A stretch of 62,663 bases of DNA from Candidatus Omnitrophota bacterium (GCA_041653595.1 JBAZFB010000008.1:1-62663); one strand, 5' to 3'. Positions 1 through 62,663 are shown, counted from the stretch's first letter. Notes: generated by a model not told the origin, from the letters alone. A program made the numbers and translations.

Positions 1-798
1 GCCGAGCTAAAAGAGAAGCTGCTGACCGCGGAGAACATCGAATATGTCTATAAAAAGGTGGAGAAGGCGGCCGCAGAAGGCCTTAATACGATACCGGACG
101 AGGTAAAGAAAAAGAAGGCGCAATACGAGAAGGTACAGCAGGAGATAAACAATTACTTGAATTTTATCAGAACAGGTAATCTCTCGAAAGCGGTTTCAGA
201 GGCCCTCTCCTCTGCCGAGAAGAAGAACGAGGAGTTGACCGGAGAAATAGGGTCTCTGGAGTTCCAGGAGAAGAAGAGCTTCAAAACGCCTCCTAAGGAA
301 TGGATAGACCATCGGTTGGCGAACCTGCGCGAGACCCTGAGTAAGGACACCATCTCTTCTGCCCTAGCGCTTAAAGAGCTGCTTTCGCCCATAATGCTTG
401 AACCGGTGCTGAGCAAGGACGCGGACTTCTACAGCCTTTTTACAGGGGAAGAAAAGGATTTTAAGCCCTATTACGTCGCTCATACCAAAATCGAAACCCT
501 TGCCCTCCTGGATGAGGAGAACAAGGGTTCGAATTGGTATCACTGGCGGAGAGTGGAGGATTCGAACCTCCGGTCGACTTACGTCGACAACGGTTTTCGA
601 GACCGCCGCATTCGACCGCTCTGCCAACTCTCCGCGAACTCAATCTTGGTGGTAGTGAAGCGGATCCCGCGGGTATATCCCGCGGGATTCATGCTTATCT
701 ACCTCGTTTATATAAACTCACCAACTCCGCCTTCCCAAGCACATGCCCCGTCATCATCTTCTCAACGGTCAGACGGCTTGCGTTTTTGGGAAGGTTAA
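1..798 (+). CDS. Large serine recombinase, C-terminal part (5'-partial; the 3' end is probably not native)
   Basis: Frame 1 is open from nt 1, with no stop before the GTG at 58. The translation (..NYLNFIRTGNLSKAVSEAL..KEWIDHRLANLRETL..ALKELLSPIMLEPV..KPYYVAHTKIETLALL) has the coiled-coil and C-terminal tail layout typical of large serine recombinases. From about nt 544 the ORF reads through the antisense of tRNA-Ser and the 3' end of the PEBP gene, so the last ~85 codons are doubtful. Confidence 0.5.
   Translation, partial: AELKEKLLTAENIEYVYKKVEKAAAEGLNTIPDEVKKKKAQYEKVQQEINNYLNFIRTGNLSKAVSEALSSAEKKNEELTGEIGSLEFQEKKSFKTPPKEWIDHRLANLRETLSKDTISSALALKELLSPIMLEPVLSKDADFYSLFTGEEKDFKPYYVAHTKIETLALLDEENKGSNWYHWRRVEDSNLRSTYVDNGFRDRRIRPLCQLSANSILVVVKRIPRVYPAGFMLIYLVYINSPTPPSQAHAPSSSSQRSDGLRFWEG
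544..633 (-). tRNA. tRNA-Ser (anticodon CGA)
   Basis: Hand-folded from the reverse complement GGAGAGT..ACTCTCC-G-CCA. Anticodon arm is GCGGT/CTCGAAA/ACCGT, giving CGA. Long variable arm GTCGAC-GTAA-GTCGAC. T arm GGAGG-TTCGAAT-CCTCC. CCA is encoded. Confidence 0.9.
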
Positions 799-1219
799 GT
801 TTCAGGTCCAGCGCGTAAACTCTGAATATATACCTGTGCGTCCCGCTAGGCGGCGCAGGACTTACGTATTTATTCTTCCTTAAAGTATTAAGCCCCTCTG
901 TTCCCGGAATACTGTTCTCTTCGATCTTTGAAACAACCGGGATGTCATATACGACCCAGTGGGTGAACGTCCCGGACGGCGCATCAGGATCGTCCATTAT
1001 AAGCACGAGGCTCTGCGTCCCGGCGGGAATGCCTTCGATATCCAACTCAGGGTTCACGCCCTGCCCGTCAATGGTGAATTTTTTAGGCAGGTTGCCGTTG
1101 TTGGAAAATTCAGGAGATGTAAGGTTCATATTAACGCCTCCTTTGGGTTCGGCAGAGCAAATTCCAAAAGAAAATATAAAGAACAAAATTAACGATAAGC
1201 TAAAATATTTCCGAAACAT
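695..1219 (-). CDS. YbhB/YbcL-family Raf-kinase-inhibitor-like (PEBP) protein, with signal peptide
   Basis: 174-aa ORF with an N-terminal hydrophobic signal. Contains the PEBP motifs ..LIMDDPDAPSGTFTHWVVYDIP.. and ..PPSGTHRYIFRVYALD... Confidence 0.85.
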   Translation of the reverse strand: MFRKYFSLSLILFFIFSFGICSAEPKGGVNMNLTSPEFSNNGNLPKKFTIDGQGVNPELDIEGIPAGTQSLVLIMDDPDAPSGTFTHWVVYDIPVVSKIEENSIPGTEGLNTLRKNKYVSPAPPSGTHRYIFRVYALDLKLNLPKNASRLTVEKMMTGHVLGKAELVSLYKRGR

Positions 1220-1250
1220 GTTAGCCCTCTTATTCCTAAGGGAAATTTTA

Positions 1251-1341
1251 TGGCGGAGAGGCCGAGATTCGAACTCGGGGTGGGCATAACACCCACAACA
1301 GTTTTCAAGACTGCCGCTTTCAACCGCTCAGCCACCTCTCC
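1251..1341 (-). tRNA. tRNA-Ser (anticodon UGA)
   Basis: The reverse complement GGAGAGGTGGCTGAGCGG..GCAGT-CTTGAAA-ACTGT gives anticodon TGA. Long variable arm GTGGGTGTTATGCCCAC. T arm CCGAG-TTCGAAT-CTCGG. 3' end CCTCTCC-G-CCA. Confidence 0.9.
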
Positions 1342-1361
1342 GCTCGCTCTATTTTAGTGGT

Positions 1362-1403
1362 AGCGAGCAGTATCCCGACGAATATGTCGTCGGGATACTC
1401 GCT
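1362..1403. other. Long imperfect inverted repeat (hairpin) between the membrane protease-like gene and tRNA-Ser(UGA)
   Basis: agcgag-cag-tatcccgacg / aatatgt / cgtcgggata-ctcgct. This is a 10-bp plus 6-bp stem with a 3-nt bulge and a 7-nt loop. Neither strand has a convincing U-tract. Confidence 0.5.
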
Positions 1404-1450
1404 TTGGCATATCCAAAAGTATCGCGAATTACACAACTATATCATATAGC

Positions 1451-2122
1451 TTACGCGCGCCTCAAGGAAAACATCTGCCTGAAGAGCCACAGGTACATAT
1501 CCCTCCCGACCTCGTAAGCGTTTATCGCGTAATTTTTTAACGAGAAATCAAAGAACACGAAATTCAGTATGGCCGCCGCGATGCTTAAATTTATCAGGTA
1601 TATCAGGACTATCGAAAAGAGGTAGCCGCTCTTGACCAGGTCCGGCTGTTTCGTCTTCAGGAACTCGACAGTCATGACGAAATGAAAAGTCAGCGTCAGT
1701 CCGACCGCGAAAAGGAAGACGCCGATAAAATCCCTTATATCCCAGATCTGCCTGGCGATGTACCAGATGAGGATCATCACCAGGGTATACGTCGGGAAGA
1801 AATAGGGCGCGAGGCTGATGAACAGGTTTGCCTTAGTCCCCTTCACCTCCCCGCCCTTCTTCGAGACCTTGAAGCTCTTGACCTTCCCGGCCGAGACGAA
1901 CATCGCCAGCGCGTGAGTCAGCTCGTGCCCAAAGATATATACGACATTCGGTTTGAAGAGCACCGTGTGCATTATCAGGTAGACGACGATGCCGAGAAGG
2001 AAAAACCACTGGTTACTGTCGACCGAATAGATCTTTCCTATCTCGTGATACAGAGAATAAGAGGCGGAGATGACAAACGGTATGGCGAGTATCGAGACGA
2101 TGAATTTTGTAATGCGGCCCAT
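1451..2122 (-). CDS. Polytopic membrane protein with an HExxH motif (M50-like / zincin-like metalloprotease candidate)
   Basis: 223-aa ORF with about 6 hydrophobic segments. The motif FGHELTHALAM sits at a membrane boundary. The stop overlaps the serS stop region. Confidence 0.6.
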   Translation of the reverse strand: MGRITKFIVSILAIPFVISASYSLYHEIGKIYSVDSNQWFFLLGIVVYLIMHTVLFKPNVVYIFGHELTHALAMFVSAGKVKSFKVSKKGGEVKGTKANLFISLAPYFFPTYTLVMILIWYIARQIWDIRDFIGVFLFAVGLTLTFHFVMTVEFLKTKQPDLVKSGYLFSIVLIYLINLSIAAAILNFVFFDFSLKNYAINAYEVGRDMYLWLFRQMFSLRRA

Positions 2123-3405
2123 TATTTTTTCGGCGGGACTATTTTGTCTTTTCCGTCCATATAAGGCCGGAGGACCTCCGGGATAGTCACGCTGCCGTCC
2201 TTGTTCTGGTAATTCTCGAGTATGGCGATGACCGTGCGCGCCATGGCCACGCCCGAGCCGTTTAACGTATGGACATATTCGGACTTGCCCGTATCTTTGG
2301 AGCGGAATTTTATGTTGGCGCGCCTCGCCTGGAAATCCTCGAAATTAGAGCAGCTCGAGACCTCAAGCCAGGCGTTGACGCCGGGGGCGAATGCCTCAAA
2401 ATCATAGCATTTCGCGGCCGAGAAGCTTAAATCGCCGGTAGATAACGCGACGATCCTGTATTGCAGGTCGAGTTTCTGGAGGACCTTCTCGGCGTTCCCG
2501 ACGAGTTTCTCGAGCTCGTCATAGGACGTGCCGGGTTTCACGAATTTGACCAACTCGACCTTGTCGAATTGGTGGACGCGCATCAGCCCCTTTGTGTCCT
2601 TTCCGTAAGAGCCGGCCTCGCGCCTGAAACACGCCGTATAGGCCGTGTAATAGACCGGAAGGGCTTCCTCGTCGAGTATCTCGTTCATATGGAGGTTCGT
2701 AAGCGGCACCTCCGCGGTCGGGACAAGGAACAGGTCCTCGTCTTTCAGCCGGTACATATCTTCCTCAAATTTAGGCAGCTGGCCCGTCCCTGTCATCGCG
2801 GCGCGGTTGACCAAGAACGGCGGGAAGATCTCCCTGTACCCGTGCTCCTTCGTGTGAAGGTCCAGCATAAAGTTTATCAAAGAACGCTCAAGTTTCGCCC
2901 CGTCGCCCTTAAAGAGCGGGAAATTGCTCCCGGTTATCTTCGCGGCGCGCGGGAAGTCCAATATATCGAGATATTCGCCCAGCTCGATATGCGTGAGCGG
3001 CTTGAAATCGAGTTTCCTCTCCTTGCCCCACGTCTTCACTATCTTATTTGCGGAGGCATCTTTGCCGACAGGCACGGACTCGTGCGGGATATTCGGGATA
3101 TTATACAGCGCGGCCTGGATATCCTTATCTATAGCCCTTATTTCCTCGTCGATAGATTTTTCTTTTTCCGAGATCGCCTTCATCCCGGAGATCTTCGCCT
3201 TGGCATCCTGTTTCTCGCGAAGAAGTTTCGCTATCTCGTCCGAGGCGATATTCTTATTGCGCTTTATCTCCTCCGTTTCCTTGAGGAGTTCGCGGCGTTT
3301 CCCGTCAAGCGCGAGCAGGCCGTCGATATCCGCGGGCTTGCCGCGTTCTTCGCAGGCCTTCTTCACCTTATCGGGATTATCTCTTATGAATTTTAAGTCT
3401 AGCAT
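2122..3405 (-). CDS. serS: Seryl-tRNA synthetase
   Basis: [14 protein letters not shown].. N-terminal coiled coil, plus class II motifs ..[22 protein letters not shown].. and ..[18 protein letters not shown]... I moved the start to the ATG at 3405 because the longer ORF (to 3462) would overlap tRNA-Lys. Confidence 0.93.
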
Positions 3406-3427
3406 GTCGGGTTCGCCGTAAAAAAAT

Positions 3428-3503
3428 TGGTGAGCCGCCTGAGACTTGAACTCAGCACCCACGGCTTAAAAGGCCGTTGCTCTACCGGATGAGCTAGCGG
3501 CTC
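3428..3503 (-). tRNA. tRNA-Lys (anticodon UUU)
   Basis: Reverse complement GAGCCGC-TA-GCTC..GAGC-A-ACGGC-CTTTTAA-GCCGT..CTGAG-TTCAAGT-CTCAG-GCGGCTC-A-CCA. 76 nt. Confidence 0.9.
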
Positions 3504-3508
3504 ACTTG

Positions 3509-4084
3509 CTAAATCTCTGTTATCTCTTTTTCTTTGGCTGCCAAGAGTTCTTCGACTTTGGCGATATACCTGTCGGTCAGCTTCTGGATAGCGTCCTGGC
3601 CGGTGAACTTCTCGTCTTCCGTGATGATCTTCTCTTTTTCGATCTTCTTCAAATGCTCTATCGCCGCGTGGCGGACGTTCCTTACGGATATCCTGCCGTC
3701 CTCGGCCATCTTCTTTACCACCTTGGCCAGCTCGATGCGGCGCTCTTTCGAGAGGTCCGGTATCTGCAGACGGATGAGTTTCCCGTCATTCACCGGCGTT
3801 ATCCCGAGATCGGATTTTAATATGGCCTTCTCTATATCGCCGCAGACCGTCGCGTCCCACGGCTGGATCACTATGAGTTTCGCGTCGGGAGTCGATATCG
3901 CCGCGAGCGATTTTAAGGGCGTCGGCGTGCCGAAATAATCTACCCTTATGCCGTCGACAAGCGCCGGCGTCGCGCGGCCTGTGCGAACCGTGGAAAACTC
4001 GTGCGAGAGCACTTCCCCGCTCTTCTTCATCCTCGTTTCCGTGTCGATCAGGATCTCTTTTATGGTATGGCCTTCGAAGTCCAT
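3509..4084 (-). CDS. frr: Ribosome recycling factor
   Basis: 191 aa. Contains ..LSHEFSTVRTGRATPALVDGIRVDYFGTPTPL..VIQPWD.. and lies in the canonical pyrH-frr context. Confidence 0.92.
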   Translation of the reverse strand: MDFEGHTIKEILIDTETRMKKSGEVLSHEFSTVRTGRATPALVDGIRVDYFGTPTPLKSLAAISTPDAKLIVIQPWDATVCGDIEKAILKSDLGITPVNDGKLIRLQIPDLSKERRIELAKVVKKMAEDGRISVRNVRHAAIEHLKKIEKEKIITEDEKFTGQDAIQKLTDRYIAKVEELLAAKEKEITEI

Positions 4085-4102
4085 CTCGCCCTCTCCTTCT
4101 TC

Positions 4103-5348
<1,246 letters not shown>

Positions 5349-5352
5349 CTAT

Positions 5353-6213
5353 TTAGACCTTCGTTGTTTTTTTGGTTTTTTTCGCTACGGGTTCTTCCGG
5401 GGCGGCCTTCTTTCCCTTGAGGACCTGCTTGCTCAGGTCTTCGACCGCTTCTTCGTCCACTTCGACCTTCTCTTCTTCGCCGGCTTCGGCCGCGACCCTT
5501 GCTTCTTCCGCTGCTTTTCCGTCGAGGTAGGCCTTCCTTCCCTGCATTATCGCGTCAGAGACCATGCCCGAAATAAGTTTTATCGAGCGGATGGCGTCGT
5601 CGTTGCCGGGTATCGGGTAATCTATCTTGTCCGGGTCGCAGTTGGTATCGATGAGCCCGACTACCGCCAGGCCCAGTTTATTCGCTTCGGCGACGGCGAT
5701 CTCCTCTTTCTTCGAGTCGACTATGAAAATGGCGGCAGGGACCTTGCCCATATCAAGCACGCCTTCGAGGACGCGGTTGAGTTTCGCCTGCTCCCTGGTA
5801 AGCTTTGCCACTTCTTTCTTGGAAAGCTTCTCCATGGTGCCGTCTTCCTTCATCCGGGTGATATCTTTATGCCTTTTTATCGATTTTTTGAGCGTCGCGA
5901 AGTTTGTGAGCATGCCGCCCAGCCAGCGCTCGGTCACGTAGAACATGCCGCTGCGCAGGGCCTCCTCCTTCATGACGTCCTTCGCCTGTTTCTTCGTCCC
6001 CACGAAGAGGATTATATCGCCTTTTGAGGCTATCTCCCTCAAATAGCCGAGCGCCCTCTCCAGCGCCTTCTCGGTCTTTTCCAGGTCGATAATGTAGATG
6101 CCGTTCTTCTCTCCGAAGATGAACTTCTTCATCTTGGGGTTCCAGCGCTTCTTCTGGTGGCCGAAGTGGACTCCCGCTTCAAGTAACTGTTTTATAGTCT
6201 GCGTAGCTGCCAA
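5353..6213 (-). CDS. rpsB: 30S ribosomal protein S2, with an acidic/lysine-rich C-terminal extension
   Basis: ..IKQLLEAGVHFGHQKKRWNPKM... I prefer the TTG start at 6213, preceded by AAGGAGGAGG 5 nt upstream, over the ORF-track start at 6315. Confidence 0.88.
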   Translation of the reverse strand: MAATQTIKQLLEAGVHFGHQKKRWNPKMKKFIFGEKNGIYIIDLEKTEKALERALGYLREIASKGDIILFVGTKKQAKDVMKEEALRSGMFYVTERWLGGMLTNFATLKKSIKRHKDITRMKEDGTMEKLSKKEVAKLTREQAKLNRVLEGVLDMGKVPAAIFIVDSKKEEIAVAEANKLGLAVVGLIDTNCDPDKIDYPIPGNDDAIRSIKLISGMVSDAIMQGRKAYLDGKAAEEARVAAEAGEEEKVEVDEEAVEDLSKQVLKGKKAAPEEPVAKKTKKTTKV

Positions 6214-6325
6214 CGAAACCTCCTCCTTATGTTTATTTGCTTTCTGTCCTTGACTGCGGTCAAGGATCTCGCCCCTCTTTATGTTAGGGGCTCGATAATC
6301 GGGTGATTTTAGCACAATTAGGGGG

Positions 6326-8149
6326 TTAATTCAAGCCTTTTTCTTCTAAGAACTGGAGGTCATAGAGACGTTTATAGAGGCCATTCTTGCGGAGTAATTC
6401 CTCGTGGGTTCCTGTCTCGACTATCCTGCCCTTGTCCAGGACGATGATCTTGGTGGCAAATTTGACGGTTGAGAGCCTGTGGGCGATCACAAAGACGGTC
6501 CTGCCCTTTATGAGCTTCTCCAGGGCGTCCTGCACCAGCTTCTCGGATTCCATGTCTAACTGGGAAGTCGCCTCGTCCAGTATCAAAATAGGTTCGTCCT
6601 TGAGCACGGCGCGGGCTATTGCTATCCTCTGGCGCTCGCCGCCGGAAAGACGGTAACCCCTCTCGCCGACTATCGTGTCATATCCCTTGGGCAGTTTTGA
6701 TATGAAATCATGGGCGTTGGCGACCTTGGCCGCGTTTATTATCTCCTCGCCTGAAGCGGCCTGGTTCCCGTAGGCAATATTCGTCTTTATCGTATCGTGG
6801 AAGAGTATCGTCTCCTGCGTGACAATGCCTACCTGGCCGCGCAGCGAGTCAAAGGTCACTTCTTTTATGTCATTGTTATCAATAAGGATGCGTCCGTTAT
6901 TCGGATCATAAAACCTGGGGATGAGGTTCACCAGGGTGGATTTTCCGCTGCCGCTGGGCCCTACTATGGCGAGGATCTCGCCCCGCTTCACCGTGAGATC
7001 TATGCCTTTGAGCACGGCCTCTTTTTCATACGAGAAATCGATCTTGTCGAATACGATACTGCCGCGGAAATCATCCATTTTGGCGGCGCCCGGCTTTTCG
7101 CGGACCGTCATCTCCATATCCAGTAGCTCGAATATCCTCTCAGCCGCGCCGAGGGCCTTTTGGTTGATGGAGTTTATCTTGCCGAGGGCGCTAAGAGGCC
7201 GGGCAAGCATGAATATGGCGAAAATAAAAGCGATAAAACCCGCCGGGTCCACGCCCCTCGCGATGAACTCCCTTCCTCCCATCCACAATATGACGCAGCC
7301 GCAGCCGACGGCCGTGAATTCGGTCAGCCAGTCGAGGGCCTTCTCTCTCTTCGCCGACCTCATGAACATCTTATATAACCCGTTGTTTTGTTCGGCGAAC
7401 TTATCCCTTTCGTAAGGCTCCATCGAGAAGGCTTTCACGATGCGCATGCCGCCTATGGTCTCGACGAGGGTCGTGGTGACGTTCCCCATCTGCTCCTGCG
7501 TCTGCCTGGAGATCTTCCTTAATTTCTTGCCTATCTGCACTATCGGGAACATTATCAGCGGGAATACCACGAAACTCAGGAGAAGGAGCAGCCAGCTGAT
7601 GTTGAACACCGCCCGCAGGAAGAAGATCATGAATATATAGACGACGACCTGGGAAGACTGGTAGACGAGGTTCGTAAGGCCTTCTGTCACGGAATTCTGT
7701 ATTATGCTGGTGTCGTAGATGATGCGCGAGACCAGTGCGCCGGTGTGCGATTTGTTATAAAAATCGAGAGAGAACCGGAGGAGTTTATCGTATATCGACC
7801 GCCTTAAGTCGGTGAGGACCCTCGTGCTCACATCGGTCATGAGGAATCCCTGGAAGAAAGTGAACATGCCCCTGAAGAAAAAGGCCGCGACTATGCCGAT
7901 GATGATATACATGAAAAGGTCGAGACGCGGGACCGTATTGGAGTAACTTATGAAATCCTTGAGGAACTGCGGCATCTTATCCGGCACGCTCATCGGGGCG
8001 TTGCGCAGGACGTTATTTATGATGGGAAATATGGCCGCGGTTGTCACGAACCCGAAGATGACGCTGTTTATCAGCATGCACAGGTTCGCCAACAGCAATG
8101 TCGGGATATGCGGTTTTATGAATTTAAGCAAACGGAGGTAGAGTTTCAT
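6326..8149 (-). CDS. msbA: ABC exporter with fused permease and ATPase, MsbA-like lipid A/lipid flippase
   Basis: Six-TM exporter domain, then Walker A GPSGSGKST, signature LSGGERQR and Walker B ILILDEATS. Divergent from an lpxB operon. The start is set at MKLYLRLLKF; the ORF extends to 8212. Confidence 0.8.
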   Translation of the reverse strand: MKLYLRLLKFIKPHIPTLLLANLCMLINSVIFGFVTTAAIFPIINNVLRNAPMSVPDKMPQFLKDFISYSNTVPRLDLFMYIIIGIVAAFFFRGMFTFFQGFLMTDVSTRVLTDLRRSIYDKLLRFSLDFYNKSHTGALVSRIIYDTSIIQNSVTEGLTNLVYQSSQVVVYIFMIFFLRAVFNISWLLLLLSFVVFPLIMFPIVQIGKKLRKISRQTQEQMGNVTTTLVETIGGMRIVKAFSMEPYERDKFAEQNNGLYKMFMRSAKREKALDWLTEFTAVGCGCVILWMGGREFIARGVDPAGFIAFIFAIFMLARPLSALGKINSINQKALGAAERIFELLDMEMTVREKPGAAKMDDFRGSIVFDKIDFSYEKEAVLKGIDLTVKRGEILAIVGPSGSGKSTLVNLIPRFYDPNNGRILIDNNDIKEVTFDSLRGQVGIVTQETILFHDTIKTNIAYGNQAASGEEIINAAKVANAHDFISKLPKGYDTIVGERGYRLSGGERQRIAIARAVLKDEPILILDEATSQLDMESEKLVQDALEKLIKGRTVFVIAHRLSTVKFATKIIVLDKGRIVETGTHEELLRKNGLYKRLYDLQFLEEKGLN

Positions 8150-8246
8150 TACATTAAATCTTACCATACGGCGACGGGGGCTGTAAAGGCGAAATTGCCC
8201 TTGCAAACGCACTTTTTATCCTATAAAATAGCTCGAAAGGCGAAAA

Positions 8247-9179
8247 ATGGACAAGATAAAGGTCGGGGTAATAGGAGTCGGGCACCTGGGACAGCACCAT
8301 GCGCGCATATACGCGGGCATGGAGGGCGTCGAGCTCGCCGGGATATGCGACACCGATATCAGGCGCGCGAAGAAATTCGCAAGGAAATACAGGACAAACG
8401 CCTTCACCGACTACAAACAGATGTTCAGCGTAATAAACTGCGCCTCTGTGGTCGTCCCTACCGAACTCCACTACCACGTAGCCAAAGATTGCCTCTTAAA
8501 CGGTATATCCGTCCTCATAGAGAAACCGGTGACAAAATTCGTCGGCGAGGCCGATGACCTGTTGAATATCGCAAGGGAGCGCAAGCTCATCATCCAGGTC
8601 GGGCACATCGAAAGGTTCAACGCCGCGGTCCGCGCCCTCGACGAGATACCGGGCAACGTCAGGTTCATCGAATGCCACCGGCTCGGCCCTTTCAAGAAAC
8701 GCGCCCTCGACGTCGGCGTAGTCCTCGACCTGATGATACACGACATAGACATAATACTCGGCCTCGTCAGGTCTGAGGTCGCCTCGATAGACGCGGTCGG
8801 CGTCAATATCCTGACCGACCACGAGGACCTCGCGAACGTCAGGATAAGGTTCAAGAACGGCGCTGTCGCGAACCTGACCGCGAGCCGCGTAACGAAATCC
8901 GAGATGCGCAAGATACGCCTCTTTAAGGACGACTGCTATGTATCGCTCGATTACATCAAGCAGGAAGCGGTGCTCTATAGGAAGGTTAACAACAGGATCA
9001 CCGGAAAACTTATAAACATCAAAAAGGAAGAGCCGCTAAAAAAAGAGCTCGAGGCCTTCATAAACTGCGCGAGGACCGGCGAGCGGCCGCTCGTCTCCGG
9101 CGAGGAAGGGCGCGACGCGCTTAAATTCGCGCTGCAGATAGAGGACGCGATAAGGGAAAACCTGAAGAACAATGCCTAA
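8247..9179 (+). CDS. Gfo/Idh/MocA-family NAD(P)-dependent oxidoreductase
   Basis: N-terminal Rossmann fold KVGVIGVGHLGQHH and the EKP motif (LIEKPV). Its stop overlaps the lpxB start by 8 nt. Confidence 0.8.
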   Translation: MDKIKVGVIGVGHLGQHHARIYAGMEGVELAGICDTDIRRAKKFARKYRTNAFTDYKQMFSVINCASVVVPTELHYHVAKDCLLNGISVLIEKPVTKFVGEADDLLNIARERKLIIQVGHIERFNAAVRALDEIPGNVRFIECHRLGPFKKRALDVGVVLDLMIHDIDIILGLVRSEVASIDAVGVNILTDHEDLANVRIRFKNGAVANLTASRVTKSEMRKIRLFKDDCYVSLDYIKQEAVLYRKVNNRITGKLINIKKEEPLKKELEAFINCARTGERPLVSGEEGRDALKFALQIEDAIRENLKNNA

Positions 9180-10308
9180 AAAGATAATGATAATAGCGGG
9201 CGAGGCTTCGGGCGACCTGCACGGCTCAAGCCTCGCTCTCGCGTTGAAAGAGCTCGAGCCGGACATAAAACTCACCGGCATGGGCGGCGGGAAGATGATC
9301 AAAGCCGGCCTGCAATCGTTCCAGGACATAAAAGACCTCTCGGTCATCGGCCTCCTCGAGATATTAAGCAGCCTCGGGAAATTCAAGGCCGCGTTTAACC
9401 TCCTCGCGGGAAAGCTCGATTCCGAAAAACCTGACGCGGTCATCCTTATCGATTATCCGGAATTCAACCTGCGGTTCGCGAAAGAGGCAAAGAAGCGCGG
9501 CATCCCTGTCATGTATTACATAAGCCCTCAGATATGGGCATGGCGCAAGGGACGCGTGAATATCGTAAAGAAATACGTCGACAAGATGCTAGTCATCCTG
9601 GGATTCGAGAAGGATTTTTACGCGAAGGAAGGCGTAGACGTGGAATTCGTGGGGCATCCCCTGCTCGACGTGGTTAAACCCTCCTTCGGCAGGGAAGAGT
9701 TCCTGAAGAAATACAACTTTGAACCGGCCTTCAAAACGATAGCCCTCTTGCCCGGATCGCGCCTCACCGAGATCGAAAGAAATCTCCCTATAATGCTCAA
9801 AGCCGCCAAACGGATAAAGGACAGGTTCGGGGATACGCAGTTCATACTTGCCAAGCCGCCGGAGATAAGTGCCTCCGCATACGAAAAAATACTAAAGAAG
9901 GCGCCGCTTAAGCCCGCGGTCGCGGAAGGTCAACCGTATGACTGCATAAACGCCGCGGAACTGGTCCTGGTCGCTTCCGGGACCGCGACGGTCGAGACGA
10001 TGATACTAGAGAAGCCGATGCTGATAATATATAAGGTCTCTCTTCTTACGTGGCTCGTCGGGAAACTGCTGGTCAAGGTCCCGAATATAGGCCTCGTGAA
10101 TATTATCGCCGGCGAAAAGATAGTGCCGGAATTGGTACAATTCGACGCGACGCCATCTAAGATATCCTCAGAGGTCTCCTCTCTCTTCTCCTCCCCGGAA
10201 AAGACGGAAGCGATGAAGGCGCGGCTTGCCGCGGCAAAAGCGGAATTGGGCGGGCCCGGTGCAAGCAGGCGCGCCGCGGAGATAATTCTCAAACAGTTAA
10301 GAAAGTGA
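9172..10308 (+). CDS. lpxB: Lipid-A-disaccharide synthase
   Basis: 378 aa. Contains ..IMIIAGEASGDLHGSSL.., ..ISPQIWAWRKGR.. and ..LLPGSR... Confidence 0.9.
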   Translation: MPKKIMIIAGEASGDLHGSSLALALKELEPDIKLTGMGGGKMIKAGLQSFQDIKDLSVIGLLEILSSLGKFKAAFNLLAGKLDSEKPDAVILIDYPEFNLRFAKEAKKRGIPVMYYISPQIWAWRKGRVNIVKKYVDKMLVILGFEKDFYAKEGVDVEFVGHPLLDVVKPSFGREEFLKKYNFEPAFKTIALLPGSRLTEIERNLPIMLKAAKRIKDRFGDTQFILAKPPEISASAYEKILKKAPLKPAVAEGQPYDCINAAELVLVASGTATVETMILEKPMLIIYKVSLLTWLVGKLLVKVPNIGLVNIIAGEKIVPELVQFDATPSKISSEVSSLFSSPEKTEAMKARLAAAKAELGGPGASRRAAEIILKQLRK

Positions 10309-10316
10309 AGTGTCTC

Positions 10317-13097
10317 CTAGTAGTGGTCGGCGAGGAATTCGATAGGATGAATGACCTTCATTGAGGTGGCCTGCGATATCTGGGACTTGCACGCTCCGCA
10401 GCCTGTCAGGATATAGTCGGCTTTCGCTTCCTTTAGCTCCCTGAACAACCTTTCCCCGATGGCAAGCGAGAGATCATAATTCTCCTTTTTGAGCCCGAAC
10501 GTCCCGCCCATGCCGCAGCATGAATCCGCGATCTTCTTTATCGACACTCCCGGGACCAGTTCGACCAGGCATTGCTGCAGATCGCCGATCTCCTGGGCTT
10601 TGAGGTGGCAGGGGGCATGGAATACGACGCTCTTGCCCGATGGCTTAAAATCAGTATTCATCTCGCCCTCGTTGAACAGGATCCAGAGATATTCGTGGAT
10701 ATCGAATGTCTTCTGCGAGACGAGCAGAGCCGTGGGCGTAGAGAGTATCCTCGGATAATCCTCTTTAAGGGCGAGCCCGCAGCTCGGGCATCCTGTCACG
10801 ATATCGCAGCCCGACTTCACCGCCTCGTTAAGGTATTTTAGGTTATAGGCGATGTCTTTCCTGACGGCGTCGGTGTTGCCGGATGATATGCTCGGGATGC
10901 CGCAGCATCTCTGGCGAGGGATGACGACCTCTATATTATTCTTCTCGAATACCTTAAGCGTGGTTGCTCCTTCTGCATCTGCATTGAAAAAATTCACAAA
11001 GCAACCATAAAAATACGCGACCCTCCTCCTGCCGCTCTTCCCGCTCAATTTCCTCTTTTCGAACGTCGGTACGCTCGGCTTGGGCAGGACGCGCCTCTTG
11101 TCCAGGCCGAGGGAGGACTGCATGAGGCGCCTGCCGAACGTTGAACACATGAAAATATCGGCGAGGACCGTTAATTCGGCCGAGGCCGAACCGAGGAACC
11201 TCATATTTTCCAGGACAGACTGGGAGAACGGCACGCCCCATTCCCTTACGTATATCTCTTTAGCCAGGGCGCAAAGTTCGGAGACGTCCGCGCCGGTCGG
11301 GCATTCTACGCGGCAGGACTTGCAATTGATGCACAGGTCAAGGACGCCTTTAATGGCCTTGTCCCTTAACATCCTCTTATCCAGCTCTCCGGTAATGACG
11401 GCCTTAAGTATCGCGGCCTTGGCGCGCGGCGAAGCGAGTTCCTGCGGCAGGCTGATATTTACCGGGCATACGTTCCTGCAAAGGCCGCAGGCATGGCACT
11501 TCCCGATCTCCTCCCTTATCTTCTCCGAATCGAACACGGTCTTCGTATCGACATATTTTATGCCGGCGTCGTAGATCAGGTCGTGCGTGATAGTCGCGTC
11601 CTTGCCTATCTTCTTTCCTGGATTTAAAATGCCCTTGGGGTCGAAGATATCCTTTATCCGGACGAAGATATCGTAAAGCGGGCCGAACTGCTTCTTGAGA
11701 TACGGGACCCTCAATATGCCGTCGCCGTGTTCGGCTGTCGTCGAGCCGCCGAGCGAGATGACCATCCTGTAAAAATCGTCGGCGATCCCGTCGATCTTGG
11801 CGAGGTCCGCCTTATCCCTCATATCGAGGAGCGGGCGTATGTGCATATTGCCGTCCCCGGCATGCCCGTAGACGCATGCCTCGACGCCGTATTTTTCAAA
11901 TATCGCGTAAGCGCCCATTATAAAATCGCCCAGGTTCTCCGGCGGGACTATCGCGTCCTCGATGAACGGGACCGGGCGCTTCTTCCCTTTTATCCTGTTG
12001 GTGATCGGGACTGCCGCGCGCCGGACCCCCCAAAGGCGGTCTTGCTCGTCCGCGTCCCTGGCGACATTCATCCCCGATATGAGCTTCCTCGCTTCAAGGA
12101 GCCGGTCTTTTACGGCATCTATCTTCCCGTCGAGGGACGGCGTGCTGTTCTCTTCCATCTCGACGAGCAATACCCCCTTCGCCCCCTTCCGGAGAAGGTC
12201 CCTGAGTTTCGGTTCCGCTTCGACGGCGAGTCCGATAAAAGTCTCGTCCATGAACTCTATGGCGGATGGCGATAGGCTACGCAGTTCCGCCACTATGTCC
12301 GCTATCGACTGCAGGTCTTTCAGGAATAACAGGAGCGATGCGCGCACCCCGGCCAGGGGCGCCAATCTCAGTTTCGCCTCGGTTATGATCGCGAGAGTGC
12401 CCTCGGAACCGGCCATCAATTTCACCAGGTCTACCCAATCGCCTTTAAGGATATCGTAGACATTGTATCCGCTCGAGCTCCTCATGACCCTGGGAACGGA
12501 TCTCTTTATGGCTTCTTCGCTATTTTTAAGTAATTCCGCGAGCGGTACCGAGATATCTCTTATCTTCACGCGCGGCACAAGGCTTACCCGGTCGCCATTC
12601 GCGAGGACGGCCTCGAGTTCAAGGACCCAATCCGCGGTAGTGCCGTATTTCACCGAATGCGGCCCGCCCGAATTATCGGCGATCATCCCGCCTATCGTGC
12701 AGTAATCCCCGCTTGAAGGGTCGGGCGGGAAGAATTTCCCGTACCTGGCCAACAACTTGTTCAACTCGCCGTAGACGATTCCGGGCTGGACAGTGGCCGT
12801 GTCGCCGCCTTTATAGTCGATGGCCTTGTTCATGTATTTGGTGAAATCGATTATTATGCCGTTGCCCACCGCCTGGCCGGCGAGGCTTGTGCACGCGCCG
12901 CGGGCAGTAAGGGGAATATTGTTCCGGAAGGCATATTTGACCAGCGCGGCGACATCGTCCTTGTCCTTAGGGATGACGACGCCTTTCGGTCTGATCTTAT
13001 AGATCGAGGCGCCGAAGGAATAGATATGGCGGGTCACATCATCAAAAAGGACATCCCCTTTGATGATCTTTTTAAGCTCTTTTTCCAATAAGGTCAT
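10317..13097 (-). CDS. Fused FAD-binding oxidase (GlcD-like) and Fe-S/CCG-domain (GlcF-like) protein; putative D-lactate/2-hydroxyacid dehydrogenase
   Basis: 926 aa. N-terminal FAD PCMH-type region. Two ferredoxin motifs, CHACGLCRNVCP and CINCKSCRVECP. C-terminal cysteine-rich repeats (RCCGIPS, SCCGMGGTFG). Confidence 0.8.
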   Translation of the reverse strand: MTLLEKELKKIIKGDVLFDDVTRHIYSFGASIYKIRPKGVVIPKDKDDVAALVKYAFRNNIPLTARGACTSLAGQAVGNGIIIDFTKYMNKAIDYKGGDTATVQPGIVYGELNKLLARYGKFFPPDPSSGDYCTIGGMIADNSGGPHSVKYGTTADWVLELEAVLANGDRVSLVPRVKIRDISVPLAELLKNSEEAIKRSVPRVMRSSSGYNVYDILKGDWVDLVKLMAGSEGTLAIITEAKLRLAPLAGVRASLLLFLKDLQSIADIVAELRSLSPSAIEFMDETFIGLAVEAEPKLRDLLRKGAKGVLLVEMEENSTPSLDGKIDAVKDRLLEARKLISGMNVARDADEQDRLWGVRRAAVPITNRIKGKKRPVPFIEDAIVPPENLGDFIMGAYAIFEKYGVEACVYGHAGDGNMHIRPLLDMRDKADLAKIDGIADDFYRMVISLGGSTTAEHGDGILRVPYLKKQFGPLYDIFVRIKDIFDPKGILNPGKKIGKDATITHDLIYDAGIKYVDTKTVFDSEKIREEIGKCHACGLCRNVCPVNISLPQELASPRAKAAILKAVITGELDKRMLRDKAIKGVLDLCINCKSCRVECPTGADVSELCALAKEIYVREWGVPFSQSVLENMRFLGSASAELTVLADIFMCSTFGRRLMQSSLGLDKRRVLPKPSVPTFEKRKLSGKSGRRRVAYFYGCFVNFFNADAEGATTLKVFEKNNIEVVIPRQRCCGIPSISSGNTDAVRKDIAYNLKYLNEAVKSGCDIVTGCPSCGLALKEDYPRILSTPTALLVSQKTFDIHEYLWILFNEGEMNTDFKPSGKSVVFHAPCHLKAQEIGDLQQCLVELVPGVSIKKIADSCCGMGGTFGLKKENYDLSLAIGERLFRELKEAKADYILTGCGACKSQISQATSMKVIHPIEFLADHY

Positions 13098-14380
13098 CGC
13101 GATACTGGCAGGGTTACGAGCGCGTGCGGGACGACATAGACCTTCGCGTCCTTTCCGCGGGTGGCAAAAGCGTATTCCAGCGCCTCATCCATATCTTTAA
13201 AAGACAACATCTTCATCTTCTTTGCCATATCGGGGAATTTTGTCCCGACGAACGCGCAATCGGCAAAAAGAAGGGACTTTGCCACGGCATACGCCCTCTG
13301 TTCTCCGGCAAGACAAGTCTTGTTCTTCATCTTCTTTACGATCTCGGCGGGGCTCTTCGCCTTTATCATAGCGTCATAGAACCTGCGTTCGCCCAGCCCT
13401 TTACCTATGCCGTCTTCGCATCGCGCGGAGATGAGTATAAGCCCGCCCTTTTTGACGATGGGTTTCTGCGTGTTGGTCAGGTAGGTCAGGGCGCGTGACG
13501 CCTGGTAGAGGTTGACGTCTTTGGGCCAGCCCACTCCGCAGATGATTATGTCGGCCGGTTCATCCACCTTCACCCTGTAATGGAGCATCGCGTGTTCTAT
13601 TCCCCTGTAAAAAGCCAGTTGCGGTTCGCCCGCGGTCGCGAATATCGTGCGCCCCAGGTCGTCATTCACGACGTTTATTATGAATTTCAGTTTAGCTATG
13701 CAGGCGAATTCCATGATCCAGCGGTGGAAGGGGTTATCCTTGATGACTCCGGGTTTCGCGCCCGGTTTATCGATGAATTTCGGAGAATGGGTGAACCTTA
13801 TCGTCTCTTCGCCGGCCATGCCTATGCTCAGCGTCTCCGGCCCGCCCGAGAAACCTGCGTGCAGGTGCGGCTCGATGACGCCGATAGAGATGACATGGTC
13901 GTTATATAGCATATGTTTATTGACTATTACCGGGACGCCGTTGGCGACATATCCGAGATTGGTCAGGTTTGAGCTGTCCGAGGGGTCGTGGATCTTTATT
14001 TTTATCCGCTTGACGATCTTTTTCCCGAAAGCTTCTTCGATCTCCGGCCTTGTCGGGGGTGTGAGCATCCCGACCGCCATGAAGATCGTCACATCCTTAT
14101 CCCTTATCCCGCCCTTTTTTAACTCATCCAGCAATATGGGGATTATAAGCTTACGGGGACATACCCTTGCGAGGTCCGGCACGACTATGGCGATCGTCTC
14201 TTTGGGCGAGACCAGGTCCCTGAGCCGGCAGCAACCCATGGGGTGGAGTATCGCTTCTTTTATTATGCGGGATTCGGGTTTCCTGCTGTGCGACCTATTG
14301 GGATGGAGGATACCCAGAAGGTTCTTCTCGTGGATGGAAACACCGACCTGCTTTTTTCCGTAAGGTATATTTATCTTCAT
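13094..14380 (-). CDS. larA: LarA-family (nickel-pincer dependent) lactate/2-hydroxyacid racemase-like protein
   Basis: 428 aa with LarA/DUF2088-type layout and ..EPHLHAGFSGGPE... There is a 4-nt overlap with the downstream oxidase gene. Confidence 0.7.
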   Translation of the reverse strand: MKINIPYGKKQVGVSIHEKNLLGILHPNRSHSRKPESRIIKEAILHPMGCCRLRDLVSPKETIAIVVPDLARVCPRKLIIPILLDELKKGGIRDKDVTIFMAVGMLTPPTRPEIEEAFGKKIVKRIKIKIHDPSDSSNLTNLGYVANGVPVIVNKHMLYNDHVISIGVIEPHLHAGFSGGPETLSIGMAGEETIRFTHSPKFIDKPGAKPGVIKDNPFHRWIMEFACIAKLKFIINVVNDDLGRTIFATAGEPQLAFYRGIEHAMLHYRVKVDEPADIIICGVGWPKDVNLYQASRALTYLTNTQKPIVKKGGLILISARCEDGIGKGLGERRFYDAMIKAKSPAEIVKKMKNKTCLAGEQRAYAVAKSLLFADCAFVGTKFPDMAKKMKMLSFKDMDEALEYAFATRGKDAKVYVVPHALVTLPVSR

Positions 14381-14432
14381 CGGAGACCGTCTTAACGGCT
14401 ATTTTACTACTAAAAAACGGGTTTGTCGACCC

Positions 14433-17006
14433 TTATCGGGAGAACATAAGGATATCCTGGGAAACGATGTCGGCGACAAGGCGCGTCTGTCTGTTGGCAG
14501 GCTCGCAGACCTTTATGACGTCCTCATACTTGCCGTATGACGGCGCCAGTTTCCTGAGCAGGTTCCGGCAGGAATCGATCATCTCGCGGTTGAAGAGGGT
14601 CTGCCCGCTCTCGGGGAAGAGCGCGACATAGAATATGCTCGTCTCCACCAGGTCCTGGAAGAAGTGCGTGCCGAATGAGAGCTCGGGGGCGCAATTGGCC
14701 CCGGCAAACGCAAGTTCGCCCAGGACGGCCATATTATTTATCTCGGAAAAAGAGACCGGGACGCCGAGCGAGGGCGTAGTCGTGCCCCATCTGCCCGGCC
14801 CCATGAGGAAACACGGCAACGCTTCCCTGTCAGTGATGAGTTTATTGAGCTCCCCTACCGCACGGGCGATATCGTACTTTGAAGAGAGCGGCAGCGCGCT
14901 GTACTTTTGGGGATCGATAAATATCAGCCTCTTTATGGGCTGGGATATATTCCCTCCCAGGAAAGAACCTTTTGAGCGGAAGACGATGTCTTCCTTCTTG
15001 ATATTCTCCGGGAACTCCACTTTTTTACCGAGGCCCTTCGTCTGCAGGGGACGGCATTGCAGGAGGTTTATCTGGAATGTCCCGTCTTTCTTGAAATTCA
15101 CGGTGAACTCGATATCGAGCGGGTATCCGTAACGTTTTTCGAGGAGCTTAAGCATCTTTTGCATCGTCTCGCCGAATGACGTCCCGGAGAAAAGTTTGTC
15201 GAAAGTCAGTATCCAGCGCTCTTCGGCGGCTTTTCCCGCCTCTTCCGCGAGGCGGTCCGCCTCGTAATCTCTGGCACCGGTATATTCAAGGTTGATCTCT
15301 ACCTTATCGGCCAATAGCTTCCTAAGCGGCACGGCCTCGAGCCTGTTCTCTTTGATGTTCAGCACATCGAGGTCGTGCTGGGAGAACCTCTGCATATCTT
15401 TTGCGCCGGCCAACGGTTTGACCAGGGGCATATCGAGCGCCACTATCCTGGGATAATCCCCTTCCACGCGGTTGACGGCTCGCGTCCCCAGGCCCGCCAC
15501 TATCCTTAGCATCCCTGCCTTTGGGTCCATGTCCTTGTTCCAGACGAACGTATTATACGATATCCCCACGCCCGCGATATCCGGGAAGAAATAATCCGAA
15601 TGATAAGCGCCGGACACCCTCTGGACCAGCAGGGCCATCTGTTCATCGGCCTGGTCGAGGCCGCGCTGCAGGCGGTATGCCAGCGCGTCTTTGTTCATGG
15701 CGCTCGCGTATATGCGCCTCACCGCCTCCGTGAACTTATTGTACCTCTCCTCCGGCGAACCCTGGTTCACGAGGAATATGCTCTCGTATTTTCCTGCGAA
15801 GGCGTTGCCGAAACTGTCTTCCAGCAAACTGCTGGAACGCACGATTATGGGCGACTGCCCGAAATATTCTACCATCTGCCGGAACTGCTCTTTTATCTCT
15901 TCCGGAAAGACCCCTCCCAGCATCTTTTCGCGGAGCGCCTCGGCTACGGAAAAATATCCCTCCTTCGTCTTCTGCTCCATCCTGAGCTTCCACCATCCGT
16001 TCTCGACTATATAAGTGTAGAAGACGTCCGAACCAACATAGAAAGAATCATGCGGCTCGAAATATTTCTCCATGCCCAGGGAACGCTCCTTGAGGAGCAT
16101 ATTCCTCGCGAGAAGCATGCCGACGGCCTTGCCGCCGATGAAACCCGTGCCTATCATCTTTGATTTGATGCCGAGCAGGTCCTCGAGGGAATAATACTCC
16201 TCGACCAGCGAAAGGAGTTTCTCCTCGCGCGCTATCATTATCCTGCAGAGCTGCTTTATCATCTCATTCTTCTCGTCCTGCGAGCCCGCCTTTGAGGCGA
16301 GGTCCTCCACCTTCATGAAGAGGCGGTCCCAGTAATCGAGTATCCTGCGGGTGTTCTTTGCGCCTTTCTTGAGGATATTCGAGAAGAGGCGCGCGGTATC
16401 GACGCTGTTCGCTATCGGCACGAAACGGTCCTTGCTCATGAGGTGCGGCAGGAACATCGTCGGCGAATACCTGTTCCAGACCTTGAGCGGATGGACATAA
16501 TACCTGCCCTCGTATTCGTAGACGTCTATGAGGAGCTGCGTTATCTCGCGGATGCGGGCGACGGTCTTGAAGGAATGCCTGTTGCGCAGTATCGAAAAGT
16601 AGGCTATGGTATTGAGCTCGTAGAGATACGGGCACGTTATCTTGAAAAAATTCCCTATCATGAGGTCGTTCGCCCACGCCGAGAGCAGGTCGGAGAGGCA
16701 ATCGAATACGTAATAGACGCCTTCGCCGCGCTCCTTTATGATGCTGTTAAGTTGGGTGGAGAACGACTCGAATCCTTCGTGGGCGTTAAGCTTGTATATT
16801 TTTACGCCCTTGGCCGCCTCGAGCAGGGGCTTATGGTCCGCGAACCTTATATAGACGACTTCCTTCTTCTCTTCGAGGGCCTTCTTGACGAACGGGCCGA
16901 GGAAATCCTGGTAATTCCTGATATCGTCGATCTGCCAGACTACGTTATCGCCGATCCTTAATCCGGTTATTACCTTATCGAGGCCTTTAAAGCCGGTGCT
17001 GACCAT
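14433..17006 (-). CDS. PEP/pyruvate-binding (PPDK N-terminal ATP-grasp) domain protein with a degenerate KaiC/RecA-like N-terminus
   Basis: 857 aa. The N-terminus GFKGLDKVITGLRIGDNVVWQ resembles KaiC/RadA-type domains but lacks a P-loop. The middle ..IGGKAVGMLLARN.. through ..DIEFTV..LLQCRPL resembles the nucleotide-binding domain of pyruvate phosphate/water dikinases. I saw no phospho-His swivel motif. Confidence 0.6.
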   Translation of the reverse strand: MVSTGFKGLDKVITGLRIGDNVVWQIDDIRNYQDFLGPFVKKALEEKKEVVYIRFADHKPLLEAAKGVKIYKLNAHEGFESFSTQLNSIIKERGEGVYYVFDCLSDLLSAWANDLMIGNFFKITCPYLYELNTIAYFSILRNRHSFKTVARIREITQLLIDVYEYEGRYYVHPLKVWNRYSPTMFLPHLMSKDRFVPIANSVDTARLFSNILKKGAKNTRRILDYWDRLFMKVEDLASKAGSQDEKNEMIKQLCRIMIAREEKLLSLVEEYYSLEDLLGIKSKMIGTGFIGGKAVGMLLARNMLLKERSLGMEKYFEPHDSFYVGSDVFYTYIVENGWWKLRMEQKTKEGYFSVAEALREKMLGGVFPEEIKEQFRQMVEYFGQSPIIVRSSSLLEDSFGNAFAGKYESIFLVNQGSPEERYNKFTEAVRRIYASAMNKDALAYRLQRGLDQADEQMALLVQRVSGAYHSDYFFPDIAGVGISYNTFVWNKDMDPKAGMLRIVAGLGTRAVNRVEGDYPRIVALDMPLVKPLAGAKDMQRFSQHDLDVLNIKENRLEAVPLRKLLADKVEINLEYTGARDYEADRLAEEAGKAAEERWILTFDKLFSGTSFGETMQKMLKLLEKRYGYPLDIEFTVNFKKDGTFQINLLQCRPLQTKGLGKKVEFPENIKKEDIVFRSKGSFLGGNISQPIKRLIFIDPQKYSALPLSSKYDIARAVGELNKLITDREALPCFLMGPGRWGTTTPSLGVPVSFSEINNMAVLGELAFAGANCAPELSFGTHFFQDLVETSIFYVALFPESGQTLFNREMIDSCRNLLRKLAPSYGKYEDVIKVCEPANRQTRLVADIVSQDILMFSR

Positions 17007-17074
17007 GTACTCTCCTAAAAAAACAAGGGCGCCCTTTAGGGACGCCCTTGTCCGGCCTATCTACTCTACAGCGG

Positions 17075-18415
17075 TTAAACCAAGCCCTGGTCTATCATAG
17101 CGTCGGCTACTTTCACGAAACCGGCTATGTTAGCGCCCTTGACATAGTTTATGTAACTGCCTTCCTTGCCGTACCTGACGCACTGTTCATGTATGGCGAT
17201 CATTATATCGTGCAGTTTGTTGTCGACCTCTTCGCGCGACCATGACAGCCTCATGCTGTTCTGGGACATCTCGAGTCCGGATGTGGCGACGCCGCCGGCG
17301 TTCGAGGCCTTTCCGGGCGCGTAGAGGATCTTCGCCTTCTGGAATACCTTGATGCCCTCAGGCGTAGTCGGCATATTGGCGCCTTCGCCTATGGCGATGC
17401 ACCCGTTCTTGACCAGCATCTTCGCGTCTTCGCCGGATATCTCGTTCTGTGTGGCGCTCGGGAAAGCGACATCGCACTTGATGCCCCACGGGCGCTGGTT
17501 ATCGAAATATTTGCACTTGAACTCTTTCGCGCATTCCTTGATCCTGCCGCGGCGTACGTTCTTAAGGTCGAGGACGCAGCTCAATTCCTTCTTGTCGATG
17601 CCGCCTTCGTCGTATATGAAGCCGTTCGAGTCCGAAAGCGTGACCACTTTCGCCCCGAGATCGATGAGCTTCTCGACGGTATACTGGGCGACATTACCGG
17701 CGCCGGATACCGCGCAGGTCTTGCCCTTGAGGCTCTGGCCCTTCGTCTTCATCATCTCTTCGACAAAATATACGCAGCCGTAACCGGTCGCTTCCGGCCT
17801 TACGAGGCTTCCGCCCCATCTCAGGCCCTTGCCTGTCAATACGCCGGTGAACTCGTTGCGCAATCTCTTGTACTGGCCGAACAAGAACCCTATCTCGCGG
17901 CCGCCTACCCCTATGTCGCCGGCCGGCACGTCCGTGTCCGGGCCGATATGCATCTGGAGTTCTGTCATGAAACTCTGGCAGAACCTCATCACCTCGGCGT
18001 CAGACTTTCCCTTAGGGTCGAAATCCGAGCCGCCTTTTCCGCCGCCCATGGGAAGCGTCGTAAGCGCGTTCTTGAATACCTGTTCGAAAGCGAGGAATTT
18101 CAGTATGCTCAGGTTTACGCTGGGATGGAAACGAAGGCCGCCTTTATACGGGCCTATCGCGCTGTTCATCTGTATACGGAAACCGCGGTTTATCTGGATG
18201 TTGCCCTTGTCGTCTGTCCAGGGGACCCTGAACATAAAGACCCGCTCCGGCTCGACCATCCTCTCAAGTATCTTCTCTTCCTGGTACCTGGGATTGTCGC
18301 CGATATAATCCCACACAGATTCCGCGACTTCCTGCACCGCCTGGTAGAATTCGGGCTGCGCAGGATCCCTCTCCATGACTTTCGACATGAAATCTTCGAT
18401 CTTCTTTGCTGCCAT
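17075..18415 (-). CDS. gdhA: NADP-specific glutamate dehydrogenase
   Basis: ..PMGGGKGGSDFDPKGKSD.. and ..GAGNVAQY... The start is set at MAAKKIEDF, which has GGAGCC upstream; the ORF extends to 18454. Confidence 0.9.
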   Translation of the reverse strand: MAAKKIEDFMSKVMERDPAQPEFYQAVQEVAESVWDYIGDNPRYQEEKILERMVEPERVFMFRVPWTDDKGNIQINRGFRIQMNSAIGPYKGGLRFHPSVNLSILKFLAFEQVFKNALTTLPMGGGKGGSDFDPKGKSDAEVMRFCQSFMTELQMHIGPDTDVPAGDIGVGGREIGFLFGQYKRLRNEFTGVLTGKGLRWGGSLVRPEATGYGCVYFVEEMMKTKGQSLKGKTCAVSGAGNVAQYTVEKLIDLGAKVVTLSDSNGFIYDEGGIDKKELSCVLDLKNVRRGRIKECAKEFKCKYFDNQRPWGIKCDVAFPSATQNEISGEDAKMLVKNGCIAIGEGANMPTTPEGIKVFQKAKILYAPGKASNAGGVATSGLEMSQNSMRLSWSREEVDNKLHDIMIAIHEQCVRYGKEGSYINYVKGANIAGFVKVADAMIDQGLV

Positions 18416-18554
18416 TTGGCTGGCTCCTTTTTTTAGAAAATAAATGCGCCCCAACGCATAAAAGAATGTGGCTGAAGACGTCTTTGTCTCTAGGTTTGCT
18501 TCGCTGCTCTGTTGCAGAAAACTTCCGATACGGCTTTGTATCGCAGGTGCAATC

Positions 18555-18584
18555 AGGATAGCAGAATACCGGCTGTATTGTCAA
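18555..18584 (-). promoter_or_regulatory. Candidate sigma70-type promoter for gdhA
   Basis: On the minus strand: TTGACA, 18 nt, TATCCT. It lies about 140 nt upstream of the gdhA start. Confidence 0.35.
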
Positions 18585-18604
18585 GGAAGTTATCCGGCTC
18601 GGCG

Positions 18605-19453
18605 CTAAATATTCCCGAGATAGACGTTCCTTAATTTCTTTTTCGCTATCTTATAAGCCTTCTCGAGTGTCTCCTTCGAGGTGATGGGCCGGTCGAGCTT
18701 GTAGCACGGGAAATACCTCGAAAAATGCAGCGGCACATCCGCGCCGACATTATCATATATCCAATCCGTGAGACGGTTGAAATTCTCTTCGGAATCGTTC
18801 AGCCCGGGTATGACCAGGTTGGTCAGTTCCACATGGCACGCCTCGGCCGACCTCTTTATCGTGTGCAGGACGGGCCCGAGGCTGCCCTTGCAGTATTTCC
18901 TGTAGAATTCGTCGTCGATGGACTTGAGGTCTATGTTCATCGCGCCGATGAACGGGAGCATCTCCTCCAGCGGTCCCGGATTTACAAAACCATTCGTTAC
19001 CAGGACGTTCTCGAGGCCTTCTTTTTTCGCGAGTTTCGCGGTCTCGAGGACGAACTCGTACCATATGAACGGCTCGTTATAGGTATAGGCGATGCCGAAC
19101 GATTTGCATTCCCTGGCCTTATCTATCACCCATTGCGAAGTTATATTCCGGGTCGGCGCATCGAGGTCCTGCGATATCGCCCAATTCTGGCAGAACGGGC
19201 ATTTGAAGTTGCAGCCTTTGGTCCCGAGCGAGAATATGAATTCGCCGGGATGGTAATGGTAGAGGGGCTTCTTCTCGATGGGATCAAGCGACGCTGAAGT
19301 CGTTTCGCCGTAGACGAGAGTATAGAGCTTACCGTCGATATTCTGCCGTACGCCGCAGACCCCGGTGATGCCGTTTACGATCTTGCAATCGTGGGGGCAA
19401 AGCAGGCAGTGGACCGAGCCATCCGTCTTTTCCCAGTAAAGCGCTTCTTTCAA
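18605..19453 (-). CDS. amrS: AmmeMemoRadiSam-system radical SAM enzyme
   Basis: 282 aa. N-terminal Cys-rich ..[16 protein letters not shown].., then [11 protein letters not shown] (CX3CX2C). Confidence 0.8.
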
Positions 19454-19932
19454 TACCTGTTCTTCTCGTCGGGCTTCTGCCCTTCCTTGAGCAAGCCTGA
19501 GAGCTCCTTCATGAACTGGTTTATATCCTTGAACTGGCGGTAGACCGAAGCGAACCTGACGTAGGCGACCTCGTCGAGGTCGTGGAGTTGTTTCATGACG
19601 AATTCACCTATCGCCGTAGAGGAGACTTCCTTTTCGTAGTTGCGCTGGATGATCCTCTCGACTTCGTCTACCATCCCCTCGGCCTTATCCATGGGGACGG
19701 GGCGTTTCTCGCAGGCCTTGAGTATCCCTGAGAGGAGCTTCTTGCGGTCGAACGGTTCGCGCCTCCCGTCCTTCTTTATCACCATCATGGGATGCTCTTC
19801 GAGCCGCTCATATGTCGTGAACCTCTTCTGGCATTTGAGGCACTCGCGCCTGCGCCTGATAGAGTCGCCTTCGGCCGAGATGCGGGAATCTATCACTTTA
19901 TCTTCTATGTTACCGCAAAATGGGCATTTCAT
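19450..19932 (-). CDS. nrdR: Transcriptional repressor NrdR
   Basis: [22 protein letters not shown] zinc ribbon followed by an ATP-cone. 160 aa. Confidence 0.92.
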
Positions 19933-20423
19933 CTTTTCTTACCCGACTTGGCCATCCTTATCTCCACGCCTGCCTCTTCAAAAAATTTCTTCGCCATCTC
20001 GTCCGGATATCCCGATTCCATTATTATCTCTTTTATGCCGGCGTTTATCAGCATCTTCGCGCAGATAGAGCACGGCTGGTTCGTGCAATAGAGAGTCCCG
20101 CCGTGTATATCGACCCCGTGGAGCGCCGCCTGGATTATGGCGTTCTGTTCCGCATGCAGGCCGCGGCAGAGCTCATGCCTCTCGCCCGACGGGACCTTGA
20201 GCTTGTCCCTGAGGCAGCCCGTAACCTCGCAGTGCGTAATGCCGCTCGGCGTCCCGTTATAGCCGGTGGTAAGTATCCTTTTATTCTTAACGATCAAGGC
20301 GCCGACCGCGCGCCTCAGGCATGTGGAACGCTCCGAGATGAGCTTCGCTATGCCGATGAAATATTCGTCCCAGTCCGGCCGTCTCTTTCTTATTGTATTT
20401 TTTTTAGCCATATTAAGCCTCAT
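19929..20423 (-). CDS. Deoxycytidylate (dCMP) deaminase / ComEB family
   Basis: ..HAEQNAI.. and ..[14 protein letters not shown].. zinc-binding motifs. 164 aa. Confidence 0.88.
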
Positions 20424-21690
20424 TCAAAAGGTCGCGATAGAGCGGGAATCTCTTTACCATTGCGCGCACTTTTTCCTTTACGCGGCCTGCGGCCGCCGCA
20501 TCTGTGATATTGCTTAAAACCTCGTCGATGAGCCCGGCTATCTCCTCCATCTCTTTCTCTTTCATGCCGCGCGTAGTGACGGCGGGAACGCCTATCCTTA
20601 CCCCGCTCGGTTTCGCCGGGGGATTCGGGTCGTAAGGGATCGTATTTTTGTTCACGGTTATGCCGGCCTTGTCGAGGGCTTCCTGGGCGTCCTTGCCGTT
20701 CAGGCCTTTATCCTCAGCAGAGCTGAGGACTTTGCTGTTGAGGTCCAGCGAGAATAAGTGGTTGTCTGTCCCGCCCGAGACAATCCTATAGCCGCGTTTC
20801 TGGAATTCGGACGCCAGCGCGCGCGCATTTTTCAATATCTGGTTCTGGTAGTCCTTGAATTCAGGCTTCAACGCCTCTTTGAATGAAACCGCTTTCGCCG
20901 CGATGACATGCATCAACGGCCCGCCCTGGATGCCGGGGAAGACCATCGAATCGATCTTTCTCGCGAACTCTTTTTTGCATAAGATCATGCCCCCGCGCGG
21001 GCCGCGCAGGGTCTTGTGCGTCGTGGTAGTCACGAATTCGGCGTAAGGGACCGGGTCCGGATGTATGCCTGCGGCGACAAGACCGGCGAAATGGGCCATA
21101 TCGACCATGAGAAACGCGCCCACTTTGTCGCATATCTGGCGGAACCTCTTGAAATCTATCGAGCGTGAATAATTCGAGGCGCCGGCGAGTATCATCTTCG
21201 GCTTGCATTGGAGGGCCGACTTTTCTATCTCGTCGTAGTCGAGCATCTCGGTCTTGCGGTCGACCATATAAGGGACGATGTTAAAATACTTGCCGGAGAA
21301 ATTCGCCTTGTGGCCGTGGGTGAGATGGCCTCCGCAAGCGAGGTCGAGGGCCATGACCGTATCACCCATGTTAAGCGCCGAAAAATATACGGCCATGTTC
21401 GCCGACGAACCGCAGTGCGGCTGGACGTTGGCGTGTTCGGCCTTGAACAATTCCTTCGCGCGCTCGATGGCAAGTTTTTCCGCGGCGTCTATATGCTCAC
21501 AGCCGCCGTACCACCGCGCGGCCGGATAGCCCTCGGCGTATTTGTTCGTAAGGACCGAGCCCTGCGCCTCAAGGACAGCGCGGCTTACGAAATTCTCGCT
21601 CGCGATGAGCTCTATATTCTCCTCCTCGCGGCGCGTCTCGTTTATTATCGCCTCGTAGATCTCCGGATCCACCCTCTTGAGATTCTTCAT
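20413..21690 (-). CDS. glyA: Serine hydroxymethyltransferase
   Basis: ..[14 protein letters not shown].. PLP-lysine motif. 425 aa. Confidence 0.95.
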
Positions 21691-22130
21691 TTACACGCCT
21701 CCAGGTCGGATATCTGCTTTACCCTCCTTAAGTGCCTCCCGCCGAGCCTCCTCGTCGAAAGCCACACGTCCAATATCTTCTTCACTTTATAATTGTTCAT
21801 CGATCTCGAGCCGAAGACTATGACGTTCGCGTCATTGTGCTCGCGGGAGGAGCGCGCGTCCTCGATATTGTAGACGAGGGCGGCCCTCACGCCGCGGGCT
21901 TTGTTAGCGACTATCGACATGCCTATCCCGCTTTTGCATATCAATATGCCGCGCGCGAATTTTTTCTTCCCGACCGCTTCCGCGACAAGGAACCCGTATT
22001 TGGGATAATCGCACGATTCCGGCGTATAGCACCCGAAATCCTTTATCTCATAGCCTTTCGACTTTAGGTATTTTATGACCTTGTTTTTAAGGTCGTAACC
22101 GCCGTGGTCGGCGCCGACAGCTATCCGCAT
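21687..22130 (-). CDS. rpiB: Ribose-5-phosphate isomerase B
   Basis: [15 protein letters not shown].. and ..[14 protein letters not shown]... 147 aa. Confidence 0.9.
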
Positions 22131-22594
22131 ATCTTCCTCCCTAACTTTTCTATCGCGTCTTTTAAGGTCATAAGGACCGATTCATAGACCTCTTTCGGTT
22201 TCCCGATCGGGTCGACGACCCTGAGGTTTTTGGGTTTCTCGCTGTCGCCGCTATAGGCGTAATCCAAAAGCAGGTGCGTCTTGCCCTCGGCTTCGGGCAA
22301 AATCCCGGTAACCGCCGCCACGTGCACCGGCTCCATGCATAGGATCAGGTCGTATTCCCCTATCAAGCGGCCGGAGACGGACTGCGCCCGGTGGGACGAT
22401 ACGTCCACATGCTCCCTCTTCATCACGTCTATCGCGTTCGAGCTTGCCATCATCCCGGGGATCGTCGCTATCCCGGCCGAGGCGACTCTGACATCGCCGC
22501 AGCCGTGGTCTTTGAGCCATTTTTTAAAAAGCCCCTCGGCCATGACGCTGCGGCATGAATTGCCGGTGCATACCATCAATACGGATTTTATCAT
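22121..22594 (-). CDS. Low-molecular-weight protein tyrosine/arginine phosphatase
   Basis: CX5R(S) loop VCTGNSCRS at the N-terminus and a DP motif near the C-terminus. 157 aa. Confidence 0.85.
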   Translation of the reverse strand: MIKSVLMVCTGNSCRSVMAEGLFKKWLKDHGCGDVRVASAGIATIPGMMASSNAIDVMKREHVDVSSHRAQSVSGRLIGEYDLILCMEPVHVAAVTGILPEAEGKTHLLLDYAYSGDSEKPKNLRVVDPIGKPKEVYESVLMTLKDAIEKLGRKICG

Positions 22595-23190
22595 ATCCGC
22601 TCGATCTCCGCTTTCGGTATCGCGCCTTCGCGCAATACCTTGGGCCTGCGGCCGGTCATGTCTACGACCGTAGACTCGATGCCGATCGCCGTCTTGCCGC
22701 CGTCAATTACGATATCGACCTTCCCGTCGAGGTCGCGTAATACTTCCGCGGCGCTCGTCGGCGGTTTATTACCCGATATGTTCGCGCTGGGCGCGACGAC
22801 CGGGACGCCTGCTTTTTTTATCAGGCCGAAGGCGATCTTATTGTCCGGCATCCTGAAACCGGTTTTTTTTCCGCGGCTGTCCCTCAATATTATCGTCAAC
22901 GGGCCCGGCCAATACTTTTTTATTAATCTCTCCGCGCCGGCCGGTATCTTTCCGGTTATCTTCCTGACCGAGGCCGTATCGGCTACGTGCACCGTAAGCG
23001 GCTTGTTCTTCGGGCGCTTCTTTATTTCATATATTTTCTTTATCGCCTTTTTATCGAGGAGGTTCGCGCCGAGGCCATATACAGTCTCGGTCGGGAAAAC
23101 CACCAACCCTCCCTTTTTAAGCTCCGCGGCCGCCTTCTTTATCTTCGCCGCTTCGGGTTTCGAAGCGTTGACACGCAGGACTTCCGTCAT
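22591..23190 (-). CDS. tsaC: L-threonylcarbamoyladenylate synthase (YrdC/YwlC/Sua5 short form)
   Basis: ..GGLVVFPTETVYGLGAN.. and ..VVAPSANISG... 199 aa. Confidence 0.88.
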   Translation of the reverse strand: MTEVLRVNASKPEAAKIKKAAAELKKGGLVVFPTETVYGLGANLLDKKAIKKIYEIKKRPKNKPLTVHVADTASVRKITGKIPAGAERLIKKYWPGPLTIILRDSRGKKTGFRMPDNKIAFGLIKKAGVPVVAPSANISGNKPPTSAAEVLRDLDGKVDIVIDGGKTAIGIESTVVDMTGRRPKVLREGAIPKAEIERI

Positions 23191-23681
23191 ATCTTCAGTT
23201 TTTTATTCTTCGCTATTACGTCGGCCTCAAGCCTTCTCTTGAAGGCGTTGAGCTCCCCGGCGATCTTCTTGTCGCTTAGGGCCAGGATCTGCAGCGCAAA
23301 TATAGAAGCGTTCCTCGCGCCTGATTTTCCTATCGCCATCGTCGCGACCGGGACGCCGTAAGGCATCTGCACCGTCGAGAAGAGGGAATCCATCCCGTTA
23401 AGGCTGCTCGTCTCCATCGGGACTCCGATGACCGGCAATCTAGTCAGGGACGCGATGACTCCGGCCAGGTGCGCGGCTCCGCCGGCGGCGGCTATTACGA
23501 CCTTTATGCCTTTCTTCTCCGCCGACCTCGCAAAATCATGCACCAGGCCCGGGCTCCTGTGGGCAGACATTATTTTAAGCTCAAAAAGCACTTTAAAATC
23601 CTTCAATACCTTAAGCCCCTCTTCCATCGCCGGAAGGTCTGAATCTGAACCTAATATGACCGCGATCCTTGGATTCGCCAT
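23187..23681 (-). CDS. purE: N5-carboxyaminoimidazole ribonucleotide mutase
   Basis: ..ILGSDSDLP..SAHRSP..AGGAAHLAGV... 164 aa. Confidence 0.92.
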   Translation of the reverse strand: MANPRIAVILGSDSDLPAMEEGLKVLKDFKVLFELKIMSAHRSPGLVHDFARSAEKKGIKVVIAAAGGAAHLAGVIASLTRLPVIGVPMETSSLNGMDSLFSTVQMPYGVPVATMAIGKSGARNASIFALQILALSDKKIAGELNAFKRRLEADVIAKNKKLKI

Positions 23682-23687
23682 TTTCTA

Positions 23688-24962
23688 TTATCTCCTGTTT
23701 AGCGCCCTGTAGCCTATATCCCTTCTGAAATGCATCCCCTCGAACTCTATGAAATTTACGGCGTTATAACACCTCGCTATCGCCTCTTGTATGTCCGGGC
23801 CGAGCGCCGTCACGCTAAGGACCCGGCCGCCCGCGGTCACGATCTTCCCGTCGGATATCTTCGTGCCGGCATGAAAGATGTGGACATCTTTCATTTTTTC
23901 CAAGGCATCCAGCCCCTCGATCTCGAAACCCGTCTTATATTCCCCCGGATACCCGCCCGAAGAGAGCACTACCGAGACGCACGGCCTCTCGTCCCACTCG
24001 AGCAGGGCGATATCTATCTCATCGTCCACCGAGGCCTCGATCAATTCGACGAAATCGCTTTTTAAGCGGGGAAGTATCGCCTGGGTCTCGGGGTCTCCGA
24101 ACCTGCAGTTGAACTCGAGCAGCTTCGGCCCGGAACCGTCTATCATCAGCCCCGCGTACAGGGCGCCGGTATATTTTATTCCCTCTTTGCGCAGCCCCTC
24201 TATCGCAGGCTTGATTATATCTTTCATCACCGCATCCATCATCGCTTCCGGGACGACAGGCGCGGGCGAATACGCGCCCATACCGCCGGTATTCGGGCCT
24301 TTGTCCCCGTCAAATATCCTCTTGTGGTCCTGCGCCGAGGCGAGGGGGACGGCATCTTTCCCGTCAGTGACGACTATGATAGACGCCTCTTCGCCTTCGA
24401 GGCATTCCTCGATCACCACTTTTTTTCCCGCGTCCTTGAATATCTTACGTTCCATCATCGCCTCTACAGCGGCGATCCCCTCTTCTTTTTCGGAACAGAC
24501 GACTACGCCTTTTCCTGCGGCGAGCCCGTCCGCTTTCACGACAAACCTGCCCTTAAATCCTTTTATATATTTTTTCGCGGCATCGCTGTCGGTGAAGACC
24601 TCGAATTTCGCGGTCGGGATGCCGTATTTTTTCGCGAGCTCTTTCATGAAGACCTTGCTCGACTCGAGCCGCGCGGCCTCCTTTGACGGACCGAATACCC
24701 TGAGGCCGTTCGCGCAGAATTTATCCACTATACCGCCGGAGAGCGGCGCCTCAGGCCCGACGACGGTAAGGTCCATTTTATTCCTCGAGGCGAAAGCTGT
24801 CAGGGCGGCTATGTCATCGGCTTTTATATCTACGCATTCGGCGATCTGCGATATCCCGCCGTTCCCCGGCGCGCAGAATACCTTGTCGACCAGCGGCGAC
24901 TGCCTTATCTTCCAGGCGAGCGCGTGCTCCCTCCCGCCCGAACCGACCACTAAAACCCGCAT
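23688..24962 (-). CDS. purD: Phosphoribosylamine-glycine ligase
   Basis: MRVLVVGSGGREHALAWK.. and ..GPNTGGMGAYSP... 424 aa. Confidence 0.95.
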   Translation of the reverse strand: MRVLVVGSGGREHALAWKIRQSPLVDKVFCAPGNGGISQIAECVDIKADDIAALTAFASRNKMDLTVVGPEAPLSGGIVDKFCANGLRVFGPSKEAARLESSKVFMKELAKKYGIPTAKFEVFTDSDAAKKYIKGFKGRFVVKADGLAAGKGVVVCSEKEEGIAAVEAMMERKIFKDAGKKVVIEECLEGEEASIIVVTDGKDAVPLASAQDHKRIFDGDKGPNTGGMGAYSPAPVVPEAMMDAVMKDIIKPAIEGLRKEGIKYTGALYAGLMIDGSGPKLLEFNCRFGDPETQAILPRLKSDFVELIEASVDDEIDIALLEWDERPCVSVVLSSGGYPGEYKTGFEIEGLDALEKMKDVHIFHAGTKISDGKIVTAGGRVLSVTALGPDIQEAIARCYNAVNFIEFEGMHFRRDIGYRALNRR

Positions 24963-25978
24963 ATTATCCTTACTTTGCCCCCTCGCTTCGCGCGGGACTT
25001 TGCCTTCCCGTTATCCACCGAACCGACGATCCACGAATCTATCTTCCATTTATCAAATATCTTTTTAGCGGTCCCGTAATCTTTCGGGTCGATCACGATT
25101 ATCATCCCAAGGCCCATATTGAAGGTGCGGAACATCTCTATCTCGTCTATCTTTCCCTTCCGCTGTATTCTCCTGAATATCTCCGGGACTACCCATGAGC
25201 CTTTCTCGATGACAAGGGTCTTGTCCTTAGGAACGATGCGCGGCAATTTCTCGAAATAGGCGCCGCCGGTTATATGCGCGATGCCTTTTATCTCCGCTTT
25301 TTTCTTCAGTTCCAATATGGGCTTGACATATATCCTCGTCGGACGGAGCAGCTCTTTTGAAAGGGCCTTCTGCTCGGCCCGTGAAAATACTTTCCTGACC
25401 AATGAATACCCGTTCGAATGCAGGCCGTTCGAGGCAAGCCCTATCGCGATATCGCCGGCCTTTATCTTCGAACTGTCGACTATCCCCTTCCTCTCGACCG
25501 CCCCGACGCAAAATCCGGCGAGGTCATATTCGCCTTCTTTATAGAACGCCGGCATCTCCGCGGTCTCGCCGCCTATCAACGCGCAACCCGCCTGCCTGCA
25601 TCCCTCGGCGATGCCCTTCATGACATCGGTCAGGACTTTTTTATCTATCTTTCCGGTAGCGATATAATCAAGGAAGAAGAGCGGTTCGGCGCCCGAGGTC
25701 AGGATGTCATTGACGTTCATCGCGACCATATCAATGCCGACGGTATCATGCTTGCCCGCCAGGAATGCGATCTTTAATTTCGTGCCGACCCCGTCGGTGG
25801 ATGAGACGAGCACCGGGTCCTTATATCCGGCCGCCTTGAGATCAAAGAGCCCGCCGAACCCGCCGAGCCTGCAGTCCGCGCCCTTGCGCGCCGTCGACTT
25901 CGTATATTTCTTTATCGCCTCGACAAAACGGCTTCCTTCGCGCACATCGACGCCGGCTTTTTTGTATGTAAGGCCCAT
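24950..25978 (-). CDS. purM: Phosphoribosylformylglycinamidine cyclo-ligase (AIR synthase)
   Basis: ..YKKAGVD.. and ..STDGVGTKLKIA... 342 aa. Confidence 0.95.
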   Translation of the reverse strand: MGLTYKKAGVDVREGSRFVEAIKKYTKSTARKGADCRLGGFGGLFDLKAAGYKDPVLVSSTDGVGTKLKIAFLAGKHDTVGIDMVAMNVNDILTSGAEPLFFLDYIATGKIDKKVLTDVMKGIAEGCRQAGCALIGGETAEMPAFYKEGEYDLAGFCVGAVERKGIVDSSKIKAGDIAIGLASNGLHSNGYSLVRKVFSRAEQKALSKELLRPTRIYVKPILELKKKAEIKGIAHITGGAYFEKLPRIVPKDKTLVIEKGSWVVPEIFRRIQRKGKIDEIEMFRTFNMGLGMIIVIDPKDYGTAKKIFDKWKIDSWIVGSVDNGKAKSRAKRGGKVRIICGF

Positions 25979-25979
25979 A

Positions 25980-27377
25980 TCAATACCCCTTATGCTCTGT
26001 GGCGAACTTATTCGCCTCGCCGCCGAAAGGCACCGGATAGTCCCCTGTATAACATGCGGTGCAGTAATTGCCCGGGCATGAGACGCAGCTTAATAACCCC
26101 TCGACCGAAAGATATCCGAGCGTCGTGACGCCCAAAAACTTCCTTATCTCCTCTATCGAATGCGTCGCCGCTATCAGTTCTTTCTTGGTCGGAAAATCTA
26201 TGCCGTAAAAACACGGGTGTTTTATCGGGGGGCAAGATATCCTCATATGGACTTCCTTGGCGCCCGCGTCATAAAGTTTCTTGATCCTCGCGCGGGAGGT
26301 CGTCCCGCGGACGATCGAATCGTCGACGACGATCACCTTCTTGTCCTTCAGGAGCGCCTTTATCGGGTTCAATTTTATCTTTACGCTGAAATCGCGTATA
26401 TGCTGCAGCGGCTGGATGAATGTCCTGCCGATGTAATGGTTCCTTATTATGCCCATCTCGATCGGTATTCCCGACTCGTGCGAAAGGCCGAGCGCGGCCG
26501 GCGTGCCCGAGTCAGGCACCGGGATGATGAGATCGGCATCGACCGGATGCTCATTCGCGAGCTTGTGGCCGAGCCTCTGCCTTACCAGGTGGACCGACTC
26601 GCCGAATATGAAAGAATCCGGCCTCGCGAAATAAACATGCTCGAATATGCAATGCGAGATCCTCTTGCTCTCGCCGAACGGCTTGGTCGAACGCAGGCCT
26701 TTCTTCGTGATATACAAGACCTCTCCCGGCTCGATCTCGCGGACGAATTCCGCCTCGATAAGGTCGAGCGCCGTCGTCTCGCTGGCCAATACGTATGCGT
26801 CGCCGAGTTTCCCCAGGCAGAGCGGCCTCCATCCATGCGGGTCGCGGACCCCGACGAGCATATCCTCCTTCATTATTACGAGCGAGAAGGCGCCTTTCAG
26901 CTGCTTGAGCGTATAGACAAGCCCTTCTTCGAAATTTTTGTGCTCGGGCCGCGCCAACAGGTGTATTATTATCTCCGAATCGAGAGTCGTCTGGAATATC
27001 GAGCCGCGGGCTTCGAGCTCGTCGCGCAAGCGCGCGCCGTTGACGAGGTTGCCGTTGTGGCCGACAGCCACTGTGCCGCGGGAATAATCAACCACGACCG
27101 GCTGCGCGTTCTTCAGCGTCGTAGACCCGGTGGTCGAATACCTGACATGGCCTATCGCGACGTCGCCTTTCAGTCCGGCCAGGACCCCTTCGTTGAAGAC
27201 TTCCGGGACCAGGCCCATCCCTTTGTGTAAATGCGTTTCGCCGTCGAAAGACGCTATACCTGCCGACTCCTCCCCGCGGTGCTGAAGCGCATACAGTCCG
27301 AGATATGTAAGCCGCGCCGCGTCCTTGTGCCCGTAGACGCCGAACAGTCCGCAGTGGTGCTTGATCTTATCGCCCAT
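25980..27377 (-). CDS. purF: Amidophosphoribosyltransferase
   Basis: N-terminal nucleophile region ..HHCGLFGVYGH.. and PRPP loop VIVVDDSIVRGTTS. The start is moved to MGDKIK (27377); the ORF-track extension to 27533 would overlap purQ. Confidence 0.92.
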   Translation of the reverse strand: MGDKIKHHCGLFGVYGHKDAARLTYLGLYALQHRGEESAGIASFDGETHLHKGMGLVPEVFNEGVLAGLKGDVAIGHVRYSTTGSTTLKNAQPVVVDYSRGTVAVGHNGNLVNGARLRDELEARGSIFQTTLDSEIIIHLLARPEHKNFEEGLVYTLKQLKGAFSLVIMKEDMLVGVRDPHGWRPLCLGKLGDAYVLASETTALDLIEAEFVREIEPGEVLYITKKGLRSTKPFGESKRISHCIFEHVYFARPDSFIFGESVHLVRQRLGHKLANEHPVDADLIIPVPDSGTPAALGLSHESGIPIEMGIIRNHYIGRTFIQPLQHIRDFSVKIKLNPIKALLKDKKVIVVDDSIVRGTTSRARIKKLYDAGAKEVHMRISCPPIKHPCFYGIDFPTKKELIAATHSIEEIRKFLGVTTLGYLSVEGLLSCVSCPGNYCTACYTGDYPVPFGGEANKFATEHKGY

Positions 27378-27385
27378 TTTCACCT

Positions 27386-28195
27386 CTAGACATTTTTTAC
27401 CCCGTTCCTGAAAATACTCACCCCGTCCCCTTCCCTCTGCGCCTCGCCGCGCGTCCAGCGCGGGTGCTGGGAAGCGAATAGATGCCTCTCCGGATGCGGC
27501 ATAAGCCCGAATATCCTGCCGGTGATGTCGCACACGCCGGCTATGTCATCGACCGACCCGTTGGGGTTCCAGGGGAACCCGGCGAGCTTGCCGTACGGGT
27601 CGACATACCTGAAAACGACCTGCCCGTTCGCCCATAATTTCCCCAGGACCTCGTCGTCCTTCGGGATGAATTTTCCTTCGCCGTGCGCGGCGGGCACATA
27701 TATCATGCGTTCGATGTCCCTGGTCCAAACGCACTTGTTCCGGGATCCGCTGTTCAGCCCCTTAGCGGCCTTAAGATAGACCCACCTGTCCTCATAGCGC
27801 GCCGTGTCGTTGGTCGTAAGCGTCGCCTCCAGCTGCTCGCCGTTTACTCCCTTTCCCGGCAGAAGGCCCGCCTTTACGAGGACCTGGAAACCGTTGCATA
27901 TCCCGATGATAAGTTTTCCGGCGCCCACGAATTTCCCGAGGTCCCCGGCCAATTTGTATTTTAATTCGTTCGCGAGTATCTTTCCCGAACCGACGTCGTC
28001 GCCGTAAGTGAACCCGCCCGGCACGGCCATGATATGGTAGTCGCGCAGTTTCTTCTCTCCGCTGATAAGCTGGTTTATATGCACGGATTCGGATCTCGCG
28101 CCGGCGTGTTCGAACGCGAAAGCCGTCTCCACATCGCAATTCGTCCCGGCCGCGCGGAGGACTATGACCTTCGGCCTTCTCTTTATCGCTACCAT
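27386..28195 (-). CDS. purQ: FGAM synthase, glutamine amidotransferase subunit
   Basis: ..GICNGFQVL.. (Cys nucleophile) and ..MPHPER... 269 aa. Confidence 0.93.
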   Translation of the reverse strand: MVAIKRRPKVIVLRAAGTNCDVETAFAFEHAGARSESVHINQLISGEKKLRDYHIMAVPGGFTYGDDVGSGKILANELKYKLAGDLGKFVGAGKLIIGICNGFQVLVKAGLLPGKGVNGEQLEATLTTNDTARYEDRWVYLKAAKGLNSGSRNKCVWTRDIERMIYVPAAHGEGKFIPKDDEVLGKLWANGQVVFRYVDPYGKLAGFPWNPNGSVDDIAGVCDITGRIFGLMPHPERHLFASQHPRWTRGEAQREGDGVSIFRNGVKNV

Positions 28196-31083
28196 CTTAA
28201 CGGCCTCTGCCAGGCCTCCTTCAGTTCTTTACGGTCGGTCCTTACGACGATATCCCCTCCGGCGCCGTAGACCGTAAAATATTTCTCCTCGAGGACGCCG
28301 CCTATGAGCCCGATCGCCGCGCCCCTCATCGCCTTCTCGAACCTCTTCTTTTTTCCCGGGCTGACGCCGGCGATGAAACGGGTATTCGACTCCGAAAATA
28401 ATATGATGTCGTCGCGCTTCTTCCCTCGCGTGCCGTATTTTACCTTGAAAGGCGCTTTTTCCAGTTTTATCTCGGCGCCGAACCCTCCGGCAAACGCCAT
28501 CTCGGCCGCCGCCACCCCTATGCCGCCCTCCGAACAATCATGGCAGGCGTTCACGAGGCCGGCCCTTATCGCGCGGCTCAACTTCTCCATCAGCGCGCGG
28601 CTGCGTTTCGCGTCAACGGTCGGCACGGAATTCCCTATCGCTGCGCCGCGCGATTTATAATAATATGAACCGCCGAGCTCATCATATGTCATCCCGACTA
28701 CGTATATCAGGTCGCCCGCTTCCTTGAAATCCATGGTGATGCATTTCTTTACGTTATCGGCCACGCTGATAGCCGAAACGAGCAGGGTCCCGGGGATCGA
28801 CACGCGTTTTTTGCCGACGATATATTCATTATGAAGGCTGTCTTTGCCCGAGATGAAAGGCGCCTGGAAACCCTTCGACATATCATAACAACCCTGAGCC
28901 GCCCTCACGAGGCTGCCCAATTGCGACGGCTGGTCCGTGTCGCCCCAGCAGAAATTATCCAGCAGCGCCACCTCTTTCAGGTCGCCGCCTACCGCAATTA
29001 CCTGCCTCAGCGCCTCGTCGATATTCGACGCCGCCATCCAGTACGGGTCGATCTCTCCGTACCTCGGATTTATCCCGTTCGATATTATCACGCCTTTATC
29101 CGAATCTAATATAGGCCTGGCTACCGCGGCGTCGGACGGCCCGTCGTTATTTACGCCGACAAGCGGTTTTATGACCGAGCCGGCCTGGACCTCGTGGTCG
29201 TATTGCCTTATTATCCATTCCTTGCTGCAGACGTTCCAATCGGATAATATCCTTAAGAGCGACGGGGTCAGGTCCTTCGGGCACGCGAACCGCGGCTCGG
29301 CGCGCTTCGGCCTGTTCCATCTCGCCTTCCTTACGGTCTTCGGCAGGCCGTCGTGCAGGAATTTCATATCGAGGTCGCAGACCCTGTTCCTTTTATAAAA
29401 AAGTTCCAGTTTTTTCGTGCGGGTAAACTCGCCGATCACCGTCGCCTCGACATCCTCTCTTTCGAAGACCTCGAGCAGTCTTTTTACTTTGTTCTTCGGC
29501 ACCGAGAGGACCATCCTCTCCTGCGCTTCTGATATCCATATCTCGGTATAGGTCAGCCCCTCGTATTTGAGCGGTATCCTGTCGAGGTCGATCCTGACAC
29601 CGGTCTTCTCTCCCATTTCGCCGACAGCGCTCGATAATCCGCCGCCGCCGCAATCTGTTATCGCGTCATAAAGATCGAGGTCTCGCGCCTTCAGGATACA
29701 GTCGGCCATCTTTTTTTCCTCGATGGGATTCCCGATCTGGACCGCCTGCGCCGAGACCTGCTCCGACTCCGAGGTCAATTCCCCGGACGAGAATGTCGCG
29801 CCGTGTATCCCGTCGCGGCCGGTCTTCCCTCCCACGAGGACGACCAGGTCCCCGCTCTCAACCTCTTTAAAAGACTTTTCTTTCGGCATAATGCCGACAT
29901 TCCCGCAATAGACCAGGGGATTGCCGAGGTACCTGTTGTCAAAGAGCACGGCGCCGTTCACGGTCGGTATCCCCATCTTATTCCCGTAATCGCGCACGCC
30001 GGCGACGACGCCTTTCATCACCCTCTTCGGGTGAAGGACGCCTTTAGGCAGGCGGTTAAAAGCGTAATCAGGCTCGCCGAAGCAGAATACGTCGGTATTT
30101 AAGATCGGCTTCGCGCCGAGGCCGGTGCCGAGCGGGTCGCGTATCACGCCGCCCAAGCCCGTATTCGCGCCGCCGTACGGCTCTATCGCCGACGGATGGT
30201 TATGCGTCTCGGCCTTGAAGCATACGTTATATCTTTCGTCGAACCTGATGACCCCGGAATTATCCTTGAATACCGAGACGCACCACGGCTTCTTGAGCTC
30301 GGCGGTCGCCTTCATTATCGTCTCTTTAAGGAGGTTGTTTATGAATCGCTTTTTCCCGCCGGACTCGTAATCTATCAGGCCGCGGAATGTCTTGTGGCCG
30401 CAATGCTCGGACCACGTCTGCGCGAGCGTCTCAAGCTCGACATCGGCCGGCTCGCGCCCGAGGACGGCAAAATACTCCCTTATCCTGCGCATCTCGGTGA
30501 GATCCAGGAATAATTGGCCTTCTTTGCTTATACTCTCGAGATCTTTGTCCGAAGAGCCCGAGAGGCCCACCTTTGTAAGTTTGAAATGGTATTGCGGAGG
30601 GTTTTTTAAGGTGTAGGAGCCCGGCCCGGTCACGACATGCTGGATGACTTTATTGAAGAGGAGCTTCTCGCTTATCGTCTTAAGCCGGCCCCCGGACACC
30701 TTCCCGTTGATGATATATTTTTTTGCGGTCTTGACCGATTCGACGCCTTTTACGCCGAGATCGAGGATGCCTTTTTTCACGCTCTCCTCGACCGGGTCCA
30801 TCACCCCGGCGTTATAGGTCACCTCGACGATGGCCTTATTTTTCGCGCGGGTATTCCTGCCGGTTATGGGGCTCGACCTGAATGAATAAACCTGGGTAAC
30901 AGGGTCGGTAAGCAGTTCCCCGGAGATCCTCTTTATCCCGGACCGGGAAACATTGCCTTCGATTATATATACCTGCGCGACCTCGACCGACTCGACGCCT
31001 TTTATTCCCAGGTCCTCTATGTCCCTCTTGACGCCGGAGTCGAAGCCATCGTTCCTATCGCATACTTCAACGCGCCACAGCAC
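28189..31083 (-). CDS. purL: FGAM synthase PurL, fused to two N-terminal PurS-like modules (PurS-PurS-PurL)
   Basis: 964 aa. The PurL core carries ..TWSEHCGHKTF.. and ..DCGGGGLSSAVGE... Ahead of it are two similar ~60-aa segments (..DIEDLGIKGVESVEVAQVYIIEGNVS..ISGELLTDPVTQ.. and ..GILDLGVKGVESVKTAKKYIINGKVS..ISEKLLFNKVIQ..). Confidence 0.9.
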   Translation of the reverse strand: MLWRVEVCDRNDGFDSGVKRDIEDLGIKGVESVEVAQVYIIEGNVSRSGIKRISGELLTDPVTQVYSFRSSPITGRNTRAKNKAIVEVTYNAGVMDPVEESVKKGILDLGVKGVESVKTAKKYIINGKVSGGRLKTISEKLLFNKVIQHVVTGPGSYTLKNPPQYHFKLTKVGLSGSSDKDLESISKEGQLFLDLTEMRRIREYFAVLGREPADVELETLAQTWSEHCGHKTFRGLIDYESGGKKRFINNLLKETIMKATAELKKPWCVSVFKDNSGVIRFDERYNVCFKAETHNHPSAIEPYGGANTGLGGVIRDPLGTGLGAKPILNTDVFCFGEPDYAFNRLPKGVLHPKRVMKGVVAGVRDYGNKMGIPTVNGAVLFDNRYLGNPLVYCGNVGIMPKEKSFKEVESGDLVVLVGGKTGRDGIHGATFSSGELTSESEQVSAQAVQIGNPIEEKKMADCILKARDLDLYDAITDCGGGGLSSAVGEMGEKTGVRIDLDRIPLKYEGLTYTEIWISEAQERMVLSVPKNKVKRLLEVFEREDVEATVIGEFTRTKKLELFYKRNRVCDLDMKFLHDGLPKTVRKARWNRPKRAEPRFACPKDLTPSLLRILSDWNVCSKEWIIRQYDHEVQAGSVIKPLVGVNNDGPSDAAVARPILDSDKGVIISNGINPRYGEIDPYWMAASNIDEALRQVIAVGGDLKEVALLDNFCWGDTDQPSQLGSLVRAAQGCYDMSKGFQAPFISGKDSLHNEYIVGKKRVSIPGTLLVSAISVADNVKKCITMDFKEAGDLIYVVGMTYDELGGSYYYKSRGAAIGNSVPTVDAKRSRALMEKLSRAIRAGLVNACHDCSEGGIGVAAAEMAFAGGFGAEIKLEKAPFKVKYGTRGKKRDDIILFSESNTRFIAGVSPGKKKRFEKAMRGAAIGLIGGVLEEKYFTVYGAGGDIVVRTDRKELKEAWQRPLRW

Positions 31084-31989
31084 TTAGAGCTCCTTATCGG
31101 TTAATTTCCTTAAGGCCTCCAGATACTTCTTGCTCGTCTTCTTGATGATATCCTCGGGCAGGTGCGGGGCCGGCGGGGTCTTGGGCCAATTTAAACTTTC
31201 AAGATAATCCCGCACGAACTGCTTATCGAAACTCGCCTGCGGCCCGCCCGGCTTGTATTTCTCTTTGGGCCAGAACCTCGACGAATCCGGCGTCAGGACC
31301 TCATCGATAAGTATCGTCTTGCCTTCTTCGGTAACGCCGAACTCGAACTTCGTGTCGGCGATTATTATCCCTTTCGAATCCGCGTATTCCGCGGCCCTGT
31401 TGTAGATCGCTATCGCCTTGCTCTTTACGAGGTCGTAAAGCCTGTCGCCGAGCTTCTTCCTCGCGCCGAACTCGGTGATGTTCAGGTCGTGGCCGATATC
31501 CTCCTTGGTCGAGGGGGTAAATATCGGCTCGGGCAGCTGGTCGGATTCCTTAAGGCCCTTCGGCAGTTTGATGCAGCATATCTCGCCGGTCTCTTTGTAT
31601 TCCCTCCACCCCGAACCTGAGAGGTATCCCCTGACCACGCATTCTATCGAAAGCGGCCGGGTCCTCTTTACCAGCATCGAGCGGTCCTTTAATATATCCG
31701 TCGAATCGCCGAGTTTATCGCGCAGCGATTCCATGTCGAACGTCACCGCGTGGTTCTCGCTCTGTTCTTTCAGGTAATCAAACCAGAACTTGGATATCTG
31801 CGTCAGGACCTTCCCCTTATAAGGGATGCCTTCGGACAGGACCACATCGAAACACGATATCCTGTCGGTCGCGACGATAAGCAATTTGCCGTCAAGCTCG
31901 TAGATATCGCGGACCTTCCCGCGCTTGAAAAATTTCAGCGGGATGTTCTCGGTAGTAAGCAAAACTTCTTCTTTTACTTTTTCAGTCAT
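31084..31989 (-). CDS. purC: SAICAR synthase
   Basis: ..RGKVRDIYEL.. and ..ADTKFEFG... The start is moved to MTEKVKEE (31989), which gives an ATGA overlap with the purB stop; the ORF track extends to 32148. Confidence 0.92.
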   Translation of the reverse strand: MTEKVKEEVLLTTENIPLKFFKRGKVRDIYELDGKLLIVATDRISCFDVVLSEGIPYKGKVLTQISKFWFDYLKEQSENHAVTFDMESLRDKLGDSTDILKDRSMLVKRTRPLSIECVVRGYLSGSGWREYKETGEICCIKLPKGLKESDQLPEPIFTPSTKEDIGHDLNITEFGARKKLGDRLYDLVKSKAIAIYNRAAEYADSKGIIIADTKFEFGVTEEGKTILIDEVLTPDSSRFWPKEKYKPGGPQASFDKQFVRDYLESLNWPKTPPAPHLPEDIIKKTSKKYLEALRKLTDKEL

Positions 31990-33278
31990 AGCCCTAACCG
32001 TTTGTATATCCTGTCGACGTTCTTGGTGTAATAGCCCAGGTCGAAGCAAGCTTCCACCTCCTCGTGCGTCAGGTACTTCGTGACGTCGATATCGTCCATT
32101 AATATCGCGTTGAACCCGATGTTCTCCTTCCAGACGCGCATCGCGCATTTCTGGACCATGTCATACGCCTCATTCCTCGCGAGCCCCTTGCCTATGAGCG
32201 CCAAAAGCACCCTCTGCGAGAATACGAGGCCCTTCATCCTCTCGAGGTTCTCTATCATCCGTTCGGGATAGACTGCCATGTGCATGGCGACATCGGTCGC
32301 CAGGTTCAGCATATAATCCAGGAGGATGCACGAATCCGGGATTATCACGCGCTCTACCGACGAGTGCGAGATGTCCCTCTCGTGCCACAACGAGATATTC
32401 TCCATCGCCGCCAGCGAATTCCCGCGCAGGACCCTCGCGAGCCCGGCTATGCGTTCGCATATCACAGGGTTCCTCTTGTGAGGCATCGCCGACGAGCCCT
32501 TCTGCCCCTCGGTAAACGGTTCCTCCGCCTCGAGGATCTCGGTCCTCTGGAGCGCCCTTATCTCGGTCGCGAATTTCTCGAGCGTGCCGCCTATTATGGC
32601 TATGGTCGTCAGGAACTGCGCGTGCCTGTCGCGCTGTATCACCTGCGTCGATATCGGCGCGGGCTCAAGCTTCAGCCGTTTGCAGACGTATTCCTCCACC
32701 CACGGGTCGACGTTGGCGAAAGTCCCGACCGCGCCGGATAATTTGCCCACGCTTATCGCCTTGCGCGCGGCTTCCATCCTGGCGATATCACGCTGTATCT
32801 CGGCGTAAATAAGAGCGAATTTAAGGCCGAACGTCATCGGCTCGGCGTGCACGCCGTGTGTCCTGCCGACGCACGGGGTGTTCTTGTATTTTTTGGCTTT
32901 TCTCTCTAACGCTATAAGGAATCTCTTGAGGTCGTCGATAAGGATATCGGCCGCGTCCCTCATCTGGAGCGAGAGCCCGGTATCGAGGACATCGCTTGAG
33001 GTAAGGCCCATGTGGATATATTTGGCGTCAGGCCCGACGTTCTCGGAGATGCTCTTTATGAAAGCGATAACGTCGTGCTTTGTCTCTTTTTCGATCTCTT
33101 TTATGCGGTCTACGTCGAAGCGGGCGCGCCTTTTGATCTCGGATAATGCGGAATTTGGTATAAGTTTCTTCCTCGCGAATGCCTCGCAGGCCATTAGCTC
33201 CACGTCGAGCATCCGCTGGAAACGGTTCCGGTCTTCCCAGATCTTACCCATCCTGGGCAGGGTGTATCTCTCGATCAT
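31986..33278 (-). CDS. purB: Adenylosuccinate lyase
   Basis: ..GSSAMPHKRNP.. signature. 430 aa. Confidence 0.95.
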   Translation of the reverse strand: MIERYTLPRMGKIWEDRNRFQRMLDVELMACEAFARKKLIPNSALSEIKRRARFDVDRIKEIEKETKHDVIAFIKSISENVGPDAKYIHMGLTSSDVLDTGLSLQMRDAADILIDDLKRFLIALERKAKKYKNTPCVGRTHGVHAEPMTFGLKFALIYAEIQRDIARMEAARKAISVGKLSGAVGTFANVDPWVEEYVCKRLKLEPAPISTQVIQRDRHAQFLTTIAIIGGTLEKFATEIRALQRTEILEAEEPFTEGQKGSSAMPHKRNPVICERIAGLARVLRGNSLAAMENISLWHERDISHSSVERVIIPDSCILLDYMLNLATDVAMHMAVYPERMIENLERMKGLVFSQRVLLALIGKGLARNEAYDMVQKCAMRVWKENIGFNAILMDDIDVTKYLTHEEVEACFDLGYYTKNVDRIYKRLGL

Positions 33279-33381
33279 CTTGCCTCCAAAGGTGTAAAAC
33301 CCGTAAAGGAGAGTCCTTCGGACATAATTTGTTCTTCTTATTTGAGGATTTCTAGTTTAATGAAGGCTTGTGCTACGATTA

Positions 33382-33410
33382 TTTATACCACAAATGGCTT
33401 GTGGTGTCAA
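33382..33410 (-). promoter_or_regulatory. Near-consensus sigma70 promoter upstream of purB, with a palindrome in the spacer
   Basis: Minus strand: TTGACA-ccacaagccatttgtgg-TATAAA, with an exact 17-nt spacer. The spacer contains the inverted repeat CCACAA-n5-TTGTGG. Confidence 0.55.
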
Positions 33411-33452
33411 AATAATTCTCACACAAGGTCTTGGGGAAATTCGCTGATTAAC

Positions 33453-34280
33453 CTATTGTTTTTCTTTTTCTGCAAGAGCCAGGCTTTCCGCATTGCTATA
33501 AACTAACAGGCCTTCTCCTTTTGATAATTCGATCCTGTCCCCTTCCTTGCTGCTGCCCCAATAATATCTTTCATCCGGCATCGATGCCCCGTATTTACCG
33601 TGTTTTTTATTCAGGGATGAGATCATGGCATCTCCGCGGAAAGCATCCGGGCCCTTTATCGATACCTTGAAAAGCTTTTCGCTCTTTGGGGTAAAATAAA
33701 GTTTTACTATGACGTGCTCATTGAGAATAATATCGTCAAATTGAAAAATGTTCCCTTCGGGGTCATTTGCCGCATACATACTCACGTTCTCTTTACCCTG
33801 GGATAGCGCTAATTCATGAGCCTCTGTTTTAGGCATTCCCCACTTAAAATCGCCATATTGCGCAGTGATCCGCTTGGCGCTTCCGGATGACCGGTTGTTG
33901 TCGCTGGGAAGGCGATATCCATCATTCGTTTCATTTGAGATAGCGGCCTGAATGGCTGGCGTTGGATTGTCTAACACCAGGGCAACTGTCCTATTATCGG
34001 ATATCATGGAATAAGATACCCGGAAGGTGGTATTCGTTCCTGCGCCTGCCATGGTAACATTCGCGTTACCCGCGTAATTGTTGCCCCCGGACTTGACGTA
34101 CGAGATATCGGTTACCGTGAATTTCGATTCCGGGATACGGAGCGTACCGGCTACCGACCGGATAATCAAATCTGAAATTATCGGGTTTATCTTTCTGCTG
34201 TTTATATCTTCGCACCGCCCTATACCGCTCAGGCAACACACCATAATTGCCGCGCCTATAAGTACACTCAAACCTTTCAT
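33453..34280 (-). CDS. Hypothetical secreted protein or lipoprotein
   Basis: 275-aa ORF. The N-terminal signal has Cys residues (..VCCLSGIGRC..). GGGGGAAG SD upstream. No recognisable domain. Visibly lower G+C than its neighbours. Confidence 0.6.
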   Translation of the reverse strand: MKGLSVLIGAAIMVCCLSGIGRCEDINSRKINPIISDLIIRSVAGTLRIPESKFTVTDISYVKSGGNNYAGNANVTMAGAGTNTTFRVSYSMISDNRTVALVLDNPTPAIQAAISNETNDGYRLPSDNNRSSGSAKRITAQYGDFKWGMPKTEAHELALSQGKENVSMYAANDPEGNIFQFDDIILNEHVIVKLYFTPKSEKLFKVSIKGPDAFRGDAMISSLNKKHGKYGASMPDERYYWGSSKEGDRIELSKGEGLLVYSNAESLALAEKEKQ

Positions 34281-34310
34281 ATCTTCCCCCGGTTATTTTT
34301 TCATTTTACT

Positions 34311-34349
34311 CCAAATAAAAAGCCCCCGCAACATTTAGTTGCGAGGGCT
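34311..34349 (-). terminator. Rho-independent terminator downstream of tRNA-fMet
   Basis: The minus-strand RNA is AGCCCUCGCAA-CUAAAU-GUUGCGGGGGCU, an 11-bp stem including one G-U pair. It is followed by UUUUAUUUGG. Confidence 0.7.
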
Positions 34350-34354
34350 GATAT

Positions 34355-34431
34355 TGGTAGCGGGGAGAGGATTTGAACCTCTGACCTCAAGGTTATGAGC
34401 CTTGCGAGCTACCAGGCTGCTCCACCCCGCG
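34355..34431 (-). tRNA. tRNA-Met (anticodon CAU), initiator-like
   Basis: Reverse complement CGCGGGG-TG-GAGC-AGCCTGGTA-GCTC-G-CAAGG-CTCATAA-CCTTG-AGGTC-AGAGG-TTCAAAT-CCTCT-CCCCGCT-A-CCA. The acceptor and D arm are nearly identical to the E. coli tRNA-fMet as I remember it. It has a 1:72 mismatch and A11:U24. Confidence 0.85.
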
Positions 34432-34490
34432 ATAGTGATTAAAGTATAGCAAGCCCCGCATGTAAAAGCAAGGGCTAAATCAGGCGGGAA

Positions 34491-34965
34491 TTACCGGCCT
34501 TGTTTCTCTTCGACGTGTTTTTTGATGTCGGTCTGGAGCTCGCCGCTATCCACAAGGAAATTCTTCAGCTTATCCTCAAAAGGCGAGGCCTTGAAGGACT
34601 TCCCTTCGGGAGAGGAGGACATGTTCTCGCGGAAGCCCGAATCCGGGCGGCTGCCGCGTCTTCCTCCGTTGTCCCTCTGCGGACGCCCGCCGGAGGGGAA
34701 CTGGCCCCTTGGCTGGCGCGACGCCTGTTCCTTGCCGCTCTTTAAGGTGAGGTCTATCTTGCCGTCAGGCGAAACCTTTATTATCTTCGCCTTGACCTTG
34801 TCGCCCACCTTAAGATGGTCCTCGACTTTCTTCACATAGGAGTCGGAGACCTGCGAAATATGGATCAGGCCCTTTTTGTTCCCGAATTTCACGAAGGCGC
34901 CGAACTCGGCTATCTTCATGACCTCGGCATCAACTACATCGTCGATCTTTACTTCCTGGGTGGCG

Positions 34966-34976
<11 letters not shown>
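34491..34976 (-). CDS. S1 RNA-binding domain protein (YabR/GSP13-like) with an Arg/Gly-rich tail
   Basis: ..DAEVMKIAEFGAFVKFGNKKGLIHISQVSDSYVKKVEDHLKVGDKVKAKIIKV.. is a canonical S1 fold sequence. Confidence 0.85.
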
Positions 34977-36521
<1,545 letters not shown>

Positions 36522-36562
36522 CTATAGTTTAAAACATCCGTCGGCGGATGTCAACCCCGCGC

Positions 36563-38020
36563 TCAATCCTCTTCCGGAGGATGGACCTCGTTTACCTGTG
36601 TCTTTATCGCGTGTATCAGGTCTTCGCAATATTTTATTAATTTCTTCTCTTTCGCGGCGGTCATCGCCTCGAAATGGAACCTGATGAGCGGCTCTGTGCC
36701 CGACGGACGGACCAGGACCCAGCTCGAGTCGGCAAGGGTAAATTTGTAACCGTCCATCGTATCCAGTTTCGCGACTTTCATGCCGGCTATCTCTTTCGGC
36801 GGGCGGCTCTTGAGCATATGGAGAAGCCTCGCCTTCTGGTCGTCGGTAAGCCTGACGTTCAATTTCCCCGGATACGACCTGCCGAACTCGCGGTATATCT
36901 CATTTAATATGGCGCTCAGCTTCTTGCCCCTGACCGCCACCATCTCGGCGACCAGCAGGCACGCGAGTATCCCGTCTTTCTCCGGGACGTGGTTGGCTAT
37001 CGACAATCCGCCGGATTCCTCGCCGCCTATTATGCATTCTCCGGTCATCAATACCTCGCCGATATATTTGAAACCGATAGGCGTCTCGACGACCTCGATG
37101 CCGTACCGGGCCGCTATCCTGTCTACGAGCCGCGTCGTCGAATGCGTGCGCGCGACCTTCGGCAGGCGCGGCCGCGTATCTATCAAATGCTTGAATAACA
37201 ACGATATTACTTCGTCCGGCGTATAGAACCTGCCGTTCTCGTCCACTATCCCGAACCTGTCCGCGTCGCCGTCGAGGCCGAGGCCGAGGTCGGCCTTGTG
37301 CCTCTTCACTTCGCGGAGCATCTTCCCTATATTATTTTTTGCCGGCTCCGGCGGGTGTCCGCCGAAGAGCGGGTCGAGATTGTCGTTCAATAATATGACT
37401 TTGCACCCGTTCTCCGTTAATATGCGGTCCAGGTATCCGCGGCCGGTCCCGTGCATCACGTCAACGACCGCTTTAAGGCGGGCTTTCTTTATCGCGGAGA
37501 GGTCGACAAGGTCTTTTATCCGCGCGAAATACGCCCGGCGGGGGTCAAATTCTTCTATGCGGCATTTAAGTTCCGAAGGCAGCGGCTCTTCTACCTCGCC
37601 TTTGATTTTGGCGGCGCGCATCTCTATCTCTTTCGTGACTTCCGGCTCGGCCGGGCCGCCGTGCGAGGGCGAAAATTTTAGGCCGTTATATTCGGGCGGG
37701 TTATGGCTCGCGGTTATGTTTATGGCGCCGTCGGCTTCTTTATGGACCACCTGGAACGAGATCACAGGCGTAGGCGTGTCGCGCTCGGTAAGGAGGACCT
37801 TCACGCCGTTCGCGCAGAGGACTTTGGCCGCGGCTGACGCGAATTCCCTTGAATCGAAGCGGGTATCGTGGCCGATTATTACGACGGGCGGGGCCTTTTT
37901 GGAAGGGTGGTGCGCCTTTACGTAGCCTGCTATCGCCTGCGCTGCTTTTCTTACGTTCGAGAACGTGAATCCGTCGGCCATTACTGCGCGCCAACCGGAT
38001 GTGCCAAACTTTATCGACAT
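36563..38020 (-). CDS. Phosphoglucomutase/phosphomannomutase family protein
   Basis: ..FGTSGWRA.., the active-site Ser loop TASHNPPEYNG, and ..GDGDADR... 485 aa. Confidence 0.88.
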   Translation of the reverse strand: MSIKFGTSGWRAVMADGFTFSNVRKAAQAIAGYVKAHHPSKKAPPVVIIGHDTRFDSREFASAAAKVLCANGVKVLLTERDTPTPVISFQVVHKEADGAINITASHNPPEYNGLKFSPSHGGPAEPEVTKEIEMRAAKIKGEVEEPLPSELKCRIEEFDPRRAYFARIKDLVDLSAIKKARLKAVVDVMHGTGRGYLDRILTENGCKVILLNDNLDPLFGGHPPEPAKNNIGKMLREVKRHKADLGLGLDGDADRFGIVDENGRFYTPDEVISLLFKHLIDTRPRLPKVARTHSTTRLVDRIAARYGIEVVETPIGFKYIGEVLMTGECIIGGEESGGLSIANHVPEKDGILACLLVAEMVAVRGKKLSAILNEIYREFGRSYPGKLNVRLTDDQKARLLHMLKSRPPKEIAGMKVAKLDTMDGYKFTLADSSWVLVRPSGTEPLIRFHFEAMTAAKEKKLIKYCEDLIHAIKTQVNEVHPPEED

Positions 38021-38620
38021 CTACTTTACTATTACTCTCCTGCCTGCCGCCTTCAGCTTCCCCCTCGCGAACAACTCGATCGCTTCGGGGTAGATCTTGT
38101 GTTCCAGTTTGTGGACACGAGCTAGAAGCGTTTTTTCGCTATCGTTATTTTTTACGGGACATGCCGCCTGCAGGACTATGGGTCCCGCGTCGACTTCCTC
38201 TGTCACGAAATGGACTGTCGCTCCCGTAACTTTGACGCCATATTTTATCGCATCTCTTATCGCTTGTCCACCTTTAAATGCTGGCAGTAGCGCCGGGTGG
38301 ATGTTCAATATCCTGTTCCTGTATCTCTTCACGAAACTATCGCTCAATATCCGCATATACCCGGCGAGCGCGATAAGCTTTATCTTTTTGCTGTTGAGTT
38401 CCCGGACGACCGCGGCCTCGAGCTGCTTTTTTGACGGGAAATCCTTCGGGTCGAATATGGCGACCGGTATGCCGGCGCGCCTGGCGCGCTCGACCGCATA
38501 AGCCCCGGGATTATCGCAGACGACGAGCGCGAGCTTCGCGCTGATGCGCCTCTTCTTCGAGGCGTCGATTATCGCCTGAAGGTTCGTCCCGTGTCCGGAG
38601 CAGAAGACCGCGAAGTTCAT
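38021..38620 (-). CDS. purN: Phosphoribosylglycinamide formyltransferase
   Basis: ..VFCSGHGTNLQAI.. and ..NIHPALLPAFKG... 199 aa. Confidence 0.92.
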   Translation of the reverse strand: MNFAVFCSGHGTNLQAIIDASKKRRISAKLALVVCDNPGAYAVERARRAGIPVAIFDPKDFPSKKQLEAAVVRELNSKKIKLIALAGYMRILSDSFVKRYRNRILNIHPALLPAFKGGQAIRDAIKYGVKVTGATVHFVTEEVDAGPIVLQAACPVKNNDSEKTLLARVHKLEHKIYPEAIELFARGKLKAAGRRVIVK

Positions 38621-38645
38621 CCCGGTTTCTCCCTGGTCTTTGGGT

Positions 38646-38975
38646 TCATTTAAGCAGCGCGTCCAGTTTTCTAACCAGCTCTTCCTTTGGCGTGACGCCT
38701 ATGACGCGGCTCGCCTCTTTGCCGTCCTTGAATATTATAAGGGTGGGGATATTCATCACGTTAAAACGGGATGCCGTCTCGCCGGCCTCGTCTACCTCGA
38801 CCTTGGCGACCTTTACTTTTCCCGCGTAATCTTTGGCTATCGCCTCGACCGTCGGCGCTACCATCTTGCACGGCATGCACCAGGACGCCCAGAAATCCAC
38901 GAGCGCCACTCCCTTCGCCTGCGTTATCTCCTTGTCAAAATCGTCGTCTTTCAGATGCAAAATGTTGTCGGACAT
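38646..38975 (-). CDS. trxA: Thioredoxin
   Basis: 109 aa with the active site WASWCMPCK. Confidence 0.95.
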   Translation of the reverse strand: MSDNILHLKDDDFDKEITQAKGVALVDFWASWCMPCKMVAPTVEAIAKDYAGKVKVAKVEVDEAGETASRFNVMNIPTLIIFKDGKEASRVIGVTPKEELVRKLDALLK

Positions 38976-39008
38976 GGTCTACTCCATTGTTAGGGCCTAG
39001 ATTATAGC

Positions 39009-41981
39009 TTATGGCCTAGGCAGTGTCAAGAAACGCGATTTTCGCTTTAATCTCCTCACCAGCACGACGGGCACCAGGACGCACAGGGCCGCCACAGCCA
39101 ACGGCGGCGCCGACGCCTTAAGCGGCTCTATCTCTTCGGGATTCTCATCGAAACTCAGCGCCAGCGAGCTCTTGAGTTTCTGGGCCTCCTTCAGCTCCAT
39201 CCTTCTTTTCTGCGCCTCGTTCTCTACGACGATATATGCCGTTGCCGGCACCAGCACTCCGCTTTTCCTGCTGAGATCGACGACTTCCCGCAGGAGGACG
39301 GATGAAACGGACGGGTTCCGGTCCAGCCGGATATTATAGAGCCAGGCCTGCGCCGCCAACGGGTATTTTCCGCCGGATAATAAAACAGGTGTTATCCCTG
39401 ACGGGCGGAATTTCGCGGATGAGCCGTCAAAAACCTCTATATCGCCTCCGGCGGAGGCGCCGAAATAAACCACCGCATCGCCTTTGCCGCAGACAGCCAA
39501 TTCGCCGGATGACTTCAGTACTACGACTTGTTTTGCCGGCGGCGCGCCGAATGCGACCTTATCGACTGCATCGCCTGATACCGAGACGTAATAGCCCTTC
39601 TCCTCCGGCACGATCGCCGAAAAACCGGAGAAGCTTCCTTCATCCGCGCACACGGCATCCTTTCCGGTCAGCGCGATGAATACGGGATACCGCATGAACC
39701 GGGGGCTGCCAGGAGAATCCCTCATCGCATCGCTTTCATACATCAGCAGCGACCTTTTTACTGCGCGTTCTTTGAGGAAAGCGCCGCGGCGCTGCAAGCC
39801 GCATGACATTATCGCATTCTTTATCCCTTCATGGTCTTTGGCGTCAAATTGGCCGATATCGCAAAATTCGAAATTCGCGGCCGTCAACCACACTCTTCGC
39901 GCATCCGGGAAACGCGCGCAGATCGCTTTTATCCTATCGGCGTATGCCGGCGCCTGCGGGCCGGAATTTTTCGAGTAATCGAGCACAAAATACAGGTACG
40001 GCTCCCTGGACACGCCGGGCAGTTTGTCCGCGGCATTACCCGGCAGATACAGTAGTAAGCCGCCCTTTCCTGCCGCCGCGGAAACGGCTGCGCTTTTATC
40101 AGCGCGCCCGTTATCTCCGAGCAATACCTTCCTGTCCCCTATCCTGATATCCGGCGAAAAACCCGCAGGATACATGAATTCTATGACGGTCACGCGCTCC
40201 TCTTTTTCCGCGAATGGATACACGCTGAGGTTCAGCCGGCCGTCCTGTTTATATATCAGCAATCCCGGGTCCCTGCGCGAGTCGCGTATCATGCGGTAGG
40301 CCCACATGGCTGTCTTTCTTTCAAAAATACTTCCCGGGACAAGCTCTCCGTCCATCTTGAGCCAGTATCCGGAGACAAGGACGTATGGCGGGACCTCGAT
40401 ATCGGCATTAAATTCGGAGTTCGAGCCGCCGGTATTCTTCATGTTTATCGTGACGCGTTTTTTCACGAGCCCGGGGCAATCGACATCAGAAACCTCGGCG
40501 GAAACCATATCTACCTGCGAAGTCGTCGCAGCGCGTAACGCGCGGCTCTGCGCGCTCAGGCCCCTGTGGCGGCTCCGCGACATGAGCAGGTTTAACCCGT
40601 CCGGAGACTTGGGAATATCTTTACCCTCAAATATTTTGTAGAGATTTTCGACCTTGCTGTCCTGCAAGACCATGCCGTTAAAAACTATCTTGTTGTAACA
40701 CGACGAGATGAGAGGCACATTTATGCCGTCCTTGTAATTGCGCAATTTAAGTATCGCGTTCTTCGCCGCGGCCGCGCTCCCTTCATACCTGGACTGTTTT
40801 ACGTAGTCCGGGCTGTATATGTAATCCACGGCCTTTGAAAGCGAGATCTTATCGAAGACAGCCGATATCGTGAAGCAGGCAGGTATGAAAAGGACAGCCG
40901 CGACGGCGAGTACGGCCGGCAGGGCCCTTGCCCCTTCCCACAGCTTCGTGTAACCGTCGCCGATCCGCTTGCAGTGGATAATGAAAAGCGCCGTCGGGGC
41001 CAGTATCAGGAAACCGGCTCCCGCCGCCAGTATCGCGAACAGCGCGAGAGGCAGGAAAGGCAGGAATATCAGGAAAAAATAAAGCGTAAACGGAAAAGTG
41101 GAACACCGGACCAGCCATAACGCGCGGTCTGCGGTCCTGTTACCGCACTGCGGGATTATCAGGGCCAACCCGTTTACGATAGCCAGGAAATATACCGCCG
41201 GCGCCTGGAAATCCGCGGGAAACGGTATGAAACTGTTCAGCCACAACCCCCCTAGCGGCGCGGCGATACCCGCAAAGAATGTCAGCAAGATCATGCCTAA
41301 CTTTTCGCGCTGCACCGACCATTCATAAATCGCCGTCAAGATGCGCAGCAGCAGCATGATAACCGACAAGGTCGATACCACGACAAAAATGAAAAGGAAC
41401 ATTCCGGCAGAAAGCCCGCCCGGCTTAAAGAACGGGATATTAAAGAGCACATACCATACCAGCGGTATTGCCAGAAGTATCAGCAGCGAAACCCCCGCAT
41501 CTAAGCGCTTGCCCAATTTTGTCTTGAAGGAAGAGAGGATCATCGCCGAGTAAAAAATGGCGGGCATGACGAAGATGAACTGGTAATAGATGACCTCGCC
41601 CTGATCGAGCACCCATGGCATGATCGAGAACGGCAAAATGCCTGTCAAATTACTTATAAAATTCCACAGGTACATTATATTAAGCGCCAGAAGCATTGCC
41701 GCGGGCATCCAACTCACGGGCCTGTTCCGCCTTTTCAGGTCGATATACATCAAAGTTCCGCAGGCGAACAATAACAGCTGGAAGATAAGCACGAATAAAG
41801 CGGCGGATTTTCCGGCGGCGCTTATCTCGCTTTTAATTACCCAGTACGAATTAAGGTTGAGCAACAGCAATATCGCCTGCGGGGCCGTTATGACCCATAA
41901 CAGTATCGACGGCTTCCTTACGCTGTTGATGGCCGTGGAATTTTCCGCGTTATCTGTTTCCACCGGAAAATCTCCTTTCAA
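39009..41981 (-). CDS. Giant polytopic membrane / VIT-like-domain protein with a PEP-CTERM-type (MSEP-CTERM-like) C-terminal sorting signal
   Basis: 990 aa. There are about 10 or more N-terminal TM helices. A central beta-rich region (..VTINMKNTGGSNSEFNADIEVPPYVLVSGYWLKMDGELVPG..) resembles a VIT domain. The C-terminus ..NPEEIEPLKASAPPLAVAALCVLVPVVLVRRLKRKSRF has an EP motif, a TM helix and a basic cluster. Overlaps the upstream exosortase-family gene by 32 nt. Confidence 0.65.
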   Translation of the reverse strand: MKGDFPVETDNAENSTAINSVRKPSILLWVITAPQAILLLLNLNSYWVIKSEISAAGKSAALFVLIFQLLLFACGTLMYIDLKRRNRPVSWMPAAMLLALNIMYLWNFISNLTGILPFSIMPWVLDQGEVIYYQFIFVMPAIFYSAMILSSFKTKLGKRLDAGVSLLILLAIPLVWYVLFNIPFFKPGGLSAGMFLFIFVVVSTLSVIMLLLRILTAIYEWSVQREKLGMILLTFFAGIAAPLGGLWLNSFIPFPADFQAPAVYFLAIVNGLALIIPQCGNRTADRALWLVRCSTFPFTLYFFLIFLPFLPLALFAILAAGAGFLILAPTALFIIHCKRIGDGYTKLWEGARALPAVLAVAAVLFIPACFTISAVFDKISLSKAVDYIYSPDYVKQSRYEGSAAAAKNAILKLRNYKDGINVPLISSCYNKIVFNGMVLQDSKVENLYKIFEGKDIPKSPDGLNLLMSRSRHRGLSAQSRALRAATTSQVDMVSAEVSDVDCPGLVKKRVTINMKNTGGSNSEFNADIEVPPYVLVSGYWLKMDGELVPGSIFERKTAMWAYRMIRDSRRDPGLLIYKQDGRLNLSVYPFAEKEERVTVIEFMYPAGFSPDIRIGDRKVLLGDNGRADKSAAVSAAAGKGGLLLYLPGNAADKLPGVSREPYLYFVLDYSKNSGPQAPAYADRIKAICARFPDARRVWLTAANFEFCDIGQFDAKDHEGIKNAIMSCGLQRRGAFLKERAVKRSLLMYESDAMRDSPGSPRFMRYPVFIALTGKDAVCADEGSFSGFSAIVPEEKGYYVSVSGDAVDKVAFGAPPAKQVVVLKSSGELAVCGKGDAVVYFGASAGGDIEVFDGSSAKFRPSGITPVLLSGGKYPLAAQAWLYNIRLDRNPSVSSVLLREVVDLSRKSGVLVPATAYIVVENEAQKRRMELKEAQKLKSSLALSFDENPEEIEPLKASAPPLAVAALCVLVPVVLVRRLKRKSRFLTLPRP

Positions 41982-42471
41982 AGAAGATAAAACTAATCAG
42001 GGTTACCGTCAGGAATATCGCGATCCCGACGCTCATATGCAGCGCCCGCTCGTAATTCCCCGGCAGGAAAGCTGCGCCGATCTTATAAACATAGACCGAC
42101 GCTATAACCCTTGCGGTGTTTGCGGCCACCGATACCGCGTAGGATAATAGTAACAGCGGGAACGCATTGAGCATTGCGCGCGGGATGGGAAGATAATAAA
42201 CGCAGGTTCCCATCAAAAGAGTATACAGAAGGACGAAATAATTGAAAGCGTTGCACGATTCGGAGACGCTTACCGGCAGTCCGCCGGCCTCAATTAGGTA
42301 GCTGCCGTCTTTCTGTACCTCGGACGGCGAGCCAAGGAAAAACGATGAGGCCCGGGCGACGGGAAGACAAAAAAGCTTGCCTGAGATCGACGGCATGATC
42401 CCTGGCAAGCTCATCACCGACAGAAAGATCACTGCTGAAATTAATACGCTTCGAAAGGTCTTACCTGGCAA
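41950..42471 (-). CDS. Exosortase/archaeosortase-family transpeptidase (small form)
   Basis: 173 aa and polytopic. Candidate Cys/Arg/His triad in the usual order: ..SESC73NAFNY.., ..AAN118TAR121VI.., ..ALH145MSVG... Confidence 0.65.
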   Translation of the reverse strand: MPGKTFRSVLISAVIFLSVMSLPGIMPSISGKLFCLPVARASSFFLGSPSEVQKDGSYLIEAGGLPVSVSESCNAFNYFVLLYTLLMGTCVYYLPIPRAMLNAFPLLLLSYAVSVAANTARVIASVYVYKIGAAFLPGNYERALHMSVGIAIFLTVTLISFIFFERRFSGGNR

Positions 42472-42489
42472 TTGGACTTTCCCTTAATC

Positions 42490-42900
42490 TCACTTGATGT
42501 GGTACCCCGAGACGCGCCATTTGCCGTCTTTGTCCAGCATAGGCACGACTATCTCCCGGGCGTCGGATTTCTTCCTGAAGTCCGTCTTGTAGACGATGAT
42601 GACATATTCCCCGTCCGGCGCGCCATCCATCTTATTCTTGAATTCCTCGCTTATAAGCTCCCTTGATTCCACAGGCCCGAGCATGCTCCTCAGGCTGGTA
42701 AGCGTGTCTATCCACTCGTTTTTCTTTACCATCGCCTTGAAGAACTCGGCGGCATCGTCATAACTCTTTGCGTAATTTTTCTGGTCAACGGATTCGAGCC
42801 AGCTTTTGGCGGCGATCTTCGCTTTCTTCTCCGGGCTTGCCCCGAAGCATACGCCGGAAACGAACAGCGCTACCAGTAGTACCGCGATCAATCTCTTCAT
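42490..42900 (-). CDS. DUF4019-like secreted protein
   Basis: Signal peptide MKRLIAVLLVALFVSGVCFG, then ..SWLESVDQKNYAKSYDDAAEFFK..DGKWRVSGYHIK. The start is moved to the second Met. Confidence 0.65.
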   Translation of the reverse strand: MKRLIAVLLVALFVSGVCFGASPEKKAKIAAKSWLESVDQKNYAKSYDDAAEFFKAMVKKNEWIDTLTSLRSMLGPVESRELISEEFKNKMDGAPDGEYVIIVYKTDFRKKSDAREIVVPMLDKDGKWRVSGYHIK

Positions 42901-42929
42901 CTTGCCCTCCTTTTCCGAATTAAGCACTC

Positions 42930-43853
42930 TCACCGTAATTGTTCAATATATTTCTGCGCGGCGAAGGCGGCAGTGGCGCCGTCACCGCAGGCCGTTACAA
43001 ATTGATAAAGGAGCTTTTTACGGCAGTCGCCGGCAGCGAAGAACCCTTCGCGCGAAGCCGACATGTCGTCCCCTGTAATAATATACCCTTTCTCGTCCGT
43101 CTCGACAAGCCCTTTCGCTAATTCGGTGTGGGGCTTAAAGCCGACCGCGATGAATACGCCGTGGGCCGCTATCGCCTTCTCTTCTCCGGTCTTTACGTTC
43201 TTGACCGTCACGCCTTCTACCCTCTGGTCGCCTGATATTTCAGCGACGACCGAATCCCATACGAAATTTATCTTTTTGTTCGCGAACGCGCGCTCCTGGA
43301 GTATCTTCGCCGCACGCAGCTCATTCCTCCTGTGGACTACGCTGACCTTCGCGCAGAAATTCGTCAGAAAGAGCGCCTCTTCTATCGCGGTATCCCCTCC
43401 GCCTACGACGACCACTTCTTTATTTTTGAATAACGGCCCGTCGCACGTCGCGCAATAAGAGACGCCGCGGCCTCCCAGCTTGCCCTCGCCCGGCACCGCA
43501 AGCTTGGCGTAACTCGCGCCCATCGCGAATATTACGGCCGCCGCCTTATGCGTATCCTTATCGGTCCTGGCTGTCTTCGCGCCTTTGCCTTTATCCTCTA
43601 TGGAGACGACCGGCTCTATCTTTACCGTGAGCCCGAAGCGCTCGCCCTGCTTTACGATCTCCTCTATTATCTGCATGCCTGAGACGCCTTCCGGGAATCC
43701 GGGATAATTCTCAAGCAGCGGCGAGGTCAATATCTGCCCGCCGGGCATCGCCTTTTCCAGGAGAAGCGTCTTGAGCCGCGCGCGCGAGGCATATATCCCG
43801 GCGGTCAGGCCGGCAGGCCCTCCGCCTATGATTATTAGGTCGTGATCAGGCAT
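42930..43853 (-). CDS. trxB: Thioredoxin-disulfide reductase
   Basis: ..IIIGGGPAGLTA.., the redox-active CATCDG, and ..VVGGGDTAIEEA... 307 aa. Confidence 0.95.
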   Translation of the reverse strand: MPDHDLIIIGGGPAGLTAGIYASRARLKTLLLEKAMPGGQILTSPLLENYPGFPEGVSGMQIIEEIVKQGERFGLTVKIEPVVSIEDKGKGAKTARTDKDTHKAAAVIFAMGASYAKLAVPGEGKLGGRGVSYCATCDGPLFKNKEVVVVGGGDTAIEEALFLTNFCAKVSVVHRRNELRAAKILQERAFANKKINFVWDSVVAEISGDQRVEGVTVKNVKTGEEKAIAAHGVFIAVGFKPHTELAKGLVETDEKGYIITGDDMSASREGFFAAGDCRKKLLYQFVTACGDGATAAFAAQKYIEQLR

Positions 43854-45105
43854 CGGCGCCTTTCTCCTTAAAGAGACGCAGGTCTATGAACCCGAGTATC
43901 CCCGATATTATGTAAAAAACGCTCACCCCGTAGAGTATCCAGCCGCTGTCGACGCGTTCGGCGAGTTTCGCGCCGCCGAGCATGAATATGAGGAACGCCA
44001 GGTTCATCGCGATGCCTAACCAGCTGAATATCCTCCCGCGCATCTTCTCTTCCACCATCTCATGTATCAGTGTGGTCGTAGATATCCCGACCGGCGCCGA
44101 CACCACTCCGAGGATCGCGGCGACGACAGATGCCCCGAGGATCGACTTGGTCCCCTTCAAGACGGCAGTAAATACGAACATCGATATGCCGCATAATATA
44201 AGGCAGGTGAATATGGATTTCGCTTTCGAGAAACGGTGCCCTATCTTCCCGTAGAGAAGCGACCCTATGAAAAATCCGACTCCGAGAGGCATCAACAGGA
44301 TGCTTAAGTCGCGGGTCATCGACCCCATCGCCTCCTGGATAAAGACTATCACTACCGTGTATGCGGCGCCTGCCCCGGCCATAAGGATAAACACCATGCG
44401 GAAAGCGAACCTCGCTTCTCTGTTGTTTTTCAAATATTTGATCCCGTCCTTTATCTCCCTGATAAGCGAGGTATTTATTATCTCTTCTATGTCAACCGAA
44501 CCCTCAGCCTTCTTCCGGCGCCGCCTGTGGCCGGTAATAAAGACGATCGCGAACGCCGACATCAGATAGACGAAGGAATTAAGGTACAGCCCGCCTTTTA
44601 CTTTCAGGAATTCCACCAAAAACCCGCCGACGACAAACCAGAATATAAAGCCTATCATGCCGGTAACTGTAAAAAGCGAATTCGCTACAAGCAATTTTTC
44701 CTTGGAGACGAGGTCCGGTATAATGGCGAGCCTTGCCGGCAGGAAGAAACAGCTCACCGCGAAGATAAGGAATACGGCGGCGTATATCGGGAATGTGGGC
44801 GTGAGGCCCAGGAACGCGACCGGTATCACGAGCACTATCAGGCCGCGCAGGATATCGCAGCCGATCATCGTCCTCTTCCTGTCCCACCTGTCTATGAACG
44901 CGCCGGCTATCGGGCTCACGAAAAAGGAGGGTATTATAGTGAACGAGAGGAACTTGGCGAGCTCGAACGGGGAACCGGGAGCCCTGCTGTAGACTATCGC
45001 TATCAGGGCCATCTGGTTGAGCCTGTCTCCGAATTGCGAGATTATCTGGCCCACCCAGAGGAGGAAAAAATTACGCTCGCTTAGGACTTCCCTGAATCTC
45101 GCCAA
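43846..45105 (-). CDS. MFS transporter
   Basis: 419 aa with about 12 TM segments and the ..GAFIDRWDRKR.. loop motif. Confidence 0.8.
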   Translation of the reverse strand: MARFREVLSERNFFLLWVGQIISQFGDRLNQMALIAIVYSRAPGSPFELAKFLSFTIIPSFFVSPIAGAFIDRWDRKRTMIGCDILRGLIVLVIPVAFLGLTPTFPIYAAVFLIFAVSCFFLPARLAIIPDLVSKEKLLVANSLFTVTGMIGFIFWFVVGGFLVEFLKVKGGLYLNSFVYLMSAFAIVFITGHRRRRKKAEGSVDIEEIINTSLIREIKDGIKYLKNNREARFAFRMVFILMAGAGAAYTVVIVFIQEAMGSMTRDLSILLMPLGVGFFIGSLLYGKIGHRFSKAKSIFTCLILCGISMFVFTAVLKGTKSILGASVVAAILGVVSAPVGISTTTLIHEMVEEKMRGRIFSWLGIAMNLAFLIFMLGGAKLAERVDSGWILYGVSVFYIISGILGFIDLRLFKEKGADA

Positions 45106-45127
45106 ATAATGTTCCGGGGTTTAAGAA

Positions 45128-45203
45128 TGGAGCTGGCGAGAGGAATTGAACCTCCGACCCGCGATTTACGAAACCGCTGCTCTACCAACTGAGCTACGCC
45201 AGC
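45128..45203 (-). tRNA. tRNA-Thr (anticodon CGU)
   Basis: Reverse complement GCTGGCG-TA-GCTC-AGTTGGTA-GAGC-A-GCGGT-TTCGTAA-ATCGC-GGGTC-GGAGG-TTCAATT-CCTCT-CGCCAGC-T-CCA. Confidence 0.9.
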
Positions 45204-45225
45204 GACAAATTTGTCTCGCCCACCC

Positions 45226-45504
45226 CTACTTTACTTCGATGACGCAGTTGGTGCTGCCGTACTGGTTGGGGACGCAGGCGTCGCAGCTCGGGTCGTTCTG
45301 CCATGAACCGTCGACGTAAAACTTGTATTCGTAACGTCCCGGCTTGATGGTCATTCCGGCTGTCCAGTCGTCCTTCCAGTCCTTCTTCATCGGGTTGGCA
45401 TTGACGTCCCAATTGTTGAAATCTCCCGCAACGCTCACACTGCTGGCATAAGGGGCGATGAGTTTAAACGCGACCTTCTTTGTCCCGGCCTTTTTTACTG
45501 CCAT
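45226..45504 (-). CDS. Glycogen-binding (CBM48 / AMPK beta-like, isoamylase early-set) single-domain protein
   Basis: 92 aa: ..VSVAGDFNNWD..PGRYEYKFYVDGSWQNDP... AAAGGAGGG SD upstream. Confidence 0.75.
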   Translation of the reverse strand: MAVKKAGTKKVAFKLIAPYASSVSVAGDFNNWDVNANPMKKDWKDDWTAGMTIKPGRYEYKFYVDGSWQNDPSCDACVPNQYGSTNCVIEVK

Positions 45505-45536
45505 GACTGTTCCCTCCTTTTATTTATATTGTGAAA

Positions 45537-45612
45537 TGGTGCCGAGGAGCGGAATTGAACCGCTCACGCCGGGATTTTCAGTCCCGCGCTCTACCATCTG
45601 AGCTACCTCGGC
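45537..45612 (-). tRNA. tRNA-Phe (anticodon GAA)
   Basis: Reverse complement GCCGAGG-TA-GCTC-AGATGGTA-GAGC-G-CGGGA-CTGAAAA-TCCCG-GCGTG-AGCGG-TTCAATT-CCGCT-CCTCGGC-A-CCA. Confidence 0.92.
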
Positions 45613-45675
45613 ATAGATTACGGATTTAACGAGAAGGTTTCGATATTATATAATTTTAAAAAGGGCAAGTCAACC

Positions 45676-46812
45676 CTATTTTCCCATTATCTTTTCGAGT
45701 TCTTTGTTTATTTTATTACCTAACTTCTTGGCCGCCTCGCCCGCGTCGCCGCCTATCATATTTCCGATCATTTCCCCGGCCTTTGCCGGATTTTCGAGGA
45801 GACGCATGACGCCGTCGGTAAAGGCCTTATACATGGCTTTACTCAGGGCCTTGCCCATCTCCGCGCCCCATTTGAACTCGGGCTTGTTCAGGTCGCCGCC
45901 TATTTCGAAACTGAACTTTACGGTATTATTCTCCTTATTCAGGAAACTTATGACGTCCTCGGTCTTGAGCTCGAAGAGGACCGTCTGGTTCGGGTCGCCT
46001 ATAGGCTCGAGTATGAGGTCCTTGATGCTGACCTGGTTTTTGACATCGAGGTTTCCTTTATTGCAGGCCGCTTTGGTATCCAGGAAAAGGCCGCCTTTAT
46101 TAACCTTGACCGGGAGGAAGCCCCCGTAATAGACCGAGAACTTCGGCATCGGGAGGTTTTCTATCTTTATATTGCCGTCGAAACTCATCGGCTTTTCGAT
46201 AAATTTACCTTTTCCGTCGACCGAGAACTTCCCCTGCCCCTCTATATTGCCTTTCGCGTTCACGCCCGTTATTATCGTCCTGTCGGAAAAGGATACGGAA
46301 TTCACGACCTCGCAGTTTATCGAAGAGAACTCGGTTATCGTGGCCGGCTTAGAGACCCTCTGGTCTATGAACTTGAAATTCCCGTTCTCTATAGCGAACC
46401 TCTTGAACAGCAGCTCGCCGCCTTTCTTCGCGCCGTCTTTCTTTTTGAGCTGCGGGACTTTCAGTTTGCCGGACTCATCGAGGTAAAGTATCGCCTCCGG
46501 GTTCGTCACCACTATGTTATTCAGGATATATTTATTGAACAAGCTCGGCAGGAGATAAAAATCCACGCTTATCTCTTTCGCCCTCAGGATGTAATCGTCC
46601 TTCTTCTCCGGGTTAAGGACCGTTACATCGTCAAGGATCACCTTCCTTTGAAGGACGCTCACCGCGCAATCGCCTATGGTCGCGTCAACTCCCAGCGACT
46701 CCTTCAGGCCCTTGATTATCAGGTTTTTGACATACGGCGCGGCCAACAGCTGGGCGACGAACGCCAGGATGACCAGCGCGCCTATTACGATAAAGAACCT
46801 TTTCCAGAACAT
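45676..46812 (-). CDS. DUF748/AsmA-like envelope protein
   Basis: 378 aa. N-terminal TM anchor followed by beta-rich repeats (..VSVLQRKVILDDVTVLNP.., ..IENGNFKFIDQR..). Confidence 0.6.
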   Translation of the reverse strand: MFWKRFFIVIGALVILAFVAQLLAAPYVKNLIIKGLKESLGVDATIGDCAVSVLQRKVILDDVTVLNPEKKDDYILRAKEISVDFYLLPSLFNKYILNNIVVTNPEAILYLDESGKLKVPQLKKKDGAKKGGELLFKRFAIENGNFKFIDQRVSKPATITEFSSINCEVVNSVSFSDRTIITGVNAKGNIEGQGKFSVDGKGKFIEKPMSFDGNIKIENLPMPKFSVYYGGFLPVKVNKGGLFLDTKAACNKGNLDVKNQVSIKDLILEPIGDPNQTVLFELKTEDVISFLNKENNTVKFSFEIGGDLNKPEFKWGAEMGKALSKAMYKAFTDGVMRLLENPAKAGEMIGNMIGGDAGEAAKKLGNKINKELEKIMGK

Positions 46813-46835
46813 CGCTTATCTCTTTCCGAAAATGT

Positions 46836-48113
46836 TTATTTTGAAAAAGCCAGGTATCCCAACGCCACCAGGTTCAGCGGCGAGATGAACATCAGGATCG
46901 TCAGGACCGCGGCCAGGCCCGGCGATTTCCCGCGCGCTATCGCGACTTTATACCACACATACGCCATCAGGATGACAAAATAGACCGAGTTAAGGACTAT
47001 GACGGCGGTAAATGCGAGCCCGGCGAGAGGATTGAGCGCCGCCACGAAAGCCGATATGAGGATAAGCGCGAAGAACGTAATGACAGGGATGACCAGGAAC
47101 CTGTATTTTATCCATGCTATATTGAGGACAAGGAAGATATTCAGGACCGGCACCCACGCCATCCACCCGTTCAGGGTCTTTGTCTTCGCGGCGATAAACT
47201 GCAGGCACAGGGCGTAATAAATATAAAAAATAAGTATGATGGCAAATGTTAAGGATAAGATCATCGCCCTGGCTTTGCCTGAGGCTAGCGCCGGAAAGGA
47301 CTCCTCGATCTCGACCCTGTCTATCATCGACCTCGTCTCGGCGGGCTGGTTTATCGCGTTGGAGATATCATTTATAAACCCGGTCTTGCTGTATGGTTTC
47401 TTGGATTCAAGGGTTATTTCGCCGTTATCCGACGCGAGGACCACCCTCCCTTTGTCTATCGAGATCACCTGGAACCGCGCGAAATTGTCGCCTTTTTTTA
47501 CGAAATAGGTGCCTCCCTTGTAGTTTATCTGGCCTATAATGTCGCCTTTGCCCGATTCTATATAGCCGTTATAGACGAATTCCTGGCCCACCATCTTAGG
47601 CGGCAGGAGCTTTCCGCCTTTGCCCTTTTTTCCGGCCTGGTCGTCTATGACGGCGAAACCTCCCGCCTCAACGGGAGGTTTCTCGTTAATTTTTGCCGTA
47701 GGTTTCGGCGTCGTCGAAAGTATCTTGTTCATGTTCTGCAGGAACCCGTCCGGGGGAAGGAACCCGGGTATCTTCTGGAGGACGTTGCCGTTGCTGTCCA
47801 GGAAGATTATCGTCGGGAATCCCGAGACGCCGTATTTGTTCGTCAGTTCCTTCTCCTTATCGGCGTTTATCTTGACACAGATGAATTTCGCGGACGCTGC
47901 GTTGACCTTAGGGTCGGAATACGTGTCGCTGTCGAGCTTCTTGCACCAGCCGCACCAGTCCGTATAAAAATCTATCATGACCGGCTTGCCCTGGCTCTTG
48001 GCGGCCTTCAGCGCGTCCTGCAGGTTATATTTCCACGCTATCGCGTCGGCCCGCGGCAATATGAACGCGAATGCCGCGATAAAGGCCAGAATGAAAAAAA
48101 CTTTTTTATTCAT
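46836..48113 (-). CDS. Thioredoxin-fold protein with a beta-rich middle domain and a polytopic C-terminal membrane domain
   Basis: Signal peptide MNKKVFFILAFIAAFAF and a Trx fold with ..IDFYTDWCGWCKKL..GFPTIIF... The C-terminal ~130 aa form about 4 TM helices. The start is moved to 48113. Confidence 0.7.
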   Translation of the reverse strand: MNKKVFFILAFIAAFAFILPRADAIAWKYNLQDALKAAKSQGKPVMIDFYTDWCGWCKKLDSDTYSDPKVNAASAKFICVKINADKEKELTNKYGVSGFPTIIFLDSNGNVLQKIPGFLPPDGFLQNMNKILSTTPKPTAKINEKPPVEAGGFAVIDDQAGKKGKGGKLLPPKMVGQEFVYNGYIESGKGDIIGQINYKGGTYFVKKGDNFARFQVISIDKGRVVLASDNGEITLESKKPYSKTGFINDISNAINQPAETRSMIDRVEIEESFPALASGKARAMILSLTFAIILIFYIYYALCLQFIAAKTKTLNGWMAWVPVLNIFLVLNIAWIKYRFLVIPVITFFALILISAFVAALNPLAGLAFTAVIVLNSVYFVILMAYVWYKVAIARGKSPGLAAVLTILMFISPLNLVALGYLAFSK

Positions 48114-48525
48114 AATCTCCCTCCGGTTTTCTGCGGAAACCCTTCTTCTCCGAATGTATCTTCTTCGCGGCAAGCATCTTCTCCTTCGCCCGCCTCGACC
48201 TCCTGCGCTTCTGCCTCCTTATCTTTTCTATCTTCCTCCTCTCCTCGGAGGCCCTGCCGAGCGCCATGGCTTCTATCTTATTTACCAATATCCTGCGCGC
48301 GAGGAAGCGGTTCAATGCCTGGGAACGCTCCTGCCCGCATTTGACCTCTATGCCCGTGGGTATGTGCTTGAGATAGACGGCGGTCGAGACTTTATTGACA
48401 TTCTGCCCGCCCGGCCCGCTTGAACGGATGAACGACTCGACGATGTCGCTCTCGCGCACCCCGAGCCGCCCCATCTTCTCTTTAAGGGCGCGTTCCTTTG
48501 ATAAGTTTACGTTATAATCTGCCAT
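48106..48525 (-). CDS. GGQ-domain peptidyl-tRNA hydrolase (ArfB-like / RF-1 family small protein)
   Basis: 139 aa: ..IRSSGPGGQNVNKVSTAV.. followed by a highly basic C-terminal tail (RRKIEKIRRQKRRRSRRAKEK..). Confidence 0.8.
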   Translation of the reverse strand: MADYNVNLSKERALKEKMGRLGVRESDIVESFIRSSGPGGQNVNKVSTAVYLKHIPTGIEVKCGQERSQALNRFLARRILVNKIEAMALGRASEERRKIEKIRRQKRRRSRRAKEKMLAAKKIHSEKKGFRRKPEGDYE

Positions 48526-48535
48526 GCGTCAAAAT

Positions 48536-49453
48536 TTATTTTATCACAAAATTGAAAAGATAGCCCGTAAGCATTATCCCTGCTCCTACCACCCCTGCGA
48601 AGACCAAAATGAGCCTCGTCTTCATCACTTTCCTTAATATCACGAATTCCGGGAGCGAAAGCCCGGTCACCGCCATCATGAAAGCAAGCGTCGTGCCCAT
48701 CGCCATCCCTTTTTCCGTGAGCGCGCTGACGAGCGGGATGATCCCTGCGGCGTTTGAGTATAGTGGTATGCCGATAGCTACCGCCAGAGGCACCGCGTAC
48801 CATTTGCCGGCCCCGGCGTATTTAGCGAGGAAATCCACCGGCACATAGCCGTGTATCCACGCGCCCGCGCCTATGCCGATCACGACATAAGGCCAGACGC
48901 TCTTGATGATGAAGACGACGTATGTCTTCGCGTATCTTATCCTGTCAGGCCACGTAAGCTCTATCCCCTCGGTCAGCGGATTTGACTTCCCATTTAATTC
49001 GAGTTTTTCCAGGAACCTCTCCATCTTCATCGCGCCTATCGCCAGGCCCGCAACTATCGCGATCGCCATGCCGCTGGCGATATACAACAGCGCGACCTTC
49101 CAGCCGAACATCCCGAGGAGCATTATAAGCGCGACCTCGTTTATCATGGGCGAGGCGACCAGGAACGTAAATGTCACGCCCAGAGGGACGCCCGCCTCGA
49201 CAAACCCGAGGAAAAGCGGTATCGCGCTGCACGTGCAGAAAGGCGTGAATATGCCAAGCACCGCCGCGAGGACGTGCCCCTTAAACCTGTTGTTATGCGA
49301 GAGTATCTTTCTTGTTTTTTCGGGCGGGAGGAACGAACGGATTATCGAGACTATAAAGATGATGACGGCAAGCAGGAGGAATATCTTTATCGTATCGTAG
49401 ACGAAAAAATTTACGGCTTCGTTCAGGCGCGGGTTCCCGCTGAATATATCCAT
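48536..49453 (-). CDS. Permease (DUF318/YraQ-ArsP-like) membrane protein
   Basis: 305 aa with about 8 TM segments and the ..FTPFCTCSAIPLF.. Cys motif typical of this permease family. Confidence 0.65.
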   Translation of the reverse strand: MDIFSGNPRLNEAVNFFVYDTIKIFLLLAVIIFIVSIIRSFLPPEKTRKILSHNNRFKGHVLAAVLGIFTPFCTCSAIPLFLGFVEAGVPLGVTFTFLVASPMINEVALIMLLGMFGWKVALLYIASGMAIAIVAGLAIGAMKMERFLEKLELNGKSNPLTEGIELTWPDRIRYAKTYVVFIIKSVWPYVVIGIGAGAWIHGYVPVDFLAKYAGAGKWYAVPLAVAIGIPLYSNAAGIIPLVSALTEKGMAMGTTLAFMMAVTGLSLPEFVILRKVMKTRLILVFAGVVGAGIMLTGYLFNFVIK

Positions 49454-49506
49454 TTTATTTAAAACCCGGATTTGAAGTGACCGTGAGGACGTGTCCGCGC
49501 ATGACG

Positions 49507-49911
49507 CTAGTTGACTACGACGTCAACCTGAAAGATCTTTAACGGCGCGATCTTCTTCTCCCACGACCGGTGATAGGCAAGCTTGAGCATCGTCTTTCCC
49601 GGGCCCGCCGCCTTAAAGCGCAGGGTGACCTTTCCCGGCGCGCCTATGAGGTTCGTATCGGACTTGAATTTCACGGCGCTCTCGACCTGTTTCAGCACGG
49701 ACGTATTTACCGAGACGATCTCCCACGTATAGCCCGTGGTCGGATTCCCGGGAAGCTCGACTATGAGGGTGTTCCCGGCCGTGAGCTCTACCAGCTTTCC
49801 GTTATCTTTCTCGATTATCTTCTTCGATTCCATGGAACGGTCTACCGCGCATCCGGAGAGGAAGAACGCGGCGATCAATACGAGGGCGGAACTCCTTTTA
49901 AGGCTTACCAT
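49507..49911 (-). CDS. Chagasin-family (I42) cysteine-peptidase inhibitor, lipoprotein
   Basis: 134 aa. Lipobox ..FFLSGCAV, then ..LIVELPGNPTTGYTWEI... Confidence 0.75.
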   Translation of the reverse strand: MVSLKRSSALVLIAAFFLSGCAVDRSMESKKIIEKDNGKLVELTAGNTLIVELPGNPTTGYTWEIVSVNTSVLKQVESAVKFKSDTNLIGAPGKVTLRFKAAGPGKTMLKLAYHRSWEKKIAPLKIFQVDVVVN

Positions 49912-49923
49912 TTGACCTCCGTT

Positions 49924-50277
49924 TTACGGTGACGGCGTGGTGTCTTCGAGGCTTATGAGCGTGCCTGTCCCGTCGGGATTCTCGTAATACCTGACGGTGA
50001 CGGCGTCATCTATCTGCAGTTCCGAAAAATCTATCGCTTCCGCGCCCTTCCTTATGACCGCGTTATCGGGCACGGCAAGGACCAGCTCGCGGTAGCTGTT
50101 ATCCTGGCCGTTCAGCCATTTGACGACCATCTTTGACCCGGCCCAGTCCAGGTCGAAGATCGTCCCGTCGACGGCCTTGACTTCGCGAAGCTCTCCCTGC
50201 TCCTGTTGGCAATAGCAGGGCGCGGCTGCGACGGTCCCCAGGACCGCGATCAAAAGCGTAACGATTATTTTTGTCAT
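49924..50277 (-). CDS. Hypothetical secreted protein
   Basis: 117-aa ORF with a signal peptide (MTKIIVTLLIAVLGTVAAAPC). Coding-like composition. No recognisable domain. Confidence 0.55.
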   Translation of the reverse strand: MTKIIVTLLIAVLGTVAAAPCYCQQEQGELREVKAVDGTIFDLDWAGSKMVVKWLNGQDNSYRELVLAVPDNAVIRKGAEAIDFSELQIDDAVTVRYYENPDGTGTLISLEDTTPSP

Positions 50278-50288
50278 CCCATCTTCCC

Positions 50289-50654
50289 TTATTCTATGAC
50301 GGTTATCCGGTCGAGCGCGCCGCTATCGTCGAAGAAGAGGCGTATCTTCGGCTTGTTTAAGAGGTCTGTCGTGCCGGGCCTGTAGACCCATATCTGCCTC
50401 TTGCTCGCCGCCTCGGTCACAATGGCCACAGGCTCTCCGTATTTCAAGACCGCGGCCTGCTTGACGCCCTTCTTTATCTCGCCTTTGGTGACAGCTTCTT
50501 TTACCAGGCCGTAAACAGCGGTCTCTTTGTCATAATCGCGCTGTATATCGTCCATGCTCTTCCCGACCTGCATAAGTGTCCCTATGCCGTCGGCGGCTGA
50601 CGTGAACGGCGCCAAAATTATCGCCAAAGCCAAAAGATATATATATTTTTTCAT
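50289..50654 (-). CDS. Hypothetical secreted protein
   Basis: 121-aa ORF with a signal peptide (MKKYIYLLALAIILAPFTSAA). No recognisable domain. Confidence 0.55.
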   Translation of the reverse strand: MKKYIYLLALAIILAPFTSAADGIGTLMQVGKSMDDIQRDYDKETAVYGLVKEAVTKGEIKKGVKQAAVLKYGEPVAIVTEAASKRQIWVYRPGTTDLLNKPKIRLFFDDSGALDRITVIE

Positions 50655-50658
50655 AGTC

Positions 50659-51900
50659 TCAGTCCGGATAATAACCCGTGCCTACGACCCACCCGAAAGG
50701 CTTGAAGAGAAGGCTGTAACCCCTCTTTTTCAAGGGTTCGGTCGAGCCGGGCTTCGGGAACCAGTAATCGGTATAACCGCCGCCCGGCTGCTTGCCGTGC
50801 GTGATTATCTCGCGGACATAATTTACGCCGTTTATGTTCGCGTCAAGGCGGTTCTTGCCTTCGACTTTCTTGTCACCGTAGAGGACGACGTTTACGCCCG
50901 CGACCGTATCCGCCCAGAAATACCCCTTGCCGTCATCGCCGTAGCGCATCTCCCTCAACAGGTTCGCGCCCGTCTCCTTCGCCTGGTCAAGGGTCATGTT
51001 ATCCTTCTGCGCCCTGTCATATACCGCTTGGAGCATGCTGACCGCCTGCTGCGTGGCGTTCTTTATGACCGCATCCTGTTTATCGTTCGCCGAGAACTCT
51101 TTTGTCGCCACGACCAGCCGCCACTCGGTGCCGTGCAGGGCAATGGTAGTCCAGACCGCATTCTTCTTGACGGGTTTAGTGGTCCCCAGGTCGTAAAAAT
51201 TGTACGAGCCCGAACCTGTCCTGTCCGCGGTGATCTTCCTGCCGAGCGCTACCGTATCCGGGAACGGCTCATAAAGAGGGTCGCTGAATAACATCCTTCC
51301 TATCTGATCCGGGTCCGGATCATAAAGAATGCGCCCGTCCTTCTGCATCACCCATATATACAGGGACGGGTCATTCGTCACCGACTTTATCACAGCCGAA
51401 AGCAGGTCTTCCGGTTTAAAAAGCAGGCTGACCGACCCGGCGAAATCCCCCCTGGCAGAAAAGACCGGCTCTTCTATGTCCGAGGCGTAAAAACCCTCGA
51501 CCGATTTGAATGCGTCGCCCATGACAGGCCTGCGGGTCTTCTGGAGGCGGATCATCTGTTCCTGGCCGCTAACGTCGGAACCTTCGTATTTTTTGTATTC
51601 CCCCGGTTCGACGATCATCATTATCCCCTTGGCGTCGATGAACGAGCAATCGACCGTATAAGGGCTCGATGCGGAGAGGCCGGCGATCGCCTTGCGCGCG
51701 TAATCGCCTCCGGCGCCTTCCTTCTGGACCTCCCTGGCGGCGAAAGCGGCGTCGGAATCCATTTTAGCGAGAGTATCGTTTATCTTGTCCTGGAGTTTCA
51801 GGATGATATTCAGTGAAACGTCATTCTCTGCGGCCTGCGCGGCGGCAACAGTGAGAATAAAGGCAAGGATAAAACTATATATCGATATCTTCTTTTTCAT
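50659..51900 (-). CDS. Periplasmic tandem Cache-domain protein with no output domain
   Basis: 413 aa with a signal peptide. The C-terminal ..GKGYFWADTVAGVNVVLYGDKKVEGKN..GGGYTDYWFPKPG..GWVVGTGYY matches sCache_2-type sequence. No TM or transmitter domain follows. Confidence 0.65.
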   Translation of the reverse strand: MKKKISIYSFILAFILTVAAAQAAENDVSLNIILKLQDKINDTLAKMDSDAAFAAREVQKEGAGGDYARKAIAGLSASSPYTVDCSFIDAKGIMMIVEPGEYKKYEGSDVSGQEQMIRLQKTRRPVMGDAFKSVEGFYASDIEEPVFSARGDFAGSVSLLFKPEDLLSAVIKSVTNDPSLYIWVMQKDGRILYDPDPDQIGRMLFSDPLYEPFPDTVALGRKITADRTGSGSYNFYDLGTTKPVKKNAVWTTIALHGTEWRLVVATKEFSANDKQDAVIKNATQQAVSMLQAVYDRAQKDNMTLDQAKETGANLLREMRYGDDGKGYFWADTVAGVNVVLYGDKKVEGKNRLDANINGVNYVREIITHGKQPGGGYTDYWFPKPGSTEPLKKRGYSLLFKPFGWVVGTGYYPD

Positions 51901-51972
51901 TTTTTCCTCCGGGATAAAAGAAGTTTACCACCGTCGAAATGGATAGTCAATGGTAGAGCGGGATCTCTACCG

Positions 51973-52341
51973 CTAATAAGTGCCCGACCTCTTCATGTGC
52001 TCGTCAGAGATGCCGAAATGATGCGCGAACTCGTGGATGACCGTGCGCCTGACCGCCTCTTTTATGTCGTCATCCGTGCGGCAGACGCGCTCGATGTTAT
52101 TTTTGAATATCGTTATCTTGTCGGGAAGGACATTGCCGTAATAATGCATCCTTTTGGAGAGCGGCACGCCCTGGTAGAGCCCCATCAGGTAACCGTCTTC
52201 GTTCGAACCACCGGCCTTTTTGTGCTCCGCAGTTGGTTCATCCTCGATGACGACGCCGACATTCTCGAGTTTCTGTTTTATGTCTTCGGGCAGGCTCTCG
52301 ACCGCCGCGACGACAAGGGCCTCGAAGGATCTCGCGTCCAT
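51973..52341 (-). CDS. Minimal zincin metallopeptidase-family protein (DUF1025-like)
   Basis: 122 aa with HEFAHHFG near the C-terminus. Confidence 0.7.
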   Translation of the reverse strand: MDARSFEALVVAAVESLPEDIKQKLENVGVVIEDEPTAEHKKAGGSNEDGYLMGLYQGVPLSKRMHYYGNVLPDKITIFKNNIERVCRTDDDIKEAVRRTVIHEFAHHFGISDEHMKRSGTY

Positions 52342-52346
52342 ATCGC

Positions 52347-52754
52347 TTATTTAGCGCTCTCTTTTTGGCTCATTGCCTTCAATTCATCCAATTCTTTCTT
52401 AAGCTCGTTGATCGATTTTGCCGTCTCCTTCGCGAGCTCGTTGAGCGCTTCGGCCAGCTTATCGAGGCGCGCCTCCAATTCGTCAAATCTCCTCGCCGTA
52501 TACGAATCCAAGCCCTCGGTGACGACCGTCCCGTCCATTTTGTAGACCCTCATCCCTTGCGGCACCATCAGGTCCATCCCGCCGATCGTTATCGTCTGCA
52601 TTCCGGGGTTGCCGGACGGCGCGCCGGTAATGGGCCGCGTCTTGTAAAAATCATATGTCCCTACATGCTTGGAATCATAGCTTTCCTGGGCATGAACATA
52701 TCCCGCCGGCAAGACCAAAAATAAAACCGCGGCGAACGCGTATATTGATCTCAT
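52347..52754 (-). CDS. Hypothetical secreted coiled-coil protein
   Basis: The start is moved to MRSIYAFAAVLFLVLPAGYVHA (signal peptide), giving an ATGA overlap with the upstream gene. C-terminal heptad-like ..LDKLAEALNELAKETAKSINELKKELDELK... Confidence 0.55.
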   Translation of the reverse strand: MRSIYAFAAVLFLVLPAGYVHAQESYDSKHVGTYDFYKTRPITGAPSGNPGMQTITIGGMDLMVPQGMRVYKMDGTVVTEGLDSYTARRFDELEARLDKLAEALNELAKETAKSINELKKELDELKAMSQKESAK

Positions 52755-53491
52755 TTGGCCTCTCCTTGAGGATGCCCCTGAGGGTGCATCTGCGGATGCA
52801 GTTTCTTCCATCTGTCGAGGAACAGGAAATAGACGCCCGGGCCGAAGGAAAGGAGCATCACCGAGATCCCCAACGCTATGCCTATGAAAGTCGAAAATCC
52901 GGCGCAGCAATAATCCCTGCCCCTTACGATGACATGGGTCGGAACGGCGATGAGTAATTCAAGCGCGCTGCCGGCGAAAAGAGTCCGGCACTGTTTTTCA
53001 ATGAAGGCTTTCGGGTCGAGCCTCTGGCTCCACCTGTAGAAAATGAGCCCCCATATCAGCCATATGAGCAGGAAACTTGCCATTGTACAGCGCATGAGTA
53101 TCTTTTCAAATAACGGATTTTTCCCCGGCTCGACAGCCATCAACGACATCATGCCAACGGTTATCTCGGGCTGCCTGCTCAGCGTTTCGACGATCGCTCC
53201 CACGGCCGCCCACACCATAAAAGCCGCCAAAAATCCCGAGGCAACGACTGTAAAAATTATGGGGCCCTTTGTGACCAGCCGCTTGCTCTCCACTCTTACC
53301 GGTATTCCCAATAACGCCGCCTGACACACCAGCATTATTAGCAGCAAGACCCAATATCTCCACGACACTAATGCCGCTACCGCGTCGCTTAATCGCAGCT
53401 GCAGACGAAGGGCTATCGCGATGGTGGGGACGGTCAGGACGACCAGGATAGCGCCGTATAACAGGATTATGATTATCGCGAAGCGTTTCAT
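52751..53491 (-). CDS. Hypothetical polytopic membrane protein with a C-terminal HPQ repeat
   Basis: 246 aa with about 6 TM segments. The tail is ..KKLHPQMHPQGHPQGEAK. There is a 4-nt overlap with the upstream SemiSWEET gene. Confidence 0.6.
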   Translation of the reverse strand: MKRFAIIIILLYGAILVVLTVPTIAIALRLQLRLSDAVAALVSWRYWVLLLIMLVCQAALLGIPVRVESKRLVTKGPIIFTVVASGFLAAFMVWAAVGAIVETLSRQPEITVGMMSLMAVEPGKNPLFEKILMRCTMASFLLIWLIWGLIFYRWSQRLDPKAFIEKQCRTLFAGSALELLIAVPTHVIVRGRDYCCAGFSTFIGIALGISVMLLSFGPGVYFLFLDRWKKLHPQMHPQGHPQGEAK

Positions 53492-53754
53492 GCTTTGCCT
53501 CCCCTATTTTTGACCATCATCGCCAGGATATATACGCACGAAACAATTGTCACCGCGTTTGCAAATATTATCGGCAGATTATTTATCATAATACCATAAA
53601 TCAGCCACAAGAGTATGCCTATAGAAAAGAGGACATACATCGGCATCGACAGGTCGCGTGTATGGTGTGTCTTGTAGACCTTATACGCCTGCGGGAAGAA
53701 CGCGATCGTCGTGCATGCGGCGGCGAGGAGGCCGAGAAGGGTAATTCGGTCCAT
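53488..53754 (-). CDS. SemiSWEET (PQ-loop) sugar transporter
   Basis: 88 aa with three TM helices and the ..FFPQAYKVYKT.. PQ motif. Confidence 0.8.
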   Translation of the reverse strand: MDRITLLGLLAAACTTIAFFPQAYKVYKTHHTRDLSMPMYVLFSIGILLWLIYGIMINNLPIIFANAVTIVSCVYILAMMVKNRGGKA

Positions 53755-53868
53755 GTTATGCCTTTAGTGCCATTCTATTTTGTGGTGCCGTACAATTGAA
53801 GTAGGGGTGGCTCTTTGCGCCCGTCCACCAATGTCTTATGTCGGAAGATAAAACGGCTATATGTTCCA

Positions 53869-54894
53869 TTAATTTTTTGCCATTATTTTGTTCACATATT
53901 CTATAAAACCGATTGGAAGATACTTTACTGCCCCAAATAAGCTTTTATAATTATTGATAGCATAGCTACCCTTTGGTTGATCTACAAATGTTACTTTTGG
54001 TTTTCTTGTCGACTCATTGAACCCATTCAATAATAAACACCTAATTTCTACATCTGCTTCTGGCAGAGAATACCCAATAAAAATAATCTCATTTGCCTCT
54101 GATATGCGTTCTTTTGACATGGCCCACGTTTCTTTTAAGATCCTATTTTCGTAAATTTTAAATTTTGTTGGCGTTACTATCAATGGTTCGTATTCACTGG
54201 TACAATTCTCGTTTGAACAGCATAATCTATATTCACTCCCAAGATATTTTGCTACACCTTTCTCGCCTACCGTTATATCTATCTCATCGCACCTTGGGCA
54301 ATATAACCAGTTAAGCGAACCATGAATTTTTAAAAGCTTGATATCTCCCCTGTTTATTTCAAACATGGGGGAATGCCCAGCTCTCATTGTGCCATCAGAC
54401 CAAGTTACTGGAAATATGTTTTTTCTCAATCTAAATCCATAATTAATATTGCGCCGTCTCGCAAGAGCATTGTCAATAACGATGTCGTAATTAGTTGAAA
54501 CAATGACGTCTTCTTTATTGACATTCTCAGCAAATTTATCCGTAACGTCCGAATCAAGGTTTTCCAAGGATTCTTTTAAAACGGCGCAAATTATCTTTAT
54601 AATATTATTCCTGACTTTGATTAATCCATCATAATTATATAATCTTATAGTAATCAATTTAGTACGTAAATTATAATCTATAAAACTCAGTATATCTTCA
54701 AGCCTTGGCTTTGTACTTTTATTTCTATGAAATATCCTATCTATAAATAATTTTGTATCTTCAATTTCGCTTTTTACGTCAGGGTAATGTGTACTATTAT
54801 TAAGCGCCGTATTAAGTAAATTTTCATTTAATGGCGCTTTTAATGAAACTGCTACTGTCGCACCCGCTCCTAAAAAATATACTTTCTTGTCCAT
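53869..54894 (-). CDS. SIR2-family (SIR2_2-like) NAD+-utilising protein with a sirtuin-type Zn ribbon; standalone
   Basis: 341 aa in an AT-rich islet. Motifs in SIR2 order: VYFLGAGATVA (GAG loop), VSTN135YDIVID, KIH191GS, Zn ribbon C199PRC202..C225C226SNENC231, and IFIGYSLPEADV. Confidence 0.75.
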   Translation of the reverse strand: MDKKVYFLGAGATVAVSLKAPLNENLLNTALNNSTHYPDVKSEIEDTKLFIDRIFHRNKSTKPRLEDILSFIDYNLRTKLITIRLYNYDGLIKVRNNIIKIICAVLKESLENLDSDVTDKFAENVNKEDVIVSTNYDIVIDNALARRRNINYGFRLRKNIFPVTWSDGTMRAGHSPMFEINRGDIKLLKIHGSLNWLYCPRCDEIDITVGEKGVAKYLGSEYRLCCSNENCTSEYEPLIVTPTKFKIYENRILKETWAMSKERISEANEIIFIGYSLPEADVEIRCLLLNGFNESTRKPKVTFVDQPKGSYAINNYKSLFGAVKYLPIGFIEYVNKIMAKN

Positions 54895-54959
54895 TCTATC
54901 TTTCTGCTAATATTTAATACCGCCGTATGACTAAAGTGGGGCAGGCATGGTAACATTAG

Positions 54960-56186
54960 CTAAAATTTTTTATCTTTAATCCATTCGTCAATCTTAGATA
55001 AAGCTTCTTCACCAGTCTTAAATGTCGGGGGATTAGCAATTGTATATTTTATAAGCCCCTCTTTTTCTGTGCCTTCTTCATATAAAACCAAGGATGGAAT
55101 TTCTTTTCCTTGTTGAGATCTTAAGTATGCGGCTATCGCTATTTCTTGATTAATCCAAACTGAGGTATCGTACAAGCCATTAAGTTTGTGCCTTTTATGT
55201 AAAATAGCTATAAAGCCTGCGCAATCGTTAAGATTCTTAAATATATGAGAATTTAAATCTCTTAGATCATTGGCTGTTTCAGCTAAAAAAACTCCTATAT
55301 TATTTTTTTCCAAAAGGATTTTTACTTGTCCTCCCAGCTCTATCTCTTCGGGAGTTAACTGTCCACAAGCAACAAAGATAAGTCCTTTGCGGTCTTTAGC
55401 TATTATATCGTCATGAACTTCTATTTCTGGATCTCTGGGATGCTCTTTCCTGCTTTCAGTTTCGTATTCACGTATAGAATCTGGTAATCTTACCTCAAGA
55501 AATGGCGCCTTACGCAATACCGCAATGTTTGAATAAATTGTTCTATCGATTTCTTTTAGGACGGGAGAAGAGATGTTTCCTTGCCTTTTTATGCTTTCTT
55601 TGTCTATAATATCGCAAACAATTGCGGCTTTTAAGAAGCCTAGACATTTTGTACTTGCATTATCTATTTCGAAAGAATTATATTGTTCATAATGCGCTAT
55701 CGAATTATCAATGTATTTTTTCTCTTCTTTAATTTCTTTAAGTTCTAATCCTTGTCCTTTATGTTTTTCAATTGTTCTACTCAAAAAACCTACTAATTTT
55801 TTGAGACCCCTGTATATGATTTCATATACTGATTTTTCTAATTCTACTTTGGCTCTGTAATCCCGTGGCCAATCTCTTCTCTCATTCAGTATCTCACTAG
55901 AAATATCGAGCTTTGGCAAAAACCCTTCCTTCCCCAATGAGACATAAACCCTGAATTTAATGTTGTTCTCTAGCGTATAAAAATAGTCTGTTTCTGCATG
56001 TTTTTTTATGGCGACTTCAAAATCATCAATTATGTCACGTCCAAAAGTAATCTTGATATCCTGATCTTGAGCTTTTACGTAGAAATCGTAACCCAAACTG
56101 CCTTCTGAATGCATACAGGCAACAATAAATTCGCTATCTAGTCCATTGATAAATTTCTCTATATATTTTATAGCGTTTTCATTCAT
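54960..56186 (-). CDS. Two-domain protein: unknown N-terminal domain (~265 aa) plus a TIR-like / nucleoside-deoxyribosyltransferase-like flavodoxin-fold C-terminus
   Basis: 408 aa, AT-rich. The C-terminus reads ..GLIFVACGQLTPEE..GVFLAE..CAGFIAILHKR..TSVWINQE348IAIAAY.., which follows the TIR pattern betaA (xFISY-like), betaB, betaC and SxWxxxExxxA. Nothing is recognisable in residues 1-265. Confidence 0.55.
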   Translation of the reverse strand: MNENAIKYIEKFINGLDSEFIVACMHSEGSLGYDFYVKAQDQDIKITFGRDIIDDFEVAIKKHAETDYFYTLENNIKFRVYVSLGKEGFLPKLDISSEILNERRDWPRDYRAKVELEKSVYEIIYRGLKKLVGFLSRTIEKHKGQGLELKEIKEEKKYIDNSIAHYEQYNSFEIDNASTKCLGFLKAAIVCDIIDKESIKRQGNISSPVLKEIDRTIYSNIAVLRKAPFLEVRLPDSIREYETESRKEHPRDPEIEVHDDIIAKDRKGLIFVACGQLTPEEIELGGQVKILLEKNNIGVFLAETANDLRDLNSHIFKNLNDCAGFIAILHKRHKLNGLYDTSVWINQEIAIAAYLRSQQGKEIPSLVLYEEGTEKEGLIKYTIANPPTFKTGEEALSKIDEWIKDKKF

Positions 56187-56205
56187 ATCTTATACCCAAA
56201 TAGTT

Positions 56206-56234
56206 ATTAATTGTTTTTATTTCCTTAATGTCTA
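56206..56234 (-). promoter_or_regulatory. Candidate promoter for the AT-rich two-gene islet
   Basis: Minus strand: TAGACA, 17 nt, ATTAAT. It lies between the tRNA-Asp terminator and the ATG at 56186. It is weak, and in AT-rich DNA such matches arise easily. Confidence 0.25.
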
Positions 56235-56245
56235 TACTATACCGC

Positions 56246-56279
56246 TCAAACAAAAAAGGCGTTAGTTTCCTAACGCCTT
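56246..56279 (-). terminator. Rho-independent terminator downstream of tRNA-Asp
   Basis: The minus-strand RNA is AAGGCGUUAG-GAAA-CUAACGCCUU, a perfect 10-bp stem. It is followed by UUUUGUUUG. Confidence 0.7.
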
Positions 56280-56333
56280 GGCTTCGTTCCTATTTGTGTA
56301 TTTTATCCATTTTTAAGACCTTCTGGTGAAAAA

Positions 56334-56412
56334 TGGCGGGCCCGACGAGATTTGAACTCGCGGTCTTCAGATCGACAATCTGACGTGCTAGACCAGACTG
56401 CACCACGGGCCC
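56334..56412 (-). tRNA. tRNA-Asp (anticodon GUC)
   Basis: Reverse complement GGGCCCG-TG-GTGC-AGTCTGGTCTA-GCAC-G-TCAGA-TTGTCGA-TCTGA-AGACC-GCGAG-TTCAAAT-CTCGT-CGGGCCC-G-CCA. Confidence 0.88.
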
Positions 56413-56430
56413 GTCGCAACACTTATTGTC

Positions 56431-56483
56431 AAAAAAAGGGGTGTTGCTCCCGTGGGGAAACCAAGGTTTCCCCACGTAACCCC
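56431..56483 (-). terminator. Strong hairpin plus U7 tract inside the tRNA-Val/tRNA-Asp spacer
   Basis: The minus-strand RNA is GGGGU-UA-CGUGGGGAAACC-UU-GGUUUCCCCACG-GGAGCAAC-ACCCC-UUUUUUU. The inner stem is a perfect 12-bp inverted repeat at 56451-56476. Confidence 0.55.
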
Positions 56484-56599
56484 TTCCTCAAAGCGCGGGA
56501 GACGGTCTCTCCCGCACCCACTTACGTTCTTCCAAACAAGTTGACTAAGGGGTCGAACGTGTCGCTTACAATCAATCAAGCAACAAATATTTTCATATA

Positions 56600-56676
56600 T
56601 GGTGGGCACTAGAGGACTTGAACCTCTGACCCTCTGCGTGTAAAGCAGATGCTCTAACCAACTGAGCTAAGCGCCC
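56600..56676 (-). tRNA. tRNA-Val (anticodon UAC)
   Basis: Reverse complement GGGCGCT-TA-GCTC-AGTTGGTTA-GAGC-A-TCTGC-TTTACAC-GCAGA-GGGTC-AGAGG-TTCAAGT-CCTCT-AGTGCCC-A-CCA. Confidence 0.92.
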
Positions 56677-56701
56677 TTATAAAGCAGAATGGTGAGTGTA
56701 T

Positions 56702-56730
56702 AAATTACCATAAAAACTAAGGGGTGTCAA
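56702..56730 (-). promoter_or_regulatory. Candidate promoter for tRNA-Val
   Basis: Minus strand: TTGACA, 17 nt, TAATTT. It lies about 25 nt upstream of the mature tRNA 5' end. Confidence 0.35.
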
Positions 56731-56866
56731 CTTCACAATTCTGCCTTATTCCCTTGAAATTTAACGTCTCGCGAAGAGCCGGTTTATGACGCAGTAGATA
56801 TCCTATTGAGGCGAGTAATAAAGTAAGGCCGAGCGAGACTTAAATTTCAAGAGATAAACGCCAATA

Positions 56867-57994
56867 TTAGGACTTAATTTTATATTCCTCCGCCGCCTTT
56901 AAACGCTTGCTTATGGGCGGGTGGTCGTAAAGGAATATCTCGATGAGCCGGTTCGGCTCCCTGTCGGCGAGGTTCTGGTCGCCGAGCTTGCCCATCATCG
57001 AGATAAAGGCGTCGGGATTTTGCGTGATCTCTAAGGCAAAACGGTCCGCCTCCCTCTCGAATACCCTGCTCAGGCCGTTCTGGAAAGGCATCATTACCAC
57101 CGCGAAGAAGAAGAATATGAGCGCGAGCAGAGGAAAGCCGGCCAGGTCAGCTATCCCGCGGTAATTAAGCATCCCGGCAAGGCCCTCGAACACCAGGTTG
57201 GCGATATAAAAGCTTAAAAACGTCACCGCGGCGCCGAATACGAGCAATTTCATTATGTGGCCCTTCTTGTGGTGGCCGAGCTCGTGGGCAAGGACCGCCT
57301 CTATTTCGTCGTGGGTGTATTCCTTGAGCATTGTATCGCCCAAAAGCACCCTTCTCGTCTTCCCGAGGCCTGCCAGGGCGGCGTTCGCCTTGACCGTCTT
57401 CTTGCTCAGGTCTATCTCAAAGATACCGTTGACTTTCGAGCCGCATTTCTCGGCGAGATCCAACAGGCGGATGCGCAGGTCTTCGTCGGCAAGCGGCTTT
57501 ACCTTGAAAAAGAGCGGAAGGATCACGACAGGCGCGACCCTGCTTAGGACTATCGTGAAGATTATCCAGAAGACGGCGGTCCATATCCACCAGATCGCGG
57601 TAAAATTCCGCAGGAACAGGTAAAGGACCTCGATGACGATGAAGAATATCGTCCCGCCGACGAGCAATTTCTTTAAATAATCGAGGAACCAGCCGCCGAA
57701 CGCCTGCGTCGAGAGCGAGAATTTCCGCTCGAGAGAGAAGCCCTGGTACATATCGAGCGTGAACGTGACCGCCGCGTATATCGCCCCGAACACCAGGAAA
57801 TAGGCCGCGGTCTGTATCCACGGGTTGCGCGAGGCCCCTTCGGCAAAATTGCGTATCCATACGGACGGGCCCTGCGTGGCCATAATATAGAGGAACAAAA
57901 CCGTCAGGACCAGCTCAACGCCGAACAGGGCGTTCTTTATCCGCGAGTATTTTTTGGCCTCGCCTGCCCCGCTTTCAGACAAACGCGATATCAT
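56867..57994 (-). CDS. M48-family (Ste24/HtpX-like) membrane zinc metalloprotease
   Basis: Polytopic, with HELGHHKKGH and a downstream ..EREADRFA.. motif. The start is moved to MISRLSES (57994), an ATGA overlap with the upstream gene; the ORF track extends to 58081. Confidence 0.85.
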   Translation of the reverse strand: MISRLSESGAGEAKKYSRIKNALFGVELVLTVLFLYIMATQGPSVWIRNFAEGASRNPWIQTAAYFLVFGAIYAAVTFTLDMYQGFSLERKFSLSTQAFGGWFLDYLKKLLVGGTIFFIVIEVLYLFLRNFTAIWWIWTAVFWIIFTIVLSRVAPVVILPLFFKVKPLADEDLRIRLLDLAEKCGSKVNGIFEIDLSKKTVKANAALAGLGKTRRVLLGDTMLKEYTHDEIEAVLAHELGHHKKGHIMKLLVFGAAVTFLSFYIANLVFEGLAGMLNYRGIADLAGFPLLALIFFFFAVVMMPFQNGLSRVFEREADRFALEITQNPDAFISMMGKLGDQNLADREPNRLIEIFLYDHPPISKRLKAAEEYKIKS

Positions 57995-58521
57995 TTCATC
58001 TGGTGCAAATATATCTTGCGGATCTCGTTGAAGATGTCGACGTATTCCTTCGTCTGGTAGTCGCGGTATGTCCATTCCCACGGCTGGAACGACCTGTCGA
58101 TAAAGCGGAGCGTTATCTCAGCGAAGACGCCTCCGTAGAGGTAGACCCTGTGCGCGTTGTCCTTCGTCGTCGCGAGGATGAGCTTCGCGTCGGTAATGTA
58201 ACCCGGGTCGATGTTTATCCTGCGCGACGGCTTGCCGCGCTCCCTGCTCATCCCCAGCTCGAGCCTGTTCGTGTAATGCTTTATCTTCGGCAGGACCTCG
58301 GGGTTGACGAGTTTTCTGAAGGATATGAACTGCCTCTTTAGATTCTGCCCCATCTCAGGCGCGTAATAATCCGTATACGCGAAATCCAGCAATGAGGTCC
58401 TGAAATCTATCTTCCCGAATTTCCATTCCAGCGTCTTCTCCATTTTCATTATCAGGTCCGGGTCGTTCGATATCATCCCGATGATGAGCTTGACCGGCTT
58501 ATGCTGCTTTGCTGCTCCCAT
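57991..58521 (-). CDS. DUF4416-family protein
   Basis: 176 aa: ..VKLIIGMI.. and ..INIDPGYITDAKLILATTKDNAHRVYL... Confidence 0.65.
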   Translation of the reverse strand: MGAAKQHKPVKLIIGMISNDPDLIMKMEKTLEWKFGKIDFRTSLLDFAYTDYYAPEMGQNLKRQFISFRKLVNPEVLPKIKHYTNRLELGMSRERGKPSRRINIDPGYITDAKLILATTKDNAHRVYLYGGVFAEITLRFIDRSFQPWEWTYRDYQTKEYVDIFNEIRKIYLHQMK

Positions 58522-58540
58522 TTAATCCTCCTGTTAAAGT

Positions 58541-59236
58541 TTATCCCCTTGGGGAGTTTTCGCCTTTGCATGTTTTTACGCAGATCCCGCAGATCGAATG
58601 GCCTATTCCCGCCCTGTTGGCAAAGGCTTTCAACAGTTCGCGGCAGGCATTCAGGTCCATATCTTTCGCGTCTTTTTTTATCGCTTTGGCCGGGCAGGCG
58701 GCCACACACGCGGCGCATTCGCCGCAGCTTATATCTACCGGCTTGTCTGACTTGAGGGGCATATCGGTGAGCACCGTCGCGTATCTTACCGCCGCGCCGT
58801 ATTCCGGGTTGATGAGCAGGCCTGAGCGGCCGATGAACCCGTTCCCCGCAAGGCGGCCGATCTCCTTGTGCGAGAGCGCCCCGCGCATCAGGCCCCAGTC
58901 CTCGACATAGCTCGCCGGGATGGGCAGCGCTGAATAGCCGGCCTTCTGGATATAGTTTGACAGCTTAAGGGCTATCTCATCTACCAGGGAGTTGACCCTT
59001 TTGTAATGGAAGGCGTAGATCTTTGACGGCTTATTCGCGATAGTCTCGATTATCCTGCCTGCGAGGCGCACGCCTATCGAGATGCCGTAATCGAGCCCGT
59101 TAAGGACGGATTTCGGCTCGACAAAAAATCCGTCTTTTATAGACGACACGTCGGCGACGCCGAAGAGCGAAGCGCCATCGCCCTCCGCCGCCGCTTTCAA
59201 TTTTTCGTAATTACTTAAAGAATCTTTTCCTTGCAT
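58541..59236 (-). CDS. 4Fe-4S dicluster protein, epoxyqueuosine-reductase (QueG)-like
   Basis: 231 aa. C-terminal CGECAACVAACPAKAI and ..CGICVKTCK.. motifs. The N-terminal part resembles the QueG/RdhA-like fold. Confidence 0.55.
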   Translation of the reverse strand: MQGKDSLSNYEKLKAAAEGDGASLFGVADVSSIKDGFFVEPKSVLNGLDYGISIGVRLAGRIIETIANKPSKIYAFHYKRVNSLVDEIALKLSNYIQKAGYSALPIPASYVEDWGLMRGALSHKEIGRLAGNGFIGRSGLLINPEYGAAVRYATVLTDMPLKSDKPVDISCGECAACVAACPAKAIKKDAKDMDLNACRELLKAFANRAGIGHSICGICVKTCKGENSPRG

Positions 59237-59984
59237 CAGCTAATTTCTCAAAGTCCTTATAATCGGTCATATCGAAATGGAGCGGCGTTATGGAGATGTA
59301 GCCGTCGCGCACCGCGACCGCGTCGACGAGATCGTCGCCTCTCACCTCGGCCCTGTAACTGCATAGCCAGTAATAGAGGCGCCTGTTCGGGTCCTCGCGC
59401 ATGTCGTAATCTTCATGATAGAAAGTCGACATCCCCTGCCGCGTTATCTTTACCCCTTTTATCTTCGATCTCGGGAGCGCCGGGACGTTGACATTGAGCA
59501 GCGTAGTGACAGGGAGCTTCTTTTCGAGCATCAGTTTCGCGAGTTTATGCGTAAAATCCACGGCCGCCTCGAACTTTTCCCATTTAAACGACGCAAGAGA
59601 GACCGCGAACGCAGGGACGCCGAGTATCGCCCCCTCTGTCGCGCCCGAGACCGTCCCGGAATAGAGGACGTTTATCCCGAGGTTCGGCCCGCGGTTCAAG
59701 CCGGATATGATCAGGTCCGGTTTTTTCTTCTTCATTATGTTCATCAGCCCGATCTTCACGCAATCGGCCGGCGTGCCTGTTATCGCGTAGCCGAAATATT
59801 TCCCGTCGCGGCGCGCCTCGTTGACGCGCAACGGCACCGATAGCGTTATCGCGTGCCCCTGCGCAGAACGTTCGGCGTCAGGCGCCACAACCGTCACCTC
59901 GGCTATCGACTTTAATTTTTTCTGCAGGGCGGCTATGCCCGGCGAATATATGCCGTTGTCGTTAGTTAATAATATCCGTTTCAT
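59211..59984 (-). CDS. surE: 5'/3'-nucleotidase SurE
   Basis: MKRILLTNDNGIYSPGI.. and ..SGLNRGPNLG..YSGTVSGA... The start is moved to 59984 (ATGA overlap with the upstream gene); the ORF track extends to 60071. Confidence 0.88.
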   Translation of the reverse strand: MKRILLTNDNGIYSPGIAALQKKLKSIAEVTVVAPDAERSAQGHAITLSVPLRVNEARRDGKYFGYAITGTPADCVKIGLMNIMKKKKPDLIISGLNRGPNLGINVLYSGTVSGATEGAILGVPAFAVSLASFKWEKFEAAVDFTHKLAKLMLEKKLPVTTLLNVNVPALPRSKIKGVKITRQGMSTFYHEDYDMREDPNRRLYYWLCSYRAEVRGDDLVDAVAVRDGYISITPLHFDMTDYKDFEKLADARKRFFK

Positions 59985-61078
59985 TTCATCTCTATCAATT
60001 CGTATTCGAGGTTCCCGAGGCCTATCTCTGCGCCGTACCTGAGCTGCGCCTCCCAGTCGATATGCGGCCATATCTTCTTGAAAGCGTCGGACTTGAAGGC
60101 GTTGTTGACGACATCGGCCGACGCCTTATCTATCGCGACCGGGTCTGTCGAGGCGAAAATACCGGCATCGGGCGCCACGGCCGGGTCATCCTTGGCCAGG
60201 CAGTCGCATTCTTTCGTTATCTTCATCGCGTAACTCAGGAATAATATCTTCCCCTCTTTGTCCTTCATCACGCCTAGGGCGAACTCGGCCATCTTCTCCT
60301 GCACGTTATTGCTCGACTCGCTCCACGATATATCGATCGCGTCGCTGCGGCAGGCGACGAGGCAGTCGGCGCAGCCGATGCATTTTTTCTCGTCGATGTG
60401 CGCTATTTTCTCCTTCGCTTCGCTCAGGACTTTGCCCTTCAATTCTATCGCCCCGGTCGGGCAATGGATGACGCACAGCCCGCAGCCGATGCACGCTTTC
60501 GCGTTGACGTTAGGTTTTATCGCGGAATGCTGCATCAGTTTCCCGGCGCGCGTCGCGAAACCCATCCCGATATTTTTTACCGCCGACGCCAGACCCGTGA
60601 CCATGTGCCCGGTGACGTGGGAGAGGACAACTGCCGCGTCCGCGTCCGCGCAGGCCTTCGCTATCTTCACCGACTTAAAATGTTTTTTGTTGATCTTCAC
60701 TTCAAAATCCTCGCCCGACCTCAGCCCGTCCGCGATGACGACCGGCGCGCCGCATACCTCGGGCGTAAAACCGTGCTCATAGGCGATGTTCGTGTGGTCG
60801 ACAGCGTTCGACCTCGACCCTTTATACAGCGTATTCGAGTCGGTAAAAAACGGCTTGCCTTTAAGCGCGGATATCTCGTCGGCGACGAACCTAGCGTGGC
60901 GCGCGTCGACGTGTCCGGTATTGCCTTTGTCGCCGAAGGTCAATTTTATGGCGATGAGCGCGTCCTTTTTGACTATTTTTTTGAGGCCGGCGTTCTCGAG
61001 CAGCCAGCGCGTCTTCTCGCGTATCGACTCGAGAGATTCGTCCCTTTTAGCTTTTACGAAAAATACTTTTGGCTTCAC
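59981..61078 (-). CDS. DUF362-domain protein with an inserted 4Fe-4S ferredoxin dicluster
   Basis: 365 aa. Motifs CIGCGLCVIHCPTGAI and CIGCADCLVACRSDAI sit within a DUF362-like frame (..IAIKLTFGDKGNTGHV..). Confidence 0.7.
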   Translation of the reverse strand: MKPKVFFVKAKRDESLESIREKTRWLLENAGLKKIVKKDALIAIKLTFGDKGNTGHVDARHARFVADEISALKGKPFFTDSNTLYKGSRSNAVDHTNIAYEHGFTPEVCGAPVVIADGLRSGEDFEVKINKKHFKSVKIAKACADADAAVVLSHVTGHMVTGLASAVKNIGMGFATRAGKLMQHSAIKPNVNAKACIGCGLCVIHCPTGAIELKGKVLSEAKEKIAHIDEKKCIGCADCLVACRSDAIDISWSESSNNVQEKMAEFALGVMKDKEGKILFLSYAMKITKECDCLAKDDPAVAPDAGIFASTDPVAIDKASADVVNNAFKSDAFKKIWPHIDWEAQLRYGAEIGLGNLEYELIEMK

Positions 61079-61566
61079 GCGAGCTCCACTATCTTTCCTT
61101 CCATCGTCTTGATGTCCACTATCGCGACCGTAGACTTGCCGGTCGTCCAGCCGCCTGTCTCTCCGGGATTGACCAAAAGGGCGCTGTCTATTTTCTTTAT
61201 CTCGGGCTTGTGCGTATGTCCGTAGATAAGAAGATGCAATTCCTGGTTCTCTATCATGCCCAGGATGCCGGGGACATCTTCTATCTCGTGGGTGATTATC
61301 ATTTTTACGTTCGAAAGGTCATACCTGTAAGGATGGTCAACTATCAGGCCGTTCGATTTTATGGACAGGGCCTTTTTGTCGCCGTCGTTGTTCCCGTAGA
61401 CGCCCAGCCACTTGCATTTCAGTTTGTCGAGCGGCGAGAGCGCGAACGGCGAGCAGTAGTCGCCGGCGTGGACGACCAGGTCGCATCCTTCCGCGTTGAA
61501 TACCTCTACCGCCTTCCTCACCATAGGCACATTATCGTGCGAATCAGCCATTACTCCGAGTTTCAT
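61075..61566 (-). CDS. YfcE/MJ0936-family metallophosphoesterase
   Basis: 163 aa with VMADSHDN, VHAGDY, GNNDGD and GHTHKP. Confidence 0.88.
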   Translation of the reverse strand: MKLGVMADSHDNVPMVRKAVEVFNAEGCDLVVHAGDYCSPFALSPLDKLKCKWLGVYGNNDGDKKALSIKSNGLIVDHPYRYDLSNVKMIITHEIEDVPGILGMIENQELHLLIYGHTHKPEIKKIDSALLVNPGETGGWTTGKSTVAIVDIKTMEGKIVELA

Positions 61567-61580
61567 TCCATACCTCCGTA

Positions 61581-62243
61581 TTATTTCAGCATTATCACCG
61601 AGAGCATCCTCCCGGCCTTGTCCTTCTCTTTCCTGAATGAGAAGAATTCACTGTTCCTGCAGCCGGTGCATATGCCGCAGTCGAAAATATTTTTTGCGCT
61701 TATCCCGGCGGCGATCAGCTGTTCGGCGTTTTCGCCCACCAGGTCGAAATAATGCTTATGCGCCATTTTAACAACCGAATCCGGAAAATGCACCAAAAAT
61801 TCGCTGTTCACCTCGTAACAGCACTGCCTGAGCGCCGGGCCCATCCCGGCAAGCAGCTTCGCCGGCGACGATCCATATTCGGATCTCATCGCCTCGACGA
61901 CGTTTTTTGCTATCTTCTCCTTCGTGCTCTTCCATCCCGCGTGCGCGACGCCGATGGCGTTATGCTCGGGGTCATAGAAGAGCACCGGAAGGCAATCGGC
62001 GGTCCTGACCGAGAGGGTTATCCCTTTCGCGTCGGTTATCGCGCCGTCCGCGCCCGGGATCTCGCCGGATAAGGCAGTCTTCGCGTCTACCTTTACGACC
62101 ACCCCGCCGTGCGCCTGCTGCAGGCGGACGAGTCCCTTGGGCGGTATCCCCAGCTTTTTCAGGAAATCCCCGTGGCTTATCTGCCTGTCGGATATTCCGT
62201 GCAGGACCGGAAACCTGTCAAACTCCGGGAGCGATATTATCAT
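61581..62243 (-). CDS. pgeF: Peptidoglycan editing factor PgeF / YfiH (DUF152, laccase-domain) protein
   Basis: 220 aa: ..QAHGGVVV.., ..TADCLPVLF.., ..HAGWKS.., ..CGICTGC... Confidence 0.85.
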   Translation of the reverse strand: MIISLPEFDRFPVLHGISDRQISHGDFLKKLGIPPKGLVRLQQAHGGVVVKVDAKTALSGEIPGADGAITDAKGITLSVRTADCLPVLFYDPEHNAIGVAHAGWKSTKEKIAKNVVEAMRSEYGSSPAKLLAGMGPALRQCCYEVNSEFLVHFPDSVVKMAHKHYFDLVGENAEQLIAAGISAKNIFDCGICTGCRNSEFFSFRKEKDKAGRMLSVIMLK

Positions 62244-62663
62244 CAGAACGGCAACCCCACATCGAACATGAACCTCGGCACCTGCCTCTCCTTGTTTGTG
62301 TTTAGCGGGTAAGCGAGGTCAAAACGCAGGACGGTCCACTTCGTCTTAAAACGCAGGCCCGTGCCGATGGAATTCTGGAGCTCCGCGGGAAAGCGCACCC
62401 TGTTCAAGCTTCTCCAGTTCCCGCCCACGTCGTAAAAGAACGCGCCGTTGAACCATTTATATATCGGGAACCTCATCTCGGCGTTGCCCAGCAGCATCAC
62501 CGTCCCCCACAGGGGCCTGTTGTCCGCGTCCTTAGGACCTATGGAATTTACTTTATACCCGCGCACCGTATCTATCCCTCCCAACATGAATTTTTCAAAG
62601 AAAGGGACGTCCTTCGTTTCGCCGTACCTGTCCATCCACCCGCCCATCCCCCTGAAGGCGACG
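62243..62663 (-). CDS. bamA: Omp85/BamA-family outer-membrane protein, C-terminal beta-barrel portion (5'-partial; continues beyond the window)
   Basis: The frame is open to the window end. Contains ..GGIDTVRGY.. and ..FYDVGGNW.., and the terminal ..FMFDVGLPF ends in an aromatic residue. TGATG overlap with pgeF. Confidence 0.8.
   Translation of the reverse strand, partial: VAFRGMGGWMDRYGETKDVPFFEKFMLGGIDTVRGYKVNSIGPKDADNRPLWGTVMLLGNAEMRFPIYKWFNGAFFYDVGGNWRSLNRVRFPAELQNSIGTGLRFKTKWTVLRFDLAYPLNTNKERQVPRFMFDVGLPF

Follow-up and report, generated by a model that had tools for sequence, protein, structure and literature searches.

A foreign low-GC islet in a Candidatus Omnitrophota genome encodes a divergent TIR-like protein and a stand-alone zinc-ribbon SIR2 protein and is probably an anti-phage cassette

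Main finding

The window, by which we mean the whole stretch of 62,663 nucleotides that was analysed (Candidatus Omnitrophota bacterium, GCA_041653595.1, JBAZFB010000008.1:1-62663), contains a two-gene islet of foreign DNA that is probably an anti-phage cassette. The first gene (gene 1) encodes an N-terminal domain followed by a divergent TIR-like core and the second (gene 2) a stand-alone SIR2 protein. Immune systems of prokaryotes and eukaryotes consume NAD+ chiefly with two modules, the TIR domain and the SIR2 domain. It is uncertain whether the two genes act together. In the reading we prefer, with a probability of around 45%, the islet would be an anti-phage cassette gained by horizontal transfer: its two genes would be transcribed together and encode enzymes of the NAD+-cleaving type, gene 1 would be coupled to a SIR2 protein most likely activated by contact, and the outcome would be abortive infection.

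A foreign islet next to a tRNA gene

The islet covers some 2.5 kb (positions 53821-56313) and its GC content is 0.337, against 0.539 in the remainder of the window; since it is also the sole 2.5-kb stretch with a GC content below 0.45 across the 62.6 kb, it represents foreign, horizontally acquired DNA. The sharp break in composition reported in the preliminary description was thereby confirmed (single 60-nt lines within the islet range from 0.167 to 0.467), and the value of about 62% G+C given there for the adjacent host gene turned out too high, as we measured 0.48-0.54 for the neighbouring host genes. The two co-directional minus-strand ORFs, 65 bp apart, were exact in coordinates and lengths, and the proximity to a tRNA-Asp gene and the 114-bp gap to a host SemiSWEET gene were found as described (Table 1). 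Both proteins have many homologues (E down to 1e-216 and 1e-141) and the genes are thus not chance ORFs.

Table 1. Features of the islet and its flanks (positions in the window; L006 is a syntenic locus)
Feature	Position	Strand	Evidence
SemiSWEET gene, 88 aa, host flank	53488..53754	-	PDB 4rng, E 1.7e-19; 75% nucleotide identity kept in L006
Distal junction of the swapped segment	53821..53868	-	L006 homology resumes at 53820
Gene 2, 341 aa, stand-alone SIR2_2 with inserted four-Cys zinc ribbon, predicted NADase	53869..54894	-	ORF; Pfam SIR2_2
Intergenic spacer, 65 bp	54895..54959	-	Terminator scan; comparison with L006
Gene 1, 408 aa, N-domain and divergent TIR-like core	54960..56186	-	ORF
Divergent TIR-like core, residues 267-408	54963..55388	-	AlphaFold2 model, Foldseek, hhalign, HMM
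GAA codon of E348, predicted catalytic Glu, helix alphaC, motif S-x-W-I-N-Q-E	55143..55145	-	Codon position verified
N-domain, residues 1-250, mixed alpha/beta and helical fold, predicted sensor/assembly domain	55437..56186	-	AlphaFold2, pLDDT mostly >90
5' leader of the cassette, AT-rich	56187..56313	-	L006 homology begins here (blastn)
Terminator-like hairpin in the leader: 10-bp stem, GAAA loop, T-run	56256..56279	-	Terminator scan
tRNA-Asp(GTC), host flank	56334..56412	-	ARAGORN; Rfam tRNA, 67 bits

The borders of the cassette could be read from the comparison with L006, where homology starts 21 nt downstream of the 3' end of tRNA-Asp and, beyond the swapped segment, is resumed about 66 bp upstream of the SemiSWEET start codon. 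The stem of the hairpin in the leader is identical, stem for stem, in L006, and because L006 has no tRNA the hairpin belongs to the 5' leader of the cassette and not to the tRNA. The intrinsic terminator that had been described after tRNA-Asp as the upstream insulation of the pair is therefore present, but as a part of the cassette; we rejected the reading that it is solely the terminator of tRNA-Asp, as it travels with the cassette. The hairpin probably insulates the cassette from read-through out of the tRNA genes. On the minus strand of the 65-bp spacer we found neither terminator-like nor promoter-like sites. As a possible integration scar we looked for the tRNA-Asp 3' end repeated in direct orientation at the opposite border of the islet and found short chance repeats only; no integrase was present at the islet, and an Rfam scan for RNA elements returned two tRNAs and nothing else.

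Gene 2 encodes a SIR2 protein without a ligand-sensing domain

Gene 2 has 330 homologues and matches SIR2_2 (PF13289) with 28.7 bits (Pfam cut-off 24.5; E 1.6e-6) and the PADLOC SIR2 models with E-values down to 2.6e-11. All motifs listed in the preliminary description are located at the residues given (G9-A-G11, T134-N135-Y-D137, H191-G-S and G274-Y-S-L), and the zinc ribbon is formed by C199, C202, C226 and C231. In the family alignment (37 homologues) G9, G11, N135, D137 and the four cysteines are invariant and H191 is conserved in at least 90% of the sequences. The best PDB match of the family profile is the SIR2 protein of Paenibacillus SIR2-HerA (8w9l, E 1.7e-8).

The claim that the 341-aa protein leaves no room for a SLOG or other sensor domain also held: the family alignment runs from end to end, with the zinc ribbon as the only insertion, and no SLOG or Macro domain was listed in Pfam or PADLOC at E<=1. 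At this threshold the Pfam table contains only SIR2_2, SIR2 and two marginal matches, and the PADLOC table only models named SIR2 or Aga_SIR2 and the candidate PDC-S21.

Gene 1 combines a novel N-domain with a divergent TIR-like core

The word-indexed search gave 30 homologues of gene 1, and its family profile collected 1,072 representative clusters at E<=1e-3. The whole protein has no match in Pfam, PADLOC, NCBIfam or the PDB sequences, in agreement with the large extra N-terminal domain that had been noted. For this N-domain there was no credible Foldseek match in PDB or BFVD, and its profile matched none of the PDB sequences.

The core could be placed by structure and by remote sequence similarity. 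The AlphaFold2 model of residues 267-408 is of moderate confidence (pLDDT 50-90) and shows a beta-alpha fold (betaA-alphaA...alphaE), for which Foldseek returned the TIR domains of TIR-STING (9lmq), SARM1 (8gni), SPARTA (8spo) and BtTir (7uxr) together with a nucleoside 2-deoxyribosyltransferase (NDT, 6evs) and DNPH1 (8rps), all with probability 1.0, only modest E-values of 2e-3 to 4e-2, some 145-160 aligned columns and a target TM of 0.5-0.74; in BFVD only generic NDT/TIR-fold matches of gene 1 were found. At the sequence level the links go to TIR_2 and not to NDT. Alignment of the core with Pfam-positive TIR_2 tails by hhalign gave a probability of 92% (E 5.7e-7), and an HMM built from these TIR_2 tails matched gene 1 with an E-value of 5e-6. 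Conserved positions of the core comprise F271, C274-G275-Q276, E281, A302-E303, H330, R332, S342 and W344-I-N-Q-E348. The stretch S342-x-W344-I-N-Q-E348 is invariant in 19 diverse core members, E348 is conserved in at least 90% of a wider alignment of 31 sequences and in hhalign it aligns with the W-x-x-E glutamate of Pfam-positive TIR_2 domains. The model and these alignments support the assignment of the gene 1 C-terminus to a TIR-type fold with E348 as candidate catalytic glutamate, as originally suggested.

The curated TIR models do not recover this family. None of TIR, TIR_2, ThsB_TIR, DUF4062, CAP12-PCTIR_TIR and SEFIR matched gene 1 at E<=1, and the core profile had no match among the PDB sequences. 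A Pfam scan of the 19 core members gave no usable family (TIR_2 appeared in 2 of the 19, only at E 0.037), and in 40 further core proteins it gave neither a curated TIR model nor a usable family. This is a sizeable TIR-type family, marked by an invariant C-G-Q and S-x-W-I-N-Q-E, that is missed by the current Pfam and PADLOC models, and it is probably overlooked by surveys that start from TIR models, among them the recent census of Thoeris types.

Another important finding was that the N-domain is also used with other C-termini. Among 44 such paralogues, classified by Pfam, it precedes TIR_2 (15), pP_pnuc_1 (14), CAP12-PCTIR_TIR (5), TIR (4), DUF4062 (2) and SEFIR, ThsB_TIR and Nuc_deoxyrib_tr (1 each). 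As it recurs before exchangeable TIR-type domains or a predicted nuclease, it has the appearance of a module that serves effectors by sensing or assembly. A well-folded domain of about 250 aa that precedes a nuclease or any of at least six different kinds of TIR-type domain is a candidate for a widespread new module of infection sensing or assembly.

Gene 1 lacks the Ig-like C-domain that most of its close relatives carry. A frameshift or split gene was rejected as the cause, as the C-domain profile found nothing encoded downstream of any of the C-domain-less forms. The C-domain of the relatives is a generic Ig-like beta-sandwich (matches to GAE, MSP, Caf1M and TRAP-like domains) and is thus more likely a binding or assembly module; the idea of an enzymatic effector that was replaced by SIR2 was rejected for the same reason.

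Genomic neighbourhoods and the case for joint action

The preliminary description assumed that homologues of the two genes would be linked in other genomes as well. This was largely not borne out. We inspected about 86 loci of the SIR2 clade (80 genome loci and, in 6 distinct places, the four closest SIR2 homologues of gene 2), and a relative of gene 1, of its core or of the C-domain was near a clade member in none of them. The neighbours in this clade are nearly all singletons, with housekeeping genes among them. Gene 1 in turn is paired with a SIR2-type gene only in the window and in the syntenic L006; no SIR2 was found in the other approximately 28 loci of its family. Full-length relatives of gene 1 and the N-domain-TIR_2 paralogues look like stand-alone genes, and most gene 1 relatives lie in defence islands. 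The defence-type context that had been proposed was supported, with type I and type ISP restriction-modification, OLD-like AAA_15, UvrD-PDDEXK, nSTAND3 and ThsB_TIR genes near relatives of both genes. A phage origin was rejected: IMG/VR contained no locus of the gene 1 family, and only four loci of the SIR2 clade were found there.

L006 speaks for a connection between the two genes. The leader, gene 1 and the first part of the spacer align with it at 84% nucleotide identity (blastn, window 56313->54911 against L006 722-2128); the first approximately 50 bp of the spacer are conserved, and homology is lost shortly ahead of gene 2. The gene 2 slot of L006 is occupied by a different, non-orthologous SIR2-like gene, which aligns with the SIR2 family by hhalign (probability 89%, 227 columns) and has a Tyr at the position of the catalytic His and a His two residues upstream. 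That L006 keeps gene 1 and exchanges the SIR2 gene for another SIR2-like gene suggests coupling in the lineage of the window. If so, this exchange would be a concrete case of a SIR2 protein without SLOG domain under the control of a TIR-like protein. The Tyr that the L006 protein has in place of the catalytic His counts against the reading we prefer.

We also compared the genes downstream of other gene 1 forms. A co-directional downstream gene is present in all five C-domain-less forms, the window included, at gaps of 65, 70, 64 and 52 bp and, in the fifth (L117), 225 bp; in full-length forms the gaps are 124, 138 and 318 bp. The neighbour is of SIR2 type in only two of the five. The others have a 435-aa protein (L008), for which there was no Pfam, PADLOC or PDB sequence match, a zinc-ribbon membrane protein, or proteins of 232 and 200 aa (L117); the partner in L007 had no significant Pfam or PADLOC match. 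SIR2 similarity was absent by hhalign from the 141-aa protein of L006, the 248-aa protein of L007, the 435-aa protein of L008 and both L117 proteins. The neighbourhoods of L117, L118 and L119, which lie on short contigs, contributed little further.

In the reading we prefer, gene 1 would act as sensor-effector, with its family-specific N-domain detecting an infection cue or driving assembly, and its divergent TIR domain, in which E348 is intact, would by homology cleave NAD+. In the lineage of the window, gene 1 would have lost the Ig-like C-domain of its relatives and would partner with the protein encoded 65 bp downstream, a stand-alone zinc-ribbon SIR2 that is predicted to be an NADase with N135, D137 and H191 intact. 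This SIR2 would most likely be switched on by contact or co-assembly with activated gene 1 protein, in the manner of SIR2-HerA, in which a partner activates the SIR2; that a diffusible signal is received by a SLOG-type domain seems less likely. NAD+ would then be depleted and the infection aborted.

Alternative explanations

It is quite possible that two independent single-gene defence systems are chance neighbours in a small integration hotspot: gene 1 would be a self-contained sensor-TIR NADase like Swarozyc and the SIR2 protein a separate NADase, encoded by a single gene or otherwise autonomous. Both families overwhelmingly occur apart, the SIR2 clade has no recurrent partner and the slot of gene 2 is a cassette site prone to recombination. 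Defence by a single TIR-like gene is known from Swarozyc, and the fusion of the N-domain to a nuclease suggests that the C-terminal module behaves as an effector, so that gene 1 could be complete by itself. Nevertheless, with random filling of the slot it would be unlikely for a SIR2-type gene to arrive there on two occasions behind one and the same gene 1. No SIR2 was found in the other gene 1 loci. The tight spacer without terminator or promoter signal and the coincidence of C-domain loss with tightly linked downstream genes likewise speak against independence. If the genes are independent after all, the locus would be a small defence islet of the usual kind, to which only gene 1 adds a new single-gene candidate.

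We consider it unlikely that the islet represents a new type of TIR-to-SIR2 coupling, in which a TIR protein with an undescribed N-terminal sensor would activate a SLOG-less zinc-ribbon SIR2, either by templated co-assembly or via a small molecule that the core or the zinc ribbon of this SIR2 reads directly, and in which the Ig-like C-domain would have been exchanged for a swappable effector encoded in trans (SIR2, SIR2-like, membrane protein or others).

A Thoeris-like signalling pair, in which the TIR-like domain of gene 1 would upon infection make an ADP-ribose-derived molecule that diffuses and activates the SIR2 protein to deplete NAD+, is improbable. Thoeris effectors bind their signal through a dedicated domain, for example SLOG in ThsA or Macro in type II. 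Gene 2, covered end to end by the SIR2 family alignment and with no such match listed, would leave Thoeris-type signalling without an obvious receiver. In addition, the linkage of the genes is not conserved, the PADLOC and Pfam tables contain no Thoeris-named family for either protein at the thresholds used, and the presence of a nuclease behind the N-domain in 14 of 44 paralogues fits the slot of an effector better than that of a signal generator. The pairing of TIR and SIR2 as in type I Thoeris and the conserved catalytic Glu favour this explanation, and the variety of genes downstream of the C-domain-less forms recalls the diversity of effectors in Thoeris types I-XI (bioRxiv 10.64898/2025.12.03.692087). 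Of the earlier proposal of a non-canonical Thoeris-like NAD+-targeting pair, the TIR-type fold, the SIR2 protein and the lack of a fitting named subtype stand; the unconserved linkage and the missing ligand-sensing domain argue against the Thoeris-like part.

A housekeeping or regulatory pair on foreign DNA, e.g. a SIR2 protein deacylase with an NDT/DNPH1-like nucleotide-processing enzyme, is very improbable: the core also resembles NDT and DNPH1 folds and the SIR2 protein has weak NCBIfam matches to NAD-dependent deacylases, but these reach only 16-19 bits against cut-offs of 221-243, the protein belongs with SIR2_2 and is recognised by the SIR2 models of PADLOC, the sequence links of the core are to TIR_2, and the distribution is patchy, on low-GC DNA, with relatives in defence islands.

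Comparison with known systems

The pair is not canonical Thoeris. As in type I Thoeris (ThsB TIR and ThsA SIR2-SLOG), a TIR-type gene with a catalytic Glu is adjacent to a gene with a SIR2 NADase domain, and abortive infection centred on NAD+ would be expected. In contrast to type I, gene 2 carries neither SLOG nor another ligand-binding domain, the large accessory domain is on the TIR protein and the pairing is not conserved among homologues.

Gene 1 by itself is reminiscent of Swarozyc, a single-gene anti-phage system consisting of a DUF4062 TIR-like NADase with an auxiliary domain (bioRxiv 10.64898/2026.05.01.722283). Both have a TIR-like domain that is missed by the classical TIR models, a conserved catalytic Glu, an accessory domain and an occurrence in defence islands; full-length gene 1 relatives are also single genes, and in some paralogues (P0187) the N-domain of gene 1 is fused to DUF4062. 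Gene 1 and the members of its core family, however, have no DUF4062 (PF13271) match, the accessory domain of gene 1 is N-terminal and unrelated, and here a SIR2 gene follows.

With SPARSA and SPARTA (short pAgo with SIR2-APAZ or TIR-APAZ) the islet shares SIR2 or TIR NADase effectors attached to a sensor module, and some N-domain paralogues carry a domain named 'pPIWI-associating nuclease' in Pfam. There is, however, no Argonaute gene by the pair, the islet holding no other gene, Foldseek returned no APAZ-containing chain for the N-domain (8spo was matched only via its TIR domain, over 147 columns) and here both NADase types occur together. DSR1 and DSR2 are proteins of about 1,000 aa with SIR2 and a large C-terminal sensor region, unlike the much shorter gene 2 protein, for which the PADLOC table contains no model named DSR1 or DSR2.

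SIR2-HerA provides the closest solved relative of gene 2, and with it the example of a short SIR2 protein, encoded by a separate gene, that is activated by assembly with a partner. The similarity covers only the N-terminal half of the SIR2 fold (profile positions 20-196) and no HerA-type ATPase lies beside gene 2, whose neighbours are gene 1 (without Pfam match) and SemiSWEET; in the islet the candidate for the role of partner is a TIR-like protein.

The islet and its genes

The ORF positions and the 65-bp spacing of the preliminary description were reproduced exactly, and the islet that holds both genes (53821-56313) has a GC fraction of 0.337 vs 0.539 for the remainder of the window, being the sole 2.5-kb stretch with GC <0.45 when the whole 62.6 kb is scanned. 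The hairpin upstream of gene 1, initially taken for a terminator of tRNA-Asp, recurs in L006, a syntenic relative locus that has no tRNA, where its stem is identical but its loop differs; it is thus part of the cassette leader. The far side of the islet was searched for a copy of the tRNA 3' end and showed none; no integrase was found, and an Rfam scan returned tRNAs only. Between tRNA-Val and tRNA-Asp lies a perfect 12-bp inverted repeat (56451-56476, CGTGGGGAAACC / GGTTTCCCCACG, 2-nt loop), which probably serves the tRNA cluster as a processing or terminator hairpin.

Features of the islet and its flanks
Feature	Position	Strand	Description
Gene 2	53869-54894	-	ORF, 341 aa
Gene 1	54960-56186	-	ORF, 408 aa
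Hairpin	56279-56256		10-bp stem, then T-run; cassette leader
tRNA-Asp	56334-56412	-	islet flank
SemiSWEET gene			88 aa; islet flank; PDB 4rng match, E 1.7e-19

Gene 1 had no match in Pfam, PADLOC, NCBIfam or PDB sequences. Its AlphaFold2 model (31-sequence alignment, mean pLDDT 82.7) predicts a confident alpha/beta and helical domain (residues 1-250, the N-domain; pLDDT >90), a disordered linker (250-266) and a beta-alpha-beta domain of moderate confidence (267-408, the core). Foldseek matched the C-terminal part alone, to TIR-STING, SARM1 TIR, SPARTA TIR, BtTir, nucleoside 2-deoxyribosyltransferases and DNPH1 (probability 1.0, E 2e-3 to 4e-2, ~145-160 aligned columns), and a viral structure library gave the same picture. 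The core motifs F-x-x-C-G-Q, E281, A-E, L-H-x-R and S-x-W-I-N-Q-E are invariant over 19 diverse members. When the core alignment was compared by hhalign with C-terminal tails of N-domain paralogues called TIR_2 by Pfam (P0160 at 54.9 bits, P0168 and P0171), it matched with a probability of 92% (E 5.7e-7), L-I-F-V-x-C-G-Q being paired with the TIR betaA strand (v-F-I-S-Y) and S-S-V-W-I-N-Q-E with S-x-W-x-x-E of TIR_2; an HMM from these tails alone retrieved gene 1 at E 5e-6. The motif pairing and the HMM match place E348 at the TIR catalytic glutamate, as had been proposed, and gene 1 is predicted from sequence and model to consist of a new N-domain and a divergent TIR domain.

Gene 2, judged by its sequence, is a genuine stand-alone SIR2, in line with the preliminary description. 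It exceeds the Pfam cut-off for SIR2_2 (28.7 bits, cut-off 24.5), matches several SIR2 models of PADLOC (best E 2.6e-11) and has 330 homologues, mostly of 335-390 aa. Among 37 aligned homologues G9, G11, N135, D137, C199, C202, C226 and C231 show no variation and H191 very little, catalytic residues thus being conserved (codons of the motif residues were checked in the window). Neither Pfam nor the family alignment, which spans gene 2 from end to end, revealed a SLOG or Macro domain. The closest solved relative of the family profile was the SIR2 of Paenibacillus SIR2-HerA (8w9l, E 1.7e-8), followed by a second SIR2-HerA SIR2, human FAM118B and, very weakly, KomC.

Modularity of the gene 1 family

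The gene 1 family has a modular build and far exceeds its initial size: an exhaustive profile search returned 1,072 representative clusters at E<=1e-3, 662 of them at E<=1e-10. Architectures among 172 family proteins (the 30 homologues found first and the top representative hits) included core-other (49), N-domain-other (40), N-domain only (21), N-domain-core-C-domain (17), core only (10), other-core-other (8), core-C-domain (7), other-core (7) and the N-domain-core type of the window (5). In N-domain proteins with other C-termini (n=44) Pfam recognised TIR_2 (15), pP_pnuc_1 (14; a predicted 'pPIWI-associating' nuclease), CAP12/Pycsar TIR (5), TIR (4), DUF4062 (2), and SEFIR, ThsB_TIR and Nuc_deoxyrib_tr (1 each). 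This variety suggests that the N-domain, for which the PDB holds no sequence relative, is a module for sensing or assembly that precedes swappable effector domains. Fusions of the N-domain to a Swarozyc-type DUF4062 NADase domain (P0187) or to pP_pnuc_1 (P0024-like proteins, ~1/3 of paralogues) would make it a good target for finding what it senses.

The C-domain of most close relatives, absent from gene 1, is an all-beta Ig-like sandwich (GGA1-GAE, MSP, Caf1M and TRAP-like matches). No short form (a relative lacking the C-domain) has a sequence for it further downstream, which rules out a frameshift as the cause of its absence. At L030 (129-2102) a core-family gene (279 aa) is followed after 87 bp by a 348-aa protein that matches an HMM of C-terminal tails of the P0182 group of N-domain paralogues (E 9e-49; P0182 has Pfam TIR_2), so that two TIR-type genes stand in tandem.

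Linkage of the two genes

Our best reading, held tentatively (probability about 0.45), is that the islet is a co-transcribed abortive-infection cassette, in which the N-domain would sense infection, the TIR domain would act on NAD+ and the downstream SIR2 would be a second NADase, encoded in trans and controlled by gene 1. As a signal-binding domain is absent from this SIR2, gene 1 would more likely control it by contact or co-assembly, by analogy with SIR2-HerA.

The main evidence for linkage comes from L006, whose gene 1 homologue (P0001) shows 82% amino-acid identity. The two loci share 84% nucleotide identity from the leader through gene 1 to ~50 bp past its stop, and 75% in the SemiSWEET flank; between these blocks the DNA is unrelated and in L006 encodes a 141-aa ORF and a 310-aa SIR2-like protein. 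The latter aligns with the SIR2 family over 227 columns (hhalign 89%, E 2.3e-6) and keeps the GAG loop and NYD motif, with Tyr at the catalytic-His position and a His two residues upstream. The slot behind gene 1 thus retained a SIR2-type gene although the cassette was exchanged. Short forms have co-directional downstream genes at 65, 70, 64 and 52 bp (225 bp in L117), a small sample (n=5) with a SIR2-type partner in two; the downstream gaps of full-length forms are 124-318 bp. The 65-bp spacer of the window contains no terminator-like or promoter-like site. The short form P0016 (L007, 214-4760) is preceded by a ThsB_TIR gene (201 aa) and a weak HEPN-like ORF and followed by a 248-aa zinc-ribbon protein with a single transmembrane helix, in what looks like a dense defence context.

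Other neighbourhoods argue against linkage, and a somewhat less likely but plausible reading is that two independent single-gene systems share a hotspot. The full-length relatives P0004 and P0010 stand alone, next to genes for type I restriction-modification, OLD-like AAA_15 and UvrD-PDDEXK proteins. Around the four SIR2 homologues nearest to gene 2 (56-65% identity) the neighbours are different: small unknown proteins, an nSTAND3 protein and a DUF5128 protein. Among 80 genome loci that carry members of the SIR2 clade, none has a neighbour matching the N-domain, core or C-domain profile, so that the expected linkage in other genomes largely failed to emerge. Tightly linked neighbours of this clade are nearly all singletons, some of them housekeeping genes. 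The only recurrent neighbourhood is a conserved block around a distant branch in Peptostreptococcaceae and Clostridium (L075, L081, L084, L087, L088, L098, L103, L104 and L106), with a 226-243-aa gene downstream in 9/9 and a 426-448-aa gene upstream in most.

At L009 (6001-11742; also L010) a type I restriction-modification operon immediately precedes a homologue of the window SIR2 (60% identity), and 21 bp beyond this homologue a 1,558-aa nSTAND3/AAA protein is encoded; the arrangement could represent a split SIR2 and STAND (Avs-like) system with this SIR2 clade as trans effector. Directly upstream of P0004 and P0006 (27-92 bp) lies a 307-309-aa gene (L001 6985-7908, L015 923-1852, L016 4044-4973), either a partner or conserved host context, of which the L001 copy matches Lactamase_B.

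Comparison with known systems

The pair resembles type I Thoeris (ThsB TIR plus ThsA SIR2-SLOG) in domain content, and to that extent its description as Thoeris-like stands; however, two features that define type I Thoeris, a SLOG-domain effector and a conserved gene association, are absent from the window pair. Thoeris-like diffusible signalling is unlikely. A function unrelated to defence is highly improbable. A census of TIR signalling, starting from recognised TIR domains, lists 29 putative Thoeris types and names SIR2 solely as SIR2-SLOG (bioRxiv 10.64898/2025.12.03.692087). The idea of an undescribed two-component system is only partly borne out, the pairing not being conserved across the genomes surveyed. 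The expected enzymology is conventional. Two elements of the locus, the core TIR family and the N-domain, were unrecognised by the Pfam and PADLOC libraries used. Gene 1 is not DUF4062, but its logic is like that of Swarozyc, a cryptic TIR-like DUF4062 NADase plus accessory domain (bioRxiv 10.64898/2026.05.01.722283).
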